61,125 nucleotides of DNA, taken from positions 1 to 61,125 of IMG/VR virus record IMGVR_UViG_3300032315_001187. The stretch is one strand, 5' to 3'. Both the position numbers and the translations under genes were made by a program. Numbering within the stretch: position 1 is the first letter of the stretch; every line of letters starts with the position of its first letter. Below the pieces are notes generated by a model. It was given only the letters and a program-made list of their open reading frames with translations. It searched no databases and had not been told where the DNA came from. This DNA is from a virus. Its lineage: Duplodnaviria > Caudoviricetes. Shown here one piece after another: positions 1-61,125 of this stretch.

Positions 1-160
1 CAGAAGCCACGGCAGCTCCGAAGCGCACCATTTCCAACCAAGGAAATAATGGCAATAGGCCCCACCAAAGGGGCCATGCCATCAAGAAAATAAGGAATCC
101 TTGAATGGGAATTGCGAGCAATAGACCTACCAGATGAGAGCCGGGGGATTTACTGCTCAT
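1..160 (-). CDS. Partial membrane protein, runs off the window
   Basis: ATG at 160 opens MSSKSPGSHLVGLLLAIPIQGFLIFLMAWPLWWGLLPLFPW..., hydrophobic, just downstream of 165..428. Confidence 0.5.
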   Translation of the reverse strand, partial: MSSKSPGSHLVGLLLAIPIQGFLIFLMAWPLWWGLLPLFPWLEMVRFGAAVAS

Positions 161-164
161 GGCT

Positions 165-428
165 TCAGAACAGATCAGTGGAGCTGCTGCCGCCGCCGAG
201 GTCGTCGTTCTGCCACACAGAAGCGTAGCCCTTAGGGCCTTCCTTGTCACCCTTGATCTTGACGGAACCAGTGAAACGAGGGGAACGATCAGAGGTCATC
301 TTGTCGTTGGGCCATACAGCCATGTCGAGGCTGTAGTTGCCGCGATCATTGGCACCAGCCTTCTTCAATGCATTGAGAAGGTCAGGGGTGAGATCAATGG
401 CGGCGGTAATAGTGGGGCGATTTGCCAC
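165..428 (-). CDS. Small putative ssDNA-binding protein (DUF736-like)
   Basis: Beta-rich 87 aa with SPRFTGSV and an SSB-like C-terminal tail (STDLF); sits in the exonuclease/annealase operon. Confidence 0.5.
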   Translation of the reverse strand: MANRPTITAAIDLTPDLLNALKKAGANDRGNYSLDMAVWPNDKMTSDRSPRFTGSVKIKGDKEGPKGYASVWQNDDLGGGSSSTDLF

Positions 429-485
429 GGTGTTGCTCCTTGAAGGATGTTGGATGCCCGTGAGGGCTCGGCCAGCATAGAGGCT

Positions 486-1250
486 CTAAGCCCCCTTGTC
501 AACTGTGATCGTGAAGGGCTTACCGCCTGGATAGAATTCTTCAAAATACCGGCGGGTCTTGTCGTTCATGATGGCCGCCTGACAGGCAAGGTCACAGCCA
601 TCCATGGAAACGATTTGTGCCTCTTCTCCCTCTCCCGTGTCCGGGTCGTAGATGGAGATGGCGCAATAAGCTTCGTTGATTTCAATGCTGTACATTTGTT
701 CAAGTGCCTGTGCGTAGGCGCCAAGTTGCATTTTGTAATCAGACAGGTAGCAGTCAAGCTTGCGCTTGTAGCTGGTTTTCCAATCGAGGAGGGCAATGTT
801 GCCATTCTTCATCGTTGCCAGCATGTCAAACGTGCCGGAATAACCAATCTGCAACTCAGAATTGAAGTAGGCGATGGCGCTCTCTACGAGCAATGGCTGG
901 TCAATGGTTTCCAGGAAGGGTTCGATGGAATGGAAGTAGGGGCGATATTTGCTCTTGGCTTCAAGATGGTGCTCAATATCCTCTCCATTCCATAGATCCT
1001 CCAGAACGCCGTGCAACCACACGCCACGATCAATGGAGCCCATGGTGCGACGATTGGCCTCTGCATCGCCCACGCGACGCCGCCAGTTGATAAGAGCCAT
1101 GATCTTGCCCACGGGTGAGCATGCCCCGGCTACAGTCGTAACAGAGGGCAGAACCAAGCCCGCAGGCACATGGTCCAAACCCTCCGGCACCTTGTAATAG
1201 CGACGATTGTCCAGTTGGATGCGGTCTGGGACAAACTGCTTGAATTTCAC
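486..1250 (-). CDS. PD-(D/E)XK exonuclease (RecB/Cas4-like phage recombination exonuclease)
   Basis: PSVTT, RGxxLH, GYSGTFD...LLDWKTS and QLxAY motifs. Confidence 0.85.
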   Translation of the reverse strand: MKFKQFVPDRIQLDNRRYYKVPEGLDHVPAGLVLPSVTTVAGACSPVGKIMALINWRRRVGDAEANRRTMGSIDRGVWLHGVLEDLWNGEDIEHHLEAKSKYRPYFHSIEPFLETIDQPLLVESAIAYFNSELQIGYSGTFDMLATMKNGNIALLDWKTSYKRKLDCYLSDYKMQLGAYAQALEQMYSIEINEAYCAISIYDPDTGEGEEAQIVSMDGCDLACQAAIMNDKTRRYFEEFYPGGKPFTITVDKGA

Positions 1251-1257
1251 GAGGGCG

Positions 1258-1392
1258 TTAGTTGTTCTTTACACAATACCCCCCAGAGCGGTAGTAGCCA
1301 AGGGGGCACGTGCCGGAATAGGTGATGGGCTCGTTACACGCCACTGCTGGCAGGGCAAATGCAAAAACAATCAAAGCAATGGTAGTTTTCAT
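1258..1392 (-). CDS. Small secreted Cys-containing peptide (44 aa)
   Basis: MKTTIALIVFAFALPAVACNEPITYSGTCPLGYYRSGGYCVKNN; ATGA overlap with the upstream gene; signal-peptide-like N-terminus. Confidence 0.6.
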   Translation of the reverse strand: MKTTIALIVFAFALPAVACNEPITYSGTCPLGYYRSGGYCVKNN

Positions 1393-1649
1393 GGTTTAAT
1401 GGAGGTTAATGGACGTTGCATGTCAACTTTGTAGTGGTCAATGATGGCGCCAGTGCCACGGTCCCAAGTAGTGCCACAGTCTGGACATTGCCAGGCATAG
1501 CCACGATCCTCACGCCAGGAAGAAAGATAGATGACTCGTGAGAACCATTCGGAGCCGCCAAAGAGATGACGGCTTTTTTCTGGAATGGGCTGGTCATGCC
1601 ATAGGCTCCCGCATTCTGGACAGTTTTTGATGTCCGAAAAGTTGGTCAC
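1389..1649 (-). CDS. Zinc-ribbon protein
   Basis: CPECG...CPDCG; GTG start at 1649 overlaps the upstream TGA. Confidence 0.75.
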   Translation of the reverse strand: MTNFSDIKNCPECGSLWHDQPIPEKSRHLFGGSEWFSRVIYLSSWREDRGYAWQCPDCGTTWDRGTGAIIDHYKVDMQRPLTSIKP

Positions 1650-1795
1650 TTTAAGACTTCCCCCCAACACACGCGATTCGCTTGCCATAGCAGAGCCCTG
1701 CATAAATGATTTTCAGCAGGGTCCGGGTCAGAAGCATATACAGAATGCGCAGATTCCCATGCACTTAACCATTGTTCCTTCGTAGGAAACCTCAT
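1646..1795 (-). CDS. Hypothetical protein (49 aa)
   Basis: MRFPTKEQWLSAWESAHS...CWGEVLK; 4-nt start/stop overlaps at both ends. Confidence 0.6.
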   Translation of the reverse strand: MRFPTKEQWLSAWESAHSVYASDPDPAENHLCRALLWQANRVCWGEVLK

Positions 1796-1905
1796 TTGAT
1801 TCTGATTGTCCATTGATAAATAAGCTCCAAAAGAAAAACAACTGGCAAAGCAATGCAGCCTAATAAAAGCAGGCCAGGGATGGTCGTAAAAAGACTAGTA
1901 ATCAC
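1792..1905 (-). CDS. Small membrane protein (37 aa)
   Basis: GTG at 1905, MITSLFTTIPGLLLLGCIALPVVFLLELIYQWTIRIK; coupled by overlaps. Confidence 0.55.
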   Translation of the reverse strand: MITSLFTTIPGLLLLGCIALPVVFLLELIYQWTIRIK

Positions 1906-1987
1906 AATGGTTCGTCAAGTGGAATGCCGTCAGAATTGGTGACAATTTGGCCCTTGAAAACAAGAGCCAAACGAGCTGCCGCCAGAT

Positions 1988-2899
1988 CTAAAGCTTTCCC
2001 GCGACGAATACTTCCACTCCTTTAATTGCTTGCTCAGTGGTGCCTTCAGCGCAGATGGAACGAAGAGTGGCAATCTCCTGGGCCATAGCTGCCTTGGTAA
2101 TCTTGATACCTTTTTCTTTGATCCATGCCGATACCATTGCAATGATTGCATTGGCGAGCATGTGAGCGTCTTTGAGGTCGTCACCTTTAGCAAGGCCAAG
2201 ACTTTCAAGAGCAGTTTTTGCTGCCACTAAACTGGTGCGTTCCTCTGCGTATTGAAGGGGGTTGGCCTTGCAGAAGGCTGTAAGGGCCTCTTTTCCATTG
2301 AAGGCAGCAGTTGCCGCTCCTCCAGTAGCAGGAACGCTTGCTGCAGCAGGCGCCTTGTCCTGTTGCGATACCGCTGTTGGTTTCTTGCTCTCCTGTTGGA
2401 GGGGGAGTTTGGGCGCAGTTTGTACGTTGCCATCGTCAGCAGTGGGAATGTCTTCGCCGGAGTAAAGCTTGAGGCCGAGGCCAGTGAAAGTAGCAATGCA
2501 CTTAACGCTTGCCCGTTGGATGTTGTCACTCACTTGACGAGCATCAAGTTCCTTAACGGCATTGTGCTTATTGTCCATGAGCGGAAAGACCAACGCAGGA
2601 GTGCGACGGCAGCCATCCGTGAGGTAGGCACGCAGAATCCAACAGCCGGTTTGGCCAAACACTGGCCATCCCATTGTGCTCTCCTCAAACGCCACAAACA
2701 ACGTAGGGAATTGCTCCTTTAGGTAGCGAAAAGCAAACGGCCAGGACAGATAGGAGAGACCTTTGTAGTTCTTTTCAACGTGCTCACCAATGGGAAGCTC
2801 GTAAGCAGTCTTGAACTGCTCAGGCGTGATCTCTAGGGGCGAGAACAGACCATTCATGCGGTCAGAAAGGGCCAGCGATGCGGGGGAAGTAAGGTCCAT
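1988..2899 (-). CDS. Single-strand annealing protein, DUF1071/Sak3 type; probable -1 frameshift extension to 1902
   Basis: YLSWPFAF, FPLMDNKHNAV, IQRASVKCIA..GLGL.LYSGED motifs; adjacent exonuclease. Confidence 0.8.
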   Translation of the reverse strand: MDLTSPASLALSDRMNGLFSPLEITPEQFKTAYELPIGEHVEKNYKGLSYLSWPFAFRYLKEQFPTLFVAFEESTMGWPVFGQTGCWILRAYLTDGCRRTPALVFPLMDNKHNAVKELDARQVSDNIQRASVKCIATFTGLGLKLYSGEDIPTADDGNVQTAPKLPLQQESKKPTAVSQQDKAPAAASVPATGGAATAAFNGKEALTAFCKANPLQYAEERTSLVAAKTALESLGLAKGDDLKDAHMLANAIIAMVSAWIKEKGIKITKAAMAQEIATLRSICAEGTTEQAIKGVEVFVAGKL

Positions 2900-2939
2900 G
2901 GGAAAAGAGAAAAGGTCGGAAAAGCAAGATTGAGTCACT

Positions 2940-3212
2940 TTACGACCCAGGGACAGAACTGTCTAAGTTCTGAATGAGGTCGTACATAATGACCACTTTG
3001 TTAGTGATTGTTTCTGCATGGTTGATGAGACTTTCACCAGGCAGCGGCCAGTCGCGAGTCACTCGCACGTCCGTAATGCCTTCAACGTGCTTCCAATCGA
3101 AGCCTTCATCCATGGCACCCTCCTCAAAACAGAGCACCACTTCCATGTCTTCATGGTCCATGATGTAGGCAGCTTGAAGGGCTTCAATCAACTGAGAGAT
3201 TTTCATAGTCAT
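2940..3212 (-). CDS. Hypothetical protein
   Basis: MTMKISQLIEALQ start typical of small phage proteins; in operon. Confidence 0.65.
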   Translation of the reverse strand: MTMKISQLIEALQAAYIMDHEDMEVVLCFEEGAMDEGFDWKHVEGITDVRVTRDWPLPGESLINHAETITNKVVIMYDLIQNLDSSVPGS

Positions 3213-3441
3213 CAAAAGAAGGTGGTAGTTCGGGCGCGGTGTAATCCACGCAAAGGGACCATGCCCCATTGGAAAGACTCGTGGAGCCCTCCCAGGCAGG
3301 AGTGCAACGGATGAGCCGCTCAAGCGCTTCGCTGCGGGACAGCTTTGCTTCTGAGGCGATGTTGTCTAAGTGGTCAACGGCATCTTGCGTGAGCGTGAAG
3401 TGCCTCTTGACCTTGGGGCTGTCGTAACTGGATTTCGGCAT
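3184..3441 (-). CDS. Ribbon-helix-helix (CopG-like) DNA-binding protein
   Basis: KRHFTLTQDAVDHLDNIASEAKLSRSEALERLI fits the RHH pattern; divergent from the primase. Confidence 0.75.
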   Translation of the reverse strand: MPKSSYDSPKVKRHFTLTQDAVDHLDNIASEAKLSRSEALERLIRCTPAWEGSTSLSNGAWSLCVDYTAPELPPSFDDYENLSVD

Positions 3442-3588
3442 GCAGTGGCGCCGTGGTTCCTCCCCACAATACCCGCAGGAACCATTCCGACAAGCCTTTG
3501 AGCGATAAGAATGCCTTATGGCCACTGGGATTGCAGGAAAACGGCTTGGATGCCATGATGCTAGGTGGCAAACCATATTTTCCTTTTC

Positions 3589-5544
3589 ATGACGTTCTCA
3601 ATCCTGGACTTCCTAGACCAGTTGGAGCCCAGTAAGGAGTCAGGCAAATTCATGTGTCCCGCATGTGGGAACAATGATTTCTCCGTCAACAAGAAAAATG
3701 GTGCCTACACCTGTTGGCATGACGACTCCCCTGCCCACCGCGCAGAGATCAGGGATGTGCTGGCTCCGATGGTGCGATGGGAAAAGCCGCCGAGGGATCC
3801 CGGCAACTACACCTTCTCCTACAGGAACCAAACCGGCTTAGAAGTGGTGAAGGTTCACCGCGACGACACCTCTGGCAACAAGCGCATCTGGCAGGAATTT
3901 CCCACCATCGACCCCACCGCTACGGGGCAGAAGACGCAACTGCAGGAGGTGAAGGCGACCATCCTTCCCTTCATGTATGAGGAGGCTATTGCTGAGAGCG
4001 CTGCCACTGGTCTTCCCATTGTCGTGGTAGAAGGCGAACTCACCTGCCAAGCCGTTTGGTCCATCGGCCTGCCTTCCGTCACCTTCCTGGGTGGCAGCAA
4101 GCAGTACCGCACCAATGGTGACTACGCCAGCCTCTTCAAGAATCAAAAGCTAGTCCTGGCCCCCGACAGGGATGAGCAGGGCGTTGCCTTCATGAAGGAA
4201 GTGGAGGCTGACAATCCTGGAGCGCAATGGCTCTATGCGGATCCACGCTCTTGGGAATGGCAGAACCTGCCCAGTGGGAATGGCCTTGACCTGGCCGACT
4301 ACATTGCTGAGGGCGTCACTAAGGACGATTTGCTTTCCTCCATCGTTTCCAAAGGTAAGCATGCTGGTAAAGACGGCAAGCCCGCATACGAGGAAATCAT
4401 TTCAACAGTGGAAGGTTTTGTTGGCCTCTATGCCAATGATGCTCGTATCACCTACGAAACTGCTAACTGGCTGGAAATGCGTGGCGTGAAGATGAGCCAG
4501 GCCAATGTTGACAAGATTATTGACGAAGCCAAGAGTCGCATTTATGGCAAAGAGGAAATTGAAACCATTGACGCCCTCACCATTGCCAACACCGAACAAT
4601 GCCGCGAATGGTTGATTGCTGGCATCATGCCCCTCGGAAGCGTGATGCTACTGGCTGCATCAGGCGGTACTGGCAAAAGCACCATCGTCTACAACTGGGC
4701 ACTCAATATCGCCCTTGGCCAACCATGGAGCGGAAGGCGCTGCTACAAAGGCAAGAGCCTGATCATTCAAAGTGATGAACCATTGGTGGACACCAGCGAA
4801 AAACTTGGCGTGATTGGCTTCAAGGAAGCTGGCCTGGAAGCTGGCACCATTGCCTTCTGGGAGAACTGGCGCTTTGGCCACATGAAGCAGCTTGAAGACT
4901 ACGTAAGGAAACATCGCCCAGCCTTTGTTGCCATTGACTCCCTCACTGCCTGTCTCGCTGGCATGGACGTGGACTTAGTGAAGAGTAATGCGGGTGACGT
5001 GATTTACGGCCTCCGGGACATTGCTAATCAATACAAATGCAGCATTATCATTCTCCACCACTTAAACAAGAGCGGCGGTCTGAGGGACTCAACAAGTTTT
5101 GTTGATAACGTGAGTGAAGTGGTTAAGCTCACTCGTGCTGAGAACAATGGCGATCCCAATCAATTTGTTCTGGAATGGTTGAAGAGCAGAAGCGGCCTCA
5201 CCGGCAAGCATAATCTGCAACGCGACACGCTGTCCTACGGCTGGCGTTATGCAGGCCCTCAAGGTGGTTCCCTGGAAGAGCTTGACCAAGTGGTGAATAC
5301 TGTCAACATGCGCAAGACTGAACGTTTCACCAAGCAACAAGTGGCGTCCATGTCTGGCACCTGGGATAACTCATCCACGGGCAAGATGCTGGAAGTTGCA
5401 CGTCGGCAAGGCTTAATCACTAGCAGCTTCGAGTTTGGTCCCAATGGGGAACGCAAGCGTCTCTATCATTCCTGGGACTACAAAGAACCAGACACTGATT
5501 TTGTGGAGGCGCCTGAAACTGTTGCCGCTCACGATTTCTTCTAA
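3589..5544 (+). CDS. Primase-helicase (Zn finger, TOPRIM, RecA-like AAA_25 ATPase)
   Basis: CPAC; VVEGE...APDRDEQG TOPRIM; Walker A ASGGTGKST, Walker B VAIDS, HHLNK. Confidence 0.9.
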   Translation: MTFSILDFLDQLEPSKESGKFMCPACGNNDFSVNKKNGAYTCWHDDSPAHRAEIRDVLAPMVRWEKPPRDPGNYTFSYRNQTGLEVVKVHRDDTSGNKRIWQEFPTIDPTATGQKTQLQEVKATILPFMYEEAIAESAATGLPIVVVEGELTCQAVWSIGLPSVTFLGGSKQYRTNGDYASLFKNQKLVLAPDRDEQGVAFMKEVEADNPGAQWLYADPRSWEWQNLPSGNGLDLADYIAEGVTKDDLLSSIVSKGKHAGKDGKPAYEEIISTVEGFVGLYANDARITYETANWLEMRGVKMSQANVDKIIDEAKSRIYGKEEIETIDALTIANTEQCREWLIAGIMPLGSVMLLAASGGTGKSTIVYNWALNIALGQPWSGRRCYKGKSLIIQSDEPLVDTSEKLGVIGFKEAGLEAGTIAFWENWRFGHMKQLEDYVRKHRPAFVAIDSLTACLAGMDVDLVKSNAGDVIYGLRDIANQYKCSIIILHHLNKSGGLRDSTSFVDNVSEVVKLTRAENNGDPNQFVLEWLKSRSGLTGKHNLQRDTLSYGWRYAGPQGGSLEELDQVVNTVNMRKTERFTKQQVASMSGTWDNSSTGKMLEVARRQGLITSSFEFGPNGERKRLYHSWDYKEPDTDFVEAPETVAAHDFF

Positions 5545-5569
5545 ACTGTAGACAGTTGCTACAACTGTC

Positions 5570-5731
5570 ATGATCATCTGGGACAAAAACTTTATCAAAC
5601 CTGCAGTTACGAAGGAGGAGCCCGTTGAGGCTCCTTTTTCTATGGAAGAAAATACTGAAACGGTAGTCATTGAAATTGAAGACAAGCCTGAGCAAGGCTG
5701 GGCTGGTAAAGGGTTTGGCTGGTCCTTATAG
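5570..5731 (+). CDS. Small acidic protein (53 aa) ending in a KGFG motif
   Basis: MIIWDKNFIKP...EQGWAGKGFGWSL, read by hand; below the ORF track cutoff. Confidence 0.55.
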   Translation: MIIWDKNFIKPAVTKEEPVEAPFSMEENTETVVIEIEDKPEQGWAGKGFGWSL

Positions 5732-5927
5732 GACAATTTGCCAACTGGCACATTTGAGCTTGGAGGGGGTGTGTAGACTCGTCCCGTTCTTCTCCATCGT
5801 TCCGCTCCTGGGCATCCTTCGCCAGAGCGCCGTGCGAGAGGGTAGGCCCCCAAGGCCGTCATTCGATTGGCGCTCTTTACAATTCCCCCCTTCTTCTCTA
5901 TATTGGCTACGACATCAACGTCGTCCA

Positions 5928-6167
5928 ATGCCTACCGCTCCACTACCTCCCGACTGGCTTCCTTCCGCCTCCCACAATGGAACGCTCGTGGAGGTGCTGC
6001 AACACCATGGCTATTCCACGCCAGATCGTGGGCCAAGGCCATCGTCGCGAATCATGTATGGCGCTCGTGACAAGAAGGGTGAACGCCATTGGCGATCATC
6101 TCTGCACGAGATTACAAGCTTGATTGATCATGGCTTCAAAACCAACGCTGTTGCTTCTGGAATTTGA
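5928..6167 (+). CDS. Hypothetical protein
   Basis: ATG 5928 (MPTAPLPPDW...), overlaps the next gene. Confidence 0.6.
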   Translation: MPTAPLPPDWLPSASHNGTLVEVLQHHGYSTPDRGPRPSSRIMYGARDKKGERHWRSSLHEITSLIDHGFKTNAVASGI

Positions 6168-6478
6168 CAATGGACGAAATTAACGAACTAATTGAAAAGC
6201 TTGCCGTAATTAAGGCAGCACAGAAAGTCTATGCAGAAAAGGAAACTTTCTACAAAGATTTGCTGCTGAAATTCCTTAAAGAGTCAGGGTTAGAAAAAGA
6301 AGAGAGCGATCATGGTTCCGTACGTATTCAACGTCGCTCTGAAAAGGACTATGGGGAAGCCGTAAGGGCACAAGAGGCCAGCGTTAAGGAGTTGAAAAAA
6401 CTTAAGGATGACATTGGTGACTTTACAGTTGTTAGCGTTAAAGAAAGCCTTGTGTTCAATTTGCCTGGCAAATCATGA
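6164..6478 (+). CDS. Hypothetical coiled-coil protein
   Basis: Charged helical 104 aa ORF in operon. Confidence 0.7.
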   Translation: MTMDEINELIEKLAVIKAAQKVYAEKETFYKDLLLKFLKESGLEKEESDHGSVRIQRRSEKDYGEAVRAQEASVKELKKLKDDIGDFTVVSVKESLVFNLPGKS

Positions 6479-6537
6479 CCACGTTCCTTATTTGGTTTGC
6501 CATTGGTTTCATGGTTGCTTTCATCTTCACTGAATAA
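6475..6537 (+). CDS. Putative 20-aa membrane peptide
   Basis: ATGA overlap; MTTFLIWFAIGFMVAFIFTE. Confidence 0.4.
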   Translation: MTTFLIWFAIGFMVAFIFTE

Positions 6538-6542
6538 TTATC

Positions 6543-7235
6543 ATGCCTAGTCCCGATATTAATTTTCTCTCAGAAGAAGCCGAGCTTAAATATGGAGTGA
6601 AAACTCTGCTGGAAGCTGGTTTCACTGCGAAACAAATTGATCGTATTAGGCATGAAATTGGTGTGGGCGTTGATAAAACGCCCTACAGCAAGGAGCTAAC
6701 TGGGCAACGTCGTCACATGACGAGCGAATTGCTAGCGGCCAACATGAGCAACAGTCAAATTGCTCGCGTCTTGAAACTGAGCAAGGAAACTGTCAATGCC
6801 GATAGAAAGCACATTAGGCAGCTCTACACCGAGGAAATCCTTAAAAGTGCTGACGTCCATCGTGCCCGTCTCCTCAAGGAACAAATGGACCTCAAGGATG
6901 TGGCAATGAAGAGTTTTGAGGGCAGCAAAAAGAAACGCACCATCACCACTAGTGACAATGGCGAAGAAAATAGTAGTTCGATGATCAAGATTGAAGAAAG
7001 CGCTGGCGATGCCAGCTTTTTAAACGTGGCCAAGAACTGTCTGGTTGAACAAGCTAAGCTCTTGGGCCTCAATGAACTGCGACCACAGCAGGAAGAAAAG
7101 AAAGACTACAAGAGTTTCCTGGATGACCTGGCAAAGACTGTGGGCGACATTAAAGAACGTGAAGCTAATTCCACTGCCATTGATGCCACTGTTGCAGACG
7201 ATGACGCTTCTACTGCCATCGTTTCATTATCTTGA
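6543..7235 (+). CDS. HTH protein, candidate terminase small subunit
   Basis: HTH (SNSQIARVLKLSKETVNAD) and a GDASFL...AKLLGL segment like phage TerS proteins. Confidence 0.55.
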   Translation: MPSPDINFLSEEAELKYGVKTLLEAGFTAKQIDRIRHEIGVGVDKTPYSKELTGQRRHMTSELLAANMSNSQIARVLKLSKETVNADRKHIRQLYTEEILKSADVHRARLLKEQMDLKDVAMKSFEGSKKKRTITTSDNGEENSSSMIKIEESAGDASFLNVAKNCLVEQAKLLGLNELRPQQEEKKDYKSFLDDLAKTVGDIKEREANSTAIDATVADDDASTAIVSLS

Positions 7236-7283
7236 CAAATCCATAGCAAACCAGTCAGACTGAACGCATTCTCACCTTCCTCC

Positions 7284-7739
7284 ATGGAATTTAGCTCTGT
7301 TGACGACTTTCTTCGTAAAGCCACCAATGCGAAGAAAAGCGAAAAAGACTTGATTGATGAGGAACTTCATGGAATGCTGTCCGATCCAGGCATTGTTGGC
7401 ATCCCCCCGGAACTGGCTAAAACGCTTGAAGGGCTTTATGAAGACTATGGGGACGAGGCTCTCCGGCAAGTGGGAATGTTTGCTCTTGGTAAGTGGATGA
7501 GTCTCCATAGCGAAACCATTCAAAGTCACATTGAGAATGGCGGCTGGCAGGAATCGTTGCTAGTGATGGCCGACACCAGCAAGCTCAGCGCTGCTATGCG
7601 CATGGTGGAGGAGATTGGCAGTTTTAGCGGCACTGAGCAATGGACAAAAATGCTGAGGGAAGTGGTCGGGCAAGCCGTAATGGAAAACTGCGAAGATCAA
7701 GGTATTGACATCTTTTCATTCTTCAAGAACAATGATTGA
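7284..7739 (+). CDS. Hypothetical protein
   Basis: 151 aa ORF, coding-like composition. Confidence 0.7.
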   Translation: MEFSSVDDFLRKATNAKKSEKDLIDEELHGMLSDPGIVGIPPELAKTLEGLYEDYGDEALRQVGMFALGKWMSLHSETIQSHIENGGWQESLLVMADTSKLSAAMRMVEEIGSFSGTEQWTKMLREVVGQAVMENCEDQGIDIFSFFKNND

Positions 7740-7902
7740 AGGCAATATGTTTGATGTGTTTGCCGTTCAATTTTCTGACGGACGCGAAGTTTCCCTGATT
7801 GCTAAAGATGCAGACACTGCTCGGGCTTTAGCTCAATACTCACACCCTCAAAAGCAAATTATTAAGGTTTGGGAAATCACCTATTACGATCATGACAAAT
7901 AA
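7732..7902 (+). CDS. Hypothetical protein
   Basis: ATG 7732, overlapping neighbours. Confidence 0.55.
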   Translation: MIEGNMFDVFAVQFSDGREVSLIAKDADTARALAQYSHPQKQIIKVWEITYYDHDK

Positions 7903-8293
7903 GCTTCCCCCCATTGTTAATCTCTGCATCCCACCAGCATTGTTGGCTGATGCGGAGGCAATTGCCGCCGAACATCCTCCAGTGCATCCCGCATGGTGCA
8001 AACTGCAGCGTCGTGGCAAGCATTTCGTCATTCGCACGAATGATTTAGAGGACATCACGGAAGTGGCTGACTGGGCCCGGTCAGCTTTAGTAGAACCGGC
8101 TAGCCCTTTAACAAAGACCAAAAGGCAAGCCTTCCAGGCCGTCCTAGACAGGGCTCATCGCTATGCCGAGATGGTGCCACTTGGCTTTTCCCATTGCATT
8201 GCCGTGAAGTGGCGTGACAAGCCATTATCAGGCGGCAGTTTTGTGCGTAGTGATGGCAGCCTCAAAAGCGAGGCTAAAGATAAGAAACACTAA
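7892..8293 (+). CDS. Hypothetical protein
   Basis: 133 aa, TAATG coupling to the next gene. Confidence 0.7.
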   Translation: MTNKLPPIVNLCIPPALLADAEAIAAEHPPVHPAWCKLQRRGKHFVIRTNDLEDITEVADWARSALVEPASPLTKTKRQAFQAVLDRAHRYAEMVPLGFSHCIAVKWRDKPLSGGSFVRSDGSLKSEAKDKKH

Positions 8294-8691
8294 TGGCTAA
8301 CAGGCTTGACACTGCCCATCGTCTCGTTCATTGTGGGCCAGTACCAAACAGACCAGCGATGGTCCCTCTCATGGCTCTCTTCCTAGAAAGCATTCCCAAC
8401 ACCACTAGCGTCTTCACTGACAATGGCGCAATGGTAATGAACCTTGACCAGCCCGTAGTATCCTGGCACTTTCACATTAAAGAGCTTGAGGAGTGGCTCA
8501 CCACTCTTGAGGAGGCAATGGCAAAAGAAACCAATGCTGGCAATCGTCGTTCTTTTGAGGGCATGTATTTCTCAATGAAGACTGCTTATCGCAAGCATCT
8601 TGACCAGCATGAGGAAGTGCAGAGTCAGGCTCCCACTGCTGACGACCTCCAGGCTTATCTTTCTGCTTACGCTGCTGCCATTGCATCATGA
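8293..8691 (+). CDS. Hypothetical protein
   Basis: 132 aa, coupled at both ends. Confidence 0.7.
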   Translation: MANRLDTAHRLVHCGPVPNRPAMVPLMALFLESIPNTTSVFTDNGAMVMNLDQPVVSWHFHIKELEEWLTTLEEAMAKETNAGNRRSFEGMYFSMKTAYRKHLDQHEEVQSQAPTADDLQAYLSAYAAAIAS

Positions 8692-9035
8692 CTAATTCTT
8701 TCCCAATCCCCTCCCTACCGCCTGAGCTGGTGCAGCAGTGGCGCCATAGTTGGCTTCCCAGTCATGGTGAGTTTGTTGAATACGTTGCCACCCAAGCCGC
8801 CCAATGGGGCGCCGACCAGGAGCTTTTGGCTTGTGGCAACTACCTCAAACAGTGCGCTGCATGGGAAGAAGAGGATGTGACTGAGTTCTATAACTATCGC
8901 CGCCCGAGGCCACTGGGTTTGAAGGAACTGGCCTTGGAAAGTGTAAAACGATTTGAGAAAAGCGGTGAGTTTTTCTCGGACCAAATGCGTGAACTTGAGC
9001 TTATTCGTAAAGCACTGGAGACCATCAATGACTAA
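8688..9035 (+). CDS. Hypothetical protein, GADQEL paralog family
   Basis: PPELVQQW...AAQWGADQEL...RRPRP..LKELAL. Confidence 0.75.
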   Translation: MTNSFPIPSLPPELVQQWRHSWLPSHGEFVEYVATQAAQWGADQELLACGNYLKQCAAWEEEDVTEFYNYRRPRPLGLKELALESVKRFEKSGEFFSDQMRELELIRKALETIND

Positions 9036-9372
9036 CCAACATCCAATCACCCCACCGCCTGAACTTGTGGAGCAGTGGTTTTCTATTTGGGAGGCCAGCG
9101 ATCAAGAAGAGGTATCTTTTGCGGAGTTTGCTGTTTCTTGTGCCGTTCAATATGGCGCCGACCAGGAGCTGGAGGCGATATGCGCGTGGCTTTGTGAAAT
9201 GCCTGGCGGTTCGGTTATGGCAGAAGAAATCCGCGCCGCCCGCCGCCCCAAGCCGCCGACGCTGAAGGAGCAGGCGCTTACAGCACTGCGACAAGTTGGC
9301 AACTGTGAAGAAATTAACAACGCTACTTTTGAAACCATTCGCACAGCTCTGGAGGCATTGCCCAATGACTGA
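9028..9372 (+). CDS. Hypothetical protein, GADQEL paralog family
   Basis: PPPELVEQW...VQYGADQEL...RRPKPPTLKEQAL. Confidence 0.75.
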   Translation: MTNQHPITPPPELVEQWFSIWEASDQEEVSFAEFAVSCAVQYGADQELEAICAWLCEMPGGSVMAEEIRAARRPKPPTLKEQALTALRQVGNCEEINNATFETIRTALEALPND

Positions 9373-9715
9373 CCACCTTCCCACCGATCTCAGCCACCTC
9401 AGCGAGGAAGAGTTCAATTCGCTCTGCCCGCAAGGTGAACACGCACCAGGACCAGCAGTGACCACCGACTTCCGCGCCCTGTGCGAAGAACTTAACGGGT
9501 TACTGGAATACATTTCTGACATAAGTCCCCATCTTTGTGAAGACGAAATTAACAACCTGACAAACAGCGCACGCGCCGCCTTGGCTGAGCAGCCGGTGGG
9601 GCCCACGGATGAGGAGCTGTGGGAGGCATGGGGGTGTTTCGAGCACGAGCCTTTCAGTAAGGGGGACACCATTATGCAGTTGCGTGAGTTCCTTGCTCGC
9701 TGGGGGCAGTCATGA
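9365..9715 (+). CDS. Hypothetical protein
   Basis: TDFRALCEEL...ARAALAEQPVGPTDEEL...LARWG. Confidence 0.7.
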   Translation: MTDHLPTDLSHLSEEEFNSLCPQGEHAPGPAVTTDFRALCEELNGLLEYISDISPHLCEDEINNLTNSARAALAEQPVGPTDEELWEAWGCFEHEPFSKGDTIMQLREFLARWGQS

Positions 9716-9909
9716 CTGATAAACAAACCACAAAAGACGTCGTACGCAATTTCATTATCACAAAGATCTGCTCAACCTCTCGCTATGAGTTGGCGGTTTT
9801 AGCTGAGAAATATGAAATTGAAGATGAATTTGCCCTTGTCGAATGTTTTGAGCATGAAGTTAGCCGCACCAACAAATTCTTTGGCTACCCTATGTACCAT
9901 AATGACTAA
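9712..9909 (+). CDS. Hypothetical protein
   Basis: 65 aa, coupled. Confidence 0.65.
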   Translation: MTDKQTTKDVVRNFIITKICSTSRYELAVLAEKYEIEDEFALVECFEHEVSRTNKFFGYPMYHND

Positions 9910-10114
9910 CCTCTCCCCTGCCGCACAAGCAGTGCTGGATGCTGCTATGCAACATTCAGGACCAGCGTTTGAAACTTTAGTTTGCAGGATGCTTGCTGAT
10001 GCTCTTCATGCTGTCGCGTATCAACTAGCCTTTGGCCATGCCACAGGGAGTGGCGTTATTGACGAAGACGACCTCCGTTCCGTAGCAAATGAACTTAAAA
10101 ACCTAAAACGATGA
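9902..10114 (+). CDS. Hypothetical protein, LSPAAQA paralog family
   Basis: MTNLSPAAQAVLDAA...VANEL. Confidence 0.7.
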   Translation: MTNLSPAAQAVLDAAMQHSGPAFETLVCRMLADALHAVAYQLAFGHATGSGVIDEDDLRSVANELKNLKR

Positions 10115-10386
10115 CTGAACAAAAACTCTATACCCACACTCATTACATCTGGCATCGTGTAGTGCTTCGTGCATTCATTATGCTTCCAATTTTGATTCTT
10201 AAGATTCTTTCACAAGTATCTCTGAGTCTGTTTGAAGCACTGTTTGATGTATTCGATGAGATGCTTCCTGCTCATTACAAACAAACAAAAGTGACATTTG
10301 ATCAACTCACTAAGGGAGAACAAGAGGCAATTGAAAGAGTTGCAAAAGCACGGGGAGTTATTTTGTCTCGGGTTCAAACATACTAA
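10111..10386 (+). CDS. Hypothetical membrane protein
   Basis: Hydrophobic segment AFIMLPILILKIL. Confidence 0.65.
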   Translation: MTEQKLYTHTHYIWHRVVLRAFIMLPILILKILSQVSLSLFEALFDVFDEMLPAHYKQTKVTFDQLTKGEQEAIERVAKARGVILSRVQTY

Positions 10387-10394
10387 GAGGTATT

Positions 10395-10613
10395 ATGACT
10401 GGCCTTTCTGCCGTCGCCCAAGCAGTGTGGCGTGCCCATGAACAAGTACTTGGAGAGGAGTGTGTGCTAACAGAAACTGACATGAAGGCACTCGCCGCCG
10501 CCCTTCGCGCTGCTGTAGTGCAAGTAGCTCCTGTGTCAACTAACGCCAGGCAAATGAAGATCCGCGATGAACTTCTGGCTATTGCCAACGAGCTGGAAGG
10601 AATGTCTAATTAG
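10395..10613 (+). CDS. Hypothetical protein, LSPAAQA paralog family
   Basis: LSAVAQAV...AAALRA...IANEL. Confidence 0.7.
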   Translation: MTGLSAVAQAVWRAHEQVLGEECVLTETDMKALAAALRAAVVQVAPVSTNARQMKIRDELLAIANELEGMSN

Positions 10614-10631
10614 CGCCAAATTAGACGCAGG

Positions 10632-10663
10632 AAAAAAGGGGCCTTCAGGGGCCCCTTTTCTTT
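10632..10663. terminator. Bidirectional intrinsic terminator
   Basis: AAAAGGGGCC-ttcagg-GGCCCCTTTT with A and T tracts. Confidence 0.8.
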
Positions 10664-10721
10664 GACTTAACGAGGTCCGAGAGGCTGAGTGCCTCACAAA
10701 TCAGGTGTTTGCCATCCATAC
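10632..10721 (-). ncRNA. Candidate ~90-nt small RNA
   Basis: Minus-strand TATAGT -10 at 10733-10728, GAGGC/GCCTC hairpin, ends in a terminator. Confidence 0.3.
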
Positions 10722-10824
10722 TTCAATACTATACAGCTACAAGAAAAGGATCCTTACGGACCCTCATCTTCATCACCCTCCGATACGAAAAACAAGCTAT
10801 ACTGTGTAAAAGTTTTTCAAGATT

Positions 10825-11454
10825 ATGGATTTGCCATCCAGTAGAAAGGAGGCCCGAAAAGCTGGATCTATAAGGTTTTTCAATGGAATACCTTGTAAAA
10901 AGGGTCACGTCTCACCACGTTACGCAAGAAACTCCAACTGCTGTGAATGCCAAAGAATTGGCAAAAACGAATACAGATCTAAGAATATTGATCGATTGAG
11001 ACAGCAAGACAGAGATTACGCTCGCCTCAATTCCGGCAAAAGATTGGAAACGTCCACCAAGTGGAGGCAGCAGAACCGTGAAAAATGTTTGGCAAATAAT
11101 TCTGCAACCGGCTCCTTTCGTAGAGCGGCTAAAAGGCAGGCGATTCCGCCTTGGTTAACGAAGGAGCAACGTCTCGAAATTGCAAGAATTTATGCGCTTT
11201 CGCGATGGATGACTAGTGCAACTGGTGAAAAATTTCAGGTGGATCATATTTATCCATTGGTTAGCGATTTTGTGTGCGGGCTTCATGTTCCGTCAAACTT
11301 AATAGTGCTTTCCCGGCCTGACAATGCAAGAAAAAATGCATATTGGTGGCCAGGCCAGCTTGACTGTCAAAAGGGAAGGGGTGCCAGTCATGATTGGTGG
11401 AAGCAACTGCAACAATCAGACGAAGTTAAGACTGCCTTTAATTTAGTTGCATGA
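10825..11454 (+). CDS. HNH homing endonuclease
   Basis: N-terminal CKKGH..R...CCEC; VDHIYPL...GLHVPSNL...N..K. Confidence 0.9.
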   Translation: MDLPSSRKEARKAGSIRFFNGIPCKKGHVSPRYARNSNCCECQRIGKNEYRSKNIDRLRQQDRDYARLNSGKRLETSTKWRQQNREKCLANNSATGSFRRAAKRQAIPPWLTKEQRLEIARIYALSRWMTSATGEKFQVDHIYPLVSDFVCGLHVPSNLIVLSRPDNARKNAYWWPGQLDCQKGRGASHDWWKQLQQSDEVKTAFNLVA

Positions 11455-11464
11455 TGCTCAAAGG

Positions 11465-11712
11465 CAAAAGAAAAGGCCCTTGCGGGCCTTTCTTCTGTTA
11501 CCTTCCGATTGTAAATTTCCCCTCCAGCGAAAATCTCCCAAAAATCGCTGCCCAAGGTGTATGGGATCCTTCGCGAGGGGGAAAGGGATCCAAACAGGCA
11601 AACCACGAAGCCCGGTCAATCCTTACGGAGAAACCATCCCTTCCATACCGTCCACCCTCGCGGGCCTTGCGTGGGAACGCAAAGCGAAGCCGAAGCTCCA
11701 GGACCAAGTAAC
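11465..11712 (-). ncRNA. Candidate ~245-nt highly structured ncRNA
   Basis: TGG-TATGAT -10, 5'/3' closing helix, UUCG/GCGA/GUAA-capped stems, GCAA terminator plus U tract. Confidence 0.6.
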
Positions 11713-11847
11713 TTGCAAATCATACCATGCTGCCTGCTGCCCTAGTCACGATGGGAAGAAGTGCGGTTAACCGGCCCTTAAATCGTGCTAGCGTCAAGGT
11801 GCTGGTCAGGCGACTGTCAGCCCAAACTGACATTCTTCTTTTTTCCT

Positions 11848-12207
11848 GTGATCAAAACACTATTTTCCGTTTGCTTTGCTGCCCTCACCTTTGTGCCAGT
11901 GGTCAGTGAAGCTGCTTCATCGCGTCAATGTGGCCAAGCCTCATGGTATGGACCAGGCTTCGAGGGCAGGCGCACTGCTAATGGGGAGCGCTTTAGCCCC
12001 TACGCATTGACCGCTGCTCACCGCTCATTGCCCTTTGGGAGCCGCGTGAGGGTGACCAATCAAGCCAATGGTCGTAGCGTGGTTTTGCGAATCAACGACC
12101 ATGGGCCCGTCTATTCAGATCGCATTATTGATTTGTCCAGAACTGCTTTTGCGGGCATCGCAAGCACTGGACAGGGATTGGCGAGAGTCTGCATCGCTCG
12201 CGCCTAG
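11848..12207 (+). CDS. rlpA: RlpA-family lytic transglycosylase (DPBB domain) with signal peptide
   Basis: GQASWYG...TANGE...TAAHRSLPFG..VRVTN...INDHGP...IIDLS. Confidence 0.9.
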   Translation: MIKTLFSVCFAALTFVPVVSEAASSRQCGQASWYGPGFEGRRTANGERFSPYALTAAHRSLPFGSRVRVTNQANGRSVVLRINDHGPVYSDRIIDLSRTAFAGIASTGQGLARVCIARA

Positions 12208-12233
12208 TGGTACGATGGTTTCGGAAAGTGCTA

Positions 12234-12267
12234 AGCGTCCTCTCGGCTGAAGGGGGCGCTTTTTTTT
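12234..12267 (+). terminator. Intrinsic terminator
   Basis: AGCGTCCTCT/AGGGGGCGCT stem followed by a T run. Confidence 0.75.
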
Positions 12268-12316
12268 GTAAAGAATTGTTACAGCGTTGGCATGGGAGGC
12301 CATTTGGCTGTATTCT
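12265..12316 (+). promoter_or_regulatory. Promoter with HLR1-like (RpaB) element and -10 TATTCT
   Basis: TTTGTAAA-GA-ATTGTTAC, 29 nt before the -10; architecture repeated 7 times. Confidence 0.6.
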
Positions 12317-12359
12317 TCTTTCACGAGGCGCGACCCTCACCACCCTACTCACTACAACC

Positions 12360-12650
12360 ATGTTCAAGCCCCAAACCAAAACCGACATTATCAAGCGCTT
12401 CATCTGCGACGCAGGCAGCAGCATCATCAGCGTTGAATTCGTCAAGGCCGATGGCAGCATCCGCAAGCTGCAGTTCAACCCCCGCGACACGCAGGAAATT
12501 AAAGGCACTGGCCACGCCCTGAAGAAGCCCAGCATCGTCCGCTGCCGCGACTTTGCAGTGGCTCGTAAAGAAGGCGAGGGCGCATGGCGTTCGTTTGATT
12601 GCGAGCGCGTGGTCAAGATTCAAGCCCACGGCGCCGTCATCTCTTTCTGA
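12360..12650 (+). CDS. WYL_2/DUF2693-like SH3-barrel protein
   Basis: SVEFVKADGSIR...AWRSF motif. Confidence 0.75.
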   Translation: MFKPQTKTDIIKRFICDAGSSIISVEFVKADGSIRKLQFNPRDTQEIKGTGHALKKPSIVRCRDFAVARKEGEGAWRSFDCERVVKIQAHGAVISF

Positions 12651-12653
12651 ACC

Positions 12654-12836
12654 ATGAAAGATACATTCATGAATGGCCTTGCCCTTGGTGCGGCCACTGG
12701 TGCTCTAGGCTTTATGGTGTTTGGCATCATGACTGATTTCCCTGCCCCACAGAAGGATCCGCAAGCCCTTGCCATCTGCCTAAAGCTGCATCCTGAACGC
12801 TACTGCCGCATCACTTACGACGGCCTCGAGCCCTGA
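12654..12836 (+). CDS. Small membrane protein
   Basis: TM segment then C..C motif. Confidence 0.65.
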   Translation: MKDTFMNGLALGAATGALGFMVFGIMTDFPAPQKDPQALAICLKLHPERYCRITYDGLEP

Positions 12837-12837
12837 C

Positions 12838-12888
12838 TTTGTAAAGTTTTGCAACAGCCCCGGAAAGGGGGCGTTTCTGCTGTATTGT
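12838..12888 (+). promoter_or_regulatory. Promoter with HLR1-like element and -10 TATTGT
   Basis: TTTGTAAA-GT-TTTGCAAC, 28 nt before the -10. Confidence 0.6.
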
Positions 12889-12923
12889 TCTCTCAAGGGC
12901 GCGAGTCCACCACTTTTAAAACC

Positions 12924-13136
12924 ATGGCCTCCTATCTCGAAAAAATCGAAGCTGACCGTCAGGCACAGCACAGCGGCACCGGCATCCGCAAGTACCAAAC
13001 CAGCGATGGCATCAAGTGGGAAGTGTACTGTTGGGAGCGCGTGACTGAACTGCAACACACCTCCTACCCTGTGTCTGACTTGTTCGACCACGAATGGCAG
13101 GCTCAACGTTTCCTCACCGCCCTCAAGCACCGCTGA
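12924..13136 (+). CDS. Hypothetical protein
   Basis: accATG at 12924 after the repeated promoter. Confidence 0.7.
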   Translation: MASYLEKIEADRQAQHSGTGIRKYQTSDGIKWEVYCWERVTELQHTSYPVSDLFDHEWQAQRFLTALKHR

Positions 13137-13138
13137 TC

Positions 13139-13417
13139 ATGCCTAAGCAAACACCGATTGAAGCGGCCAGGCAGACTGGCAATGGATGGCGAGGTATCCA
13201 GCTTGCTTTGGTTGCTGATCTTGACCTTGCTGATGTCTGTCGCGAATGGATTAAAGGCTGCACGTGCAGCCCAAGAGACAGGCCGCAAGACTGCCCGGAT
13301 TGTACTGACGGTTTCCTAAAAGCTGTGTTGGACAGAGCGCAGCGCCATGGGCTTGCCATTGGCGAGAATTCATTGTTTGACCAGTTCGGCAGTTTCGGAG
13401 AAATGCCCAATGACTAA
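13139..13417 (+). CDS. Cys-rich hypothetical protein
   Basis: GCTCS...CPDC. Confidence 0.65.
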   Translation: MPKQTPIEAARQTGNGWRGIQLALVADLDLADVCREWIKGCTCSPRDRPQDCPDCTDGFLKAVLDRAQRHGLAIGENSLFDQFGSFGEMPND

Positions 13418-13664
13418 CCAATTTCCTGGCGCCACGAAAATGGTCCTCTCCCCCGCCGCGCAGGCAATCGAAGAAGCAGTGGACAACGCATGGTCGAACA
13501 GCAGAGCCCGAGCCGCCGCCGCCCTTCGCGCTGTTGCGGATCAAGCCGAAAACGTCCATCCAGCAAGACCTTCCACCGAATGGGGTGAGGGCTGGCTAGA
13601 AGGCGTTCAAGATGTCGTCGCAGGCTTCCGTCGCATTGCCGATGAGTTGGATGCACAACCATGA
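13410..13664 (+). CDS. Hypothetical protein, LSPAAQA paralog family
   Basis: LSPAAQAI...AAALRAVAD...IADEL. Confidence 0.7.
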   Translation: MTNQFPGATKMVLSPAAQAIEEAVDNAWSNSRARAAAALRAVADQAENVHPARPSTEWGEGWLEGVQDVVAGFRRIADELDAQP

Positions 13665-13897
13665 CTAATTACAAAGCCGATTTACAATGCTGGGCAGACC
13701 TTGAAGCATGGGCTGGCAGTGGAGCCAGGGCTTCAACAGACCATTGCATTCTTGAGCTGCGCTCTCGCATTGAAAGCCTGGAGGAAGATAGCTACGAAGA
13801 AAACAAAAGCAATCATCATTGTTTCGAGGCTCTTGTGCAGCGCATTGAAAAGCTAGAAAAGACTGTTCGTTTCCTTGAGCAACAGGATCGTTTGTAA
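13661..13897 (+). CDS. Hypothetical coiled-coil protein
   Basis: CILELRSRIESLE...RIEKLE. Confidence 0.7.
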   Translation: MTNYKADLQCWADLEAWAGSGARASTDHCILELRSRIESLEEDSYEENKSNHHCFEALVQRIEKLEKTVRFLEQQDRL

Positions 13898-13943
13898 ACA
13901 ATTGTTACAGCCCATGGTTTTGACTGTCTGTCTGGTCTACCTT
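13891..13943 (+). promoter_or_regulatory. Promoter with HLR1-like element
   Basis: TTTGTAAA-CA-ATTGTTAC, 30 nt before TACCTT. Confidence 0.55.
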
Positions 13944-13978
13944 GCTCTTGTTCAGGCGCGAGCCGCTTCCATTTCGTC

Positions 13979-14254
13979 ATGAGAACTGCACCTCCTACTC
14001 CCATCGTTCCCACCATCCATCTCAATGGCACCAGCGGCCAGGATTTAAAGGCTGAGTACTATGCCGCCTATGAGGCCATTGAAGCTGCTGTAGAGGCCCT
14101 CGCAGCGGCAACCTCCAATTGTCGAGATTTTTACGTGCAAAGTGCTGATGCGTATTATCAGCATAAGGAAGAAAGGGCCGAAGCCTTTGCTAGCTTGAGA
14201 AAAGCGCAGGACTATGTAGAAGAAGTGCTGGTGGGCATTTGTAACCAACTTTAA
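13979..14254 (+). CDS. Hypothetical protein
   Basis: PTIHLNGTS...RDFY. Confidence 0.75.
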   Translation: MRTAPPTPIVPTIHLNGTSGQDLKAEYYAAYEAIEAAVEALAAATSNCRDFYVQSADAYYQHKEERAEAFASLRKAQDYVEEVLVGICNQL

Positions 14255-14276
14255 GCCGTGCTATCATTCTTATTCG

Positions 14277-14777
14277 TTGACTACTAGGCGAGTGAAGCAC
14301 TGGAGAGGCATACCCCCGTGGCAAAGGCTATGGGGCAGTATTACAGAGGCACCAATCGATCTTTGCTGGGAATGGAAGGCAACTTCAAGGCTTAAGTCTG
14401 GTTACGGATGTCTCTCCATGAATGGCAAATCATGCTTGGCGCATCGAGCTGCTTACGAATGGGTTTTTGGCCAAATCCCTAAGGGAATGCTTGTTCGTCA
14501 CAAATGCGACAATCCCTCATGTTGCAATCCATTTCATTTGGAACTTGGCACGGATAAGGATAATTACAATGACATGATTGAAAGAGGCAGGCGTGTTTTT
14601 AACGGAGCAAAAGGAGAGCGTAATTGCAAAGCAAAACTATCTGAAGAGCAAGTGAAGAAGATTCGTGCAATGTACGAAGCTGGCGGAGAATCTACAAATA
14701 CTTTGGCGCGCAAATTTGATGTGACCCAGGCATTGATTAGCCAGATTGTTCTGCGCAAGATCTGGAGACACGTTTGA
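14277..14777 (+). CDS. HNH endonuclease with C-terminal DNA-binding helix domain
   Basis: CWEW..GYG..AHR...VRHKCDNPSCCNPFHL..GT..DN..DM; AKLSEEQV. Confidence 0.9.
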   Translation: MTTRRVKHWRGIPPWQRLWGSITEAPIDLCWEWKATSRLKSGYGCLSMNGKSCLAHRAAYEWVFGQIPKGMLVRHKCDNPSCCNPFHLELGTDKDNYNDMIERGRRVFNGAKGERNCKAKLSEEQVKKIRAMYEAGGESTNTLARKFDVTQALISQIVLRKIWRHV

Positions 14778-14789
14778 CCAGACCAAGCC

Positions 14790-14841
14790 TTTGTAAACAA
14801 TTGTTACAACGGGGCCTCCAGGCCCCTTTTGGCTGTATTGT
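14790..14841 (+). promoter_or_regulatory. Promoter with HLR1-like element and -10 TATTGT
   Basis: TTTGTAAA-CA-ATTGTTAC, 29 nt before the -10. Confidence 0.6.
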
Positions 14842-14881
14842 TCTCTCACGAGGCGCGAGCTTCACCACCCCGGTTACAACC

Positions 14882-15241
14882 ATGGCCATCATTAACCACA
14901 CTGTTGAGCAGATCGCTCCAAACCTCGATTCCTACACCAAGTTCGAGGGGCTAGAGCGCCTTGATTTCAAAGTGGTGCTGCCTGACTTTGCCGAGCCCTT
15001 CCCCGCGAACGTGCGCAACGGCTATCCCCAGCATCTGCTCCGCACGCTTGAAATGCACGGTCTGCTGCACGTGTGCCACCGTTGGTATATCAATGGGCCA
15101 GTGAGGGGCGAGTGGACTATTTCCACTATGGTGGGACCCATCACTGTTCCCGGTGGCACTCGCATTATCTCCGAAGAAGTGCCCTCCACCATGAAGGCCA
15201 TTAAAAAGCCAGCCTCTCTTGGTAAGCGCATCTGGGACTAA
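14882..15241 (+). CDS. Hypothetical protein
   Basis: accATG at 14882 after the repeated promoter. Confidence 0.7.
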   Translation: MAIINHTVEQIAPNLDSYTKFEGLERLDFKVVLPDFAEPFPANVRNGYPQHLLRTLEMHGLLHVCHRWYINGPVRGEWTISTMVGPITVPGGTRIISEEVPSTMKAIKKPASLGKRIWD

Positions 15242-15257
15242 TCATAAAATATTACAA

Positions 15258-15282
15258 AGGGGCCATAAGGCCCCTCTTATTC
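15258..15282 (+). terminator. Putative terminator hairpin
   Basis: AGGGGCC-ataa-GGCCCCT then a pyrimidine run. Confidence 0.55.
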
Positions 15283-15292
15283 CTTCCAAACC

Positions 15293-15484
15293 ATGATTCT
15301 TGTTGATTTCTTTTCCCATCGTTCCTGTTTAGGCACAGAACTTATTGAAGGATGGTATTGGTATGAAGACGATGGGGAAGAAAGTGGTGGGCCTTTTGAT
15401 GATGAAGAAGATGCTACTTTTGCTGCGCAATTAGGAGAAAAATCTAGGCCGCATGAAGATTTTACTTTTCCTTTCAAACGATGA
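15293..15484 (+). CDS. Small acidic hypothetical protein
   Basis: GWYW...GPFDDEEDA. Confidence 0.7.
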   Translation: MILVDFFSHRSCLGTELIEGWYWYEDDGEESGGPFDDEEDATFAAQLGEKSRPHEDFTFPFKR

Positions 15485-15573
15485 AGGGACTTGCTCAAAG
15501 GCGGTAAGGACTTGCCAGAAAGCGGTAAGGGACTTGCTGGGAAACGGTATGGGGACTTGCTGAAAGACGGTAT
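15485..15573. repeat. Four imperfect 21-23 bp tandem repeats (GGACTTGC-N7-CGGTA)
   Basis: GACTTGC at 15488, 15509, 15531, 15554. Confidence 0.85.
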
Positions 15574-15612
15574 AGAGCGCTAGCGCTAAAGGCCGCCGCC
15601 GCCCGCTGCTGC

Positions 15613-15660
15613 TAGTACGCTTGTACCATAGTACACACATACTATAGTACGTTTGTACTA
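15613..15660. promoter_or_regulatory. Three abutting 16-bp cyanobacterial LexA-box-like palindromes
   Basis: TAGTACGCTTGTACCA, TAGTACACACATACTA, TAGTACGTTTGTACTA. Confidence 0.7.
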
Positions 15661-15661
15661 T

Positions 15662-15854
15662 ATAAGCAAAACTTATCATTCCGGGCTGAATCATAAGCTC
15701 AGCTTATACTATAAGCCCAGCTTATCAATCGGGCCTCAATCATAAGCCTGGCTTATTATATAAGCCCAGCTTATCTTTCACGAGCAAACCATAGTCCCTG
15801 CTTATTTTATAAGCTCAGTTTATGGTTTGAGAATAAACCATAAGCTGCGCTAAT
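15662..15854. repeat. Eight ATAAG-N5-CTTAT palindromes on a 49-bp period (LysR-type T-N11-A)
   Basis: Starts 15662, 15693, 15711, 15742, 15760, 15791, 15809, 15840. Confidence 0.85.
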
Positions 15855-15987
15855 TATAAAGAATTGTTAAGATTTTAGGGTTGGGCCGTGTTAACGGGCC
15901 CACCGTGGGCACAATGGGCGAGACAACGGGCAGGCCGGATGCGCCGCCCTTGTCAAGTCCTTCTCTGTCCCCTCGCTACTTCTCCCA

Positions 15988-16575
15988 ATGCTCGCTTCTC
16001 TCCATGCCCTGCAGGGCCTCGAGGCCCTCGCTCTCACCGCCGCCCGTATCTGGGCCGCCGCTGGTGAACTGCTAACCGCCGGAGCGATCCTATGGGCCCT
16101 GGATGCCCTCGCCCGATCAATCCGCCTCGCCTATTCAATGGGCCGCACCATGGGCCGCCTTCTCTGGCCCGTCCTCCATGCTCTCGCGGCTGGTGGCCGG
16201 TGGTTCGCCGCCCACATCGACTGGGCAGAGGTGGCCGCCGTGGTGGTTGACTGCTTAAAGGCCCTGGCTGTGCTCTGCTGGCTGGTGGCTGTTGAGGGCC
16301 GCCGCCTCCTTATCTCCGCCTCCGCCGATATGGGCCGCCGTTACTCCGCCGCCCTCGCTCCTTCTCTGCCGGTGGTGGTGGCCTCCGCTCCCTCCGCTCC
16401 CTCCGCTCTGCCCGTTGCCCCTCTGCTGGTGGTGGTGGATCCCTCTCCCCATCCTCTCGCCGTGGTGGCCGCTTCGCTTGAGGCCCTCACTTGTAAGGAA
16501 CTCCGGGCCCTTACCGGCACCCGCCGGAAACTACCCAAGGCCTCGCTGGTGGCCCTCGCCCTCGCCCTCGCTTAA
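15988..16575 (+). CDS. Hydrophobic protein with C-terminal Rho_N/SAP-like helix motif
   Basis: Ala/Leu-rich; LEALTCKELRALTG...KASLV. Confidence 0.65.
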   Translation: MLASLHALQGLEALALTAARIWAAAGELLTAGAILWALDALARSIRLAYSMGRTMGRLLWPVLHALAAGGRWFAAHIDWAEVAAVVVDCLKALAVLCWLVAVEGRRLLISASADMGRRYSAALAPSLPVVVASAPSAPSALPVAPLLVVVDPSPHPLAVVAASLEALTCKELRALTGTRRKLPKASLVALALALA

Positions 16576-16638
16576 TTGTAAAGAATTGTAACGATGGGGG
16601 CCGCCCGTGCTGGTGGCCTCCCTCGCCCGTGCCATGCT
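16575..16638 (+). promoter_or_regulatory. Promoter with a perfect HLR1 element
   Basis: Reverse complement GTTACAAT-TC-TTTACAAT, 41 nt before CATGCT. Confidence 0.6.
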
Positions 16639-16688
16639 CTCCATGCCGGAGCGATCCGGCCCAACCGTCAACCACCGCACCGCTCTTC

Positions 16689-17816
16689 ATGGCCTCCGCC
16701 CTCGCCTCCGCTCCCTCCGCCCTCTCCTCTGCTGATCGTGCCGCCTTTAGGGCCGCTGATGCCCCTGCTAAGGCCCACCTCGCCCGGTTCGGCCTGACGC
16801 TTGAGGGCCTGCTAACCGTGGGGGCCTCCAATGCGAAACTAGCCAAGGGGGCCGCTCAGGCCCGCGCCGTGATTCTGCACCACTTACCGGCCCGCTCCCT
16901 CTCCCAGGCGGTCTATGGTGCCGCCGCCGGCCCTACTGCCCCGCGCTCTCGCATTGATGGTTTGGAGGCCCTCGCCCTCCGGAATGAAATAGGCGGGCTA
17001 GTGGGCTCCCATGATGGGTGCCCGTGGAAGTCGGCAGGCTGTGAAAACGGCTGCCTCGCATGGGCTGGGCACGGTGGCATCAGTAGCACCGTGGCATCCT
17101 GCAGGGCCCGCCGGACCATGGCTTTCATCTACAACCCCGGCGGCTACGCTGTGGCTGTGCTGTGGGCGATTGCCCGCGAATACAAAAAGGCACAAGCCCA
17201 GAGCCTCCCTCTTGCGGTTCGCCTCCGGGGAACGGATGATCTCCCTTGGCACGAGCTCCGATTCACTCTCTACGCTGACGAGGCCCGCGCCATGGCCCAC
17301 CGTTACGGGCTGCCCGTGGTGCCGGGCCTGGGAACCACCATCCCCGAGGCCCTCGCTTTGGTGCCTGGTTTGGAACAATACGAATATTCCAAGGCTCCCC
17401 TAGAGGGCCCCTACGGTCTCAGAGCGCAACGGGCCGCCGGAGTTGATACCACCGCCTCCCTTGCTGCTGATCGCCCTCAAGGCCTCGCCCGTAGCCTTGA
17501 GGCCGTGGCTGCAGGGTTCCGCCTCGCCGTTCCCGCAGGGTTCCCCAAGGGTTCCGCCCTTCCCTCCGCTCTCCTTCTCCGGGCCGATAGCGTCTCGCCC
17601 GTGGTTCGCCTCGCCTGCCTTGATGGTGACGTGACGGATCACCGCTGGGCCGATCCCCAAGGGCCGCAGGGCCTGGTTTGGGATGGCGTGGCTGTGATCC
17701 TGCGGACTAAGCGCTCCGCTGGTGCTGGGGCCGCCTCCAAGGCTTTCAGCCTCTCGCCCGTGGTGGGAGAGTGGCAGGCCCTCGCTGGTGGTGGCCTCGC
17801 CCAGTGGGAGGCCTGA
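16689..17816 (+). CDS. Gp88-family phage protein
   Basis: NAKLAKG, CPWKSAGCENGCL..AG.G, VRLRGTDD, YEYSK, DGDVTDHR motifs. Confidence 0.7.
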   Translation: MASALASAPSALSSADRAAFRAADAPAKAHLARFGLTLEGLLTVGASNAKLAKGAAQARAVILHHLPARSLSQAVYGAAAGPTAPRSRIDGLEALALRNEIGGLVGSHDGCPWKSAGCENGCLAWAGHGGISSTVASCRARRTMAFIYNPGGYAVAVLWAIAREYKKAQAQSLPLAVRLRGTDDLPWHELRFTLYADEARAMAHRYGLPVVPGLGTTIPEALALVPGLEQYEYSKAPLEGPYGLRAQRAAGVDTTASLAADRPQGLARSLEAVAAGFRLAVPAGFPKGSALPSALLLRADSVSPVVRLACLDGDVTDHRWADPQGPQGLVWDGVAVILRTKRSAGAGAASKAFSLSPVVGEWQALAGGGLAQWEA

Positions 17817-17819
17817 GCA

Positions 17820-18059
17820 GTGGGGCCCTCTCGCTTCCATGGCACCCGCCGCATTGTTCGCCTCGCCCTTCTCCGCCCTCCCTCCCATGCTCCGCTGGTG
17901 GGGGCCGCCCGTTATAAGGTCTGGCCCTCCCGCCCCGTGGGCCATCGTGATTCTCGCTCCCTTCTCCTCCGCCTCCCTGGTGGCCGCCTTCTCCGCCTTC
18001 TCTATCGGACTGCCACAACCACGGCCCAGCAGATCCGCCGCCTGGGTCTGGTGGACTGA
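17820..18059 (+). CDS. Hypothetical basic protein (frame uncertain)
   Basis: GTG just after the upstream stop; an alternative frame is also open. Confidence 0.4.
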   Translation: MGPSRFHGTRRIVRLALLRPPSHAPLVGAARYKVWPSRPVGHRDSRSLLLRLPGGRLLRLLYRTATTTAQQIRRLGLVD

Positions 18060-18113
18060 TCGCCTCTCCCAGGGCCCCTCTCCCTCTCCCTCTCCCCTCC
18101 GCTCTCCCTCTCC

Positions 18114-18416
18114 ATGACCTCCCTCTCGGTTCCCTTCTCTCCCCTCGCCTCCCGTGGTTCCGCCCTGCGATCAGTGGGCCTGTCCCCTCACCTTCCGCCG
18201 CCCTCGCCCTACCGCCTACACTCCGCCGCCTCCGCCCATCGCCTCGCCTCTCCCGTGGCTGATCTGCTCGCCCAACGGTGGGCCTCCGTTGTGATCCGCC
18301 TGGGCCCCGATGCGTTCAACGACTGGGCAGATCGGGCCCTCCCTGAGCTGGTGGCCACTGGTGGGGCCTTCGCTACTCTCCGCTGGCTACTAGCAGAGGG
18401 GCCAGCCGATTATTAA
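18114..18416 (+). CDS. Hypothetical protein
   Basis: ccATG after a pyrimidine tract; ends just before the next promoter. Confidence 0.55.
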   Translation: MTSLSVPFSPLASRGSALRSVGLSPHLPPPSPYRLHSAASAHRLASPVADLLAQRWASVVIRLGPDAFNDWADRALPELVATGGAFATLRWLLAEGPADY

Positions 18417-18519
18417 GAAAAGTAACAATGGGGGCGGCTGGTGGTTGACCGCCTCGCCCTGGGGCCCATAATGGTTGCAAGCCCGGAGCGATCCGGGCCG
18501 CCCTCCGCTACTGTCTCCC

Positions 18520-18699
18520 GTGATTGCCTACAACACCCCGACCAAGACTTGGATTGTTACCGCCCCTAACGGCTTTGGCCTAATGGAGCAGATCGGGCAC
18601 GATCACCCCACCGAGAGGGCCGCTCTCGCCGCCCTCGCCCGCCTCCGCCGCCCTCAAGCTGGACGCATTGAGACCGTCACCCGCACTTACAGGGCCTGA
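18520..18699 (+). CDS. Hypothetical protein
   Basis: GTG 18520 after a TTGACC/CATAAT promoter and GCGA hairpin. Confidence 0.6.
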   Translation: MIAYNTPTKTWIVTAPNGFGLMEQIGHDHPTERAALAALARLRRPQAGRIETVTRTYRA

Positions 18700-18761
18700 T
18701 CGCCCAGGGCCCCCATCGGGGCCCTCTCCTTCTCCTTACAATCCCCTCCGCTCTGCTCTCC

Positions 18762-18929
18762 ATGCTCTCCCTCTTTATCCGCCGCCCTTGTTTCGTGGCT
18801 GGTGGCCTCGCTGCCGCCGCTCTCCTCTCCCTCGGTGCCGCCCTCCATGCTCAAGATCGGGCCCTTCTCAAGGCCTGCCTGGCAGGGCCGGAGCCCGCAG
18901 CCTGCCATCTCCGCCTCTATGGGCGGTGA
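18762..18929 (+). CDS. Small membrane/secreted protein (55 aa)
   Basis: MLSLFIRRPCFVAGGLAAAALLSLGAALHAQDRALLKACLAGPEPAACHLRLYGR. Confidence 0.55.
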   Translation: MLSLFIRRPCFVAGGLAAAALLSLGAALHAQDRALLKACLAGPEPAACHLRLYGR

Positions 18930-19044
18930 TGGCCCTAGGGCCCCCCATGGGCCCTCTCCTCTCCTCTGCAGTCACTAGGCCTTAGGGCCGCCCGCCAACA
19001 CCGTCACAGCTCCGCCTAGGGGCCGTAGGCTGTCTTCGTTATTC

Positions 19045-19073
19045 AAGGCCTCCCGTAGTGGGGGCCTTTCTTT
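19045..19073 (+). terminator. Intrinsic terminator
   Basis: AAGGCCTCCC/GGGGGCCTTT then CTTT. Confidence 0.7.
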
Positions 19074-19146
19074 ATGCTTGGCAAGGGGGATAATCTTTAA
19101 ACCCGACCCCTGCGGTAGGGAATAAATAGCGCCTAACAGTAGGCAT

Positions 19147-19173
19147 AAAGAAAGGGGCCCCGATTAGGGCCCC
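19147..19173 (-). terminator. Intrinsic terminator
   Basis: GGGGCCC/GGGCCCC stem with a U tract on the minus strand, after 19185..19325. Confidence 0.7.
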
Positions 19174-19184
19174 ATTGTTGTTAG

Positions 19185-19325
19185 TTACTCGTCGTCTAGT
19201 TTGGTTAATTTATTGAGTAGAATGTCGCATCGTTTGAGTGTGTCTTGAATGTCGCGGTTGAGTTCATCATCCCGCTGTTTCAATTCATCTAACATAGCGG
19301 CAAACGTGTCAGCTATAACGCCCAT
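19185..19325 (-). CDS. Small coiled-coil protein (46 aa)
   Basis: MGVIADTFAAMLDELKQRDDELNRD...; has its own terminator. Confidence 0.6.
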   Translation of the reverse strand: MGVIADTFAAMLDELKQRDDELNRDIQDTLKRCDILLNKLTKLDDE

Positions 19326-19684
19326 AGTGATTGTGGGGTAGTTTGAATAACGAACTGGTCGCCCAGTCCGCACCCCATTTTACACTAACTGCGCACAGTG
19401 TCAAGTTAACTTAACAACACTTAACATAAGATATCCTGATCGTTCCCATAAGCAATCCTTATCTGATCGTGATCCGTATCCGTATGGAGCAGTAACCCGG
19501 ATCCGTATCCGCATCCAGAGGGGCCTATCCCCCAAAAAATGCGACACCATTTTTCATCCGGTTTTTACCCTTTTTTCTCGCACGTCCGTATATTTACCAA
19601 CGTGTTCGTAATTGTCACCAATTGCGCGTAAAGCTAGTCGCGGCTGCGCGAACGGTCGAGCATGGACGATGGGAAGTGAGCGCA

Positions 19685-20200
19685 TTAAAACTCTAATGAT
19701 CTAACAATTGCTTCGCCCACTGCTTTTGTTACAAGCTTTAGTTCCTCGTGCGTGGCATTATTTTTAATTGTATTTGCTTTATAACTAATAATCCATACAT
19801 TGCCTTTAATGTAACCTTTCGTGGGATCTATGCGATCCAATGAGGGGCTGTTAGCAATCACGCCCTTTCCCTGCAAAGTTGACCACTCAAGAGGAATTCC
19901 CAATACTGGACAACGCGCGACTATAAGGGAGCGCACGTATTCCCCGTCAATATTAAATTCCAAGTGTTTTCTTTTTGCTCTATTTCTAGCGTCGCTTACC
20001 ATCGCACTCGTCTGAATTCTTACTGGATTTGCTTTGACGTATTTATTTTTTCTCTTGTGTTCACATTCTTTACAATAAGACCGAAGACCATCTTTCGCCC
20101 GTGAGCGCTTATAAAAAGCTGTCAATGGCAACTCTTCGCCACATTTTCGGCATCGCTTAGTCAGTACAACGTCTCTTAGAGAAGCAGTAATGTCAGGCAT
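19685..20200 (-). CDS. HNH-type endonuclease with N-terminal Zn finger
   Basis: CRKC...CKEC; CPVLG...SLDRID..KGY..GNV......N..K. Confidence 0.85.
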   Translation of the reverse strand: MPDITASLRDVVLTKRCRKCGEELPLTAFYKRSRAKDGLRSYCKECEHKRKNKYVKANPVRIQTSAMVSDARNRAKRKHLEFNIDGEYVRSLIVARCPVLGIPLEWSTLQGKGVIANSPSLDRIDPTKGYIKGNVWIISYKANTIKNNATHEELKLVTKAVGEAIVRSLEF

Positions 20201-20700
20201 GAACAGCTATAAGTTGCGCCAATCATATCAGGAATCCTGATAAATGGCAAATATCGAGATTCTCAATAATCGCCTGTTTTTCCCATTGCCTCTTGGGGCT
20301 CATCGAGCAGGTAGCTCCCCAAGAGCGTCATAGCTTGAGCCCTTTCTTCCTTCTTTTTTCTCTTTTTTCTTCCTGGCCGTGTGCGAGCACAGTTTCAGCG
20401 GCTTCAGGCTCTCGCGGGAATAATTGAAAAGGAGATGGAGGGGAGGGAGCCTAGTGATCGTAGTCGCTTGAGGCTCTTCTCGAAGGCTCCCTTGGCGGAG
20501 GTGCTAAAGGAAGAAGGAGAAGAGCCGCTGGGGAAGGATCGCCTTGGGGGCTCCCGCTCGTAGCGGCTCATGGAGCTAAACGTTACGAGCGTGTGCATCG
20601 CCTTTCCCTATCATAAAGTTTATTGCGAGGGAGTGTTTTACTCCCGACAGCGGAGAGGTGCTAGTATTTGCAGTGTTTCAACAATTTCAGGGAGTAGTTC

Positions 20701-21435
20701 ATGGGAAATTTGCCAGTCAGAAAGCCAGCGGAGGTACGGCAACCCGTACCAACTGGTTGGATTTATATTATCCAATGGGAAAACGATCCACACAGCGTCA
20801 AGATTGGCTTCTCCACTGACCTGCTTTCAAGGATGGCTTCGTTCCTGACGGCATGCCGCCATAGTCTTCTCATCTTGAAAGTCTTTAAGGGCCCCCAAGA
20901 GGAAGAACAAAGGCTTCACGAGCGCTTCGATAGCTGCAGGGGCGATGGGGAATGGTTTGATTTCACTCCTGGCCTGCAACGTTTCATCCGACAGGAAATG
21001 CCATGCCACACAAAAGAAGCTCGCACATTATTCGGGGGCAAGATGAGTGCTCGCGTGAAGTGGCAACCACTCACTAGCACCAAAAGGGAATTGTTGGAGG
21101 TGGCACAGAAGGCTTGCCGTGTGCCTAAGTTTGTCAATAACGCTAGGGACTATGTGCTTTGGACAATTGAGGATATTGACGGTCAAGGTTTCTTTTGCAC
21201 GTCAAACGGAATCATCCACCACCCATCGAACCAAGGATTGTATGAAGTGAAAACCATTTACAACTCATTGGCAAGTGTTGTTGCCGATGGTTTGGCCACT
21301 AAGAACTCAGCCAAGTGCTACAGGCTCACTGACGAGGGCATGGCCATGCTGCTTAAAGCCGAGCAGGATTACGAAGACCAACTTCCGGCTAGGAAAAGCG
21401 CACCATCTACTCGTCTTGGCAGGGGCATGTTGTGA
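20701..21435 (+). CDS. T5orf172/MUG113 (GIY-YIG-like) domain protein
   Basis: WIYII..VKIGFS...E..LH.RF...GEWF. Confidence 0.8.
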   Translation: MGNLPVRKPAEVRQPVPTGWIYIIQWENDPHSVKIGFSTDLLSRMASFLTACRHSLLILKVFKGPQEEEQRLHERFDSCRGDGEWFDFTPGLQRFIRQEMPCHTKEARTLFGGKMSARVKWQPLTSTKRELLEVAQKACRVPKFVNNARDYVLWTIEDIDGQGFFCTSNGIIHHPSNQGLYEVKTIYNSLASVVADGLATKNSAKCYRLTDEGMAMLLKAEQDYEDQLPARKSAPSTRLGRGML

Positions 21436-21479
21436 TGGGCCTCAGTAATGGTATGATTCCTGCGTTTCCCGACAAAACC

Positions 21480-21872
21480 ATGGACAAAACCTTCAGTCAA
21501 TTCAGCAAAGCCGTCAACAAGCACGTGCTGGGCAATCAAGACGAATTTGTGCGTCTCAAAGACAAGCTAGAGATGTGCGAGTATGCCACCAGTAAGGCAG
21601 GTGCAGCAGCCCTTGGCTACCTCATGGCAATGGAGGAAATGGAGGAGCTGAAAAGCGAGGCCGGAAATTCCGTCTACGACAAGGTGCTAGAAATCGTCGA
21701 TGGCCTCATCTCCGCCAATGGCCAACACTTTGCCGAAAGCGCTTGCGACGAAATCTTTACAATTATCTACGAATGGTTGGACAGGGTTCTCGCGGCCGAA
21801 GGTTACGGAAAAGGCAACTACATCAGGGAATTAATTGCATTAAATTTTAAGGAATACACTGTGCAAGAGTAG
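21480..21872 (+). CDS. Hypothetical protein
   Basis: accATG at 21480; helical. Confidence 0.7.
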   Translation: MDKTFSQFSKAVNKHVLGNQDEFVRLKDKLEMCEYATSKAGAAALGYLMAMEEMEELKSEAGNSVYDKVLEIVDGLISANGQHFAESACDEIFTIIYEWLDRVLAAEGYGKGNYIRELIALNFKEYTVQE

Positions 21873-22013
21873 TTATTGTTACAATTCTTTTCCCATCGCC
21901 TCTAGCGTGACCAACGTTAGGGGCTTTTCCATGGATGCCGTTTTATTGGCCAGGGAAATGCTAGGGTGATGCCGTTGATCGTTTGGGGGGCCTGGCGCCC
22001 CTTTTGTTGTCTC

Positions 22014-23453
22014 ATGAATCTCAAGGAAAGCGCAAAGTGCGACAAAGTGGCTCGCACTGGCAGAGTTGAAAGTTGGATGGAAGATCCCCAGGGGCGCCTG
22101 CCCGTTAGCTGTGCGGTGATCGTCGTAGAAGACTCCATGGAAGGGAAAGATGGCATTGAAGCATCGTGGCGCTTTGTCTCCCATGGTCTTCGCAACGGTG
22201 CTGGCGTAGCAGTGCATCTTTCCAAGCTGCGTCCCAAGGGCGAAGAAAATGGTAAGGGTCTTACAGCTTCTGGTCCATGCTCATTCGGAAAAATCTATTC
22301 CACCCTGAATGAAATTCTTCGCCGTGGGGGGAAATTTAAGAACGGGGCCGTGGTGCTCCATCTTGATTACGATCACCCCGATGCCATGGAATTTGTCTCC
22401 ATGGAACGCAAAGAGCTTCAATGGGCAAAGCGGGCAATTAATGTTGATGAACAATTCTTCGAGCGCACGTCTCCCGAATTTCGTGCCGCACTAATTAAGA
22501 GCATTGCCAATGGTGATGTGTGGCTGGTTAAGAAAAAATACAATGCCAAGGGCGAGCGCGTTTATTTTCAAGTGTGCCTTGAAGTGGCAATGCCTTCCCG
22601 TGGCACTTGTTTGCTTGAGCATGTCAACATGGGCGCGTGTTCTATCGAAGAAGTTGAGGAAGCGTTTGTTGAAGGGATGACTGAACTATGTGAGCTTCAT
22701 GCTCGCACGGGTGTGGGTGATACTGGTGAATACCTCAGCCACGATGAAGATAAGCAAGTCGGTCTTGGCATGCTTGGACTAGCCAATTTTCTTGCCATTC
22801 ATGAGGTTTCTTACGAAGATTTTGGCGAGGCTCTTGATGCGTTTTTAATAGACGATCCACATCCTTGGGCTCATTATTGGACGGATACCGTGGCCGGGGA
22901 AGCCGTCTACGCCTTGTACAACGGCATTAACAGTGCTGCTGGCATTGCTCGTAAGCATGGCATGGAACGTGCATTTGCCATTGCTCCCACTGCCTCATGC
23001 TCTTATCGCTATCTGGATGCTCGTGGTTTTACTACGGCTCCTGAAATTGCTCCTCCCATCGCCCGTCTTGTAGATCGCGATAGCGAAACAATGGGTGTGG
23101 AGAGGTTTGAATATGGTCCAGTGGAGATTGCCGAGGAAGTGGGCTGGGAAACGTTCCGTAAAGTGGCTGATGGCATTTGCCAGTTACTTGAACGCACTGG
23201 ATTGTTTCATGGTTATTCTGCAAATTGGTGGTCTGATTTAGTTACCTGTGATGAAACTTTTATCAGGCAATGGTTAGATAGTCCGCAAACTTCTATTTAT
23301 TATGCACTGCAAGTTCAAAGCGGCACCCAATCCAAGGACGATGTTGGAGTAGAATTAGGAGAGACTCTGACCAGCTTCTTTGGGCTGGAAGATAAAGATC
23401 AGGACCAGTCTGATCTTATTGATACAGGCTTTTGTGCGGCCTGCGCGGAGTAA
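22014..23453 (+). CDS. nrdA: Ribonucleotide reductase large subunit, cyanophage (Cyano SP) type
   Basis: RTGRV..W, RLPVSC, GAGVAVHLS, xVCLE, IAPTASCSY, YY dyad, C-terminal CAAC. Confidence 0.92.
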   Translation: MNLKESAKCDKVARTGRVESWMEDPQGRLPVSCAVIVVEDSMEGKDGIEASWRFVSHGLRNGAGVAVHLSKLRPKGEENGKGLTASGPCSFGKIYSTLNEILRRGGKFKNGAVVLHLDYDHPDAMEFVSMERKELQWAKRAINVDEQFFERTSPEFRAALIKSIANGDVWLVKKKYNAKGERVYFQVCLEVAMPSRGTCLLEHVNMGACSIEEVEEAFVEGMTELCELHARTGVGDTGEYLSHDEDKQVGLGMLGLANFLAIHEVSYEDFGEALDAFLIDDPHPWAHYWTDTVAGEAVYALYNGINSAAGIARKHGMERAFAIAPTASCSYRYLDARGFTTAPEIAPPIARLVDRDSETMGVERFEYGPVEIAEEVGWETFRKVADGICQLLERTGLFHGYSANWWSDLVTCDETFIRQWLDSPQTSIYYALQVQSGTQSKDDVGVELGETLTSFFGLEDKDQDQSDLIDTGFCAACAE

Positions 23454-23537
23454 CTTTGTTACCGCTTATTGTTTCTCATTGGGCCGTTATATCGGCCCTT
23501 TGTTTCTTGTCGTTTCTTTTTATTGCATTAACTCAAA

Positions 23538-24269
23538 ATGGCCGTCCTTGATTACTTTTCCGCTGTAGCCCGTAAGCGTCCCTGGCAAGCCGTGCCCGTG
23601 ACGAAGGGAGAGTTTGTGCCGGGTTCCGAAGAAACCATCTTTCGCGCCCTTGCTATCCGCCACCTAGAGCTTCCCGTGAAGGACATGCTGTTGGAGGGGC
23701 TTAAGAGCGACCTTCCCAACTCTCCTGGCCTTCTGGAGAGCATTGAAAGCAACTGGCAGGATGAAGAGCGTCATGACATGGCCTTGGGATATGTGGCGGC
23801 TGCACACGGGCTTGATGAGAAAGCGGAAGCAGAAGCAATGAAGATTCGCCAAGCATGGATTGACCACCCCGCTTTCCCCATTGCCAAAGTGGCCATCTTA
23901 GAACGCAGTATTTTCTTTACAATTCTTCCCTTTTTCCGTTTCAATGGTGACAAGGGCCTTCGCACTGTTGCTTCGGACGTGAGCAGAGATGAAATCTGTC
24001 ACGCATTTTGTAATACAAAAATTTGCGAGGAAATGGGAGAAAAATATGGTGAAAGCCTGAACAAACTGCGCAAGATGACCGCACTATGGATTTACGATGG
24101 GCTTGGCAAATCGTCTAACAAGTATTTGGACAAAGATTTTTGGCTGCGTCAAAGTGATAGCTTGTTTCTTAGTGGCAAAGCTCCCGAGCTAAATGCTACA
24201 ACGGCAAGCGTCATGCCAAGCTTCTTTGAGTGTAATTCGCTAAATCTGCCTGCTTACGGCCAAGCTTGA
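23538..24269 (+). CDS. nrdB: Ribonucleotide reductase small subunit (ferritin-like)
   Basis: LELPV, DEERH, LERS, DEICH metal ligands; directly follows the large subunit. Confidence 0.8.
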   Translation: MAVLDYFSAVARKRPWQAVPVTKGEFVPGSEETIFRALAIRHLELPVKDMLLEGLKSDLPNSPGLLESIESNWQDEERHDMALGYVAAAHGLDEKAEAEAMKIRQAWIDHPAFPIAKVAILERSIFFTILPFFRFNGDKGLRTVASDVSRDEICHAFCNTKICEEMGEKYGESLNKLRKMTALWIYDGLGKSSNKYLDKDFWLRQSDSLFLSGKAPELNATTASVMPSFFECNSLNLPAYGQA

Positions 24270-24284
24270 TGCTACACTGATCAA

Positions 24285-24473
24285 CGACGGAGGGCAGTCC
24301 CCTGCTTGCACGGCTGCTCCATCGCCCCCGCTCTGCGTGGTCTGGAAATTTCCGGGTGTAGCATCGGGCCAGAAGGGACGCCTTCTTACGGTATGGTCAG
24401 CCGCCATGGACCTTCGGGCCTCTGATGGGAAATGGACTCATCGCCCCTAAGCCTCTCAACGATGCTCAAACCT
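24285..24473 (+). ncRNA. Candidate structured RNA upstream of the tRNA
   Basis: TACACT -10 at 24273; several nested stems; no sizeable ORF. Confidence 0.45.
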
Positions 24474-24550
24474 GGGGCTGCTGGATCTGAAGTGTTGGCA
24501 CACGCTAGGCTCATAGCCTAGAATTCCGGGTTCGATTCCCGGCAGTCCCC
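24474..24550 (+). tRNA. tRNA with CAT anticodon (Met or Ile2), atypical D arm
   Basis: Acceptor GGGGCTG/CAGTCCC, anticodon arm CTAGG-CTCATAG-CCTAG, T arm CCGGG-TTCGATT-CCCGG. Confidence 0.75.
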
Positions 24551-24567
24551 ATTATTTCTTTCTCTTG

Positions 24568-24822
24568 ATGGCAAAGTCGGACGGATATTTTGCTCGCCGT
24601 ACTGCGTGGGTGTGGTTTAAGAATGGTTTAAACTTACCGAGTAAATGGGAGCCAGGATTTACTGCCATTGCAGAACCAATTCCTGGCTTTTATCGAGTGG
24701 AGCACCGTGAATATCGCACTGAACTTTTACCTTCGTGGCGTATTTCCTTTTCTAAGCCTGATGATATTGACAAGGGCCCTCCCATTGAACTAAATGTAGA
24801 ATGGCGTTACGCTCCTGGATGA
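24568..24822 (+). CDS. Hypothetical protein
   Basis: ATG 24568, Trp/Pro-containing. Confidence 0.65.
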   Translation: MAKSDGYFARRTAWVWFKNGLNLPSKWEPGFTAIAEPIPGFYRVEHREYRTELLPSWRISFSKPDDIDKGPPIELNVEWRYAPG

Positions 24823-24852
24823 GTATTCTCTTCCATTCGTCATTCGCGAACC

Positions 24853-25056
24853 ATGAACGAACGTCGAACGTGGAATAATCCCACGCGTGAACCGTGGAAC
24901 CCAGTGATTCATCAACTTTTACGTGCTGTTGATCATCACAACGAAGCATTTTTCAAAGATGGCAAGGAATGGCATCTAGAAAAAGCTGCAATGCTGAGGC
25001 AATATGTCAGAGAGTTAAAGGAATGGATTCAAGAAGAAGAAAGCATAAATGAATAA
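24853..25056 (+). CDS. Hypothetical protein
   Basis: accATG; WN.P.REPWN...H.EKA. Confidence 0.7.
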   Translation: MNERRTWNNPTREPWNPVIHQLLRAVDHHNEAFFKDGKEWHLEKAAMLRQYVRELKEWIQEEESINE

Positions 25057-25254
25057 AAAAGAAGCAGCAACTATTGCTCATGCGCGAACTATTGCATAAT
25101 TTTGAGCAAGGTTAGAGCGCATTAGCTCACGAACTGGTGCGGCCAGTCCCTTGCATCGTTTCACCATTGCCTAAAGGGGCCTGAACCCTAAAGAAATGAT
25201 GTAGCCAGTGGCCACTGGGCTCCTGCAGAAGCTCTAGAAGCTTAGCACGTCTGT

Positions 25255-25494
25255 TCACAAATCAAAACATTTGCACTCGTCGCAGGATGGGTTTTGCTTG
25301 CAGCGCTTGTCCCACCATTGCTCACGTTGATCGTTTTCGTTCATTGCGTAATATTTGTCCATGAGTCGCCTGTACTCCCCATTGGCTTGGCTCATTTGCT
25401 CGCTTTGCAGGCCATGGATTTGCCCCACTGTCTGCATCTTGTATGCGGCTTCGATGGCTTGGTTAAAGGCGGTTTCAGTGGCTGGCGAAAGCAT
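25255..25494 (-). CDS. Hypothetical protein with Cys-rich C-terminus
   Basis: Ends CKQNPSCDECKCFDL. Confidence 0.7.
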   Translation of the reverse strand: MLSPATETAFNQAIEAAYKMQTVGQIHGLQSEQMSQANGEYRRLMDKYYAMNENDQREQWWDKRCKQNPSCDECKCFDL

Positions 25495-25521
25495 GGCGGT
25501 TAATTCGCAAGTTTCAACAGT

Positions 25522-25740
25522 CTACTCATTGCTCTCCTTTTGGATTTTCATTGTCTGTGTTAGTTTCCTCAAACGGGGAAGGAGCGATGGCTGGTAGAAA
25601 TGGTCTGCAGCCAGTAATTGCAAGGCCATTTGCTTGTTACCTTCCAGTAGTGCCACGAGAAAAACTGCCTCCTTTTGAGAGAGTTGGAAATTGTTCACTA
25701 GTGAATAATGCTTAATTTTCCCAACAATACTACATGCCAA
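25522..25740 (-). CDS. Hypothetical protein (start uncertain)
   Basis: ORF downstream of terL. Confidence 0.5.
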   Translation of the reverse strand: MACSIVGKIKHYSLVNNFQLSQKEAVFLVALLEGNKQMALQLLAADHFYQPSLLPRLRKLTQTMKIQKESNE

Positions 25741-27120
25741 TTATCGAATGAGACTATCTATCCAATGAAGATCGTCGTCCTTTGAGGCTTGTAAGATTGC
25801 GGCTGCCATGGCAAATGCATAGTCATCCACGCCCACTTCCTTGCCGCCACTAATTGACCATTGTCCTGATGCTTTATACACCACGCTTAGATTTTTAAGC
25901 TGCTTAATCGCCTTCTCATGGTTGTAAATATCTACGAGGCCAGCATTAAACAATTCTTTCATCTTGCTGAATGCTTTCATCTTGCTGCTGACGGACCAAG
26001 TGAGTTCTTCAATGGGGAAATCAGCGGCAAGGGATTGAATGGTGGCGGAACTGTTGTATTGGTCAAGCACAATGCTGTCAAAATTGTAAAGTTTATGGTG
26101 CTCTCGTATCCAATCCTCTACTGCCTGAATACTCACTTCCTTTTTCCCATTGATCTCAAAATCTGCAAGGAACGTGTGGAACTTATCCACCACTAGCGTT
26201 TCGCCATCAAAATGCACAATACATGCCGTGTAGTCATCTCGTCCCACGCCCCCGCGAGCAGGGTCAAGCGCCAGCACGTATTTGCCATGGAAGTGAACTG
26301 ATGGTGGCAGCAAGCTCCTGTGTTTGTTGATTGCTGCATCTACCACTTCAGAGGCCAGCAGCGCTGACATGTTACGAGCAAATTGCGCTCCATATTCAAT
26401 CATGAACTTATCCGGGTCCCGCTTACGTTCTGCCTGCATGAAGGCACAGTCGTAAGGCAATTCAGGGTTCATCTCCCACGTGGGAGTGTTTACTGGCTGC
26501 ATAAAGGGAAACTCCCCACTGGTAGCCTCGCAGAAATGCTGGTAGAACAGACCGTCAGTGAGCCATGGCGAAGAGAGTTCCAGGATGCGACCATGATTGC
26601 CGAACTGAGCAATGGACGGCGATAGTGCGTCGTAGATAGCTTTTGCGCCAGCGTTGGCATCGCCTTCCTGACTGAAGGCAAGCTCGTCCATAATGATTGC
26701 CGCCACAGCACGACCACGAGATGCACGAGCACTGCTGGAGATGGCCCTAAACACACAACCATTGCTTATTTCAAGCGTGTCAGTGGTTTCCCTTACGATT
26801 TCCTGAGCAAAGGGACTTTCAACAATCAATCCGCGAATGGTGTTGAGGGCAATCTTTGCCTGGTCAATACCGTTGGCAATGGTGCAAATGTACCAACTCT
26901 CTCCTTTGCGAATCTTGCGTTTGTATTTTTCCTCTAGAACAAAGCAGATGTAGGTGCAGGCAACTGCTGCCATGAGCGTCTTGCCAGATCGTCGGCCCAG
27001 CGCCCACACTGCATGAGTCTTTCCCCCATGGAAAAATTCATCGAGAATATCAGCCTGCTTTTCCCATAGCGGGAGCTTTAGCGCATGCCGCGCAAAGTCC
27101 GAACATTTAATTACTGCCAT
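25741..27120 (-). CDS. terL: Terminase large subunit
   Basis: Walker A GRRSGKT, Walker B IIMDE, SSP coupling motif, RNase H-like LALDP...DD and C-terminal DD. Confidence 0.92.
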   Translation of the reverse strand: MAVIKCSDFARHALKLPLWEKQADILDEFFHGGKTHAVWALGRRSGKTLMAAVACTYICFVLEEKYKRKIRKGESWYICTIANGIDQAKIALNTIRGLIVESPFAQEIVRETTDTLEISNGCVFRAISSSARASRGRAVAAIIMDELAFSQEGDANAGAKAIYDALSPSIAQFGNHGRILELSSPWLTDGLFYQHFCEATSGEFPFMQPVNTPTWEMNPELPYDCAFMQAERKRDPDKFMIEYGAQFARNMSALLASEVVDAAINKHRSLLPPSVHFHGKYVLALDPARGGVGRDDYTACIVHFDGETLVVDKFHTFLADFEINGKKEVSIQAVEDWIREHHKLYNFDSIVLDQYNSSATIQSLAADFPIEELTWSVSSKMKAFSKMKELFNAGLVDIYNHEKAIKQLKNLSVVYKASGQWSISGGKEVGVDDYAFAMAAAILQASKDDDLHWIDSLIR

Positions 27121-27607
27121 TGAGAGTGCTCATCGGCATCAATGCCGTTTTGGGAACAAAATATGCTGGTCTACCGCCAGCGGGATCGGACCAATATTGT
27201 TCTTTCATTGCATCCTTGCCACGAATCCAGCCATGAATGACGGTTTTCTTGTCTTGAATGGTGACAAGAACAAATTTCTTATTGGGACTTTCGTTCTTTT
27301 GCACGATTAAATCATAACTATGGCGACTGCGGGTTTTCACATCTATGCCGGGCAGATCGCAGGAACCACGCTTGGCCTCGGTTTCTTTATAAAGAAATTC
27401 TTTAAGACCAAGATACGAAGCAACTGCCATTTCCCCTGCGGCGCCCAACAAGTGAATGGTGAGAGCCATTGCTCCCGTTGCTACTCCCCCATTGCGCCCC
27501 TTGAGTCCCCGTATTTCGTTAATTGCTTGCCTGCGGAAGGCTTCCTTGCAGGCCGCTTTGCGTTCTTCCTCGGTAAAGACGAATTCAATGGGGAGAGTGG
27601 GGGCCAT
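27107..27607 (-). CDS. PD-(D/E)XK-like protein
   Basis: GAAGEMAVA..L...D....DVKT. Confidence 0.6.
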   Translation of the reverse strand: MAPTLPIEFVFTEEERKAACKEAFRRQAINEIRGLKGRNGGVATGAMALTIHLLGAAGEMAVASYLGLKEFLYKETEAKRGSCDLPGIDVKTRSRHSYDLIVQKNESPNKKFVLVTIQDKKTVIHGWIRGKDAMKEQYWSDPAGGRPAYFVPKTALMPMSTLNGSN

Positions 27608-27670
27608 AATGTGGAGGCATCAGGGCCACTATACCCACTGTTAGCATAGAAACAACCCCACAATAGAGAA

Positions 27671-29755
27671 ATGGCTGAGGAAATTGTTGACTTAGGGCAT
27701 GCCACTGAAGCTGGCCTGCGGAACGACGGGCTTGCCAATGCTCTGACTGGCATGGGAAGCGGCAGGGATAAGAGCCAATACACCTACACCAAGCCAATCA
27801 CTTTCCTCGTACAGGAAGAACTGGAGGGACTCTATGGGGAATGGTTGCCACGCCGCATCATCGACATTTATGCAGAGCAGGCCACGCGCAAGGGCTTCAA
27901 AGTGTTGTTTGGTGGCGAAGGGGCAAAAGCCGAGGAAGTGGCTGGCGTGGAGCAAGTGATTGAAGATTTGTACATCCTTGAAAGCTTAATGCTGGCATCG
28001 AAGAATTCTCGTCTTTACGGCGGTGCAGTTATTCTGATGTACATTGACGATGGCCGCCCCGCTGATCAGCCAGTAGACAAGAACAACATCTACAAAGTTG
28101 AAGGCCTGGAAGTGTTGGATAGGTATCAAATTGCGCCAGTAATTAACGAAGAAAATATCTACGATTATTCCAGGGCAACGTATTATCAAATTATCTCCGG
28201 CGACCTCATCCGCCAGCCACAGTTAACTTACATCCACAAAGATAGGATTTTACGTTTTGATGGCGATTGGCTTCCCTATCGCATTAGGCAGAGGAACTAT
28301 GGGTGGGGAATGAGTAATTTACAAGTGATTTACGACAGCTTCCGTCACTATTGGACTGGTTTAAATTCTGCTGCCACACTGCTCACTGAGTTTGATATTT
28401 TTGTTCACAAGATTCGCGGCTTGGCTTCCATGCTTGCCGCTGGTAAAGAAGGACAAGTGAGGGACAGGCTCGTGCTGAACGACATGAGCAAGAGCATTTA
28501 TCGCGGCTATGCCATTGACGCAGAGAAAGAAGAACTTAGCTTTGAAAGCCGCAATCTTGGTGGTATTGGCGAAATCCTTGAGAAGCTGCGTATTGATATT
28601 ATTGGTGCCTCCAAAATCCCTCACACCTTGTTGTTTGGCGAGAGCCCTGGCGGCCTTGGTTCCACTGGCCGCAGTGAAGAGCGTGACTTCGCCAAGACGC
28701 TTGCTGATTATCAAACGGCAGTGTTCAAGCGCCCGCTTAAGCAATTGATGGAATACATCATGCTCAGCAAGACCGGACCGACCAACGGGCGGCTGCCTGA
28801 GTCCTGGCGCGTCCATTTCAACGATCTGTATGAGCTGAACGAGCGCGAGAAAGCTGACGTGCGGGCTCGCGTGGCAGCCGTTGACGGTCGCTATATTCAA
28901 CTGGGCGTTCTTCATCCACAAGAAGTGGCTGATGCTCGTTACGGCGGCAGCGAGTGGTCAATGGAACTCACTCTTGACCCATCGCTTCCTCGTGAACTGC
29001 CCGTGCAGGGGCAGAGTGGAGGGCAGAGTCAAGGGCAGAGTGGCATGGCAGTGCCCCCTGGTGGCCGTGATCCCCTGAACGAGGAGAATGGCACGTTACC
29101 AATGGATGGCAGCAGAGAAGTGGAAGATTCCGCTGGATTGTTTCTAGAAGGCGATTTAGAAAAAATCAGGGGCGATGTGAAATTTGCTGACAAAAGCCTT
29201 CATCAGCAAGCCATTGCAGCCGCAAAGGCTAAGTTCAAAGTGTGGCCCAGCGCTTATGCCAGTGCCTACATGGTCAAGCAATACAAGGAATTGTACAAAC
29301 GTAAGCATGGTTCATCGGGCGGAGCATTTAGTGGCAAGGATGGCGAGGAGATCCACGCTGATGATCTTGAGCAATGGTTTAAAGAGGAGTGGGTGAGGAT
29401 TGGCGCCAATGGGGAAATTCTTGGCGAATGTGGTGGACGTGAAGAAAAGGAAGGAAAACCTAAATGCTTGCCAAAGGCTAAGGCGGAAGCGATGAGCAAG
29501 GAAGAGCGTCATACTATTGTTGCTCGCAAGCGCAAGTCAGATCCCGATCCTGATCGTGAAGGGCCAGCGAAAATGGTCAGCAGTAAAGTAGACGCAATCG
29601 AACCCTTGAAAGTTTCTGGACTGTTGCTTAACGATTATGACGAGGCTGCGTTGGTGAACCAGGCAGATATTGATGCTGCTTTAAACGAATGGAAGAGCGA
29701 AGCGCCAGAACGTTTCAAGGACATCCTAGAGGCTGACAATGTTGAGCCTCGATAA
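27671..29755 (+). CDS. Portal protein (DUF1073/HI1409 type) with C-terminal extra domains
   Basis: SRLYGGA, IHKDR, WG.S, IPHTLLFGESPGGL; first gene of the head module. Confidence 0.88.
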   Translation: MAEEIVDLGHATEAGLRNDGLANALTGMGSGRDKSQYTYTKPITFLVQEELEGLYGEWLPRRIIDIYAEQATRKGFKVLFGGEGAKAEEVAGVEQVIEDLYILESLMLASKNSRLYGGAVILMYIDDGRPADQPVDKNNIYKVEGLEVLDRYQIAPVINEENIYDYSRATYYQIISGDLIRQPQLTYIHKDRILRFDGDWLPYRIRQRNYGWGMSNLQVIYDSFRHYWTGLNSAATLLTEFDIFVHKIRGLASMLAAGKEGQVRDRLVLNDMSKSIYRGYAIDAEKEELSFESRNLGGIGEILEKLRIDIIGASKIPHTLLFGESPGGLGSTGRSEERDFAKTLADYQTAVFKRPLKQLMEYIMLSKTGPTNGRLPESWRVHFNDLYELNEREKADVRARVAAVDGRYIQLGVLHPQEVADARYGGSEWSMELTLDPSLPRELPVQGQSGGQSQGQSGMAVPPGGRDPLNEENGTLPMDGSREVEDSAGLFLEGDLEKIRGDVKFADKSLHQQAIAAAKAKFKVWPSAYASAYMVKQYKELYKRKHGSSGGAFSGKDGEEIHADDLEQWFKEEWVRIGANGEILGECGGREEKEGKPKCLPKAKAEAMSKEERHTIVARKRKSDPDPDREGPAKMVSSKVDAIEPLKVSGLLLNDYDEAALVNQADIDAALNEWKSEAPERFKDILEADNVEPR

Positions 29756-30422
29756 TCTCGCTTCATTTAGCGATGCCGTGCTGTCCACGAGAATGGACGC
29801 TAGCTGGTCTTATGACCCCGTTAGCGGTCGTTATCGCGGCGAAAATGGCCGTTTCCTGGGTCAAAAAGCCGTTGAAGCCCTCGTTGACGGTCGCATTGGT
29901 AAGCTGTCAATGCAACTCAAGGACTACACGAGACGACTCTCCGATGGTTCAATCACCATTGATCAATGGCAGGGCAGTGTACGTGAGGCCCTCAAGGCGG
30001 CGCACATTCAAGCGGCGGTTTTGGGGCAAGGTGGACGCAATGCGCTGTCGCCTTCGGACTATGGTCGCATCGGTCAAAAGCTTCGTCAGGAATACCGTTA
30101 TCTTGAACGTTTTGTTCGTGATATGCTTGACGGCTCTGTGTCTAGCGCCCACGCTCTTAATCGTGTTGGCTTATACGCTGAAAGCGTTCGCTCAAGTTAC
30201 TGGGAGGGAACTACGGTTCGTCAGAACCAGCAAGGCTACTCGCTCATGCGGCGAATCCTGGATGGCCAAGCTGTCCACTGTCAGGATTGTATTGGTTACG
30301 CACAACGAGGAATAGTGCCAATTGGTAGCCTTCCAATGCCCGGTCAACGGTGTGAATGTCGCGCACGATGCAAATGCACCGTTGAATATCTCAGGCAGCA
30401 AGCGCCAACTGTGCCAATATAG
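29739..30422 (+). CDS. Minor head (MuF-like) morphogenesis protein
   Basis: Follows the portal; C-terminal HCQDC...PG..C.C...C.C. Confidence 0.75.
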   Translation: MLSLDNLASFSDAVLSTRMDASWSYDPVSGRYRGENGRFLGQKAVEALVDGRIGKLSMQLKDYTRRLSDGSITIDQWQGSVREALKAAHIQAAVLGQGGRNALSPSDYGRIGQKLRQEYRYLERFVRDMLDGSVSSAHALNRVGLYAESVRSSYWEGTTVRQNQQGYSLMRRILDGQAVHCQDCIGYAQRGIVPIGSLPMPGQRCECRARCKCTVEYLRQQAPTVPI

Positions 30423-30440
30423 GACAGAGAATTAAAACAC

Positions 30441-31193
30441 ATGAAAGTCCTCGTCGGAGATACTGGCTTGGTTGGCAGCGTTTTGCGTCAGTCTGTTAAT
30501 TTTGATGCCACCTTCAATTCCACAAATATTCACGAGTTGCCCATTATTGCCTCGATGCCGGGGAGAGTGGAAGAGCTGTATCTTGCATGTCTACCCGCAA
30601 CAAAATGGCTGGTCAATCAAGATCCCGCCAAGGACTTGAACAATATTCTTTCTATCGTTGATGTGCTCTCCAAGGTGTGGGCCTCAAAGGTTATTTTGAT
30701 TTCTACCATTGACATTTACCAGCAAACAAATACTGGCGCTGACGAAGCAAATTGGACGCAATTTGGCTCGTTGAGCTATGGGGCAAACAGGCTGCTATTT
30801 GAAGCACTTGTTCGAGATACACTTGCGTTTAACACTTGCATTGTGCGGTTGCCAGCAGTATTTCACCCGCTCATTAAAAAGAACATTTTGTTCGACCTGC
30901 TTAATGACAATAACGTAGAGCAAATTAATGGCAATTCATCCTACCAATGGTATCCACTAAAGCGACTGTGGCAAGACATTCAATCAATCAAGGATAATGA
31001 TGTAACAAATTTATTCCCTCCTCCCATCGAAACTCTTGACATTATTAATAAATTCTTCCCAAATACAGAAGTGGCTTCGGGGCAGCGAGTATTGTACGAT
31101 TATTGCACTGATGCCACTGAAAGTGGTTATTGGCTTTCAAGGGACGAAGTTATGCAAGAAATGGAGGCATTTATCAATGAAACTCGGAATTAG
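30441..31193 (+). CDS. NAD-dependent epimerase/dehydratase-like protein
   Basis: GDTGLVG, ISTIDIY, YGxNR. Confidence 0.8.
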   Translation: MKVLVGDTGLVGSVLRQSVNFDATFNSTNIHELPIIASMPGRVEELYLACLPATKWLVNQDPAKDLNNILSIVDVLSKVWASKVILISTIDIYQQTNTGADEANWTQFGSLSYGANRLLFEALVRDTLAFNTCIVRLPAVFHPLIKKNILFDLLNDNNVEQINGNSSYQWYPLKRLWQDIQSIKDNDVTNLFPPPIETLDIINKFFPNTEVASGQRVLYDYCTDATESGYWLSRDEVMQEMEAFINETRN

Positions 31194-31896
31194 TGCGATT
31201 GGCTGGGAAGCAGAAGATCATGCGGCAATGGTGCTGCACTTTCCTGACGGCGTTGAGCTACTAGAAGCCGTGCCCTTCAAGAGACACAGTTATTTTTCCG
31301 GCTATTTACAAAAATATTCCGCCCAATCACTGTTCTACGGGATGGACATTGAGACGTTTTGGGATACACAGGCAATTGATTTATGCTTGACAAAGTTAAC
31401 CGCCATGGCGCACCAACATGGATGGAAGCGAATGGTGCTTGGCAGTCCAAGTCTGCGCAGGGGTGACAGGCGATACTTAATGGACGCGCTCGCGAGAATT
31501 AATGATACTTTGGCGGCCATTGACTGCATTATTTGTATTGAACCCGTGGCCAGACAGTATGGGGGCGAATATTTTTTTACGGTGGAAGAAATTGTACAAA
31601 GTCTTGCCGAATATTCATTGTCTCATGCCGCCACAATGATTGACACCAATAGCGTGTGGTTAGAAAGTCAGCTCCCGGAAGACGTGCTTGTTCAGTATTT
31701 CCCCTATATCAAGCATGTTCACATTAGTGATCAAAAAATTGGCCCCATTGTTTCGCAGGAAAAACACGAGCGCTTTGCCAAGGCATTACAAGATACAAAG
31801 TACGAAGGCGGAGTAATTCGCGAGCTGTTAAAGGCAAAAAATTATCCCGGCGAGTACCATTATTTCGCTCAAATTTACAAGCCATCCAGCATCTGA
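31177..31896 (+). CDS. Sugar phosphate isomerase/epimerase (xylose-isomerase-like TIM barrel)
   Basis: GISAIGW, VLGSP, CIEP, IDT, HVHISD. Confidence 0.8.
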   Translation: MKLGISAIGWEAEDHAAMVLHFPDGVELLEAVPFKRHSYFSGYLQKYSAQSLFYGMDIETFWDTQAIDLCLTKLTAMAHQHGWKRMVLGSPSLRRGDRRYLMDALARINDTLAAIDCIICIEPVARQYGGEYFFTVEEIVQSLAEYSLSHAATMIDTNSVWLESQLPEDVLVQYFPYIKHVHISDQKIGPIVSQEKHERFAKALQDTKYEGGVIRELLKAKNYPGEYHYFAQIYKPSSI

Positions 31897-32858
31897 CGCA
31901 CTCGTTCCTCAATTAAGTAGATGCCTTGAATTTTGCCTGTGTAGCAAGACAGAAAATTGCCTTGCTGTTTAAACAATGGCGCCCGATAAGCGCTGGCATT
32001 ATTTCGCTTGCTTTTTATTGAAAGCACAATGCTGTCCTGTGAAAGATGGCTTGAAAAGTCGGGCCAATAATGACGAACATGGATTTCCGCTTTATGCCTA
32101 AGTTGCTCCAATTGTTCGTCTGATGGCTTTTTGTTGACAGGCGTGACCGACTTCGCTGCAACGCTATGCACCACGTGACTTAAGGAAATGGTGCCGTCGT
32201 GGAATGGATAAAAAGAAAACAATGGTCCATCAATATAAGTAAGAGCGCCAAATGGTAAAGGTTTTTGGATGCTGTAAAGAAACATTGCCACTGCTTCAAA
32301 GTATTCATTGTCTGATGGCTTCAGCAGTGCATTATTAGTACAATCAATTACTAAATCAAATTCGCATTTTAATTTTTCCACGCCCTTCATTATAATTTCG
32401 TTTTGCTTGAACAATGGGGATAGCTGCGCAGAAAAGAATTTCTTGGCCTCTATGGGAGAGATGTAGCGTTCCTGCGTACGCCAGACCATAGAGGTGTCAC
32501 GAAGAAAACTGGTTTCAACTTCTTCGTGCTGCCAAAGCGGTGAAGGGAAAATAGTTTCAATAGTTCCAGCATCCAGAAGGCTCTCATCTTCTGGCACTGC
32601 GTATAAATTATCTTTTACAGCGTAAGTAAGCGCCCCGTAATCATGCATAAAGCGATCAAAGGTGAGCTGGCATAGTGCGCGTGTGGCGGAATTTCTGGCG
32701 TAGTGGTAGCCAAGGTGAAGGCGGTTTTGGTTTATTAGTGAAGCGCCGTGAAACGGCTTGGGTTCGCGATCAAAAAGCGTGATGCAATGTTCATCTCTAA
32801 GCTGATAAGCCAAGTGGCATCCCACCCAGCCAGCGCCAATAATTGCCAGGCGTTTCAT
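31875..32858 (-). CDS. FAD-dependent oxidoreductase (DAO-like)
   Basis: IIGAGWVG, NQNRLHLGYHY, GKI. Confidence 0.85.
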   Translation of the reverse strand: MKRLAIIGAGWVGCHLAYQLRDEHCITLFDREPKPFHGASLINQNRLHLGYHYARNSATRALCQLTFDRFMHDYGALTYAVKDNLYAVPEDESLLDAGTIETIFPSPLWQHEEVETSFLRDTSMVWRTQERYISPIEAKKFFSAQLSPLFKQNEIIMKGVEKLKCEFDLVIDCTNNALLKPSDNEYFEAVAMFLYSIQKPLPFGALTYIDGPLFSFYPFHDGTISLSHVVHSVAAKSVTPVNKKPSDEQLEQLRHKAEIHVRHYWPDFSSHLSQDSIVLSIKSKRNNASAYRAPLFKQQGNFLSCYTGKIQGIYLIEERVRQMLDGL

Positions 32859-33571
32859 TAAATGTCAATGCAAAGGTGAGGTTGAACACCCTGCCAATTA
32901 CTTTTCGCTTTGGACAAGTCCAGTTGAGGAAAGTATTCAATGCGGCGTTGTGCGCCAGTCCCATACGGATCTGCGTGCCCCTGGTAATTCCATTCGTCAG
33001 GGCCATGGCGATCTGGGTGGTAAATATGGCAGTGTACGTCTTGAAGTTTCCAAAGCATGTAATCCTCGTTTGGCACCCCCCATTGCTTCCACTGTTGAAG
33101 TGCATCTGGCGAGCTGTCCATGTTTTTAATGGCCATTAAGCGATCTCGATGCTGCATGAGATAGTCGTGACGATACAGGCCAATACTCATTGACGGCGTA
33201 CATTTCATTGCAACTTTCTCCGGCGCTTCCACGGGGGGGTCATAGGCTAATTGCTTAAAGGCGGCGCCTGCAATACAGGTGTCATGCAAAAGAAACCAAT
33301 ATTTACTTTCCATGGAGTGCTCAACAATTTCGATGAGCGGGGTGTATTCAAAAGAATTTTGCTGCGTTAGCAGCATTGGCACACCTTCGCACTCTGTCAA
33401 AGCATGAGTGGCCTGCCCACCGTTTACGATTAATATTTTCTCTGGTTCGATGCCAGCCGCAAGCAAGCTTGGAATGATCACTGGAATGGTATGCGGGGCA
33501 AACTTCTTGCAGGTACTGATGCAGAAGCGAATTGAGCCGCCTGGAAGTGCCATGTGGTTCCCTTTTGTCAT
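32858..33571 (-). CDS. Putative GT-A-like glycosyltransferase
   Basis: NSFEYT, FLLHDT; located in the sugar cluster. Confidence 0.45.
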   Translation of the reverse strand: MTKGNHMALPGGSIRFCISTCKKFAPHTIPVIIPSLLAAGIEPEKILIVNGGQATHALTECEGVPMLLTQQNSFEYTPLIEIVEHSMESKYWFLLHDTCIAGAAFKQLAYDPPVEAPEKVAMKCTPSMSIGLYRHDYLMQHRDRLMAIKNMDSSPDALQQWKQWGVPNEDYMLWKLQDVHCHIYHPDRHGPDEWNYQGHADPYGTGAQRRIEYFPQLDLSKAKSNWQGVQPHLCIDI

Positions 33572-33614
33572 CAGTATAAAAGCCCACTAAGATGGCGAAG
33601 ATTCACGAAGGATT

Positions 33615-34835
33615 ATGGCTCGCATTCTTTACTGCGGTGATGTTGGCTGCGAAACGGGCTTTGGTCGCGTTGCCGAATACCTGATTCCCGCATTGGCCAA
33701 AGAGCATGAAGTGCATGCTCTTGCAGTCAATTACGGTGGCGATCCCAACAAGATGCAGCAAGTGTGTCAGATGTATCCCGCAATGGCATATGGCAGCGAT
33801 CCGTTCGGCTCCCATCGCATTGCCGAGCTAGTGCAGCGTATCAGCCCTGATATTGTGTGGGTGACCAACGACTTTTGGATTGGCATCAATCTTTGGCATC
33901 ACATCAAGGAACTGAAAGACAAGCTGGGTTTTAAGTTCTTTTGCTACACCCCCATCGACTCCTACGGCATCTATCCAGAGACGATGCCTCCCGTGCAAGA
34001 TTGGGACGGTATTGCCACTTACACGCAATTTGCAGCAGAAGAACTGCGCAAAGCTGGTTACGAAAAGCATATTGATGTGGTGGGTCATGGCACGGACTTT
34101 TCTAAGTTCTTCCCGCTAGATCAAACAGAATGTCGGACTGCTTTGGGCGTACCACAGGACGTGTTTATCGTCTTCAACGGCAATCGCAATCAACCACGCA
34201 AGCGCATTGACCTAACCATTAAAGGCTTCATTGAATTTGCCCTTGACAAGCCCGACGCTCGTCTCTGGCTTCACATGGGTCAGAAGGACATGGGCTGGGA
34301 TATCGTGCCATTGTTCAAGCGCGTTGCTCGTGATATGGGATATGACAGTGTTGGCAAGCTCATCCTTACCAATCCGGCATTCTCCACTGATAATTGTTTG
34401 CCCATTGAACAGCTCAATCAAGTGTATAACGCTGTTGACATTGGCGTGAACACTTGCATTGGCGAGGGATGGGGCCTCGTCAACACGGAGCATGCTGCCA
34501 CTGGCGTGGCGCAATTAGTGCCTGATCATACGAGCTTGAAGGAAATCTTTAAGGACATGCCGCGCATCCCCATCGAAAGCTGGGAAGTAGATAGGAACTA
34601 TGGGCTAGATAGGGGGCAGCCCTCGCCCAGTGCAATGGCAAGCCTTCTCACGCAATACTATGAGGACCGCGAGCTGCTTGCTTCCGTTGGCCAGCAATGT
34701 TACGAACGCATTCACGAGGCGGAATTGACCTGGCCCGCTGTAACAAGCAAAATGGAGGCAATCGTAAAACGCTTGCTCACGGAACCAGCGGCACAAGAAT
34801 TCAAAGGTTTTGGCACTCCCGCGAGGATTGATTGA
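33615..34835 (+). CDS. GT4-family glycosyltransferase
   Basis: TGFGRV, HGTD...F.P, NRNQPRKR, EGWGL..EH.A.G. Confidence 0.9.
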   Translation: MARILYCGDVGCETGFGRVAEYLIPALAKEHEVHALAVNYGGDPNKMQQVCQMYPAMAYGSDPFGSHRIAELVQRISPDIVWVTNDFWIGINLWHHIKELKDKLGFKFFCYTPIDSYGIYPETMPPVQDWDGIATYTQFAAEELRKAGYEKHIDVVGHGTDFSKFFPLDQTECRTALGVPQDVFIVFNGNRNQPRKRIDLTIKGFIEFALDKPDARLWLHMGQKDMGWDIVPLFKRVARDMGYDSVGKLILTNPAFSTDNCLPIEQLNQVYNAVDIGVNTCIGEGWGLVNTEHAATGVAQLVPDHTSLKEIFKDMPRIPIESWEVDRNYGLDRGQPSPSAMASLLTQYYEDRELLASVGQQCYERIHEAELTWPAVTSKMEAIVKRLLTEPAAQEFKGFGTPARID

Positions 34836-34837
34836 TC

Positions 34838-35554
34838 ATGGAAATTTCACAAATCTTTTTGAGCGATGACAAGGACGCGCAACTGTCACCATTCCTAGAG
34901 ATGGCGACTGGCAGCGTCAAAGCAGCCTTTCCCGAGGCTAATCACACCATCTACACAAATGAAACACTTCGTCAATTTATTGTTGATAATTACGACTCTG
35001 CTGTTGTTTGGGCTTACGATTCACTTCGCCCCTATTCGTATAAGGCAGACCTCGGGCGATTCTGCCTCTTGAGCACTCTTGGTGGTTGGTATTTTGATAT
35101 TGCCATCAGAGTGGTGAATCCAGTGAGCGTTGGAGATCGCATTGAATTTTTGGCTTTCCGCGACATCCAACGCTTCTCCTACACCACTTGGGCCTGTGCC
35201 ACAACAGTGCTCTATTCCAAGCCTGGCAACATTGCCCTGGAAACTGCCATTGACATGATTGTTGACAATTGCCGTGAAAAATACTATGGCATTACGCCAT
35301 TGTGTCCCACTGGCCCAACGCTCTTGGGAGCTGCATTAGCAACTCACGGTGGCAATGTCAATCATGTGTTTGGCGACTATCTGGAACTCACGCCCACTCA
35401 TGAACAGAAAAATCGTGCATTTGTGCTGCCCGATGGCACAATCATGGCATGGAGTAAGCCGTCTGGCGGCGGGGACCTCACGCAACTAGGGGCCAAGGGT
35501 ACTAATAATTACAATGAGCTATGGGCCGCGAGGGACGTATATGCAACCGTCTGA
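34838..35554 (+). CDS. GT32/OCH1-like glycosyltransferase
   Basis: KADLGRFC.L...GGWYFD, PTGP. Confidence 0.85.
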   Translation: MEISQIFLSDDKDAQLSPFLEMATGSVKAAFPEANHTIYTNETLRQFIVDNYDSAVVWAYDSLRPYSYKADLGRFCLLSTLGGWYFDIAIRVVNPVSVGDRIEFLAFRDIQRFSYTTWACATTVLYSKPGNIALETAIDMIVDNCREKYYGITPLCPTGPTLLGAALATHGGNVNHVFGDYLELTPTHEQKNRAFVLPDGTIMAWSKPSGGGDLTQLGAKGTNNYNELWAARDVYATV

Positions 35555-36257
35555 TTGGGCAATTTATGCTGTGTGCATTCCTGGCAAAGAAGTGCGCTAT
35601 TCGTCGCGTGCCCCACTAATTCCAATTATGGGCGGAGCTTGTACTTTGTCCGAAGATATGCGCACTGAGCTTTCCTCCAGGGGGTATAGCTTTGACGACG
35701 AGGGATGTAATTTGTCATCGTTAAATGCCAGATTTGGAGAATTGTCTTGTATTAAATGGATTGTCAATAATGCGCCGCAGTTAAATATTGGCAATGCACA
35801 GTACCGTCGCAATTGGATTGAGCCCAGTGATGAATGGTACGACGCAAATACTTTATACGTGCCAGAATTTGCAGAGTTTAGCTGTAGCCTTGAGCAGCAA
35901 TTTTATGGTGGACATTCAGCTTTTGACGCGCCATCAATTACCAGGACGCTAGCTGATACTGGTCAATGGTTATTTTCCCGCGAAGAAATAGATAAAATTT
36001 GGAAGCAAAATTTATTCATTGGTTGCAACATGGCGCGTGGACCACGTGGTCAGTACCAAAAGTTTATGACCACTCTTCTTGAGGCATTAATGCCAATCTG
36101 GAGGGAGAATAAAGAATCTTTTCTACAGATTGAAGGCTACGACAAAAGGGCAATTGCTTTTATCGCAGAGCGACTAATCACTGGCATGGTCTTGTATCGC
36201 GAGAAGCTTTTTCCTGACATAAACATTGCCACGGCCCCCATAGGCTTCATACCTTGA
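35541..36257 (+). CDS. DUF4422-family glycosyltransferase
   Basis: ELS..W, QYRR, CNM, R..AF.AERL. Confidence 0.75.
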   Translation: MQPSDWAIYAVCIPGKEVRYSSRAPLIPIMGGACTLSEDMRTELSSRGYSFDDEGCNLSSLNARFGELSCIKWIVNNAPQLNIGNAQYRRNWIEPSDEWYDANTLYVPEFAEFSCSLEQQFYGGHSAFDAPSITRTLADTGQWLFSREEIDKIWKQNLFIGCNMARGPRGQYQKFMTTLLEALMPIWRENKESFLQIEGYDKRAIAFIAERLITGMVLYREKLFPDINIATAPIGFIP

Positions 36258-36283
36258 CTATGCTTTTAGAAAGCCTTTGAACC

Positions 36284-36529
36284 ATGACAAAAAAACAAAA
36301 GCAAGCAAAAATTGCCAAGGTGATGCGCGAGTTTAAGGCTGGCACTCTCAAGGGCAGCGACAAGAAAGCCATTACCAACCGCAAGCAGGCAATTGCCATT
36401 GCTCTTTCCGAAGCTGGCATGTCGATGCAAGGCAAGAGCGACGAATATTGGGACAGCTACGTGGTGACAATCATGGGCGAAGAAGAGGAAGAAGAAGAAA
36501 TGGAGGATCCCGAAGAGGGAAAGTCCTAA
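36284..36529 (+). CDS. DUF6496-like small protein; N-terminal part of a probable frameshift fusion
   Basis: KVMREFKAGTL...KQAIAIALSEAG, acidic tail. Confidence 0.8.
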   Translation: MTKKQKQAKIAKVMREFKAGTLKGSDKKAITNRKQAIAIALSEAGMSMQGKSDEYWDSYVVTIMGEEEEEEEMEDPEEGKS

Positions 36530-36876
36530 GGGGAGACGCCGAATCCTTCTCCCCTCCATCGTCTGTACGGTCTGCAGCGCGTCGTGGGCTTGAATTGCGT
36601 AAGAAGTATCGCAAGGGCGGCTTAACCACCCAGGAAGCCGGTAAACAGGGCATTGGGAGCGGCGTGGCGCGTGCAACGAGCTTGGCTAATGGGCAAAGCG
36701 TAAGTTTTGAAACAATCAAGCGCATGGCGGCATTCTTTTCTCGTCACGAAAAAAATAAAAGTGGTGGTGAAAATGATGCTGGATTTATCAGCCATCAATT
36801 ATGGGGAGGAGACGCGGGTAGGGCGTGGGCGATTCGTGTGATTAAGATGGTTGAAAATCGCCAATCAAAACAGTGA
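36517..36876 (+). CDS. Head-associated domain, probably reached by -1 frameshift
   Basis: ARRGL...RM..FFSRHE...LWGGDAG.AWA; no plausible start codon of its own. Confidence 0.7.
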   Translation, partial: GKVLRGDAESFSPPSSVRSAARRGLELRKKYRKGGLTTQEAGKQGIGSGVARATSLANGQSVSFETIKRMAAFFSRHEKNKSGGENDAGFISHQLWGGDAGRAWAIRVIKMVENRQSKQ

Positions 36877-37184
36877 GCGAATACGTAAGAGTGATCGAAG
36901 CTGAAGAGGATGGCATTGGCGTGATGAAAGCGCTTGCCATTCTTTCATCCAATGAGCATCGCGACACCAGCGAGTGGCACTTGGTGGAGAAGCAATGCTT
37001 CAAGAATGGACGACTGGACGAAACGCATATTTACTGCGAGAGTCACTATGACAAGCCCGTTCCTTATTTTGAAAAAACCAAGTTTCTCACTTTTGAAGTG
37101 GAGGCAATGGCAAAGGCATATGTGATGGAAAGCATTGAAGAACAACTGCGTGACATTCGTGAGGGAGATGACGGCGAGGATTAA
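36873..37184 (+). CDS. Hypothetical protein
   Basis: GTGA overlap. Confidence 0.7.
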   Translation: MSEYVRVIEAEEDGIGVMKALAILSSNEHRDTSEWHLVEKQCFKNGRLDETHIYCESHYDKPVPYFEKTKFLTFEVEAMAKAYVMESIEEQLRDIREGDDGED

Positions 37185-37465
37185 TCCCTTACGGCATTGA
37201 CAATAAAGCTGGGCATTCCCAGGAGCCACAATACGGATAGGCCGTAGAGTCCACTAATAGTTGCTAACTGCACGGCACTTGGTTCCGTTTCTCCGCTTTC
37301 AATGCGACAGTAAGTGGATTGTCCAATGTGCAATACCGCTGCCACGTCACGCTGACTCAGGCCGCTATTTAAGCGTGCATCTTTCAACCGTGAAGCTACC
37401 AACGCACGACGTTGGTAGTGTGGCATGTTCAACGCATTGACACTGCTGGCCATCATCCTAGTCAT
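37181..37465 (-). CDS. XRE-family HTH transcriptional regulator
   Basis: RLKDARLNSGLSQRDVA..L.I.QSTY..IESG..EP. Confidence 0.85.
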   Translation of the reverse strand: MTRMMASSVNALNMPHYQRRALVASRLKDARLNSGLSQRDVAAVLHIGQSTYCRIESGETEPSAVQLATISGLYGLSVLWLLGMPSFIVNAVRD

Positions 37466-37525
37466 GTGATCTATCTCTGGCTCAAGAATCGCAATCTAAC
37501 ACAAATTGTTTGCTATTCTTAATGC

Positions 37526-38719
37526 ATGAGCACCACATGCTTTCGCTACGATGTAGCGCCAATTGAAAAATACGAAACCACACCCGAGGGCTACCTGAGG
37601 TGCTGGTCTACTATTGCTCGGACAGGCGTACAAATGTACACCGATGCCGATGGTTCAATTCGTCGCGAATATCGTCCCGAAGTTGAAGTGGCGTCTCCAG
37701 AAAGCTTGGCCTCGTTTGCGGGCAAGGCAATCACTCTTGAACATCCTCCAGTCTTGCTTGATAGTTCCAATACAAAGGACTATCAAATTGGGTTTAGTGG
37801 CACTGAAGTGGTATATGACGACGGCTTTGTCCGTGCCGTTATGACTATCACTGATAAAGACGCCATTGAACGCATCATGAAGGGCGATGCGAAAGAGGTA
37901 AGCGCTGGCTATAGGGTTTCCTATAACCCCACTCCCGGCGTCACTGACAGCGGTGAGAATTACGATGGCATCCAAACGGGTATCAGCGGGAATCACATTG
38001 CCGTGGTGCGTAGGGGGCGGGCTGGCCCGCAAGTGAAGCTCCATCTAGACCGTCTAGATGCCGCTGATCCATCTCTAATGAATACTGAGGATTCATCAAT
38101 GACTGCAAAGGTCGTGTTTGATGGCGCCGAGTTCGAGGTGACCGAGAGCGTTGCTCTGGCAATCACCAAAGAACGTGAAGACGCCAAGATGTCCTACGAG
38201 GACATGAAGAAAAAATACGATGGCATGATGTCCGAAGCTTCCAAAATGAAGGAAGAAATGGACGCCATGAAAAAGGAAATGAGCGGTAAGTGCGACTCTG
38301 CTGAAGGTCGTGCTGACGCACTTGCTGAAGAAGTGGAAGTCCTTAAAACAGACCTCTCTGCTGCTCAACAAGTCAACGTTGACAGCCTCATCGAGGAGCG
38401 CATTGCTCTGATCGACAAGGCTCGCACCTCTCTTGATTCCGCTTTCGATTTTGCTGGCAAGTCTGCTCGTGAAATCATGGAAGCTTCCATCAAAACCGTT
38501 CGTGGCGATGACTGTGATCTCTCGGAGCGTTCCGATGATTACGTGACTGCCATGTTCGACACTCTGGCTGCAACTGGCGCTCGCGCTGATTCGGCCACCA
38601 CCGATGAGCTGCGTAAAGCCGTTGCTTCCATCGCCTCCCCGCTTTCTGCTCCTGACTCCTACATGGATAAGCTGCAGAACGCTTGGAAATCCCCCCTCTC
38701 CGTCTCTAAGGAGCGCTGA
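37526..38719 (+). CDS. DUF2213 prohead protease/scaffold protein
   Basis: TPEGYL, ARTG...Y, T.EHP, EVSAGY, NHIAVV..GRAG; coiled-coil C-terminus. Confidence 0.88.
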   Translation: MSTTCFRYDVAPIEKYETTPEGYLRCWSTIARTGVQMYTDADGSIRREYRPEVEVASPESLASFAGKAITLEHPPVLLDSSNTKDYQIGFSGTEVVYDDGFVRAVMTITDKDAIERIMKGDAKEVSAGYRVSYNPTPGVTDSGENYDGIQTGISGNHIAVVRRGRAGPQVKLHLDRLDAADPSLMNTEDSSMTAKVVFDGAEFEVTESVALAITKEREDAKMSYEDMKKKYDGMMSEASKMKEEMDAMKKEMSGKCDSAEGRADALAEEVEVLKTDLSAAQQVNVDSLIEERIALIDKARTSLDSAFDFAGKSAREIMEASIKTVRGDDCDLSERSDDYVTAMFDTLAATGARADSATTDELRKAVASIASPLSAPDSYMDKLQNAWKSPLSVSKER

Positions 38720-38722
38720 TCC

Positions 38723-39283
38723 ATGGCCGTAACTTTCTCTGCCTCGGGGACCGCTACCGCTGGTGGCGTGCAACAGAGCTACGCTCTGACTCACGTTGCT
38801 CTGCTGGAAGGCCAACTCTCCGACATCCGCGACAATACCATTAACACCCACGTCAACGAAACCGGCGCCGTCCTGGCTTTCGGTAACGTTGTTGTGTACA
38901 ACTCTGCTGGTACTGTCCCCAACTCTACCAAGACCATTTCTGCCAGCGGCGACAGTGTTCGTGGCGTCAACGTCCTCACCTATGTGGACGAAACCGCCCT
39001 CGATGCCAACAGCCGTCCCGGCGTTAAGACTGCTCAAGCTGTCAACGTGGCTAACGAAGGTGCCGTTGCCGTGTATGTACACGGTAGTGTCAACCCCACC
39101 ACTGCTGTTCGCGTGATGCACACCACTTCTGGTGTTCGTTATGCAGGCCAGTTTACTGCCGCTGCTGTCCCCACTCGCTCGGCACTGTTGACCAATGCTC
39201 GTTACCTCAACTCCGTCACTGGCTCCGGCCTGGCGATTCTTGAGCTGAACGGTCCGTCCTTCACCCTCACTGGCGATTCGTAA
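38723..39283 (+). CDS. Capsid decoration/cement protein
   Basis: Beta-rich; lies between DUF2213 and the major capsid gene. Confidence 0.75.
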   Translation: MAVTFSASGTATAGGVQQSYALTHVALLEGQLSDIRDNTINTHVNETGAVLAFGNVVVYNSAGTVPNSTKTISASGDSVRGVNVLTYVDETALDANSRPGVKTAQAVNVANEGAVAVYVHGSVNPTTAVRVMHTTSGVRYAGQFTAAAVPTRSALLTNARYLNSVTGSGLAILELNGPSFTLTGDS

Positions 39284-39295
39284 GAGGAACCCCCA

Positions 39296-40210
39296 ATGAA
39301 CGATTTTCGTATGGATGATGCGGGTCTGTTTCTTGAGCGTCAGCTTGAGTACATCCGCCCGCAAGTATTTGAAGTTCAGTACGCTGACATCAAATACCCC
39401 ACAATTCTGCCTGTAACCAGCGAAGCTGGTCCTGGCGCACAGACCTTCACCTATCGGATCATGGATTCGACCGGTGAGTTCCGTCTGATTGCTGATGCTG
39501 CTGACGATCTGCCCCGCGCCGACATCAGCCAAGTTGAAAAGAGCATCAACATCCGCTCTTTCGGTGGTTCCTTCGGTTATACCGTGCAGGAACTGCGTGC
39601 CGCACAAATGGCCAACATTGCTCTTGAGCAGCGTCGTGCCACTGCTGTGCGTCGTGCTTACGAAGAGAAAGTGGAAAGCGTTGCCATGTTTGGCGAATCT
39701 TCCGTTGGTCTCACCGGCTTCTTCAACAATGCCACTGTTGACATTGTTGCTGCTGACAAGTGGTTCACCACTGTTTCGATCACTGCCCAGGAAATGCTTG
39801 AACTGCTGAACTATGGCGTTAGCGCCATCATCAACGGTTCCAACATGAAGGAGCAGCCCGACACGATTCTGCTGGCTTACGAGGACTACAACAAAATTAG
39901 CACCACTCGCAACTCCGATTCTTCGGACGTGACTGTGCTTGAGTATTTCCTCCGCACCAACCCCTACATCAACAACATTGAGCCCATCAATCAACTGACG
40001 AAGGGTAAGAACGCCGGTCGCCTCAACACGAGCCGCATGGTGGTGTACAAGCGTGATCCCGAGAAAGTGCAACTGCACATTCCTCAACCCCTTGAGCTGT
40101 TCCCCGCTCAACAACGTGGTCTTGAGTTCATTGTTCCTGCTCACGCTCGCGTGGGTGGTGTGGCTCTGTACTATCCCAAGAGCATGATCTACGTTCAAGC
40201 TTCTTCTTGA
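39296..40210 (+). CDS. Major capsid protein (DUF2184 type)
   Basis: FL.RQL..I, Y..QEL.AA, G..GFFN, ARVGGV..YYP; strong codon bias. Confidence 0.9.
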   Translation: MNDFRMDDAGLFLERQLEYIRPQVFEVQYADIKYPTILPVTSEAGPGAQTFTYRIMDSTGEFRLIADAADDLPRADISQVEKSINIRSFGGSFGYTVQELRAAQMANIALEQRRATAVRRAYEEKVESVAMFGESSVGLTGFFNNATVDIVAADKWFTTVSITAQEMLELLNYGVSAIINGSNMKEQPDTILLAYEDYNKISTTRNSDSSDVTVLEYFLRTNPYINNIEPINQLTKGKNAGRLNTSRMVVYKRDPEKVQLHIPQPLELFPAQQRGLEFIVPAHARVGGVALYYPKSMIYVQASS

Positions 40211-40263
40211 GCCTAGACGAGTGAAGGGCGCTAAGCTAATCGTCAGTTCTTAAGAACATTCAA

Positions 40264-40650
40264 ATGTTGATTGCTTATCGCCCTGAACTTGAAAATCCAC
40301 CTCGTGAAGGCGGGTTTGGTATTATCACCGAATCAGGCATGATTCAACTTGCTCCTGGCCTTAACCAGGAAATTCCAGAGCAACAATGGGCAAAGGCTCG
40401 TGAAAACGCTGCCATCAAACGTCTCATGACAATTGGTGCCATTGAAGAAGTGAGGGAGCAACTGACAGTGGAAGAGATTCCGCATGATGTGCAAACTCTT
40501 TCAAACATGCCTCTCATTGAAGCCATCCGCACCATTGAAATCATTCATGACCTTGGCCAACTGGCTGAGTGGAAGAAGATTGAAGGGCGCGTGAGGGTTC
40601 GTAATGCCATCGCCAAACGTCAAGAAGCTATCAAAATTGGCAGGGCATAA
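40264..40650 (+). CDS. Hypothetical head-associated protein
   Basis: Position after the major capsid gene. Confidence 0.7.
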   Translation: MLIAYRPELENPPREGGFGIITESGMIQLAPGLNQEIPEQQWAKARENAAIKRLMTIGAIEEVREQLTVEEIPHDVQTLSNMPLIEAIRTIEIIHDLGQLAEWKKIEGRVRVRNAIAKRQEAIKIGRA

Positions 40651-40652
40651 TA

Positions 40653-40967
40653 ATGACTGTCACTTATGCAAGCTTCCTTGATCGGTTTCCTGAATTCCTT
40701 CCCCATCCATCGGGGATTGTCAATGGGGCCATTTCCGAGGCAACTGCTGATGCGTCTGAAGATGTGTTTGGAGATCAAACAGATCGAGCAGTGAAGCATT
40801 TAGCAGCTCACATTATTGCCATTCAACTTGCACAAATGGGCGTTCAAATTGGCGCCACCGATGGCAAGGTTTATGGCAAAGGGCTGGAGGCCACTCAATA
40901 TGGCCAAGAGTTCAAACGAATGCTTGAAACCGTCGCTGGTTCTTTCACCATTGGTTTTGTCGCATGA
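40653..40967 (+). CDS. Head-tail connector (DUF4054-like)
   Basis: F..RFPEF...LAAH...TQYGQEF. Confidence 0.85.
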   Translation: MTVTYASFLDRFPEFLPHPSGIVNGAISEATADASEDVFGDQTDRAVKHLAAHIIAIQLAQMGVQIGATDGKVYGKGLEATQYGQEFKRMLETVAGSFTIGFVA

Positions 40968-41353
40968 TCAACGGACTGTCGCCATTAGCAAACGCTACGC
41001 TCACGTGGAGCGTTGCTTCTGGCTACACCACTGATTCCGAGACTGGCAATTACATTCCCGTGACAAGCGGCGTTGTGTACTACGCCAGTCTCAAGCAGAA
41101 AGCCAATCCACGGTACGATTATTTGCTAGGCGCTGATAATACGGCTGTGTACATGGAGGGACGCTTGACAGGGCCCTTGGCCCTCTCTGGCATCACTCCT
41201 GGCAGTAATGCTTCTGCAACAATCAATGGGAGGGAAGGACGGTTTGAGCTTCTGCCTAACGAGCAAATTGCTGAACACTATTGGCAATTTCTTGGCACGC
41301 CAATCAGAGGAATATTTAGACTGGTTGGCAAAGGAAGCGTCTTGAACGCTTAA
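40964..41353 (+). CDS. Putative head closure protein
   Basis: Synteny; beta-rich. Confidence 0.6.
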   Translation: MINGLSPLANATLTWSVASGYTTDSETGNYIPVTSGVVYYASLKQKANPRYDYLLGADNTAVYMEGRLTGPLALSGITPGSNASATINGREGRFELLPNEQIAEHYWQFLGTPIRGIFRLVGKGSVLNA

Positions 41354-41383
41354 CCGTTCCTTCTTTTATCCCATTGAGGACAA

Positions 41384-41962
41384 ATGACTCTCTACCATCC
41401 AACTGAATTGGTTAAGAGCCAAGACGTTATCGTTCGTGTTGGCTCTATTTCCGGTACTGCTCGCCCTGTGATCACTCAGAGCGGCGCTACCTTCACCGTG
41501 AGCGGTGCTCCCACCCTTTACACCCTGCAAGCGGCTACGACGGCTTCCATTGCCTTCAACGACAACAACACTGAGTTCTACTTGCTTGGCGGCGGTGGCT
41601 TCTCTGATAGCGTTATCACCAGCTCTGCTGCAACGGCTGCCGTCACCTCCTACTTCCAGAAGGATGTTGATGGTACTACGTTCCTGCCCGATAGTTTTGA
41701 CGAAGCCTTCCAGGTGATCGCCACTGCTCGTTACGATAAAAACGCCGAAGTGTATGTTGAAATCAACAAGCAACTCGGTTCTAGCGGCACCACTTTCTAC
41801 TACGACCGCGTTGCGTTTGTTAGCCGCGTGATGAACTATAACGAGAGCTATCCTGCTGATAATCTCGTGGAATGCACCTTCGACCTTATGAGCCGTGGCC
41901 GCATTGGTATTCACCAGAATGCTACCAACACTGGTTCCATCATTCCTTCTGCTCCCAACTAA
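41384..41962 (+). CDS. Major tail tube protein
   Basis: Strong codon bias, Thr/Ser-rich, followed by a terminator, upstream of the chaperones. Confidence 0.75.
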   Translation: MTLYHPTELVKSQDVIVRVGSISGTARPVITQSGATFTVSGAPTLYTLQAATTASIAFNDNNTEFYLLGGGGFSDSVITSSAATAAVTSYFQKDVDGTTFLPDSFDEAFQVIATARYDKNAEVYVEINKQLGSSGTTFYYDRVAFVSRVMNYNESYPADNLVECTFDLMSRGRIGIHQNATNTGSIIPSAPN

Positions 41963-41987
41963 GCGCTGTTTCCCATTGTTTTTGCTA

Positions 41988-42016
41988 GCCTTCCCTTACG
42001 GGGAGGCCTTTTTATT
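41988..42016 (+). terminator. Intrinsic terminator
   Basis: GCCTTCCC-ttac-GGGGAGGC then CTTTTTATT. Confidence 0.75.
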
Positions 42017-42427
42017 GTGAATATTACCCAGCTACGCGACACTGTTAGCAGCTTGCTCGGAGCGTCTCCAAGTCTTCTTGGCACTTATACGCTGCCCAAC
42101 AATACAACAACACCAGCCCTTTACATAGTTGGGCGTCAAAGTGTGCCTTCGGACTGGAAAGTTACTGGCTTGGAAGCATCAATAAGCGAGTTTCCTGAAA
42201 TATCCCCCAAGCCAATGGTGGGTACTCTTCGTAATCGGCAGACTTGGACGGTCATGCTTGTTGACTACACTACAGCCTCAAACAAATTACAAACTGCTGC
42301 TCAGCGAATGGCAAGGGTCTTTCCAGACGCTGTTTTCTCCTTTTCTCCCGAGTCTGATATTGCCTATGGTCAATATCGCATTAGGATTCCAGATGTACAG
42401 TTGCTCAATCTTTACCCCCCATCGTGA
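42017..42427 (+). CDS. Putative tail completion/terminator protein
   Basis: Synteny and size. Confidence 0.5.
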   Translation: MNITQLRDTVSSLLGASPSLLGTYTLPNNTTTPALYIVGRQSVPSDWKVTGLEASISEFPEISPKPMVGTLRNRQTWTVMLVDYTTASNKLQTAAQRMARVFPDAVFSFSPESDIAYGQYRIRIPDVQLLNLYPPS

Positions 42428-42657
42428 AATTACTTAAGAGCAAATGCGAGAAGGCATGGTTTTTTGATGCGCGAAAAACAAAGGACATGCTTGATGTTGG
42501 TTTTTGCTGCTTTCTTCCCGAATGCCCGCCGGAAGTAGAAATAACTTTCAGGGGAGTGCGCATGATGGCAATGGTTCCCAAGCGGGCCGCCTACTCTGCT
42601 GTGCCAACTCGTGCAATCAATGTTAAGCTATTCCTGTTTCCAATAGACGACAAATGA
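42424..42657 (+). CDS. Hypothetical protein
   Basis: Overlaps both neighbours by 4 nt. Confidence 0.55.
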   Translation: MKLLKSKCEKAWFFDARKTKDMLDVGFCCFLPECPPEVEITFRGVRMMAMVPKRAAYSAVPTRAINVKLFLFPIDDK

Positions 42658-43196
42658 GTAAATACTCAGAAATTTTCCTTGTCGGTAGTGCCGAATACGA
42701 AGAACTTGGTTCGCATTTGCGCGTAAGAAAATATGGCAGTTGGCTGGCAGAGGAGTCATGGGTGAAGGAAGATCAATCACGGGATCGCGCTCAGTTCACG
42801 CTTAAAGCCATTCAACTTGCTCGTCGCATTGCAAAAGAAAAAGGCATTTCAGAAGAAGAAGCTTTTCAGCTCCTGCAGGGCGGCGGCGGCGAAAATTCTG
42901 TCTATCTCAACGAATTTTCGGAAGAAGCGGCTGACTTAATGGCATGCATGCCTTCTTACCGCGAGCAATTTGAGCAACTGGCGACGGTCTTCCTTCGCAA
43001 TAGAGGCGAGGTATTGAGTGGTAAAAAGTGGATAGCAACAGAAGACTGGGGAAAGGAAGACACTGCAAAACTCACTACAGAGATGATGCAGAATCTTGAG
43101 CTTTTCATGGCCAAGGAAGATAATAGTCAGCTTGACAATGAAGCTACAGATGATGAAGATAGCGGCGAGGAGGCAGAAGCCAGCCCAAAGGACTAG
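42654..43196 (+). CDS. Tail assembly chaperone (gpG-like)
   Basis: Acidic; C CCA AAG slippery site before the stop. Confidence 0.75.
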   Translation: MSKYSEIFLVGSAEYEELGSHLRVRKYGSWLAEESWVKEDQSRDRAQFTLKAIQLARRIAKEKGISEEEAFQLLQGGGGENSVYLNEFSEEAADLMACMPSYREQFEQLATVFLRNRGEVLSGKKWIATEDWGKEDTAKLTTEMMQNLELFMAKEDNSQLDNEATDDEDSGEEAEASPKD

Positions 43197-43603
43197 TAGA
43201 GCGTCTGGAGGCTAATGCAATGGCAACAGCCAGTCAACGCACTGATTGGACTGATATTTATTGCCGCATTGCTTCACTTGGACTCTCTGATCCATTGTTC
43301 CACGCATCTAATTTCAGGCGGATTCCCACCCGCCTAGTTGTTGCCCTGCTCAACTATCAAACAAAAGATAGGAAGCAGACTATTAATGCTCAGAGTATTA
43401 GCACTGCTAAATTGGGAATGGTTGTGATTGGAGCGCTTGCGGGTAAGAAGGCAAAGGCTTCCATTAGTGATTTTCTACCTTTTGAAAGCGAAGCGGATTC
43501 AACTGGTATGCAACCATCGACAATTGAAGCCCTGAAGTGGGCGCTCAAGAACGAAAAACTTCCTCCAGTGATAGTGGGCTTAATCGGTATTGAGCTGGCA
43601 TAG
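43184..43603 (+). CDS. Tail assembly chaperone frameshift extension (gpT-like)
   Basis: The -1 frame is open from 43184 into ORF 43220..43603. Confidence 0.7.
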   Translation, partial: PKGLVERLEANAMATASQRTDWTDIYCRIASLGLSDPLFHASNFRRIPTRLVVALLNYQTKDRKQTINAQSISTAKLGMVVIGALAGKKAKASISDFLPFESEADSTGMQPSTIEALKWALKNEKLPPVIVGLIGIELA

Positions 43604-43644
43604 AATGTTAGATTATGACTAACTGCTAACCGGTCGTTGCTCTA

Positions 43645-44163
43645 ATGGCATATACTCTGCGATTTGAAAGCAATGCAATGCAGCAAGACAATAGAATTCG
43701 ACAATTTTTAGAACAACTGGCAGTTTTTGGTCGCAATGTTAGGCGCATTGCTCGTGCTGAGGTGGAAGAGACTCGCATTAATGAACTTCGCCAATTTTAC
43801 GGAATTTCCCAAAGAACATTTGGGCGAGCGATGGACTGGGCTGACAACGATTTTGATCAGCAAATTACTTCCGATCAATGGGACTGGAAAGGACCAGACG
43901 GCAGAACACGAAGAAAAAATGGACAAGTGGTTACTGAACCACGCGACATTGTTGACACTGGCACCTTACTTAGGAGCAAGCAGCGCAATAATATCAATGG
44001 TTCCACCACTGAATTCACTTGGAATGCAGACCATGCGGAAGGCATCCACGATGGTTATGTGGCTCGTGGGGGAGGAACCAATCCGGCTCGCCCATGGACA
44101 GAACCCACCCTGCAGGAAATTGACGAAGTGATCAATACAATCTTTGCTCGGAGGGCTCAATAG
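43645..44163 (+). CDS. Neck/tail component (HK97 gp10-like)
   Basis: IVDTGTL..S...H.G...ARPW. Confidence 0.65.
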   Translation: MAYTLRFESNAMQQDNRIRQFLEQLAVFGRNVRRIARAEVEETRINELRQFYGISQRTFGRAMDWADNDFDQQITSDQWDWKGPDGRTRRKNGQVVTEPRDIVDTGTLLRSKQRNNINGSTTEFTWNADHAEGIHDGYVARGGGTNPARPWTEPTLQEIDEVINTIFARRAQ

Positions 44164-47100
44164 ATGACTTATTCAATTAATTTCTCTACTAATGCTTCTC
44201 AGGCTATTCGCGACATCCAGCGGATTAATCAGAGCATTGGAGATCTTGGAAGGCTGGGCCAAAATATCCCACTAAATTTAAACGCTGCACGACTAAGCGG
44301 AAATATTAGAGAAACATTTAGGCAGCTCAATACTGAGATTGGCCGAATGGAGACAAGGCTGTCCAGGCTGCAAATTGGCAGCAGAGCCTTTACGCAGATG
44401 AACGCAGCCATTGGCTATCGCCAAGGCAGGGTAGAGCGTGGGCAAATGATAGGCGAGCCATTGCGCTTGCGTGGACAGGCTCAAGCATTCGGAGAGGGAA
44501 CGTCTGTTCGACTTAACAAAGAACTCCAAGCCGCTCAGATTGAAGCATCACAGCTAGCGCCCAATACTGCACCATGGATTGAACTTCAGCAGCAGATTGG
44601 GCGAATCAATACACAGCTACAGCAAAGCCAGCGACTAGCCCAAACTGTTCAGATGAGAGAAAGCCTGGGAGCTTTTGCCCCTGGCAGCCTTGCAAGCCTG
44701 GAAACGAGATTAACAATTTTAAAAAATTCAGCCAGAAATATTTCTCCTAATACAAATGAATGGAGGCAATTCAATCAAGAAATACAGCGTACTGAAAAAT
44801 CAATAGAAAGAATTAATAAAAAGCCTTTGGGAACTGGTCAACGTCTGGGAGCCGCTGGTGGCGCCTTTCTCTATGGAGGAGGGCTCGGAGGCGGCGCTGG
44901 CAGCGCTCTTGGCGGTATTGCTGGCGGTTTACTCGGAGGTGTTCCTGGTGCCTTTACTGGTGCCGCTGTTGGCCAGTTTGTTGACAATATAGGACAACAG
45001 GCTGCGGCGGTGGCCACACTAGTGGCTGAAATTAATAAATCAAAAATTGCATTGGCCGGTGTTTCGACCAATGTTGATGACTACAACAAATCCATCGCTG
45101 CCGCAACCGAAATTAGTGATAAATTTCTTCTTCCAGTGTCTGACGGAATCAGACAATTTGCAAAGCTCAAGGCGAGTGTTGTGGGCGCTGGTTTCAGCAC
45201 TCAAACTACAATTGATGCCTTCAATGGTATTGGAGCTGCAGTCATTGCAACTGGTGGTTCAACTGAAGATTTAAACGGTGCCCTTCTTGCAACTTCTCAA
45301 GTATTTAGCAAGGGAAAAGTTAGCGCGGAAGAATTGCGTGGACAAATTGGTGAAAGACTTGCTGGTGCATTTACTACCTTTGCCAAATCCATTGCCAAGA
45401 CCCCTCAAGAGCTTGATGACCTTCTCGGCAAGGGGCAGGTAAGTCTTAAGGACTTCATGAAATTTATTGCAGAATTAAATACTAAGTATGGCTCTACAGC
45501 CGAACTATTAGCAAAAGCACCGGAGAATGCAGGGGCAAGACTTAATGTTGCATTACAACGTGCGGCCCTTACATTTGGCGGCTTCTTCCAGCGTGTTGGA
45601 GCAGGATTTCAAATTTATGCCACCGACCTCCTGGATTTTGTATCAAATAACGAGCAACAATTAAAAACTGCTTTTGCTTCTTTTGCCGTATTTGGAGAAG
45701 GTTTGTTTAAACTTTTTAAGGATATTGCCGCAGGTCTTGCTGGAACATTTGGTCCTTTCTTTGGCTGGTTGTTTGACAATATTGGAAAGGCAATGCGTGG
45801 CTTTGCTCGCATGATGAATACCGCCGGAAGGGAAAGAGCTGCAATGGCTCAAGGTAAAAATGTTTTCGAGCTGGGAGATCAAGCTGCCACTCGCGCTCGC
45901 GAAGAATTGGGAATCAACAGGGTTCAAGCACTTGGCAACAAGCAGTATCAAGCGCTTCAGCGTAAATATTATGATCAGGCTCTTGGTGGACAAACATACG
46001 ATCAATCAGTTGCAGCATACCAAAAACAATTTGCTGAATTTAAGCCAACAAAATTTGGAGGTGGAGTACAAGGAACTGGAATGTCAAGCGACCTGATGGG
46101 TGATGGCAAAGGGAAGGGCAAGCGTAAAAAAGAATTACAGGAGTATGTGACAGATGAAGTCAAGGCACTACAGGAAATCCAAGCGGCAAAAGAAGCTGCC
46201 ATCGATAAAAACGCCAGCTACTCGGATCGTGAGCGAGAAATTCAAAAAGCTACGGCCCAATATTTTACCGATACTGCCATTGCGGTGGCTCAATACAACG
46301 CCGCCATTAGAGATCAATCTCAGTACACTCCAGCCACTCGTGGCCAAAGAATGCAAGACCTGGCCACTTCCAGGGATCGAGCTAGGGATTTAGCCAGCAT
46401 TTCTTATACAAATAAACTGACTGGTCCATTCAGAAGCAGAGCCGAAGAGGAGAGGCAGGGCATTGTTGATCTGGAAGGAAGAATTGAAAGCTTGAAGAAA
46501 GGCAGAGAGGAATTAAGTATTGTTGAAGCAGCAGAAGTGTTTATCAAAAAGAATTTGGTGGGTGTAGATGCAACTGCTGCTGCTGCAATGCAGGAAAACA
46601 TTAATATTGTAAGGGCTCTTGCCAGGGAAAGGCAGAATCTATTAAGTATTGAACAACAGGCTGCTGCATTGGCACCACTCCGCAATCAACTGGCATTGGC
46701 GCAGGCAATTAATCCGGATGATGAGCTTCGGTTGCAATTGCAACAAAGACGACCAGACGCAACTGCAGGTCAAATAGACGAAGAGTTTAAACTTACAAAG
46801 CAAATTGAAAATGCAAACAAACTAAAAGAGGCTTATCGAGGCGTGGCTGGTGCCATTGGAGATTCTTTTGCTCAAGCATTTAAGGGAGTGGTGTCTGGTT
46901 CTATGACGGCGCAAGAAGCTCTAGCTGGGTTCTTCCAAAGCGTTGCATCTTCATTCACCGATATGCTTGCTCAAATGATTGCCGAATGGCTGAAGGCCCA
47001 ATTGGTTAAAGGATTCCTGGGCATTATCAGCTCGATTATTCCAGGGTTTGGCGGAAAAGGCGGCGGCTTGTCAGATCTCAATGCTCCAGTTAGCCCTAGC

Positions 47101-47451
47101 AATCCACTGGGAAGGTTTGCCAACGGCGGCATTGCAACTGGCGGCTTCCGCGCATTTGCCTCCGGAGGCGTCGTTACAGGCCCCACGCTTGGCCTTGTAG
47201 GCGAGGGCCGTTACAATGAGGCAGTCATTCCTCTACCAGACGGCAAGAGCGTCCCAGTGGACCTCGGGGGCGCTGGTGGCAGCGGTCAAGTTATCAGCAA
47301 CATCGTCGTCAATGTCAACTCCGATGGTCAAAGTCAAAGTCAGCAATCAGGCAATGGCAACGCAGAACTCGGCAAGAAAATTGAAGGTGCGGTCAAGCAG
47401 GTTATCGTTGGTGAACTTCGCCCCGGCGGCCTCCTAGCAAATAGAAGATAA
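44164..47451 (+). CDS. Tape measure protein
   Basis: SQVFSKGKVSAEELRGQIGER tape-measure domain; C-terminal FA.GG...GEG...EAVIPL. Confidence 0.92.
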   Translation: MTYSINFSTNASQAIRDIQRINQSIGDLGRLGQNIPLNLNAARLSGNIRETFRQLNTEIGRMETRLSRLQIGSRAFTQMNAAIGYRQGRVERGQMIGEPLRLRGQAQAFGEGTSVRLNKELQAAQIEASQLAPNTAPWIELQQQIGRINTQLQQSQRLAQTVQMRESLGAFAPGSLASLETRLTILKNSARNISPNTNEWRQFNQEIQRTEKSIERINKKPLGTGQRLGAAGGAFLYGGGLGGGAGSALGGIAGGLLGGVPGAFTGAAVGQFVDNIGQQAAAVATLVAEINKSKIALAGVSTNVDDYNKSIAAATEISDKFLLPVSDGIRQFAKLKASVVGAGFSTQTTIDAFNGIGAAVIATGGSTEDLNGALLATSQVFSKGKVSAEELRGQIGERLAGAFTTFAKSIAKTPQELDDLLGKGQVSLKDFMKFIAELNTKYGSTAELLAKAPENAGARLNVALQRAALTFGGFFQRVGAGFQIYATDLLDFVSNNEQQLKTAFASFAVFGEGLFKLFKDIAAGLAGTFGPFFGWLFDNIGKAMRGFARMMNTAGRERAAMAQGKNVFELGDQAATRAREELGINRVQALGNKQYQALQRKYYDQALGGQTYDQSVAAYQKQFAEFKPTKFGGGVQGTGMSSDLMGDGKGKGKRKKELQEYVTDEVKALQEIQAAKEAAIDKNASYSDREREIQKATAQYFTDTAIAVAQYNAAIRDQSQYTPATRGQRMQDLATSRDRARDLASISYTNKLTGPFRSRAEEERQGIVDLEGRIESLKKGREELSIVEAAEVFIKKNLVGVDATAAAAMQENINIVRALARERQNLLSIEQQAAALAPLRNQLALAQAINPDDELRLQLQQRRPDATAGQIDEEFKLTKQIENANKLKEAYRGVAGAIGDSFAQAFKGVVSGSMTAQEALAGFFQSVASSFTDMLAQMIAEWLKAQLVKGFLGIISSIIPGFGGKGGGLSDLNAPVSPSNPLGRFANGGIATGGFRAFASGGVVTGPTLGLVGEGRYNEAVIPLPDGKSVPVDLGGAGGSGQVISNIVVNVNSDGQSQSQQSGNGNAELGKKIEGAVKQVIVGELRPGGLLANRR

Positions 47452-47804
47452 TGACACAGCCCACTCTTGCCCTTCCTTGTGAATACGGACTAACAGTCCA
47501 GCGTGGCAGTCGCACGCAGAAAATTAGCTTTGGTGATGGGTATGAGCAAGTAAGTCCAGACGGCATCAACTCTGACATCAGACAGTACCAAATCGACACT
47601 GCGCCCATTGCAGACTCCACCGCCATTGCGCTAGACAAGCAACTTTCCGCACTCGTGGGAGATTTCTTCTATTCGCAATTCTTCATGGATGACCAGATGT
47701 ACAAATATCGTCTAGAGCCAAATCAATGGCAATGGAAAATTATTGGACCAGATAACAATGTGTTTTCATTTGCGGTGAGGAGGATTTATGACACTAGAAG
47801 CTGA
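47451..47804 (+). CDS. Minor tail protein M-like (distal tail)
   Basis: FGDGYEQ...DGIN. Confidence 0.85.
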   Translation: MTQPTLALPCEYGLTVQRGSRTQKISFGDGYEQVSPDGINSDIRQYQIDTAPIADSTAIALDKQLSALVGDFFYSQFFMDDQMYKYRLEPNQWQWKIIGPDNNVFSFAVRRIYDTRS

Positions 47805-48954
47805 CGTACAAAAAGGCTGGCATAGTGCCATTGTCGAGATGTTCGACATTGACCTTACTGCCATCACTGGCGACGCTCAGGATATTTTTTACTTCACCAA
47901 TCAACTCAAGCCCGACGAAACTAAAATTCAATGGAAGGGCAATATTTACGAGCCTCTCTCATTGCTCTCTAGTGGTTACGAAACAAACACCACAGGACAA
48001 ATTGCGCAGCCAACATTAACTGTTGCCAATATTCTCGGCACTTTCACTGACGTGGTGGAGAACCTAGAGGATTTAGTTGGTGGCAAAGTCACAAGGCGAC
48101 GCACGTTTGCAAAGTATTTAGACGGCGAGCCCGAAGCTGACACTTTACAGGAATTTCCCATTGATATTTATTATATTGAGCGCAAGACTGAAGAAACAGC
48201 AATAAGCATCACGTGGCAACTTGGAAGCGTAATGGACCTGGAGGGCTTGCAACTTCCTCGTCGAGTTATCACGCAAAATCATTGCCTGTGGAAATATAGA
48301 GGCAGCGAATGTGGCTATGTGGGAGCGCCAGTATTTAATGTCAATGATGAAGTGATTTCCACTACTGGACTATCCGCTCAAGCCGTTACAGTGATTAACG
48401 CTTGGACTTTAAATGAACAGCGCAAAGCTGAATACAACAATGCCGTATCAATAAGAAATAAAGCATTTGAAACGCAACAAAATGAATGTGATTCCAACGT
48501 AAAAATTGAAACTAAATACAGCAGAACGGCGCCGGAATCGTATGTGGTAAGCAGCAGCAGTTTGTATTCCTTTGCCAATGCCTTCTGGGATGGCGCAGAA
48601 GTATCGCTGGGTCAGTTTTATAGGCAGGGAATACTGCGAGAGAGCCCAACGGGCGATGGCGATAGGTTTGATCTTGGCATTGAATATTACGAAATAGAAC
48701 GATGGGGCGGAGATCCAGCACGCTGCGGCATTGCAAATACTGCCCTCTCCAATGCCAACGCAGCACTTGCCACTGCCACGAGCAACTACAACGCTTCCCA
48801 GGCGGCGCTCACGGCGGCCCTAGCGGCACTTCCCGCTCTTGACCCATTGTGGAATATTGACGTGTGTGGCAAGCGCGTAAGGAGCTGTCAGTTGCACTTT
48901 CCCGAACAGTCCATTCCTTTCGGCGGCTTTCCAGGGGCCAATTTGTCACGATGA
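47788..48954 (+). CDS. Minor tail protein L-like with a large insertion
   Basis: RRRTFAKYLD, LPRR, C.W.YRG.ECGY...CGK...C...FGGFPG. Confidence 0.9.
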   Translation: MTLEADVQKGWHSAIVEMFDIDLTAITGDAQDIFYFTNQLKPDETKIQWKGNIYEPLSLLSSGYETNTTGQIAQPTLTVANILGTFTDVVENLEDLVGGKVTRRRTFAKYLDGEPEADTLQEFPIDIYYIERKTEETAISITWQLGSVMDLEGLQLPRRVITQNHCLWKYRGSECGYVGAPVFNVNDEVISTTGLSAQAVTVINAWTLNEQRKAEYNNAVSIRNKAFETQQNECDSNVKIETKYSRTAPESYVVSSSSLYSFANAFWDGAEVSLGQFYRQGILRESPTGDGDRFDLGIEYYEIERWGGDPARCGIANTALSNANAALATATSNYNASQAALTAALAALPALDPLWNIDVCGKRVRSCQLHFPEQSIPFGGFPGANLSR

Positions 48955-49664
48955 ATTTTTCCTTCAGTCATCTACATGCAGAGATGAAAATCTATGCACT
49001 TAAGCAGTTTCCTGAGGAAGCATGCGGATTGATTGTTAATGACAAATTTATCCCATGCAAAAATGTTCATTTTGAGCCGCTCGCTAATTTTGCCATTGAT
49101 GCGAAAGCCTATGCAAGGGCAGAGAAGAAGGGCACAATTCAAGCAATCTTTCACTCCCATCCGGGCAAACTAAATACTTTCAGCATGCACGACATTCAAT
49201 CTTGCAAAGAAAGTAATTTACCATGGGTGATGTATTGTACGGTCACTGGAGAATGGTTTGAAATTGATCCGTCTGGCAACGCACCGTACATTGGAAGGCG
49301 ATGGCAGTATGGCATTTATGATTGCTATTCGTTATTTAGAGATTTTTACCGTCGTGAATTCAACATTGTCCTCGATGATTTTAGTCGAGGGGAAGAGGGA
49401 GAATGGACCAAGCCTGAATGGCGCATGTTTGAGAAGAACGTAGAACGGCAAGGTTTTGTTGATATTGAGGGGCCATTGCGGAGAGGCGACATGCTGCTCA
49501 TGCAAATGCAATCGTCGTTCATCAACCATGCTGGTTTTATTGCCATTCCAGAACGCAATGTTTTCTACCAGCACTTGACCGACAGACTGTCAGAAGAAAG
49601 TATCTATGGGGGATATTGGGCTAAAGTAACGAATAGGATCATGCGACACAAGGAGCTGCTGTGA
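48951..49664 (+). CDS. Tail assembly protein K-like (JAB plus NlpC/P60)
   Basis: P.EACG, HSHP, DCY, NHAG. Confidence 0.9.
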   Translation: MNFSFSHLHAEMKIYALKQFPEEACGLIVNDKFIPCKNVHFEPLANFAIDAKAYARAEKKGTIQAIFHSHPGKLNTFSMHDIQSCKESNLPWVMYCTVTGEWFEIDPSGNAPYIGRRWQYGIYDCYSLFRDFYRREFNIVLDDFSRGEEGEWTKPEWRMFEKNVERQGFVDIEGPLRRGDMLLMQMQSSFINHAGFIAIPERNVFYQHLTDRLSEESIYGGYWAKVTNRIMRHKELL

Positions 49665-50287
49665 TGCAACTAGTAGAAGTCAGTCTTCTTGGCGAATTAG
49701 GGCGTAAATTTGGCCGTAAGTACTCTTTTATGGCGACTTCGCCCAAGGATATTTTTTCGGCATTGTGCAATCAATTAGAGGGTTTTAAGGAGTACATGAG
49801 CAATGCCCATGAAAATGGCATTGGCTTTCGTCTTGTTGACGGTGACCCGGAAGGTATGGACTATGCCAATCTTTTCCTTGGATGCAGAAAGCTTGTTATT
49901 GCTCCCATCGTGTCTGGCGGTGGCACCGTTGGACGTATTTTGATTGGCGTGGCGCTTGTTGCCTTAGCATTTATTCCTGGTGTTGGCTGGGCCGCAGCCA
50001 CTGCCGCAACAGCAGCCAAGGCAGCTACTGCTGCTGGATTTACAGTGGCTGGAAGTCTTTTATTCTCGTTGGGAACAAGTTTAGTGCTCAGCGGTGTTGC
50101 CAGTCTGCTCACTCCGCCAGTCAGTAATCCCAAAAGCGACACTGACAAGAAAGATAGTTTTCTATTTGACCGAGCGGCAGAACTTACCACGCAAGGAAAT
50201 CCAGTGCCAATTCTTTATGGACGTTTCCTGGCTGGTAGTCCCTTGGTTATTAGTTCTGCAATTACCACTCAACAAGTGCCCGTTTGA
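49664..50287 (+). CDS. Tail assembly protein I-like
   Basis: L.GELG.KFG, QG.PVPILYG...GS.VIS. Confidence 0.9.
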   Translation: MQLVEVSLLGELGRKFGRKYSFMATSPKDIFSALCNQLEGFKEYMSNAHENGIGFRLVDGDPEGMDYANLFLGCRKLVIAPIVSGGGTVGRILIGVALVALAFIPGVGWAAATAATAAKAATAAGFTVAGSLLFSLGTSLVLSGVASLLTPPVSNPKSDTDKKDSFLFDRAAELTTQGNPVPILYGRFLAGSPLVISSAITTQQVPV

Positions 50288-52422
50288 TGGAGAATTCAAG
50301 CTTGCAAAAGAAGAACGGTGGCTGGACAACTGTCATCACTGGTGCTGGCGGCGGAGGCGGCGGCGGAGGCGGCAAGAAAGGCGGCAAGAAACCCACTGAA
50401 GACGCCGAGTCCCTTAGGAGCAGATCAGAGGCCATCTTTGTTGCAATACTTTCCGAGGGCGAGATACAAGGTTTTGAGGACGGCGTAGACCCGCTCACTC
50501 GCATCTATTTAGATGATGTGCCAATTAAAAATAAAGATGGTAGTTTTAACTTTACAATCAATGGTTTCTTCACTGGCTCTCCTGCGTCTGCGCTTGGCAA
50601 GGGAAGTTTAATTCCAGCAATTTCTACTTCTATTCCATCGTTACAACGAACTAACGCAACTGGTGCAGTTGATTCGATTGTTGTTGACTATCGAGTGGGC
50701 ACTCAGAATCAGGATCCCATGCCGGGTTTTGATGATATCAAAGCAGAGCAAGGAGTAAATATTAAGCTGTCAAGCGTCACTGGACCAGTCGCTAGAGTTA
50801 CAACTAGCAATATTTTCACAAGACTTCGCGTGAGAATGGGCGTCGGCAGTTTGTTCAAGATTAACAAAGACAGTGGAGACGTAAAAGGAAGTGACGTAAC
50901 TTTCAACATCAGAATTAGACCAGAGGGAGGATCAGATATTTTCAACGAAAACAAAACTATCAGTGGCAAATCACGCGGTCCTGTTGATTTTGAATATGAA
51001 TATGCGCTAACTGGTAACGGTCCATGGTTGGTGACGGTGCAACGCATTACGGCAGATCCCACCACTACTGCCACGAGTGACGACCTTTATTTCAAGGCAA
51101 TTGTTGGCATTGTTGATCAATCTTTCCGCTATCCCAATACTTCACTATTTGGTCTAAAAATTGGCGCCGAGAACTTTTCCTCTGTGCCAAAAGTTGCTAT
51201 TGACATGCTGGGGATAAAAGTAAAAATTCCTACCAATTACAACCCCATTGCTCGTTCGTATAGTGGCATTTGGAATGGAGTGTTTAAGACTGAATACAGC
51301 AACAATCCTGCATGGATTTTTTATGACTTGCTAACCAATAGTCGCTATGGATGTGGGCAGTTTATTGATGAAAGTCAAGTGGACAGATATAGTCTTTATT
51401 CCATCGCTCAATATTGTGACGAACTGGTGCCCGATGGCAAAGGAGGAATGGAACCGCGCCTAACGTTTAATGCTTATGTGACCGATAGAGGAGAAGCTTA
51501 TGACGTGCTGAACAGTCTTGCTGCTGCGTTTCGTGGCATGTTGTACTTTGCCGAAGGTAGCGTTGTCGCCATTCAAGACAGGCCCAAGACAATTAGTAAG
51601 ATTTTCTCTCCAGCTAATGTCATTCAAGAAACGGACGACAATGGCAATGTAAGCACACCACCATTCAACTATGAAGGCACGGCTCGCAAGGCCCGCAAGA
51701 CTGTTGCTCTAGTTAGCTGGAATGACCCAGACGATTCTTACAAGAGCAAGATTGAATATGTGGAGGATGCGCCCGGCATCGACCGCTACGGCTATCACGA
51801 GACGGAGGTGAGGGCCTTTGGCACCACTTCTCAAGGACAGGCCCAGCGTGTTGGACGGTGGATCCTGACCACAAACCAACTGGAAACTGAAACCGTCACC
51901 TTCAAGACTGGTACGGAAGGATTCTTTGTCCTTCCCGGTGAAATCATTGGCATTGCAGATCCAGCTAAGGGAGGGAAGCGCTATGGAGGCAGAGTGGTGA
52001 GTGCCACAACTTCTGAAATTATTCTCGATCAGGAATTTACCATTACAGGCGGCAAGTCTTATTCACTGTCAACAATGCTGCCCAATGGCACGCTAGAAAC
52101 TCGTGCTGTCATCAATTCTCCCGGAGACTTTGCTGCGATTGCCGTGAGCCCTGCTTTTTCCATTGCTCCTGAATCTAGCGCTCCATGGGTGATGCAAGAA
52201 GACGCCGAAGGCATTCGTACTTTCAGAGTGATTTCCTTGACAGAGAACGATGGAAAAATAACAGTGCTGGCCTCTCTTTATGACGACAGTAAATTTAGCA
52301 CCACTGACAATGCCACTGTCCTCAGCAAGCCTCGCATATCTCTTGCCACCACTCAAATTGTGCCGCAAGTAATAAATGGTAGCATTATCTTAGGCGTACC
52401 TTCTGATGTGGCTCCCGCATAA
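50287..52422 (+). CDS. Tail tip protein J-like (short)
   Basis: SEGEI.G, YPNT, SNNPAWIFYDLLT..RYG, YCDELVPDG.GG.EPR, CTS-like TTSQGQA.R.G.W. Confidence 0.9.
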   Translation: MENSSLQKKNGGWTTVITGAGGGGGGGGGKKGGKKPTEDAESLRSRSEAIFVAILSEGEIQGFEDGVDPLTRIYLDDVPIKNKDGSFNFTINGFFTGSPASALGKGSLIPAISTSIPSLQRTNATGAVDSIVVDYRVGTQNQDPMPGFDDIKAEQGVNIKLSSVTGPVARVTTSNIFTRLRVRMGVGSLFKINKDSGDVKGSDVTFNIRIRPEGGSDIFNENKTISGKSRGPVDFEYEYALTGNGPWLVTVQRITADPTTTATSDDLYFKAIVGIVDQSFRYPNTSLFGLKIGAENFSSVPKVAIDMLGIKVKIPTNYNPIARSYSGIWNGVFKTEYSNNPAWIFYDLLTNSRYGCGQFIDESQVDRYSLYSIAQYCDELVPDGKGGMEPRLTFNAYVTDRGEAYDVLNSLAAAFRGMLYFAEGSVVAIQDRPKTISKIFSPANVIQETDDNGNVSTPPFNYEGTARKARKTVALVSWNDPDDSYKSKIEYVEDAPGIDRYGYHETEVRAFGTTSQGQAQRVGRWILTTNQLETETVTFKTGTEGFFVLPGEIIGIADPAKGGKRYGGRVVSATTSEIILDQEFTITGGKSYSLSTMLPNGTLETRAVINSPGDFAAIAVSPAFSIAPESSAPWVMQEDAEGIRTFRVISLTENDGKITVLASLYDDSKFSTTDNATVLSKPRISLATTQIVPQVINGSIILGVPSDVAPA

Positions 52423-52820
52423 TGGCTCAAAATGAAGTGTCGTGGAAGTTTCCACAGTATTCCGGCTATTCCATTCTTAATGCAGCAGTTCATCCGTTGA
52501 TCTGCTGGAATCCAGTGCAGAACAATCCGTTGATTGCTGCCTTTGAAGTGGCATATTTGGACATTGAAAACAATTTATGGATTGATCTTGGCCGCACATC
52601 AACAAATTACATTCGTTTCCCATCGGATGATTACAATGCGGAAGCCGTTTATCAGATTAGAGTTGCTACAATTGGCGTTAACGGCACCCGTTCCTCCTAT
52701 TCGTATAGTACGGTTACGCTGTCCAGCCCGTTGTGCTTTAACTTCACGGCTAGTCAGACAGTAGTATTGGCTAATGGCACGCAAGTGCAAAATCAGCGCT
52801 ATCTCTTCCTCGTTCTTTAA
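52422..52820 (+). CDS. Fibronectin-III-like tail protein
   Basis: W.PV...YQIRV..IG.NG.RS; directly follows J. Confidence 0.55.
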   Translation: MAQNEVSWKFPQYSGYSILNAAVHPLICWNPVQNNPLIAAFEVAYLDIENNLWIDLGRTSTNYIRFPSDDYNAEAVYQIRVATIGVNGTRSSYSYSTVTLSSPLCFNFTASQTVVLANGTQVQNQRYLFLVL

Positions 52821-52822
52821 GC

Positions 52823-53233
52823 ATGGCTAATCTTTACGGACTTGATGCGGGCGGCAATGCAGCTTATGTAAAGGCTACTGGCGCTGGTTCTAACGGCGAT
52901 CCGTTCCTCGTGCAGAACGATGCGTTTACCACGCAAATGAAAAGTGCCTTCATCACTGGCAGTGCTAGTGCTGATGTGGTGGCCGCAATTGGTAGTACAA
53001 AGCTTCGAGTGATGTCAATGGCAATCACTTCGGTATCTGGCTGTACAGTAAAGATTCAGAGTGGTGGCTCCACTGACAAGACCCCTCCGTTTCACATTGC
53101 GGCCAATGGCAATTTGACGCTCTCGAATAGTCTCGGCATCTTTGAAAGCAATACTGGCGAAAAGCTTAATGCCGTGGTGAGTGGCACCACTACCTACACG
53201 GTGATGCTCTCCTATCGTGAAGTGACAGCATGA
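52823..53233 (+). CDS. Putative virion structural protein
   Basis: Gly/Ser/Thr-rich; in the tail module. Confidence 0.65.
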   Translation: MANLYGLDAGGNAAYVKATGAGSNGDPFLVQNDAFTTQMKSAFITGSASADVVAAIGSTKLRVMSMAITSVSGCTVKIQSGGSTDKTPPFHIAANGNLTLSNSLGIFESNTGEKLNAVVSGTTTYTVMLSYREVTA

Positions 53234-53928
53234 GCGATTTTCTGGCTACTTCCATTGTCCCTCGTGTTGACCTTCACCTGTTGAGGAGGGATTATTTTGA
53301 TGGCGTTAGCCTTTTACTGCAAACTGCTAGTGGCACTCCATATGATTTAAGCGGAGTGCAAGTGTGTGCCACCATTTGGAAGAAAACTGGTGGTTCTTCA
53401 TACACGCAAATCACTTCAGTCAATGTGGAAGAGCAGGAACCGCTTAGGGCTGGGCAGGTGCGGCTTTGGCTTACATCTTCTCAAACTGCTGCAATTTGGG
53501 ATGCATACGGACCAAGTAATTCGACTGGTGGCGTTTTCTTCCCAACGGCCTACACTGAGGATGCGTCCATCGCTTCATTTTCTTCCTTGTTCTGGGACGT
53601 TCGCATTGAAACGTTGGAGCCATTGACGGATTTGATTTCAGTGAGCAGCGGTACGTTTATTTCTCAAAACAATCATACGCTTGGTTCCTCCGAGCGAGTT
53701 ACTTTCAGTGGCACCACAGTTTCTGGCATCAATTTCAACTATACTAGTGCTACCGTGTATAGCGGTTTGACCAACATTTCTTACCTTCCCCCGTATTCTT
53801 TTAGAATTCCAGCCTTGTCTGGGGTGACAAATGGCGCGGTGGGTGGAGAAGTTTATAGACTAAAGCAAGACACTGTAATTGCTGGCAATGTTGTTGTTGG
53901 CACTACTTTATCAAATTGTTTCCCTTGA
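53230..53928 (+). CDS. Putative baseplate/tail adaptor protein
   Basis: PYDLSG...WD pattern; in the tail module. Confidence 0.6.
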   Translation: MSDFLATSIVPRVDLHLLRRDYFDGVSLLLQTASGTPYDLSGVQVCATIWKKTGGSSYTQITSVNVEEQEPLRAGQVRLWLTSSQTAAIWDAYGPSNSTGGVFFPTAYTEDASIASFSSLFWDVRIETLEPLTDLISVSSGTFISQNNHTLGSSERVTFSGTTVSGINFNYTSATVYSGLTNISYLPPYSFRIPALSGVTNGAVGGEVYRLKQDTVIAGNVVVGTTLSNCFP

Positions 53929-53934
53929 TAAATC

Positions 53935-55680
53935 ATGGCTGACCTTCAAGAAGGCGTAAGCGTTGTTACTATTGGGCGCACTGCGCCAATTCCGCCTGGT
54001 CAGCAGACGATGGCGGCCAGCCTTCCTGTTGTAATTGCTAGCGATCAAACTGCGGTGCCCGTAACAGTTGCAAACCAACAAATTAGTGAAGTTAGCCTTA
54101 GCCTTCTTGGCATTCCTCGTGCTGAAGTTGCACTTGGTATTTTTGCTGATGTTACAACGTATGATATCAACCCCAACGAATGGCAAAGTGAAGGCGGAGG
54201 TTCCACCACTCACATTCCCACTGAAAGCGCAGCAAAAGTTGCATTGGGTGCGGCAACAACTAATAACTATCAAATTCTGAGCAGCAGGCGTTTCTTCCGC
54301 TACCAGCCTGGTCGTGTTAGTGCAGCCACTTTTGGCGTTAGAACGACAACGACTAATGACCTCACCGATATTAAGAAGTTTGGCGCCTTTGACAAGCGCG
54401 ATGGCTATTACGTGGAAATTCAAGGTGGAAGTCAAACAAGTCCTGCTGAAAAGGAATTCAATTTCTATTGCGTAAGGCGCACCAGTGCTCTTGAAAGCAA
54501 TGAAAGTGGCATTCGCACGCCCAACGCTCTAGACGGCGACATCGGGACTGCTGGCACGGATCTAGTGATTGTAAGGGCTGGACTTACCTACATCCATGCT
54601 GGCTTGTACGACCGTAGCGTGCGGGGCGCTGGTGGCGTCAATATTGGAGGCATTGCATCGTCTGATGGTACTACGAGTGTATCGTCTTCATTCATCTCGG
54701 TGGAGGCTTCCTATCGCTACACCTATGAGTATCGCGTGCCTCGTAAATATTTCAGCCATGATCGCCTTGATGGGGAAACTAAGGCTCAATACTATGCAGA
54801 TAAAACTCCTGGCCGCAGTTCCTTCACTCTTTCCATTGGTGGCACCGCTTCGGCCCCAGCAGTCACCTATACCAATGGCAGTACAGTCATTGACGCCAAT
54901 GGTGACGTGGTTAGTGATACAAGCGTTTGGGACATTGACTTTTCAAAAGTCACCATGTTCAAGACTGAATACAGTTGGTATGGTGCAGTTGGCGGCCACT
55001 TCTTGGCTTATGTGCCAGATGCTACTAGCACAGGAGATGCACGATGGGTGAGGATTCATCATCTTCGCGCTTCAAACCAGCTAACAAGTCCTAGTCTGGC
55101 CAACCCAACGCTGCCCATTTCGTACTTGGCGCAAAAGGCTACCAGCGCTAATGAATGTGCCGTTTATAAATATGGCGCATCGTATTACATTGATGGAGGG
55201 GACAAGGGCACGGTTGTAGCACGCTCCCAAAGCAATCCTATTGATCGTACCGTTACAACTAGTGGCACCATGCTTATTGGCTTGCAAGTGAAGGAAAATA
55301 TCAACTCCATTCGCAATCGCATGCAGGTGTACCCCACTCGGCTTGGTGTGGGTAGCAGTGGTCGCGCAGTGGTGAAACTAGTGAAGAATCCCACAACGGT
55401 ATCTACCACTCCAACGTTTGCTAGCGCTGCTGATTTGAGCCCATTGAATGTTACCACTACTAGTGGCGTGACAACTGTCAGCGGAGGTACTACAGTTGCA
55501 ACATTTTATGTTGGAGAGGGCGGCGTAGATCTTGACTTGGCTCCATACTTTGGTTATAACAAAGACTATCTTTCCTACCCATTGACAGCCAATGCTGGTG
55601 ACAGTCTGTATGTATTCGCTCAAGGCATTGGAGCAAGTACAAGCGTAAGCGCTGCGTTAACCTGGGAAGAGCAGGTGTGA
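53935..55680 (+). CDS. Large virion structural protein (FRYQPGR family)
   Basis: Paralog of the next gene. Confidence 0.7.
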   Translation: MADLQEGVSVVTIGRTAPIPPGQQTMAASLPVVIASDQTAVPVTVANQQISEVSLSLLGIPRAEVALGIFADVTTYDINPNEWQSEGGGSTTHIPTESAAKVALGAATTNNYQILSSRRFFRYQPGRVSAATFGVRTTTTNDLTDIKKFGAFDKRDGYYVEIQGGSQTSPAEKEFNFYCVRRTSALESNESGIRTPNALDGDIGTAGTDLVIVRAGLTYIHAGLYDRSVRGAGGVNIGGIASSDGTTSVSSSFISVEASYRYTYEYRVPRKYFSHDRLDGETKAQYYADKTPGRSSFTLSIGGTASAPAVTYTNGSTVIDANGDVVSDTSVWDIDFSKVTMFKTEYSWYGAVGGHFLAYVPDATSTGDARWVRIHHLRASNQLTSPSLANPTLPISYLAQKATSANECAVYKYGASYYIDGGDKGTVVARSQSNPIDRTVTTSGTMLIGLQVKENINSIRNRMQVYPTRLGVGSSGRAVVKLVKNPTTVSTTPTFASAADLSPLNVTTTSGVTTVSGGTTVATFYVGEGGVDLDLAPYFGYNKDYLSYPLTANAGDSLYVFAQGIGASTSVSAALTWEEQV

Positions 55681-55691
55681 GGAAAAAATAA

Positions 55692-58064
55692 ATGACAACA
55701 ATATCGGGGTATTATCAACTGCCTGATGATGCCCAGAATGCTGGTAGTGAATTAATCAACGCAGAATTGATTGATTTTCTCACTGGAGATTCTTTGATTG
55801 ATGCGCAAGATCAAGAAATTCTCACTGGAGATGCACGGGGCACTTTAGTGCTGAGTAATGAAGAAGGTATTACTTCCGTCACTCCATGCAATACTGCTGA
55901 CAGTGACATTCCAGTGGATGTTACCAACACTTCTCAAAGCGAAGTGGAAGTTAGCCTGCTTGGTATTCCACGAAGTGAAACAGCGCTGGGACTGTTTGAT
56001 GCAGTAAATATCTATGGCGTCAACAGTAAAGAATTTTACTCTGGTCCCATTGCTGCTGGCTATGTCTATGCTGAAGATCCCTCGGATTGGACTTTTGCTG
56101 ATGAATATGGTTATTTTTGGAGACATATTCCCGCTGAAAGCGCCTTGCAAGCCTATGCATTTCCACCACCAGTAAGCTTTACTTATTTGGTCGATGACAA
56201 TACTGGACGGTTTCCTGGCGGCCAAACCAATGGCACAATGACTGCCTTCTGGGAGAGCAAGCGTTCTTTCCGCTACCAGCCAGGCAGGGTGAACGGCTTT
56301 ACCTTCGGCGTGAGAATGTCAACTGGTAGTGATTACAATGGGGAGGTAGTGCGATGGGGATGCAGGAATAGCGTTGGAGATGGTTATTATTTCCAGCTTG
56401 AAGGTGGTAGTGATTTGTATATTGTCCGCACCTCTCCTGATCTTGGCACTGTAAAAATTCACAGGGACGATTGGAGTGGTGATCCCATTCAACCAAACAA
56501 GGGAAGCACTGGATGGAACCTTGACTTGTCCCGCGTGACAATGTTCAAGATTGAATTTAGCTGGTATGGTGCTGTTGGTGCAAGATTCCTGGCTTATGTG
56601 CCAATTGATCACGATGAAGCTCGATGGGTGGCATTGCATTATGTACTGGCAGAAAATCAATTTGTCTATCCCAGTCTGCGCAGTCCATTCCTAAAGCTTT
56701 TTGTCGAGGCCCAAACAACTGCTGGCGCCACGTCTCCTGCCTTTATCAATCTTTACGGCAGCAGTGTTTACATTGATGGCGGCGACAAGGGCACTGTTAC
56801 CACGGGTTCCGCTGGTTTGGACGTGCCAAAGCAAATTGACTCTACGCCTAGATCTATTCTTGGGCTGCAAGTGAAGAGTGCAATCAATAATATTGCCAAC
56901 AAAAAATCAGTTTTTCCAACCAATCTTTCAGTGTACGCCGATACAAACGCACGTTTTGATTTAGTCTTTCAGGAAAATAGCATTTGCGGCCAGGAAAGTT
57001 ATTTCTATGGCAATGGAACAAGTTTGACCAGCGCCGCTGCTTCTGGCATCACTGTTGTTCAGCTTGGTGGTAGTACATTGGCCACTCCATCGGGACAATT
57101 CTTTCCAGACATTAGAAATGAAATTAATGGCAGCTATGACTATTTAACTGGACGTAAGGTTAAAGTTGTTGGTGCTGGAATTCTGTCCACGCATGTTGTT
57201 TCAATTTCTGACGATCTCACTCGTATTACGACAGATCGTGGACTTCCAGGCGTAAGCACTATCACTTTTGGCCGCATGAATTCATATGCCGTTAGCAGCG
57301 GAGTGATTGCCAGCGGCATTACGCAGGGAACAATTTTTAGGCAATTTAGTAGCGGCTATGCTCGCATTGGCTTATTGCCAAATGCTTCGGGCTTATCTTA
57401 TAACCCAGCGAGTGACAATGTTTTGTGGTTTGCCTCCACTTATCCCGGCTTGAATTTTAATCGCGTTGGTCAAGTGATAGGAGAAAGACAATTTCCTCTT
57501 TATTGCAATCAAGCCACTGATTTTTCCATTGCGTTTCCCTCCATCAGTTCAACTGTTATCAGCGCTGGTGGACGTTCCATCACTGTTTCAGGCAACAATC
57601 CATGGCCAATGAGGGTGGTGGTTGAAGCCCATCCTGGCAGCGTGGTGTCTGATGTGGTGATTGCCCAGCAGCCTTTGTCTGTTCGATTGGTGCCCAACAA
57701 TGGATCGACGCAGGCCCAAACATCATGGCCCCTCGTGAGCGGCATGACGCAAGATGCCACTGCGGCTGGTGGTACCAGCTACATTGCCAACAAATTTGAG
57801 AACAGCTTGGCGGATCCTCTCAGTGCAGCATTGGCGGATAGACAAGGTTATCGCACTTTATTTGGTGGTCAACGAGTGGCATCATATTTTATTGGCAGTG
57901 GTGAAAGTAAATCATTTGACCTCAGTCCATTGTTTGGACCAGATAAAATGTTTATAACAGGCCAGCCTGGAAGCATTGAAAGCACTGGAGGGCTATTCGT
58001 AGTTGCCACTGCTCGCACTGCATCCGGCGAAGCAAGCGCCAGTATCACCTGGGAGGAACAATAA
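55692..58064 (+). CDS. Large virion structural protein (FRYQPGR family)
   Basis: Shares SLLGIPR.E, FRYQPGRV, VTMFK.E.SWYGAVG, YIDGGDKGT, TWEEQ with the previous gene. Confidence 0.7.
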   Translation: MTTISGYYQLPDDAQNAGSELINAELIDFLTGDSLIDAQDQEILTGDARGTLVLSNEEGITSVTPCNTADSDIPVDVTNTSQSEVEVSLLGIPRSETALGLFDAVNIYGVNSKEFYSGPIAAGYVYAEDPSDWTFADEYGYFWRHIPAESALQAYAFPPPVSFTYLVDDNTGRFPGGQTNGTMTAFWESKRSFRYQPGRVNGFTFGVRMSTGSDYNGEVVRWGCRNSVGDGYYFQLEGGSDLYIVRTSPDLGTVKIHRDDWSGDPIQPNKGSTGWNLDLSRVTMFKIEFSWYGAVGARFLAYVPIDHDEARWVALHYVLAENQFVYPSLRSPFLKLFVEAQTTAGATSPAFINLYGSSVYIDGGDKGTVTTGSAGLDVPKQIDSTPRSILGLQVKSAINNIANKKSVFPTNLSVYADTNARFDLVFQENSICGQESYFYGNGTSLTSAAASGITVVQLGGSTLATPSGQFFPDIRNEINGSYDYLTGRKVKVVGAGILSTHVVSISDDLTRITTDRGLPGVSTITFGRMNSYAVSSGVIASGITQGTIFRQFSSGYARIGLLPNASGLSYNPASDNVLWFASTYPGLNFNRVGQVIGERQFPLYCNQATDFSIAFPSISSTVISAGGRSITVSGNNPWPMRVVVEAHPGSVVSDVVIAQQPLSVRLVPNNGSTQAQTSWPLVSGMTQDATAAGGTSYIANKFENSLADPLSAALADRQGYRTLFGGQRVASYFIGSGESKSFDLSPLFGPDKMFITGQPGSIESTGGLFVVATARTASGEASASITWEEQ

Positions 58065-58621
58065 TGGCATTTGTTGGACTAGCTTCCGCCAATAACTTGT
58101 CTGACGTGGCAAGCGCAGAACTTGCCTGGGATAATCTTGGGGAAAGCATTAGCTATACAATCAACAACGTTACCACTAGTGGAGTGGTGATCAAGGGTGC
58201 TGATATTCTTGCCCTCAATGGAGTAAGCAGAATTAGTGCTAGGGACTTGCTTCTATTACGCGGCTTGACAAGCAATGCGCAGGTTCGTTTAAATACCATT
58301 TCACAACAAATTGCTAGTGGCATTGTCTTGCAAGATAATGCACTGCTGAAAGCTTCTCCAACATCTGCTGGTAATTATTCGCTTTCGGGGAACTTGGTTT
58401 TCTCTTCGGTGCGCATCAATGGTATTGTGGCACGATCACTATCAACCACGCCATTTGCAAGCGGAGTGGCCACAACGTCCATTTATCTCGATAAAGTTAT
58501 TATTGCCAGCGGCTTCACGGTACGCAATACTACTGCTTCCGGCAGTGTAGCTTCTCCCGAACTTGCCATTCCCATTGAAGACAATGGCTATATTTACTAT
58601 ATAAAGGCAGGGCAGTCATGA
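58064..58621 (+). CDS. Putative tail fibre-associated protein
   Basis: GL..ANNLSDV...NLG N-terminus. Confidence 0.65.
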   Translation: MAFVGLASANNLSDVASAELAWDNLGESISYTINNVTTSGVVIKGADILALNGVSRISARDLLLLRGLTSNAQVRLNTISQQIASGIVLQDNALLKASPTSAGNYSLSGNLVFSSVRINGIVARSLSTTPFASGVATTSIYLDKVIIASGFTVRNTTASGSVASPELAIPIEDNGYIYYIKAGQS

Positions 58622-59958
58622 CGCAACAGTTTGGTTTCCGTGCCTCTCGGAGTCTGGCAGAAGTTGAAAATAGAAATGAATGCTGGGACAATTTAGGCAT
58701 TGACAGGAGAGATTTAGCACTTCTGGTGGGGACAAGCGCTGCTGGCGTGACAGAAGGCGACTATTTTAATTGCAGGAATTTAACAACTTTTCTTGAGCCG
58801 CAAATTAGTGGACTGACCATCGGAGCTGGTTCTGGCCTCACTGCAATGCTTGGTAAAATTAGCAAGAATGGTGATTCTGCAGTTGGCACACTTTCTGGCG
58901 TAACGATTAATAACGATAGGGCTTATTACAACGCCAACCTTGATATTATCTCCGCGTCTAGCAATAGTTATTTCTCTCCCACTACTGCCAGTGGCTATGT
59001 GGGCGGTGCTCAGTATTTAATCGGACCAGCTTACATTCCATCGTTAACAATTAGCGGGTTTAACTTTCGCGGACAAACACAACCCTGGTCCAATTATTTT
59101 ATAAAATACAAAACCGCTTTACGGCTGACGGACAGTGGTAGCACTGTACGCTATTCCCCCCTTTACCTAGCACCTCCCACAGCCCTTGAGTCAAACGTTT
59201 TATGGCTTGATGCCGAGTACAGTGCCATCACGCTTGATGGGGCAGGAGTGAGACGATGGGATGACGTGCTGTTGCGGGCCAATGCCTCTCAATCAGAAGC
59301 AGCTTACAGGCCAACTGTTATCGCTGATGATATTGCGGGCAAACCTGGCATTGCATTTGATGGCAGCAATGATTTTTTGAATCTTGGCGCAATCGGAGGA
59401 ATTCTCCCCACTGGAGCCACAGTAATTATTGCTTTTAGCCTGAGCAATGCACTAACTTCTGGAGACGATGTTTACTCTCTCATTAGTTCGCTTGCAAACA
59501 TTTCTAGTTCCTGGCGAAATGGCACTGAAAATGGCTACTGGGGGCTATTCACTTCTTCTATCATCTTTAACTTTCCCGTGTCAATGCCAGTAAACGGCAC
59601 ACTTATTGCCAGCGTCAGGGCAAGTACTGCTTACGGTTTAGAGGTGAGGCTCAATAGTATTGTCCAGTCTGCAATTGCTCCCGGAAGTTACACTTATAGC
59701 AACGCTGGTAATTTTGTCATTGGTGTGAGCGATTCAGTGAGTCTTTCCAATGCCTTCAGGGGAAGCATTCATTCTATTGCTTTCTATGACAAAGTTTTAG
59801 ACACCACAGAGCTCAATTCTCAAGAAGAATACATGCGATGGAGGTATGGATTTGTATTTAATCCTGATGACGCTCCCTTCTCCTTCTCAAACACTCTTCA
59901 TGATGAAAGAGCCACTGCTTTTAGACTTGAAGACGATTCAATTCTGGAGGCAGCATAA
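58618..59958 (+). CDS. Tail protein with LamG/concanavalin-like domain
   Basis: LWLDA, FDGSNDFL, F.G.I..I..Y...L. Confidence 0.7.
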   Translation: MTQQFGFRASRSLAEVENRNECWDNLGIDRRDLALLVGTSAAGVTEGDYFNCRNLTTFLEPQISGLTIGAGSGLTAMLGKISKNGDSAVGTLSGVTINNDRAYYNANLDIISASSNSYFSPTTASGYVGGAQYLIGPAYIPSLTISGFNFRGQTQPWSNYFIKYKTALRLTDSGSTVRYSPLYLAPPTALESNVLWLDAEYSAITLDGAGVRRWDDVLLRANASQSEAAYRPTVIADDIAGKPGIAFDGSNDFLNLGAIGGILPTGATVIIAFSLSNALTSGDDVYSLISSLANISSSWRNGTENGYWGLFTSSIIFNFPVSMPVNGTLIASVRASTAYGLEVRLNSIVQSAIAPGSYTYSNAGNFVIGVSDSVSLSNAFRGSIHSIAFYDKVLDTTELNSQEEYMRWRYGFVFNPDDAPFSFSNTLHDERATAFRLEDDSILEAA

Positions 59959-60485
59959 TGGCAAGAGGACTGGTCAGGAAAAACAATTTAAGCGATCTGA
60001 CGGATCCCGTACAGGCTCGCATTAATCTTGGCCTACAAGTGCCAGATTATAAGCGCATCAGGGGACTGGTTTTGTCTTCTGGCGTGAATAATTTAGACGT
60101 GCAGAAGATTGCCAATTCTTCTACTAATTTTCAAAATCAAATTGGTAGCTCAACAGCGTTACTGGCAACAATTACTTCCAATCTCTATGCCAACAAAGCT
60201 GGGGACACGCTTACTGGCACATGGACAAACACGGGAAAGATTTCAGCCAATACCATTGTTAGCGCTTCCGTTGTCCTTTCTGGCAGTACGGACGCCTTAT
60301 TTTCTCGCTCTTCCCCATTGTCATCCCTTCAAATTGAAACGGCTTCTGGTGTGACCATGCCAAGTGGCTTAAGCGTCAATAATCTGGTAAGCAGTGGTAA
60401 TGTTTTGTTGGTATCAGGGCAAACCGTCACTCGTACAATGGCAATTGCAATCAATGGCATTCCCTATCGGATTGATTTGGTTTGA
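59958..60485 (+). CDS. Putative tail fibre-associated protein
   Basis: GLVRKNNLSDL...ARINLGL. Confidence 0.65.
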   Translation: MARGLVRKNNLSDLTDPVQARINLGLQVPDYKRIRGLVLSSGVNNLDVQKIANSSTNFQNQIGSSTALLATITSNLYANKAGDTLTGTWTNTGKISANTIVSASVVLSGSTDALFSRSSPLSSLQIETASGVTMPSGLSVNNLVSSGNVLLVSGQTVTRTMAIAINGIPYRIDLV

Positions 60486-60525
60486 TTGGTTGTAGAATAT
60501 TTGATATTGTGAGCATGCTGCCGTC

Positions 60526-61125
60526 GTGACTAAAATTTCTCAGCTTTCATCCATCGGAGACTCTCTGGCCGTTGATGACCAGTTTCTCATTCGTGATGTT
60601 AGTGATATTAGCACTCCCAATAAAAGCGTTACGGTAAGTGGCATCACGAGGGCATTGCCTTTGGGCACTGCTGCTGCGCCTGCCATTGCTTTTGCAAGTG
60701 ATAAAAATACCGGCATCTATTCCCCTGGCGCAGACCAAATAGCCATCAGCACGGGTGGCACGGGCAAGCTCTATATCAATAGCAATGGTGATATAAACAT
60801 TGGACATAATTCAAGCGCATACGCTACAGCAGGGCGTGGTTTGATTTCTGTCAATGGAACATCAAGTTCAATTCTTGATTTGCAGACCAGCGCAACAAGC
60901 AGATTCAGAATTTTCTGTAACGGTACTGACACTGAATTTTACAATACGGAAGCTACTGGAGCAATTAAGTTTGGCACGAATAGCAGTGAGGCTTTACGTA
61001 TAACCTCCGCTGGCAACGTAGGGATTGGCACTACTAGCCCTGCTGCAACTTTAGATGTTGTTGGAACAACCAATATCACGTCTACAGGAGCAACTTTAAC
61101 TCTTGATAGGACAGGCGGTGGAGAA
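60526..61125 (+). CDS. Tail fibre protein, partial (runs off the window)
   Basis: GTG 60526: TKISQL..., GTAAAPAIAFASDKNTGIYSPGADQ, ITSAGNVGIGTTSP; no stop before the window end. Confidence 0.8.
   Translation, partial: MTKISQLSSIGDSLAVDDQFLIRDVSDISTPNKSVTVSGITRALPLGTAAAPAIAFASDKNTGIYSPGADQIAISTGGTGKLYINSNGDINIGHNSSAYATAGRGLISVNGTSSSILDLQTSATSRFRIFCNGTDTEFYNTEATGAIKFGTNSSEALRITSAGNVGIGTTSPAATLDVVGTTNITSTGATLTLDRTGGGE

What the first reader, a model, noticed from the sequence alone, without database searches (positions are those of the whole stretch)
11465..11724. Self-contained ~245-nt structured ncRNA on the minus strand
Seen: TGG-TATGAT promoter; the 5' GUUACUU pairs with 3' AGGUAAC just before a GCAA terminator. 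Inside are GAGC-UUCG-GCUU, UGCGU/ACGCA, CCC-GCGA-GGG, UCC-GUAA-GGA, nested long-range helices GUAUGG/CCAUAC and AAGGGAU/AUCCCUU, and CAGCGA/UCGCUG. The stable tetraloops all read on the minus strand. I do not recognise the family. Inference: an independent functional RNA.
Basis: partly seen in the sequence, partly recalled or inferred. Interest (0 to 1): 0.7.

Follow-up and report, generated by a model that had tools for sequence, protein, structure and literature searches.

The report
New structured RNA in cyanobacterial phages
A short gene in a group of viruses that infect freshwater and estuarine cyanobacteria makes a folded RNA rather than a protein; the fold is kept in dozens of related viruses, matches no catalogued RNA family, and its job is unknown.

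Summary
The finding holds and extends well beyond the window. Window 11465-11713 (minus strand) is a gene for a structured non-coding RNA. It has its own extended -10 promoter (11719-11727) and an intrinsic terminator (11471-11492).

- **Distribution.** A covariance model built from the window and two relatives found full-length copies in 76 of 96 related viral loci, 61 of them distinct. It also found exactly one strong copy in 5 of 5 near-complete relatives.
- **Cultured host system.** Synechococcus phage S-CBS4 carries a copy at 64499-64728 (-), in an unannotated gap.
- **Structure.** 97.7% of pair cells are standard pairs, against 45-52% when partners are slid. 61 of 64 pairs show changes on both sides.
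- **Strand.** G·U pairs, GNRA loops, promoter and terminator all point to the minus strand.
- **Coding.** The 69-aa ORF is not conserved.
- **Known families.** No Rfam 15 family matches the RNA body.
Two of them (GUAUGG/CCAUAC and CAGCGA/UCGCUG) lie in an insertion private to the window.
- **Context.** The RNA sits back-to-back with an RlpA-like gene in 60 of 62 loci.

Function is unknown. My best guess (about 0.5) is a stable trans-acting RNA whose invariant junction core binds a partner. Transcription has not been shown.

The parts
11719..11727 (-). Extended -10 promoter TGG-TATGAT (TG at 11727-11726, hexamer 11724-11719). No -35 was recognised. The start of transcription is inferred at about 11713/11712.
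   Evidence: Read. A TGnTAnnnT box ends 4-8 nt before model position 1 in 59 of 61 distinct homologues (also seen). It was not listed by the two-hexamer scan.
11465..11713 (-). The whole RNA as matched by the covariance models: 249 nt, made of a 217-nt core plus the terminator.
   Evidence: cmsearch with R1 gives 205.7 bits. R2 gives 129.9 bits, E 2.9e-39, over the full model.
11706..11712 (-). P1 5' strand, GUUACUU. It closes the molecule together with 11497-11503.
   Evidence: All 7 pairs change on both sides across 61 sequences, and 97.0% of cells are paired.
11497..11503 (-). P1 3' strand, AGGUAAC.
11701..11704 (-). P2 5' strand, GUCC. It pairs with GGAC at 11650-11653 and encloses three hairpins (P3, P4, P5).
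   Evidence: RNAalifold on 45 sequences. 100% of cells are paired and all 4 pairs covary on 61 sequences. An independent MAFFT alignment recovers it.
11650..11653 (-). P2 3' strand, GGAC.
   Evidence: The most divergent members have GCUC:GAGC instead.
11686..11699 (-). P3 hairpin, GGAGC-UUCG-GCUUC.
   Evidence: All 5 pairs covary. The loop varies across the family (UUCG, CUUAAUUG, GAAA).
11664..11685 (-). P4 hairpin, GCUUUGCGU-UCCC-ACGCAAGGC.
   Evidence: All 6 modelled pairs covary and 99.0% of cells are paired.
11654..11663 (-). P5 mini-hairpin, CC(C)-GCGA-(G)GG. The CC/GG closing pairs are invariant and the loop is always GNRA.
   Evidence: The loop is GNRA in 45 of 45 sequences. C68, C69, G70, A73, G74 and G75 are invariant.
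11636..11644 (-). P7 5' strand, GGAAGGGAU. It pairs with 11581-11589.
   Evidence: All 9 pairs covary and 98.7% of cells are paired.
11581..11589 (-). P7 3' strand, AUCCCUUUC.
11614..11635 (-). P8/P9 arm, GGU...UCC-GUAA-GGA...ACC.
   Evidence: 3 + 3 pairs, all covarying. Recovered.
11596..11613 (-). P10 hairpin, GGGC-loop-GCCU. It is followed by the joiner GUUUGG (11590-11595), which carries two invariant G residues.
   Evidence: All 4 pairs covary. G161 and G165 are invariant.
11519..11580 (-). P11, closed by CCCC...GGGG, a variable arm.
   Evidence: The insertion is absent from L002 and L004. P11 is the least well paired helix, at 87.7%.
11504..11509 (-). Invariant unpaired AUCGGA, between P6 and P1.
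   Evidence: Invariant in 45 of 45 sequences. The alternative pairing with UCC is compatible but shows no change on both sides.
11465..11492 (-). Intrinsic terminator: a 9-bp stem with a GCAA loop (11492-11471), then a U-tract.
   Evidence: Terminator scan. Terminator pairs covary, 13 of 14 with changes on both sides. The 3' end is U-rich in 61 of 61 sequences. The mirror image also reads as a terminator on the plus strand.
11848..12207 (+). Divergent neighbour: a secreted RlpA-like DPBB protein. The start at 11848 is inferred from the signal peptide and from L004.
   Evidence: PF03330, 5.8e-25. phrog_7930 'lipoprotein precursor'. It is adjacent and divergent in 45 of 45 loci and in 15 of 17 further loci.

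Best explanation
Window 11465-11713 (-) is a stand-alone gene for a structured non-coding RNA. It belongs to a previously uncatalogued family carried, one copy per genome, by S-CBS4-like siphoviruses of picocyanobacteria.

Supported by comparative evidence (about 0.95):
- The RNA fold is under selection on the minus strand.
- It is flanked by a conserved extended -10 promoter and an intrinsic terminator.
- It is not protein-coding.

Architecture:
- P1 joins the 5' and 3' ends.
- P2 (GUCC:GGAC) carries three hairpins, one of them an invariant CC-GNRA-GG.
- P6 leads to a long P7 arm, which branches into P8/P9 and P10, and to a variable P11 arm.
- About 20 invariant nucleotides cluster at the junctions: G-GUCC-U, CCGNRAGG-GU-GGAC and AUCGGA.

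Inferred mechanism (about 0.5):
- Host RNA polymerase transcribes the gene from the -35-independent promoter, against the direction of the surrounding early genes.
- The paired 5' end and the terminator hairpin make the RNA stable.
- It acts in trans through its folded junction core, which binds a specific partner. The partner is most likely a host or phage protein (as a decoy or a ribonucleoprotein), or possibly a small ligand.
- It does not act through an antisense seed.

Its fixed back-to-back position with the RlpA-like gene suggests shared control or a related task. This link is not shown.
For: Homologues:
- R1 finds 57 full-length matches in 77 loci.
- R2 finds 76 matches in 96 sources, 61 of them distinct.
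- 18 of 50 helicase-related records carry a strong match, including 5 of 5 records that are at least 90% complete. Each has one strong copy.
- S-CBS4 scores 118 bits, E 2e-36, at 64499-64728 (-), in a gap with no annotated feature.

Structure:
- 97.7% of cells are paired, against 45-52% when slid. 61 of 64 pairs change on both sides. 895 cells carry such changes, against 225±16 in shuffles, 0 of 500 reaching the observed value.
- An independent MAFFT and RNAalifold run recovers P1, P2, P3, P5, P6, P7, P8, P9, P11 and the terminator: 57 pairs, 91.5% paired, 49 with changes on both sides.

Strand:
- 12.3% of pair cells are G·U. On the other strand only 85.9% of cells would pair, against 97.8%.
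- The P5 loop is GNRA in 45 of 45 sequences.
- The promoter box is present in 59 of 61 sequences and a U-rich 3' end in 61 of 61.

Not coding: with 1-nt indels.

Independence from a downstream gene:
- The window, L002, L004, L041 and L053 have no co-oriented ORF after the terminator and no homologue of the small ORF.
- In 12 further loci that ORF is inverted.
- Every invariant position is nevertheless kept.

No seed signal: the complement of AUCGGA is not enriched, with 6 matches against 6.4 expected.
Against: - No transcript has been seen. One candidate run covered only the terminator and part of the neighbouring gene.
- The mechanism is inference from anatomy alone. No partner protein was identified. 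The window has no Ro/TROVE or reverse transcriptase gene, and Pfam/PHROGs scans of 46 of its open reading frames found no RNA-binding family.
- In 40 of 62 loci a co-oriented ORF begins 17-86 nt after the terminator. That is the layout of a cis-acting leader.
- The alignments used for the main counts were fitted to the model and therefore lean towards its structure.
- The sequences are related, so the shuffle controls overstate significance.
- The two-hexamer promoter scan did not list the promoter.
Confidence: 0.55

Rival explanations
1. The RNA is a cis-acting leader, riboswitch-like or protein-binding. The folded domain senses a signal and decides whether transcription stops at the terminator or reads into the small ORF that follows (gp092-like in S-CBS4).
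For: - A co-oriented ORF starts 17-86 nt after the terminator in 34 of 45 loci and in 6 of 17 further loci, including S-CBS4 gp092 and a different 201-aa ORF in L186/L187.
- About 20 invariant junction nucleotides resemble an aptamer core.
- P1's 3' strand lies only a few nucleotides from the terminator stem.
- UCC can pair either with GGAC or with the GGA of AUCGGA. This could be a switch.
Against: - The window clade and others, 22 of 62 loci, keep the RNA with all invariants but have no co-oriented downstream ORF. In 12 of these the ORF is inverted.
- The downstream gene is not always the same.
- No conserved antiterminator helix appeared in the screen of all column pairs.
- The terminators are long, G+C-rich and A/U-flanked, which looks constitutive.
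- The spacer is variable and has its own TAnnnT box in 14 of 30 distinct spacers.
Confidence: 0.17
2. The RNA acts as an antisense or insulator element. It is transcribed against the flow of the early operon and works through collision or occlusion, or as antisense to read-through plus-strand transcripts. Its bidirectional terminator separates the upstream genes from the RlpA-like unit.
For: - It is the only minus-strand unit in a block of plus-strand genes.
- The terminator reads as a terminator on both strands in the window.
- Its promoter is back-to-back with a TGnTAnnnT-like box for the RlpA-like gene (read by eye).
Against: - An antisense or roadblock role needs no multi-helix fold, yet all 12 core helices are kept and 11 of them show pairs changed on both sides.
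- The RNA overlaps no annotated ORF. In L002 the nearest upstream gene ends 147 nt from the RNA's 3' end. In the window the HNH ORF ends at 11454, against an RNA end of about 11465.
- In L002 the plus-strand reading of the terminator has a poor T-tract (read by eye).
Confidence: 0.08
3. The RNA is catalytic: a self-cleaving or otherwise reactive ribozyme with an invariant junction core.
For: Invariant unpaired nucleotides sit at multi-helix junctions (G9, U14, GU, AUCGGA). The family is phage-borne, as many small ribozymes are (recalled).
Against: No known ribozyme family in Rfam 15 matches. No pseudoknot was detected. Having its own promoter and terminator argues for a discrete product rather than a processing site.
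Confidence: 0.05
4. The conserved structure belongs to the plus strand, as a 5' leader of the RlpA-like gene, or it is a DNA-level element such as an origin or a packaging site.
For: The region lies upstream of a plus-strand gene. The plus strand also folds below shuffles, with z = -1.88. Watson-Crick covariation on its own does not reveal the strand.
Against: - On the plus strand 12% of cells would become A·C mismatches, giving 85.9% paired against 97.8%.
- The loops read GNRA or UUCG only on the minus strand.
- The RlpA-side promoter-like box and leader hairpin lie between the RNA and the gene, so the RNA region is upstream of that promoter.
- DNA cruciforms would not tolerate G·T pairs.
Confidence: 0.02
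5. The region encodes a small protein: the 69-aa ORF 11498-11707 (-) or one of the plus-strand ORFs 11447-11770 and 11451-11711.
For: The ORFs exist in the window. L004 has a partly similar 49-aa ORF in the same frame.
Against: - There are no Pfam hits.
- L002 has no minus-strand ORF of 40 aa or more there.
- 1-nt indels separate close relatives.
- 34 of 61 sequences have a stop within 5 codons in the homologous frame. Lengths fall in all three classes modulo 3. Only 22 sense and 39 antisense frames, of 183 each, are open across the core.
Confidence: 0.01

Closest known systems
Orphan structured ncRNA classes of phages and metagenomes found by comparative genomics, such as GOLLD and ROOL. The names and properties are recalled. 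I saw only the search listing and the start of the abstract of bioRxiv 10.1101/2024.12.08.627333.
   Same: Both are phage-borne, multi-helix RNAs supported by covariation, with no known function and no obligate protein gene attached.
   Different: This RNA is much smaller (134-217 nt core, against several hundred nt for those classes). It matches neither family in Rfam 15. It is restricted to one lineage of cyanosiphoviruses. It has a clearly defined promoter and terminator.
Candidate structured RNAs (csRNAs) predicted from IMG/VR by Fremin, Bhatt and Kyrpides 2023 (PMC10690425; I read the abstract and passages).
   Same: That study used the same data source (IMG/VR intergenic regions) and the same kind of evidence (covariation). 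It covered thousands of unnamed motifs, including terminators.
   Different: Their IMG/VR motifs are 29-151 nt long, with a mean of 67 nt, so none can be the whole RNA. A fragment such as P7-P10 or the terminator may be among them.
Bacillus phage phi29 packaging RNA (pRNA), recalled.
   Same: Both are phage-encoded, of roughly 120-170 nt, with the ends paired into a closing helix and a multi-way junction. pRNA acts as a folded RNA bound to protein and not by base pairing.
   Different: There is no Rfam match. pRNA belongs to small protein-primed podoviruses. This phage is a siphovirus with a portal, a tape measure and a J-like tail tip. pRNA's intermolecular loop pairs have no conserved counterpart here.
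Small phage regulatory RNAs transcribed against the early operon: lambda OOP, P22 sar, and the P4 CI and P1 c4 immunity RNAs (recalled).
   Same: These are short, have their own promoter and a strong terminator, are oriented opposite to the neighbouring early genes, and are made by host polymerase.
   Different: Those RNAs are about 70-80 nt long and act by antisense pairing. This RNA is 2-3 times longer, overlaps no gene, and is conserved in fold far more than in any single-stranded seed.
Riboswitch aptamers and riboswitch-containing trans-acting RNAs (recalled).
   Same: Both have a closing P1, multi-way junctions with invariant nucleotides, and a terminator directly after P1. A co-oriented ORF follows in 40 of 62 loci.
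   Different: No known riboswitch class matches. 22 of 62 loci have no gene to regulate. No antiterminator was found.

Membership tests
Any Rfam 15 family (4227 models) | A covariance-model match at or near the family's gathering score. | tested here: not met
   The window at gathering thresholds gives only abiF and a tRNA elsewhere. Region 11300-11900 at E<=10 gives only a terminator-like match to ctRNA_p42d (26.2 bits against a threshold of 50) and two chance-level hits. Eight diverse members at E<=1 give nothing on the RNA body.
Riboswitch or cis-regulatory leader | The element lies in the 5' UTR of a co-oriented gene that it controls. | tested here: not met
   In the window the next minus-strand feature after the terminator is absent, because a plus-strand HNH gene lies there. 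22 of 62 loci lack a co-oriented ORF and 40 of 62 have one.
Riboswitch or cis-regulatory leader | An expression platform with mutually exclusive terminator and antiterminator. | tested here: inconclusive
   A terminator is always present. The screen of all column pairs found no covarying alternative helix. Purine and pyrimidine tracts allow weak alternatives, seen by eye only.
Retron msr-msd RNA | A reverse transcriptase gene next to the RNA. | tested here: not met
   PF00078 has no match in the window record, while the control genomes do match. The record is 85% complete.
Retron msr-msd RNA | Terminal inverted repeats (a1/a2) with a conserved G just after the 5' repeat (recalled definition). 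| tested here: inconclusive
   P1 pairs the two ends and G9 after P1 is invariant. This is a superficial likeness only.
Y RNA / YrlA (Ro-associated) | A Ro (TROVE) protein gene in the same genome, and a match to the Y RNA models. | tested here: not met
   PF05731 has no match in the window, while the control genomes do match. There is no Rfam match. The host genome could not be searched.
phi29-type pRNA | A match to the pRNA model, in the context of a phi29-like podovirus. | tested here: not met
   There is no Rfam match. The virion genes are those of a siphovirus.
6S RNA | A rod-like hairpin with a central bubble, and a match to the 6S models. | tested here: not met
   The consensus is multi-branched, with 6 branch points in the model. 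There is no Rfam match.
HEARO / HNH-associated RNA | Constant association with an HNH or IscB-type gene, and a model match. | tested here: not met
   The adjacent HNH-like ORF is private to the window. There is no Rfam match.
Type I toxin mRNA (hok-like, with 5'-3' pairing) | A conserved small, usually hydrophobic ORF inside the RNA. | tested here: not met
   No frame is conserved.
The family defined here (models R1 and R2) | P1 to P11 plus the terminator, the invariant GUCC/GGAC, CC-GNRA-GG and AUCGGA, and an upstream TGnTAnnnT box. | tested here: met
   The window scores 129.9 bits against R2, which was built mostly from other sequences. All the invariants are present.

The most novel reading that the evidence does not exclude
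This is a new class of viral riboregulator. The phage makes a folded RNA at the start of infection, and its invariant junction pocket recognises a host metabolite or a key host protein, for example part of the RNA-decay or transcription machinery of picocyanobacteria. The RNA thereby reprograms the cell or disarms a defence. Its two alternative pairings of the UCC element (with GGAC or with AUCGGA) would be the switch.
Probability: 0.2. Interest if true: 0.85.

Novelty: categorically new. Interest (0 to 1): 0.7.

Why it matters
- **Ecology.** Picocyanobacteria are major primary producers in lakes and estuaries, and their siphoviruses are poorly understood.
- **A conserved gene with no protein product.** This RNA is present once in every near-complete genome of the S-CBS4-like group that I could scan. 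It is kept under strong structural selection. Its fold is strongly conserved even though close relatives share only 70-77% of its letters. It therefore probably does something these phages need.
- **Rarity.** Well-supported new RNA folds of this size (about 170 nt, eleven helices, about 20 invariant junction nucleotides) are uncommon. Earlier classes of this kind have turned out to be riboswitches, ribozymes or protein-binding RNAs.
- **Testability.** A cultured phage and host (S-CBS4 on Synechococcus sp. CB0101) carry the RNA, so the question can be tested directly.
- **Limits of the claim.** 'New' here means new as a family. It is absent from Rfam 15, and I found no description of it in two literature searches. 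Whether its mechanism is new is unknown. Fragments of it may sit unnamed in the supplements of PMC10690425, which I could not open.

Tried and rejected
1. **Expression.** The look-up of sequencing runs listed no RNA holder. It gave one run at a 0.04 share, guessed to be RNA. Laid on the window, its contigs cover only 11466-11501 and 11800-11905, at under 90% likeness. This says nothing about expression.
2. **Direct DNA similarity.** blastn of the region against 50,697 phage records found no match.
3. **Pattern scans** of viral, metagenome and genome contigs returned only the two known relatives under other names. Sixteen further loci (L019-L021, L023-L028, L030-L036) proved to be chance matches in coding DNA. 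The family was reached only after the covariance model was run on loci fetched through a neighbouring gene.
4. **Distant RlpA-gene loci.** L005-L015 had no RNA, and 0 of 5 whole records matched.
5. **RlpA-like genes of five other cultured cyanophages** (S-CBP4, S-PM2, S-CREM1, S-CRM01, S-CBWM1): 0 of 5 loci matched. S-CRES2 and B23 as whole records: 0 of 2.
6. **Pseudoknots and extra helices.** A screen of all column pairs gave only isolated columns.
7. **Antisense seed.** The complement of AUCGGA is not enriched in the window.
8. **Partner genes.** No TROVE and no reverse transcriptase. No RNA-related Pfam family was found in the 46 ORFs scanned. The Sm-like WYL_2 label for the 12207-12650 family comes only from the S-CRES2 annotation. 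S-CBS4 has the RNA but gave no tblastn match to that protein, so it is not an obligate partner.
9. **Palindrome CGGTTAACCG.** It occurs once in the window, plus one 1-mismatch site, which is chance level.
10. **Tools and data not available.** Paper supplements were closed.
Full report
**What is at the coordinates.** The window is a 61,125-bp viral record from IMG/VR, estimated 85% complete. It is a siphovirus, with a portal, a tape measure and a J-like tail tip. Its early region encodes a RecA-family/AAA_25 replication ATPase and a ribonucleotide reductase. The finding lies in a gap of about 330 nt between two plus-strand genes. One is an HNH/endonuclease-VII-like ORF (10825-11454; PHROGs hit only). 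The other is a secreted RlpA-like DPBB protein (PF03330, 5.8e-25). The single-sequence fold is only moderately better than shuffles: z = -2.53 on the minus strand and -1.88 on the plus strand. Rfam 15 has nothing for it beyond a sub-threshold, terminator-like match.

**Finding relatives.** Direct similarity searches were nearly blind.
- blastn against 50,697 phage records found nothing.
- Exact-pattern scans of the viral, metagenome and genome collections returned only two distinct relatives, plus chance hits in coding DNA.
- Those two relatives (L002 and L004, reached first through the RlpA-like gene) are 70-77% identical to the window in the RNA. They already showed 14-15 pairs with changes on both sides.
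- They also showed that 50-51 nt of the window (about 11520-11572) are a private insertion.
- A covariance model from these three sequences (R1) was then run on 77 loci fetched through the gene two places downstream (12207-12650). It found 57 full-length matches at 56-142 bits. All are on the strand opposite to that gene, 0.7-2.5 kb upstream of it.
- A second model (R2) matched 76 of 96 sources, 61 of them distinct sequences.
- Whole-record scans of 50 records related through the replication ATPase gave 18 strong matches (62 bits or more). They included one strong copy in each of the 5 records that are at least 90% complete.
- By their coordinates, three larger records without a match (G039, G040, G050) are fragments that end before the expected position. 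This is my inference.

**A cultured member.** The closest isolate is Synechococcus phage S-CBS4, whose host is Synechococcus sp. CB0101. Its ATPase is 58% identical over 98% of the query. R2 matches it once, at NC_016766.1 64499-64728 (-), with 118 bits and E 2e-36. The match lies in a 416-nt stretch with no annotated feature, between gp092 (-) and gp093 'lipoprotein precursor' (+). This fixes the host group as picocyanobacteria and gives a laboratory system. The 19 papers that mention S-CBS4 (titles and starts of abstracts only) and a cyanophage and ncRNA search show no sign that the RNA has been described.

**Is the structure real, and on which strand?**
- On the 61 distinct sequences, 97.7% of 3789 pair cells are standard pairs. 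Column shuffles give 74.0% (0 of 500 reach the observed value), and sliding partners by 1-3 columns gives 45-52%.
- 61 of 64 pairs have changes on both sides. 895 cells carry such changes, against 225±16 in shuffles (the 45-sequence figures are).
- These alignments were fitted to the model, which favours it. I therefore realigned the 61 sequences with MAFFT alone and folded them with RNAalifold. That run recovers P1, P2, P3, P5, P6, P7, P8, P9, P11 and the terminator: 57 pairs, 91.5% paired, 49 with changes on both sides. P4 and P10, which vary in length, were not recovered there.
- The sequences are related, so the shuffle statistics are not probabilities. The slid controls, which keep relatedness, are the fairer comparison, and they are far below the observed values.
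- Strand: 12.3% of pair cells are G·U, and these would be A·C on the other strand (85.9% paired against 97.8%). The P5 loop is GNRA in 45 of 45 sequences.
All 61 end in a U-rich tract after a covarying hairpin.
- The two-hexamer promoter scan did not list this promoter. It has no recognisable -35 element.

**Not a protein.**
- Close relatives differ by 1-nt indels.
- Core lengths fall in all three classes modulo 3 (25/18/18).
- In the frame homologous to the window's 69-aa ORF, 34 of 61 sequences stop within 5 codons, and only the window reaches 69 codons.
- There are no Pfam hits for the three ORFs of the region that I tested, 11498-11707 (-), 11447-11770 (+) and 11451-11711 (+).

**Anatomy** (window coordinates are in the parts list).
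- P1 joins the two ends.
- One nucleotide later, P2 (GUCC:GGAC) opens onto three hairpins: P3, P4, and P5, which is an invariant CC-GNRA-GG.
- P6 follows directly and opens onto the 9-bp P7 and the variable P11.
- P7 carries the P8/P9 arm, which has a tetraloop, and P10.
- Six invariant unpaired nucleotides, AUCGGA, connect P6 back to P1.
- The terminator follows within a few nucleotides.
- The invariant positions are G9, G10, U11, C13, U14; C68, C69, G70, A73, G74, G75, U77, G78, C81; G161, G165; and A280-A285 (columns of alignment A4). All lie at or next to junctions.
- UCC of P2 could alternatively pair with GGA of AUCGGA. Both pairings are compatible with every sequence, but only GUCC:GGAC shows changes on both sides.
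GUAUGG/CCAUAC and CAGCGA/UCGCUG exist only in the window's insertion. In the window the homologous P6 is just 3 pairs, so the insertion's CCAUAC may locally replace it.

**Context.**
- The RlpA-like gene is the divergent neighbour in 45 of 45 loci and in 15 of 17 further loci, including S-CBS4. The exceptions are the two most divergent members.
- Between the two genes lies a TGnTAnnnT-like box facing the RlpA-like gene. It is followed by a short GNRA-loop hairpin whose stem differs between phages (read by eye).
- RlpA-like genes in other phages do not have the RNA.
- On the 3' side, a small ORF family (S-CBS4 gp092-like, 50-66 aa) follows the terminator on the same strand in 34 of 45 plus 4 of 17 loci. 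It is inverted in 6 plus 6 loci. It is absent from the window, L002, L004, L041 and L053.
- In the window that position is taken by the HNH-like gene, which is an insertion private to this phage.

**How it most likely works.**
- Supported by comparison: a discrete, strand-specific, structure-constrained element, bracketed by promoter and terminator signals, in single copy, kept in every near-complete genome of the group.
- Inferred: it is transcribed by host polymerase, since the extended -10 box needs no phage factor. It is stable, because its 5' end is paired and it has a 3' hairpin. It acts in trans as a folded molecule.
- I favour a partner-binding role, as a protein decoy or ribonucleoprotein or possibly a ligand binder, at about 0.5. 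Three reasons support this. The conservation pattern is that of a three-dimensional core and not a linear seed. Four or more clades keep the RNA intact with nothing downstream to regulate. No catalytic family matches.
- The main rival is a cis-acting leader for the ORF that follows in 40 of 62 loci (0.17). I could find no conserved antiterminator. The spacer is variable, at 17-86 nt, with its own TAnnnT box in 14 of 30 distinct spacers. Only experiments can settle it.
- An antisense or insulator role (0.08), a ribozyme (0.05), a plus-strand or DNA element (0.02) and a protein (0.01) follow. About 0.1 is left for something not listed.

**Comparison with what is known.** No Rfam 15 family matches the body of the RNA in the window or in eight diverse members. 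Retron RNA, Y RNA, pRNA, 6S, HEARO and toxin-mRNA readings each fail a defining feature (see the membership table). The nearest published material is the IMG/VR screen of Fremin et al. 2023. Its motifs are 29-151 nt long (passages read). A piece of this RNA may be among them, but the supplements were closed. In manner of working, the closest analogues are protein-binding phage RNAs such as pRNA and the orphan ornate RNAs of phages. Those comparisons rest on recall.

**Verdict.** This is a real, well-supported, uncatalogued structured RNA family of cyanosiphoviruses, and its function is unknown. Interest is 0.7.

Noticed in passing
window 24443-24479 (+) and 24483-24550 (+): An abiF RNA motif (RF03085, 50.7 bits against a threshold of 37) sits 4 nt before the phage's only tRNA gene (tRNA-Met). 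This is an unusual place for a motif named after an abortive-infection gene.
   Followed up: no
window 10825-11454 (+): An HNH/endonuclease-VII-like ORF (phrog_26577 and phrog_1035, no Pfam hit) is an insertion private to this phage, placed right against the RNA terminator. In L002 the gene homologous to window 10395-10613 is followed directly by the RNA.
   Followed up: partly
window about 11783-11847 (+); the same place in L041-L202: Between the RNA promoter and the RlpA-like start lies a TGnTAnnnT-like box facing the other way. It is followed by a short hairpin with a GNRA loop (GCGA or GAGA) whose stem sequence differs between phages. This may be a second small conserved RNA element, in the leader of the RlpA-like gene (read by eye; in the window a terminator-like hairpin is listed at 11815-11832).
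   Followed up: partly
window 11764-11773: The perfect 10-bp palindrome CGGTTAACCG lies between the two divergent promoters. It is conserved in the window, L002 and L004 only, and occurs once in the window.
   Followed up: partly
L063 1861-2028 (-), S-CBS4 gp092, and 38 other loci: A small protein family of 50-66 aa shares a conserved acidic and aromatic C-terminal motif. It sits just after the RNA terminator, usually co-oriented and sometimes inverted and fused to a longer plus-strand protein. It is absent from the window clade. The spacer before it holds a direct repeat of about 15 nt in many phages.
   Followed up: partly
window 16001-20000: G+C rises to 0.57-0.68, with strongly negative GC and AT skew, unlike the rest of the record at about 0.47-0.53. 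ORF 16629-17816 has a weak GP88 match.
   Followed up: no
window 12207-12650 (+): This protein (phrog_2267, no Pfam hit) belongs to a family that the S-CRES2 record annotates as 'WYL_2, Sm-like SH3 beta-barrel'. It is common in cyanophages with and without the RNA, so it is not an obligate partner.
   Followed up: partly
L186 1501-1739 (-), L187: The most divergent RNAs of the family have P2 as GCUC:GAGC. They lack the RlpA-like neighbour and are followed by a different 201-aa ORF.
   Followed up: partly

Follow-up and report, generated by a model that had tools for sequence, protein, structure and literature searches.

Ten copies of GCTGGTGG, the octamer that RecBCD of E. coli recognizes as Chi, lie on one strand within 2.6 kb of a phage genome, and the question they raise is whether they act as a signal to the recombination enzyme of the host, or have accumulated through the coding and composition of the DNA that carries them. 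The window, as the term is used here, is the whole of the 61,125 nucleotides analysed, from IMG/VR record IMGVR_UViG_3300032315_001187 (Duplodnaviria; Caudoviricetes). The cluster is a real over-representation, above chance; most likely it is not a working Chi array, and we put at about even the chances that it is largely a by-product of coding and composition.

The Island and Its Octamers

The sites fall in an island of ~3.2 kb with sharp boundaries and 67% G+C (C 39, G 28, T 21 and A 12%), closed by a terminator-like hairpin (19045-19068) and surrounded by an S-CBS4-like cyanosiphovirus contig of ~49% G+C. Its features are given below, L001 and L058 being related loci.

15880-19080, + strand: high-G+C island by composition profiles, with six ORFs on the + strand and every one of the ten sites of the cluster
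15988-16575, + strand: g1, 195 aa, Ala/Leu/Val-rich, of a phage-only family, carrying the sites at 16189, 16281, 16425 and 16545
16189-16196, + strand: site 1, GCT-GGT-GGC (Ala-Gly-Gly) in g1, same in L001
16281-16288, + strand: site 2, tgG-CTG-GTG-Gct (Trp-Leu-Val-Ala) in g1, same in L001
16425-16432, + strand: site 3, ctG-CTG-GTG-Gtg in a hypervariable Pro/Ala/Ser/Val linker of g1, where L001 is not alignable
16545-16552, + strand: site 4, tcG-CTG-GTG-Gcc (Ser-Leu-Val-Ala) in g1, same in L001
16573-16688, + strand: intergenic promoter/leader module, in the order AATTGTAAAGAATTGTAAC direct-repeat box, site 5, CCGGAGCGATCCGG hairpin motif
16609-16616, + strand: site 5, intergenic, between that box and that hairpin motif
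16689-17816, + strand: g2, GP88-family, conserved and the island's anchor gene, with an alternative GTG start at 16629
17784-17791, + strand: site 6, GCT-GGT-GGT in g2
17820-18059, + strand: g3, putative 79-aa ORF, picked on third-position C bias
17894-17901, + strand: site 7, ccG-CTG-GTG-Ggg in g3; L001 reads ACTGGTGG, L058 GCCCGTAG
18114-18416, + strand: g4, 100-aa ORF
18347-18354, + strand: site 8, gaG-CTG-GTG-Gcc in g4; L001 reads GCTTGTGG, L058 GCTAGTCG, both differences synonymous
18437-18444, + strand: site 9, intergenic; L001 and L058 both read GCTAGTGG
18762-18929, + strand: g6, 55-aa ORF with a hydrophobic N-terminus
18798-18805, + strand: site 10, GCT-GGT-GGC in g6, where L001 and L058 are not alignable

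No Pfam or PHROG family matched g1, which has 91 homologues at E<=0.001, several of them on contigs of 66-77 kb; the peptide contexts LAAGGRWF, CWLVAVEG and (S/E)LVALALA are kept in at least 20 relatives, and the linker that holds site 3 is variable in the protein alignment. The assignment of g2 comes from PF17338 (E 3.4e-6, 27.5 bits, cut-off 24.4) and phrog_1617 (E 8.5e-21); of the 8000 scored, 538 are homologues of g2 at E<=0.001, and the AF2 model of g2 (pLDDT 83.6) retrieved nothing from the PDB at E<=0.001. The leader module at 16573-16688 has paralogues at 15851-15987 and 18407-18518 (direct-repeat family D9), and L001 has it almost unchanged; site 9 adjoins the -35-like TTGACC (18445-18450) of a promoter-like TTGACC-16-CATAAT. 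An Rfam scan of the region gave 4 matches, every one far under its gathering score.

A direct count bears out the first-pass annotation, which had listed ten exact copies on the + strand and none on the other: the - strand of 15880-19080 holds 0, and among variants with one mismatch the ratio in the island is 13 to 1. It was also right that the copies occupy different frames and that two are intergenic. By our own ORF calls, five read in a Leu-Val frame, xxG-CTG-GTG-Gxx (16281, 16425, 16545, 17894, 18347), and three in an Ala-Gly-Gly frame, GCT-GGT-GGN (16189, 17784, 18798), with 16609 and 18437 between genes. For the rest of the window it had put the + strand copies at about six, all of them Ala-Gly-Gly; there are seven, plus one on the - strand at 7931, and the frame holds for six of the seven, within long ORFs, the exception being 14227 (GTG-CTG-GTG-GGC), in the Leu-Val frame at the end of a gene. 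The whole window thus has 18 exact copies, 17 on the + strand and 1 on the -.

Chance and Coding Controls

A count within shuffled expectation had been named in advance as the result that would speak against a signal, and the observed count exceeds every non-circular shuffle. Dinucleotide shuffles of the window gave a mean of 2.64 copies (sd 1.37), and 18 was reached in 0/100. Markov models fitted to the island and run 1000 times per order gave expectations of 0.09, 0.17, 0.50 and 2.16 for orders 0 to 3, none of which reached ten sites in 1000; orders 4 (4.8 expected, 25/1000 reaching 10) and 5 (8.1, 299/1000) are largely circular, because the copies of the motif themselves supply the hexamers.

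Plain synonymous shuffles of the island expect 0.63 coding sites where there are 8, the observed total being reached in 0/3000, and GCTGGTGG is the first-ranked of all island octamers under them (0/2000). When the shuffle is made aware of codon pairs, keeping the probability of each codon given its residue and the next, the expectation rises to 2.95, and 8 is still reached in 0/1000, so that the excess outlasts the strictest shuffle built here. The same control leaves a weak excess in the phage backbone (6 vs 2.32; 18/1000 reach 6) and in the cultured relative S-CBS4 (10 vs 5.96; 48/1000 reach 10).

The preferences behind that rise are visible in both parts of the genome. Among Ala-Gly pairs of the backbone followed by a codon that starts with a letter other than G, Ala is GCT in 37/54, while GCT makes up 36% of Ala codons. 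Island Ala-Gly pairs use GCT in 8/15 vs 26% overall, and all 3/3 island Ala-Gly-Gly are GCT-GGT, while GCC accounts for 63% of Ala codons there. The word is not favoured by the island's own codon usage, since Leu is CTC in 52% of its codons, and yet CTG in 7/9 before Val. The codon preceding CTG-GTG ends in G in 5/6 cases (TGG, CTG, TCG, CCG, GAG) and that preceding other CTG codons in 2/22; CTGGTGG has a G before it in 10/13, and GCTGGTG a G after it in 10/12. The real unit looks like the octamer rather than the codon pair alone.

Relatives of the Island

The island is syntenic across 19 related IMG/VR loci, each with a 63-72% G+C block in that place, but the cluster recurs in the closest relative alone, L001 and L002 having 7 + strand sites each; of the others, four have one + site, two have - sites only and 11 have none. 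The islands of L003-L019 share with that of the window the genome place, the anchor gene, the C-rich sense strand and the habit of repeating co-oriented octamers; in them, however, the repeated words are CCCTGGCC (11-12 times), CCCTGCCC (13 times, in L016), GGCTGATC (5 times) and CCTTTCCT (9 times), with GCTGGTGG at 0-1, and sister islands with heavy CTG use lack it. In the window too, many further island words are likewise repeated and confined to one strand, GCCCTCGC and CCTCGCCC occurring 12 times each with 0 on the other strand.

L001 keeps 5/9 of the sites in the co-linear part, where octamers in general are kept at 36% (p = 0.19), so that a search for purifying selection against this relative found the sites kept no better than other octamers. 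The partial relative L058 is 95% identical over the C-terminal half of GP88 and has none of the five window sites that it spans. At the sites, the differences from both are single-base and often synonymous, as at 18437 (GCTAGTGG vs GCTGGTGG). Assemblies break in this hypervariable island: 4/19 related contigs stop inside it, and strains that occur together are set apart by indels.

In S-CBS4 the octamer stands at 11:2, in two frames and with one site outside + strand genes, and within-gene shuffles expect 2.79 where + strand genes hold 10 (0/1000 reach 10).

The Preferred Reading, a By-product of Coding and Composition

On the best reading, the cluster is largely what results where Ala/Leu/Val/Gly-rich proteins of low complexity have all their genes on the same strand of an island that evolves fast, repeats its words and is rich in G+C. 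Two preferred codon pairs, CTG-GTG (Leu-Val) and GCT-GGT (Ala-Gly), each spell the octamer, and two more copies lie in the paralogous promoter/leader modules. The residual excess of ~5 sites is put down in part to ascertainment, the window having been chosen for a famous word.

Several observations lead to this reading. Each frame alone builds polar clusters elsewhere: the unrelated cyanomyovirus S-SZBM1 (NC_070839.1), which has the same host as S-CBS4, carries the octamer at 27:0 with 7 sites within 2 kb, and all of those checked (12/12) are Ala-Gly-Gly in Gly-rich tail genes; a host-type chromosome has two spots where Leu-Val alone packs 8 and 9 copies onto one strand within 2.6 kb, both in membrane-protein genes (Wzy_C, undecaprenyl-phosphate translocase-like, SNF transporter). 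The codon-pair bias is general and by itself lifts the island expectation to the figure given above, word repetition is typical of the sister islands, neither L001, L058 nor the related loci give any sign of purifying selection, and three of the g1 sites fall in peptide motifs kept for protein reasons. Direct observation covers the frames, codon-pair preferences, controls and non-conservation; that no protein reads the octamer is what we infer.

The island has its own peculiarities beside these cases. S-SZBM1 and the host-type genes resemble it in strong polarity or in local same-strand clusters, but there a single frame accounts for the sites checked (12/12 Ala-Gly-Gly, 186/199 Leu-Val), whereas the island uses two frames, non-coding DNA and codons that are rare in it. 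Against a coding by-product stand the excess that survives codon-pair shuffling, the first rank under plain synonymous shuffles, the octamer-exact boundaries with G-ending codons before CTG-GTG, the two non-coding sites, the codon usage that disfavours the word together with the CTG-heavy sister islands that lack it, and the 11:2 ratio of S-CBS4.

The Octamer as a Possible Chi-Type Signal

A doubtful alternative, though one to be weighed at length, is that RecBCD of a picocyanobacterial host recognizes GCTGGTGG or a close variant. Ten co-oriented copies would then, with near certainty, switch an enzyme moving leftwards through the island from degradation to RecA loading, as in P1, LLS and MD8. 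The polarity (10:0 in the island, 17:1 in the window), the several frames and intergenic placement with octamer-exact boundaries, the excess over codon-pair-aware shuffles, the enrichment in S-CBS4 and the apparent gains, as against L001 and L058, through changes that are single and often synonymous all speak for it; the absence of the cluster from 17/19 related loci and from L058, the ordinary conservation of the sites, and the capacity of Ala-Gly-Gly codons alone to yield the 27:0 of S-SZBM1 speak against it.

The comparison with known systems is divided in the same way. According to the accessible part of Zheng et al. (Genome Res 2025, PMC12315714), phages that are Chi-rich and exploit RecBCD include coliphage LLS, a further 71 lambdoid phages that are likewise Rec-less, P1, and MD8 of Pseudomonas, with one-strand shares of 20/23 in LLS and 32/32 in MD8. 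As far as that text describes them, the window phage is like these in having many copies of a host-type octamer, far above expectation, nearly one-stranded and concentrated in one part of the genome, in counting it among its commonest words, in its frequent near-miss variants, and in the apparent gain and loss of sites between relatives. It differs in having a Rec module, which they are without, and in its candidate hosts being cyanobacteria, for which no Chi is known, where the Chi of their hosts is experimentally known; and its sites are packed in a 2.6-kb high-G+C island rather than dispersed across the right-hand fifth of the genome, as in LLS-type phages.

The window phage is Rec+, with an exonuclease and an annealase of its own, which also counts against Chi; in this class lambdoid phages, according to the available text of PMC12315714, are mostly without Chi. 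No RecBCD inhibitor turned up in the phage, though it may still encode one. The genes that bear on this and on the DNA ends are:

486-2938, - strand: the phage's own recombination module
486-1250, - strand: PD-(D/E)XK exonuclease (phrog_298, E 7.9e-44; PF12705)
1988-2938, - strand: Sak-type single-strand annealing protein (phrog_8492, E 1.5e-42; PF06378)
25741-27607, - strand: terminase genes, ~7 kb from the island (TerL 25741-27120)

The source record is a linear contig, 85% complete, and a search of the assembled contigs for molecule ends saw none, so that the proposal of the first-pass annotation that the sites attenuate degradation is left without an anchor. On the S-CBS4 record, which begins at rnr (not necessarily a physical end), the place of the island would be in the last few kb, near the right end, and this would suit the mechanism; the position of the terminase genes, on the - strand, does not.

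That the host might lack RecBCD had been named as the other result that would tell against Chi. RecC (PF04257, above cut-off) was found in 37/41 genomes of the picocyanobacterial family reached via L028, the candidate host family, and marine picocyanobacteria have an E. coli-like recBCD according to the accessible part of PMC5101192. The octamer is identical to E. coli Chi, whereas the candidate-host RecC is very divergent, that of genome G034 matching E. coli RecC (E 3e-59) in two stretches only. Of the residues named among Type I Chi-recognition mutants in the available text of PMC4614115, W70 and R186 align, against 1W36 chain C, with R and L in G034, at low identity and, for R186, near an indel. 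The Chi-contact residues are thus not conserved at these two positions in the host-type RecC. Further specificity residues, Q38, T40 and Q44, were reportedly named by Handa et al. in 2012, and those aligned to them in G034 are N, W and R. A literature search for a cyanobacterial Chi found none described, a cyanobacterial repair paper citing GCTGGTGG as the E. coli site only, and E. coli-type Chi motifs have been detected mostly in Enterobacteriaceae, most Proteobacteria having yielded none, as far as the accessible text of 10.1101/2020.08.13.249359 goes. Taken as proxies for the response of the host enzyme, these computations are mixed and lean against it.

Host-genome statistics do not clearly single out GCTGGTGG. 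The word is abundant: G034 has 308 copies in 400 kb, and a second host-type genome, G023, has 770 in 1.56 Mb, or one every 1.3-2 kb, with ranks of 33-35 (35 in G034); these ranks are no objection to Chi, because the accepted Chi of P. aeruginosa is just the 43rd commonest octamer in the available part of PMC12315714. In G034 the ratio of observed to expected falls from 6.4 (M1) through 1.37 (M3) to 0.94 at maximal order (M6). With our own crude gene calls (250 ORFs over 71% of the DNA), 186/199 coding-strand copies lie in the single Leu-Val frame. Synonymous shuffles give 199 vs 128.5 (1.55x, rank 101 of all octamers) and codon-pair-aware ones 199 vs 154 (1.29x), so that the excess of 1.29-1.55x counts for a Chi function, and the single frame, the M6 value and the rank of 101 against it. 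In the 400 kb of G034 the octamer is the most skewed abundant word (189:119), level with GCTGCTGG. In G023, sampled as 78 20-kb pieces of a 3.85-Mb chromosome with no positive control, the replichore arms defined by GC skew gave 162:154 and 98:115, and no octamer was polar (best z ~4 among 5004 word pairs), so the test is without power.

A wider claim, that GCTGGTGG is a Chi or Chi-like polar control of RecBCD in some estuarine or freshwater picocyanobacteria and that S-CBS4-like siphoviruses accumulate it, we consider unlikely. If true, a very divergent RecC would read an octamer identical to that of E. coli, and the ten sites would form a one-way barrier in an early-gene island, where an incoming RecBCD would be turned from nuclease to recombinase before it reached the regulatory and replication region.

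Other Readings

Decidedly less probable is some other octamer-specific polar signal, read in the DNA (translocase-orienting or regulatory) or in the mRNA. All copies lie on the sense strand, which would be compatible with mRNA reading, and the shuffle excess and octamer-unit statistics apply here as they do to Chi; one intergenic copy adjoins the -35-like hexamer and the other stands in the leader that is almost invariant against L001. Selection on DNA words is plausible in this genome because a second and stronger over-represented octamer, the non-polar CAATGGCA, occurs 36 times vs 4.9 expected. There is, however, no known candidate reader, the sites are scattered over 2.6 kb of coding DNA with no fixed position relative to genes, close relatives lack them, Rfam offers no notable match, and the KOPS-type, FtsK-orienting CCCTNCCC/GGGNAGGG shows no enrichment across the window (8 vs 6.8 expected, 1 in the island).

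Unselected spread, in which recombination or gene conversion recently copied all or parts of the island from host-type or intra-island DNA, is very improbable: host-type DNA carries the word at the spacing given above, the island is hypervariable with contigs ending within it, and site pairs of families D6, D16 and D18 share 77-79% of a longer context of 19-26 nt, but the GP88 gene was found in only 2 of ~185,579 species genomes, both short MAG contigs, with no host genome carrying the island, most sites have differing flanks, g1 and g2 belong to phage families, the island's Leu codon is CTC, unlike the host-type CTG, and the changes relative to relatives are single-base.

The G+C-rich island and its octamer cluster

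The window is linear, its 61,125 bases have a completeness estimate of 85%, and its head genes share 75% DNA identity with the cultured Synechococcus phage S-CBS4, which Huang et al. are said to have described in 2012. The genes recognised include portal, terminase, ribonucleotide reductase, primase-helicase, exonuclease and Sak annealase. The G+C content rises from ~49% outside to 67% within a block (the island) with a + strand rich in C and T (C 39, G 28, T 21, A 12%). The features of this region are:

14277-14777, + strand: free-standing HNH/endonuclease VII-type gene, on one side of the island
15628-15661: palindromic TAGTAC-type boxes (I1)
15661-15856, immediately to the left of the island: four tandem 49-nt units (family D1), with two ATAAGC-N3/4-GCTTAT palindromes per unit
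15851-15873, 16573-16595 and 18407-18429: three paralogous copies of a promoter-like box of AATTGTAAAGAATTGTAAC type, ahead of g1, g2 and g5
15880-19080, + strand: the six ORFs of the island (g1-g6), four of them (other than g1 and the GP88 gene) without family
Within the island, + strand: g1, Ala/Leu/Val-rich proteins of a family confined to phages
16646-16659 and 18482-18495: CCGGAGCGATCCGG, ~70 nt after two of the three promoter-like boxes
16689-17816, + strand: g2, GP88-family protein (PF17338, phrog_1617), anchor of the island
19685-20200, - strand: free-standing HNH/endonuclease VII-type gene, on the other side of the island
25741-27120, - strand: TerL

A shorter GGAGCGATCC occurs inside g1, at ~16081. 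Both flanking HNH-type genes, which are probably mobile homing endonuclease genes, are missing from the closest relative, the IMG/VR locus L001, whose flanks are otherwise co-linear. The idea of an island lying beside the terminase as a "terminal shield" was discarded, as the ORF at 21966-23453 encodes ribonucleotide reductase and not TerL; neither TerL nor the putative TerS matched a Pfam family.

The Cys/His-rich motifs of the GP88 protein (HxGCPW..GC..GCLAWAGHGG, RGTDD..H and DGD..D.R) are invariant across 27 aligned sequences, and AlphaFold models this protein with good confidence (pLDDT 83.6, pTM 0.85); a PDB search with this model returned 0 of 201 matches at E<=0.001 and hence no functional lead. 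Rfam over 15000-20000 yielded four weak matches, every one far under the gathering score.

The first-pass annotation had reported ten same-strand copies of the E. coli Chi octamer, GCTGGTGG, between 16189 and 18798, and all ten are indeed on the + strand, the - strand of the island having no copy; the rest of the window holds seven on + and one on -. Five of the ten lie in a Leu-Val frame, three encode Ala-Gly-Gly and two are intergenic. Chains trained on the island sequence (1000 runs per order) gave expectations of 0.09, 0.17, 0.50 and 2.16 copies at Markov orders 0, 1, 2 and 3, and the count withstood the shuffle check proposed for it, ten copies being reached in 0/1000 runs at each of these orders. 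Orders 4-5 were dropped as circular. The count is real, above every non-circular null, and specific to the exact octamer.

Codon pairs as a probable source of the octamer

When synonymous codons are shuffled across the island genes, 0.6 coding sites are expected against the eight observed, totals above 6 (the two intergenic sites being held fixed) appear in 0/3000 shuffles, and GCTGGTGG ranks first among all island octamers. In the island the choice of codon varies with its context: Leu is written CTC in 67 of 130 codons, yet CTG in 7/9 cases before Val; a G-ending codon precedes CTG-GTG in 5/6 instances, against 2/22 for other CTG codons; and Ala-Gly-Gly is GCT-GGT in 3/3. In the backbone too, that is, the window outside the island, GCT is the main Ala codon ahead of Gly. 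The excess reflects in part a general codon-pair habit; GCTGGTGC and CCTGGTGG, words made of the codon pairs that also give GCTGGTGG, would be suitable controls. A codon-pair-aware shuffle, which keeps the probability of each codon given its residue and the next, raises the island expectation to 2.95 coding sites, eight being reached in 0/1000 runs, and finds no more than modest excesses elsewhere: 6 against 2.32 in the backbone (18/1000), 10 against 5.96 in S-CBS4 (48/1000), and 199 against 154 in a host-type genome. Relative to this shuffle, the plain synonymous one would exaggerate the significance of such clusters about five-fold.

Clusters of the same kind arise in other genomes. In the unrelated T4-like control phage S-SZBM1 (NC_070839.1), which has the same host as S-CBS4 (Synechococcus sp. 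CB0101), GCTGGTGG is divided 27:0 between the strands over the whole genome; the 12 of these 27 sites that were checked are all Ala-Gly-Gly (12/12) in Gly-rich tail genes, in which GGT makes up 66% of Gly codons. In the complete chromosome of G023, a host-type picocyanobacterial genome (1.56 Mb sampled), the densest same-strand runs hold 9 and 8 copies per 2.6 kb and both fall in polytopic membrane protein genes, while in 400 kb of a second such genome, G034, the Leu-Val frame accounts for 186 of 199 coding-strand copies. Given these controls, polarity and clustering alone do not speak for a function. The window is unusual in that its copies fall in more than one frame, that two of them are non-coding, and that they use codons which are rare locally.

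Within S-SZBM1, seven same-strand copies are also found in 2 kb (19669-21712), over three Gly-rich genes of tail-fibre-assembly type.

Relatives of the island

Relatives of the GP88 gene number in the hundreds, many of them on viral contigs of 55-107 kb, and a block of 63-72% G+C surrounds the gene, in the same genomic place, in 19/19 IMG/VR loci fetched; the island is accordingly a long-standing module that this phage group has maintained, and not a recent insertion. A recent host origin was rejected on near-empty scans of species genomes with GP88 (a first scan with the protein found no relative, an alignment-based search two short MAG contigs only) and on the lack of any blastn match of the island DNA among 50,697 phage records.

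Among the 19 loci the octamer cluster is shared only by L001 and L002 (each 7 on +, 0 on -), which represent one phage type with 93% protein identity; of the other 17, four have a single + site, two have - strand sites only and 11 have none, and their islands repeat different words (CCCTGGCC, CCCTGCCC, GGCTGATC, CCTTTCCT). The window and L001 are 82% identical over 3014 aligned columns; five of the window's ten sites are identical there, three carry one-base changes and two are unalignable, and L001 has two private sites. Since 36% of all octamers in the co-linear part are fully conserved, the retention of 5/9 sites is not significant (p = 0.19). L058, a 1.8-kb metagenome contig with 95% identity to the window over the C-terminal half of GP88, has 0 of the five window sites spanned, several of the changes being synonymous. 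Such a pattern is compatible with fast neutral turnover as well as with a recent build-up of sites in the line of the window itself.

Protein searches listed ~20 g1 homologues at 71-88% identity and, among the matches listed, two GP88 homologues at 85-89%; IMG/VR scans with g1 and the g1 alignment returned L001 and L002 again, together with two distant loci without sites, and a JGI metagenome scan for further lineage members gave L058 only.

The GP88 module keeps its 63-72% G+C against backbones of ~50% in lineages only ~65% identical in DNA, and so forms a maintained compositional island. Four public runs, all from one study and stored as contigs, contain the stretch, and one of them (X1) may be the source of the window; no molecule starts or ends can be read from these contigs, and no RNA run was listed among the holders. 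In contigs of relatives from three co-occurring runs of one study, 18500 is joined directly to 18744, so that g5 is absent, as also in L001; around these positions the same runs split the island into many short, divergent contigs.

The host side

Picocyanobacteria of both marine and fresh waters possess a recBCD resembling that of E. coli; we know of no Chi sequence for any cyanobacterium. In a candidate host family of 41 genomes, reached through L028, a contig of a cyanobacterial MAG on which a GP88 homologue lies, RecC exceeds the Pfam cut-off in 37, in agreement with what a review states on recBCD in marine Prochlorococcus and Synechococcus (PMC5101192). The octamer is very frequent in large high-G+C members of the family, where it reaches 2106 copies in 2.9 Mb, a density above that of E. 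coli (1008 per 4.6 Mb, a figure from PMC12315714). In G034 this frequency is foreseen from the sub-words (observed/expected 1.37 and 0.94 at Markov orders 3 and 6), and under synonymous shuffles GCTGGTGG ranks 101; it is also the most strand-skewed abundant word in 400 kb (189:119), tied with GCTGCTGG. By GC-skew arm, GCTGGTGG shows no polarity in G023, a test without power since no other octamer is polar either.

Besides other positions of RecC, Q38, T40 and Q44 are reportedly specificity residues (Handa et al., in 2012). Aligned with E. coli RecC, the G034 protein has R in the position of W70 and L in that of R186, both of which figure among Chi-recognition mutants in PMC4614115. According to a preprint, Chi motifs like that of E. 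coli occur chiefly in Enterobacteriaceae (10.1101/2020.08.13.249359). Taken together, the host-side results lower, but do not bring to zero, the chance that a cyanobacterial enzyme reads the same octamer.

What the cluster may mean

The most likely reading, to which we give middling confidence, is that the cluster is mostly a by-product of coding and composition. This is favored (i) because codon pairs demonstrably make such clusters; (ii) because conservation of the sites is absent and no host signal supports them; (iii) and finally, because the window was picked for a famous word. If so, the case would be a warning, as a famous octamer easily comes to be clustered in one direction where CTG-GTG or GCT-GGT pairs are common.

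A Chi-type function of GCTGGTGG is a live alternative, possible but rather unlikely, its chance being lowered by the RecC residues, the genome statistics and the preprint. According to Zheng et al. 2025 (PMC12315714), the Chi-rich phages LLS, 71 further lambdoid phages, P1 and Pseudomonas phage MD8 carry abundant Chi in a near-uniform orientation, active for RecBCD entering at the right end and concentrated close to it, which is linked to a missing phage Rec module. The article also cites work on P. syringae in which Chi was assayed. The window resembles this class in octamer abundance, polarity and clustering; unlike it, the window has an exonuclease-annealase pair. By the orientation rule in section 6 of that article, 5'-GCTGGTGG-3' on the + strand needs an enzyme moving from right to left; the S-CBS4 record starts at rnr, and in the coordinates of that record the place of the island would be the last few kb, at the right end. 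Were the octamer a picocyanobacterial Chi, it would be the first of the phylum, it would show that the same word as in E. coli had been either retained or reached by convergence over a very wide distance, and the strategy by which a phage borrows the host Chi would reach cyanophages.

That the copies constitute another polar signal appears improbable, and their passive spread more improbable still.

A second over-represented octamer

Outside the island the most frequent octamer is CAATGGCA/TGCCATTG, with 18 + 18 copies in the window against 4.9 +/- 2.5 expected (reached in 0/100 shuffles). It has no wider consensus, is not found within the high-G+C island, and shows no enrichment in host-type genomes. 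Its copies are distributed on both strands throughout the backbone (for example at 4929, 8516, 20123, 47724 and 60436), and S-CBS4 has 6 + 14, against 2.8 expected per strand.
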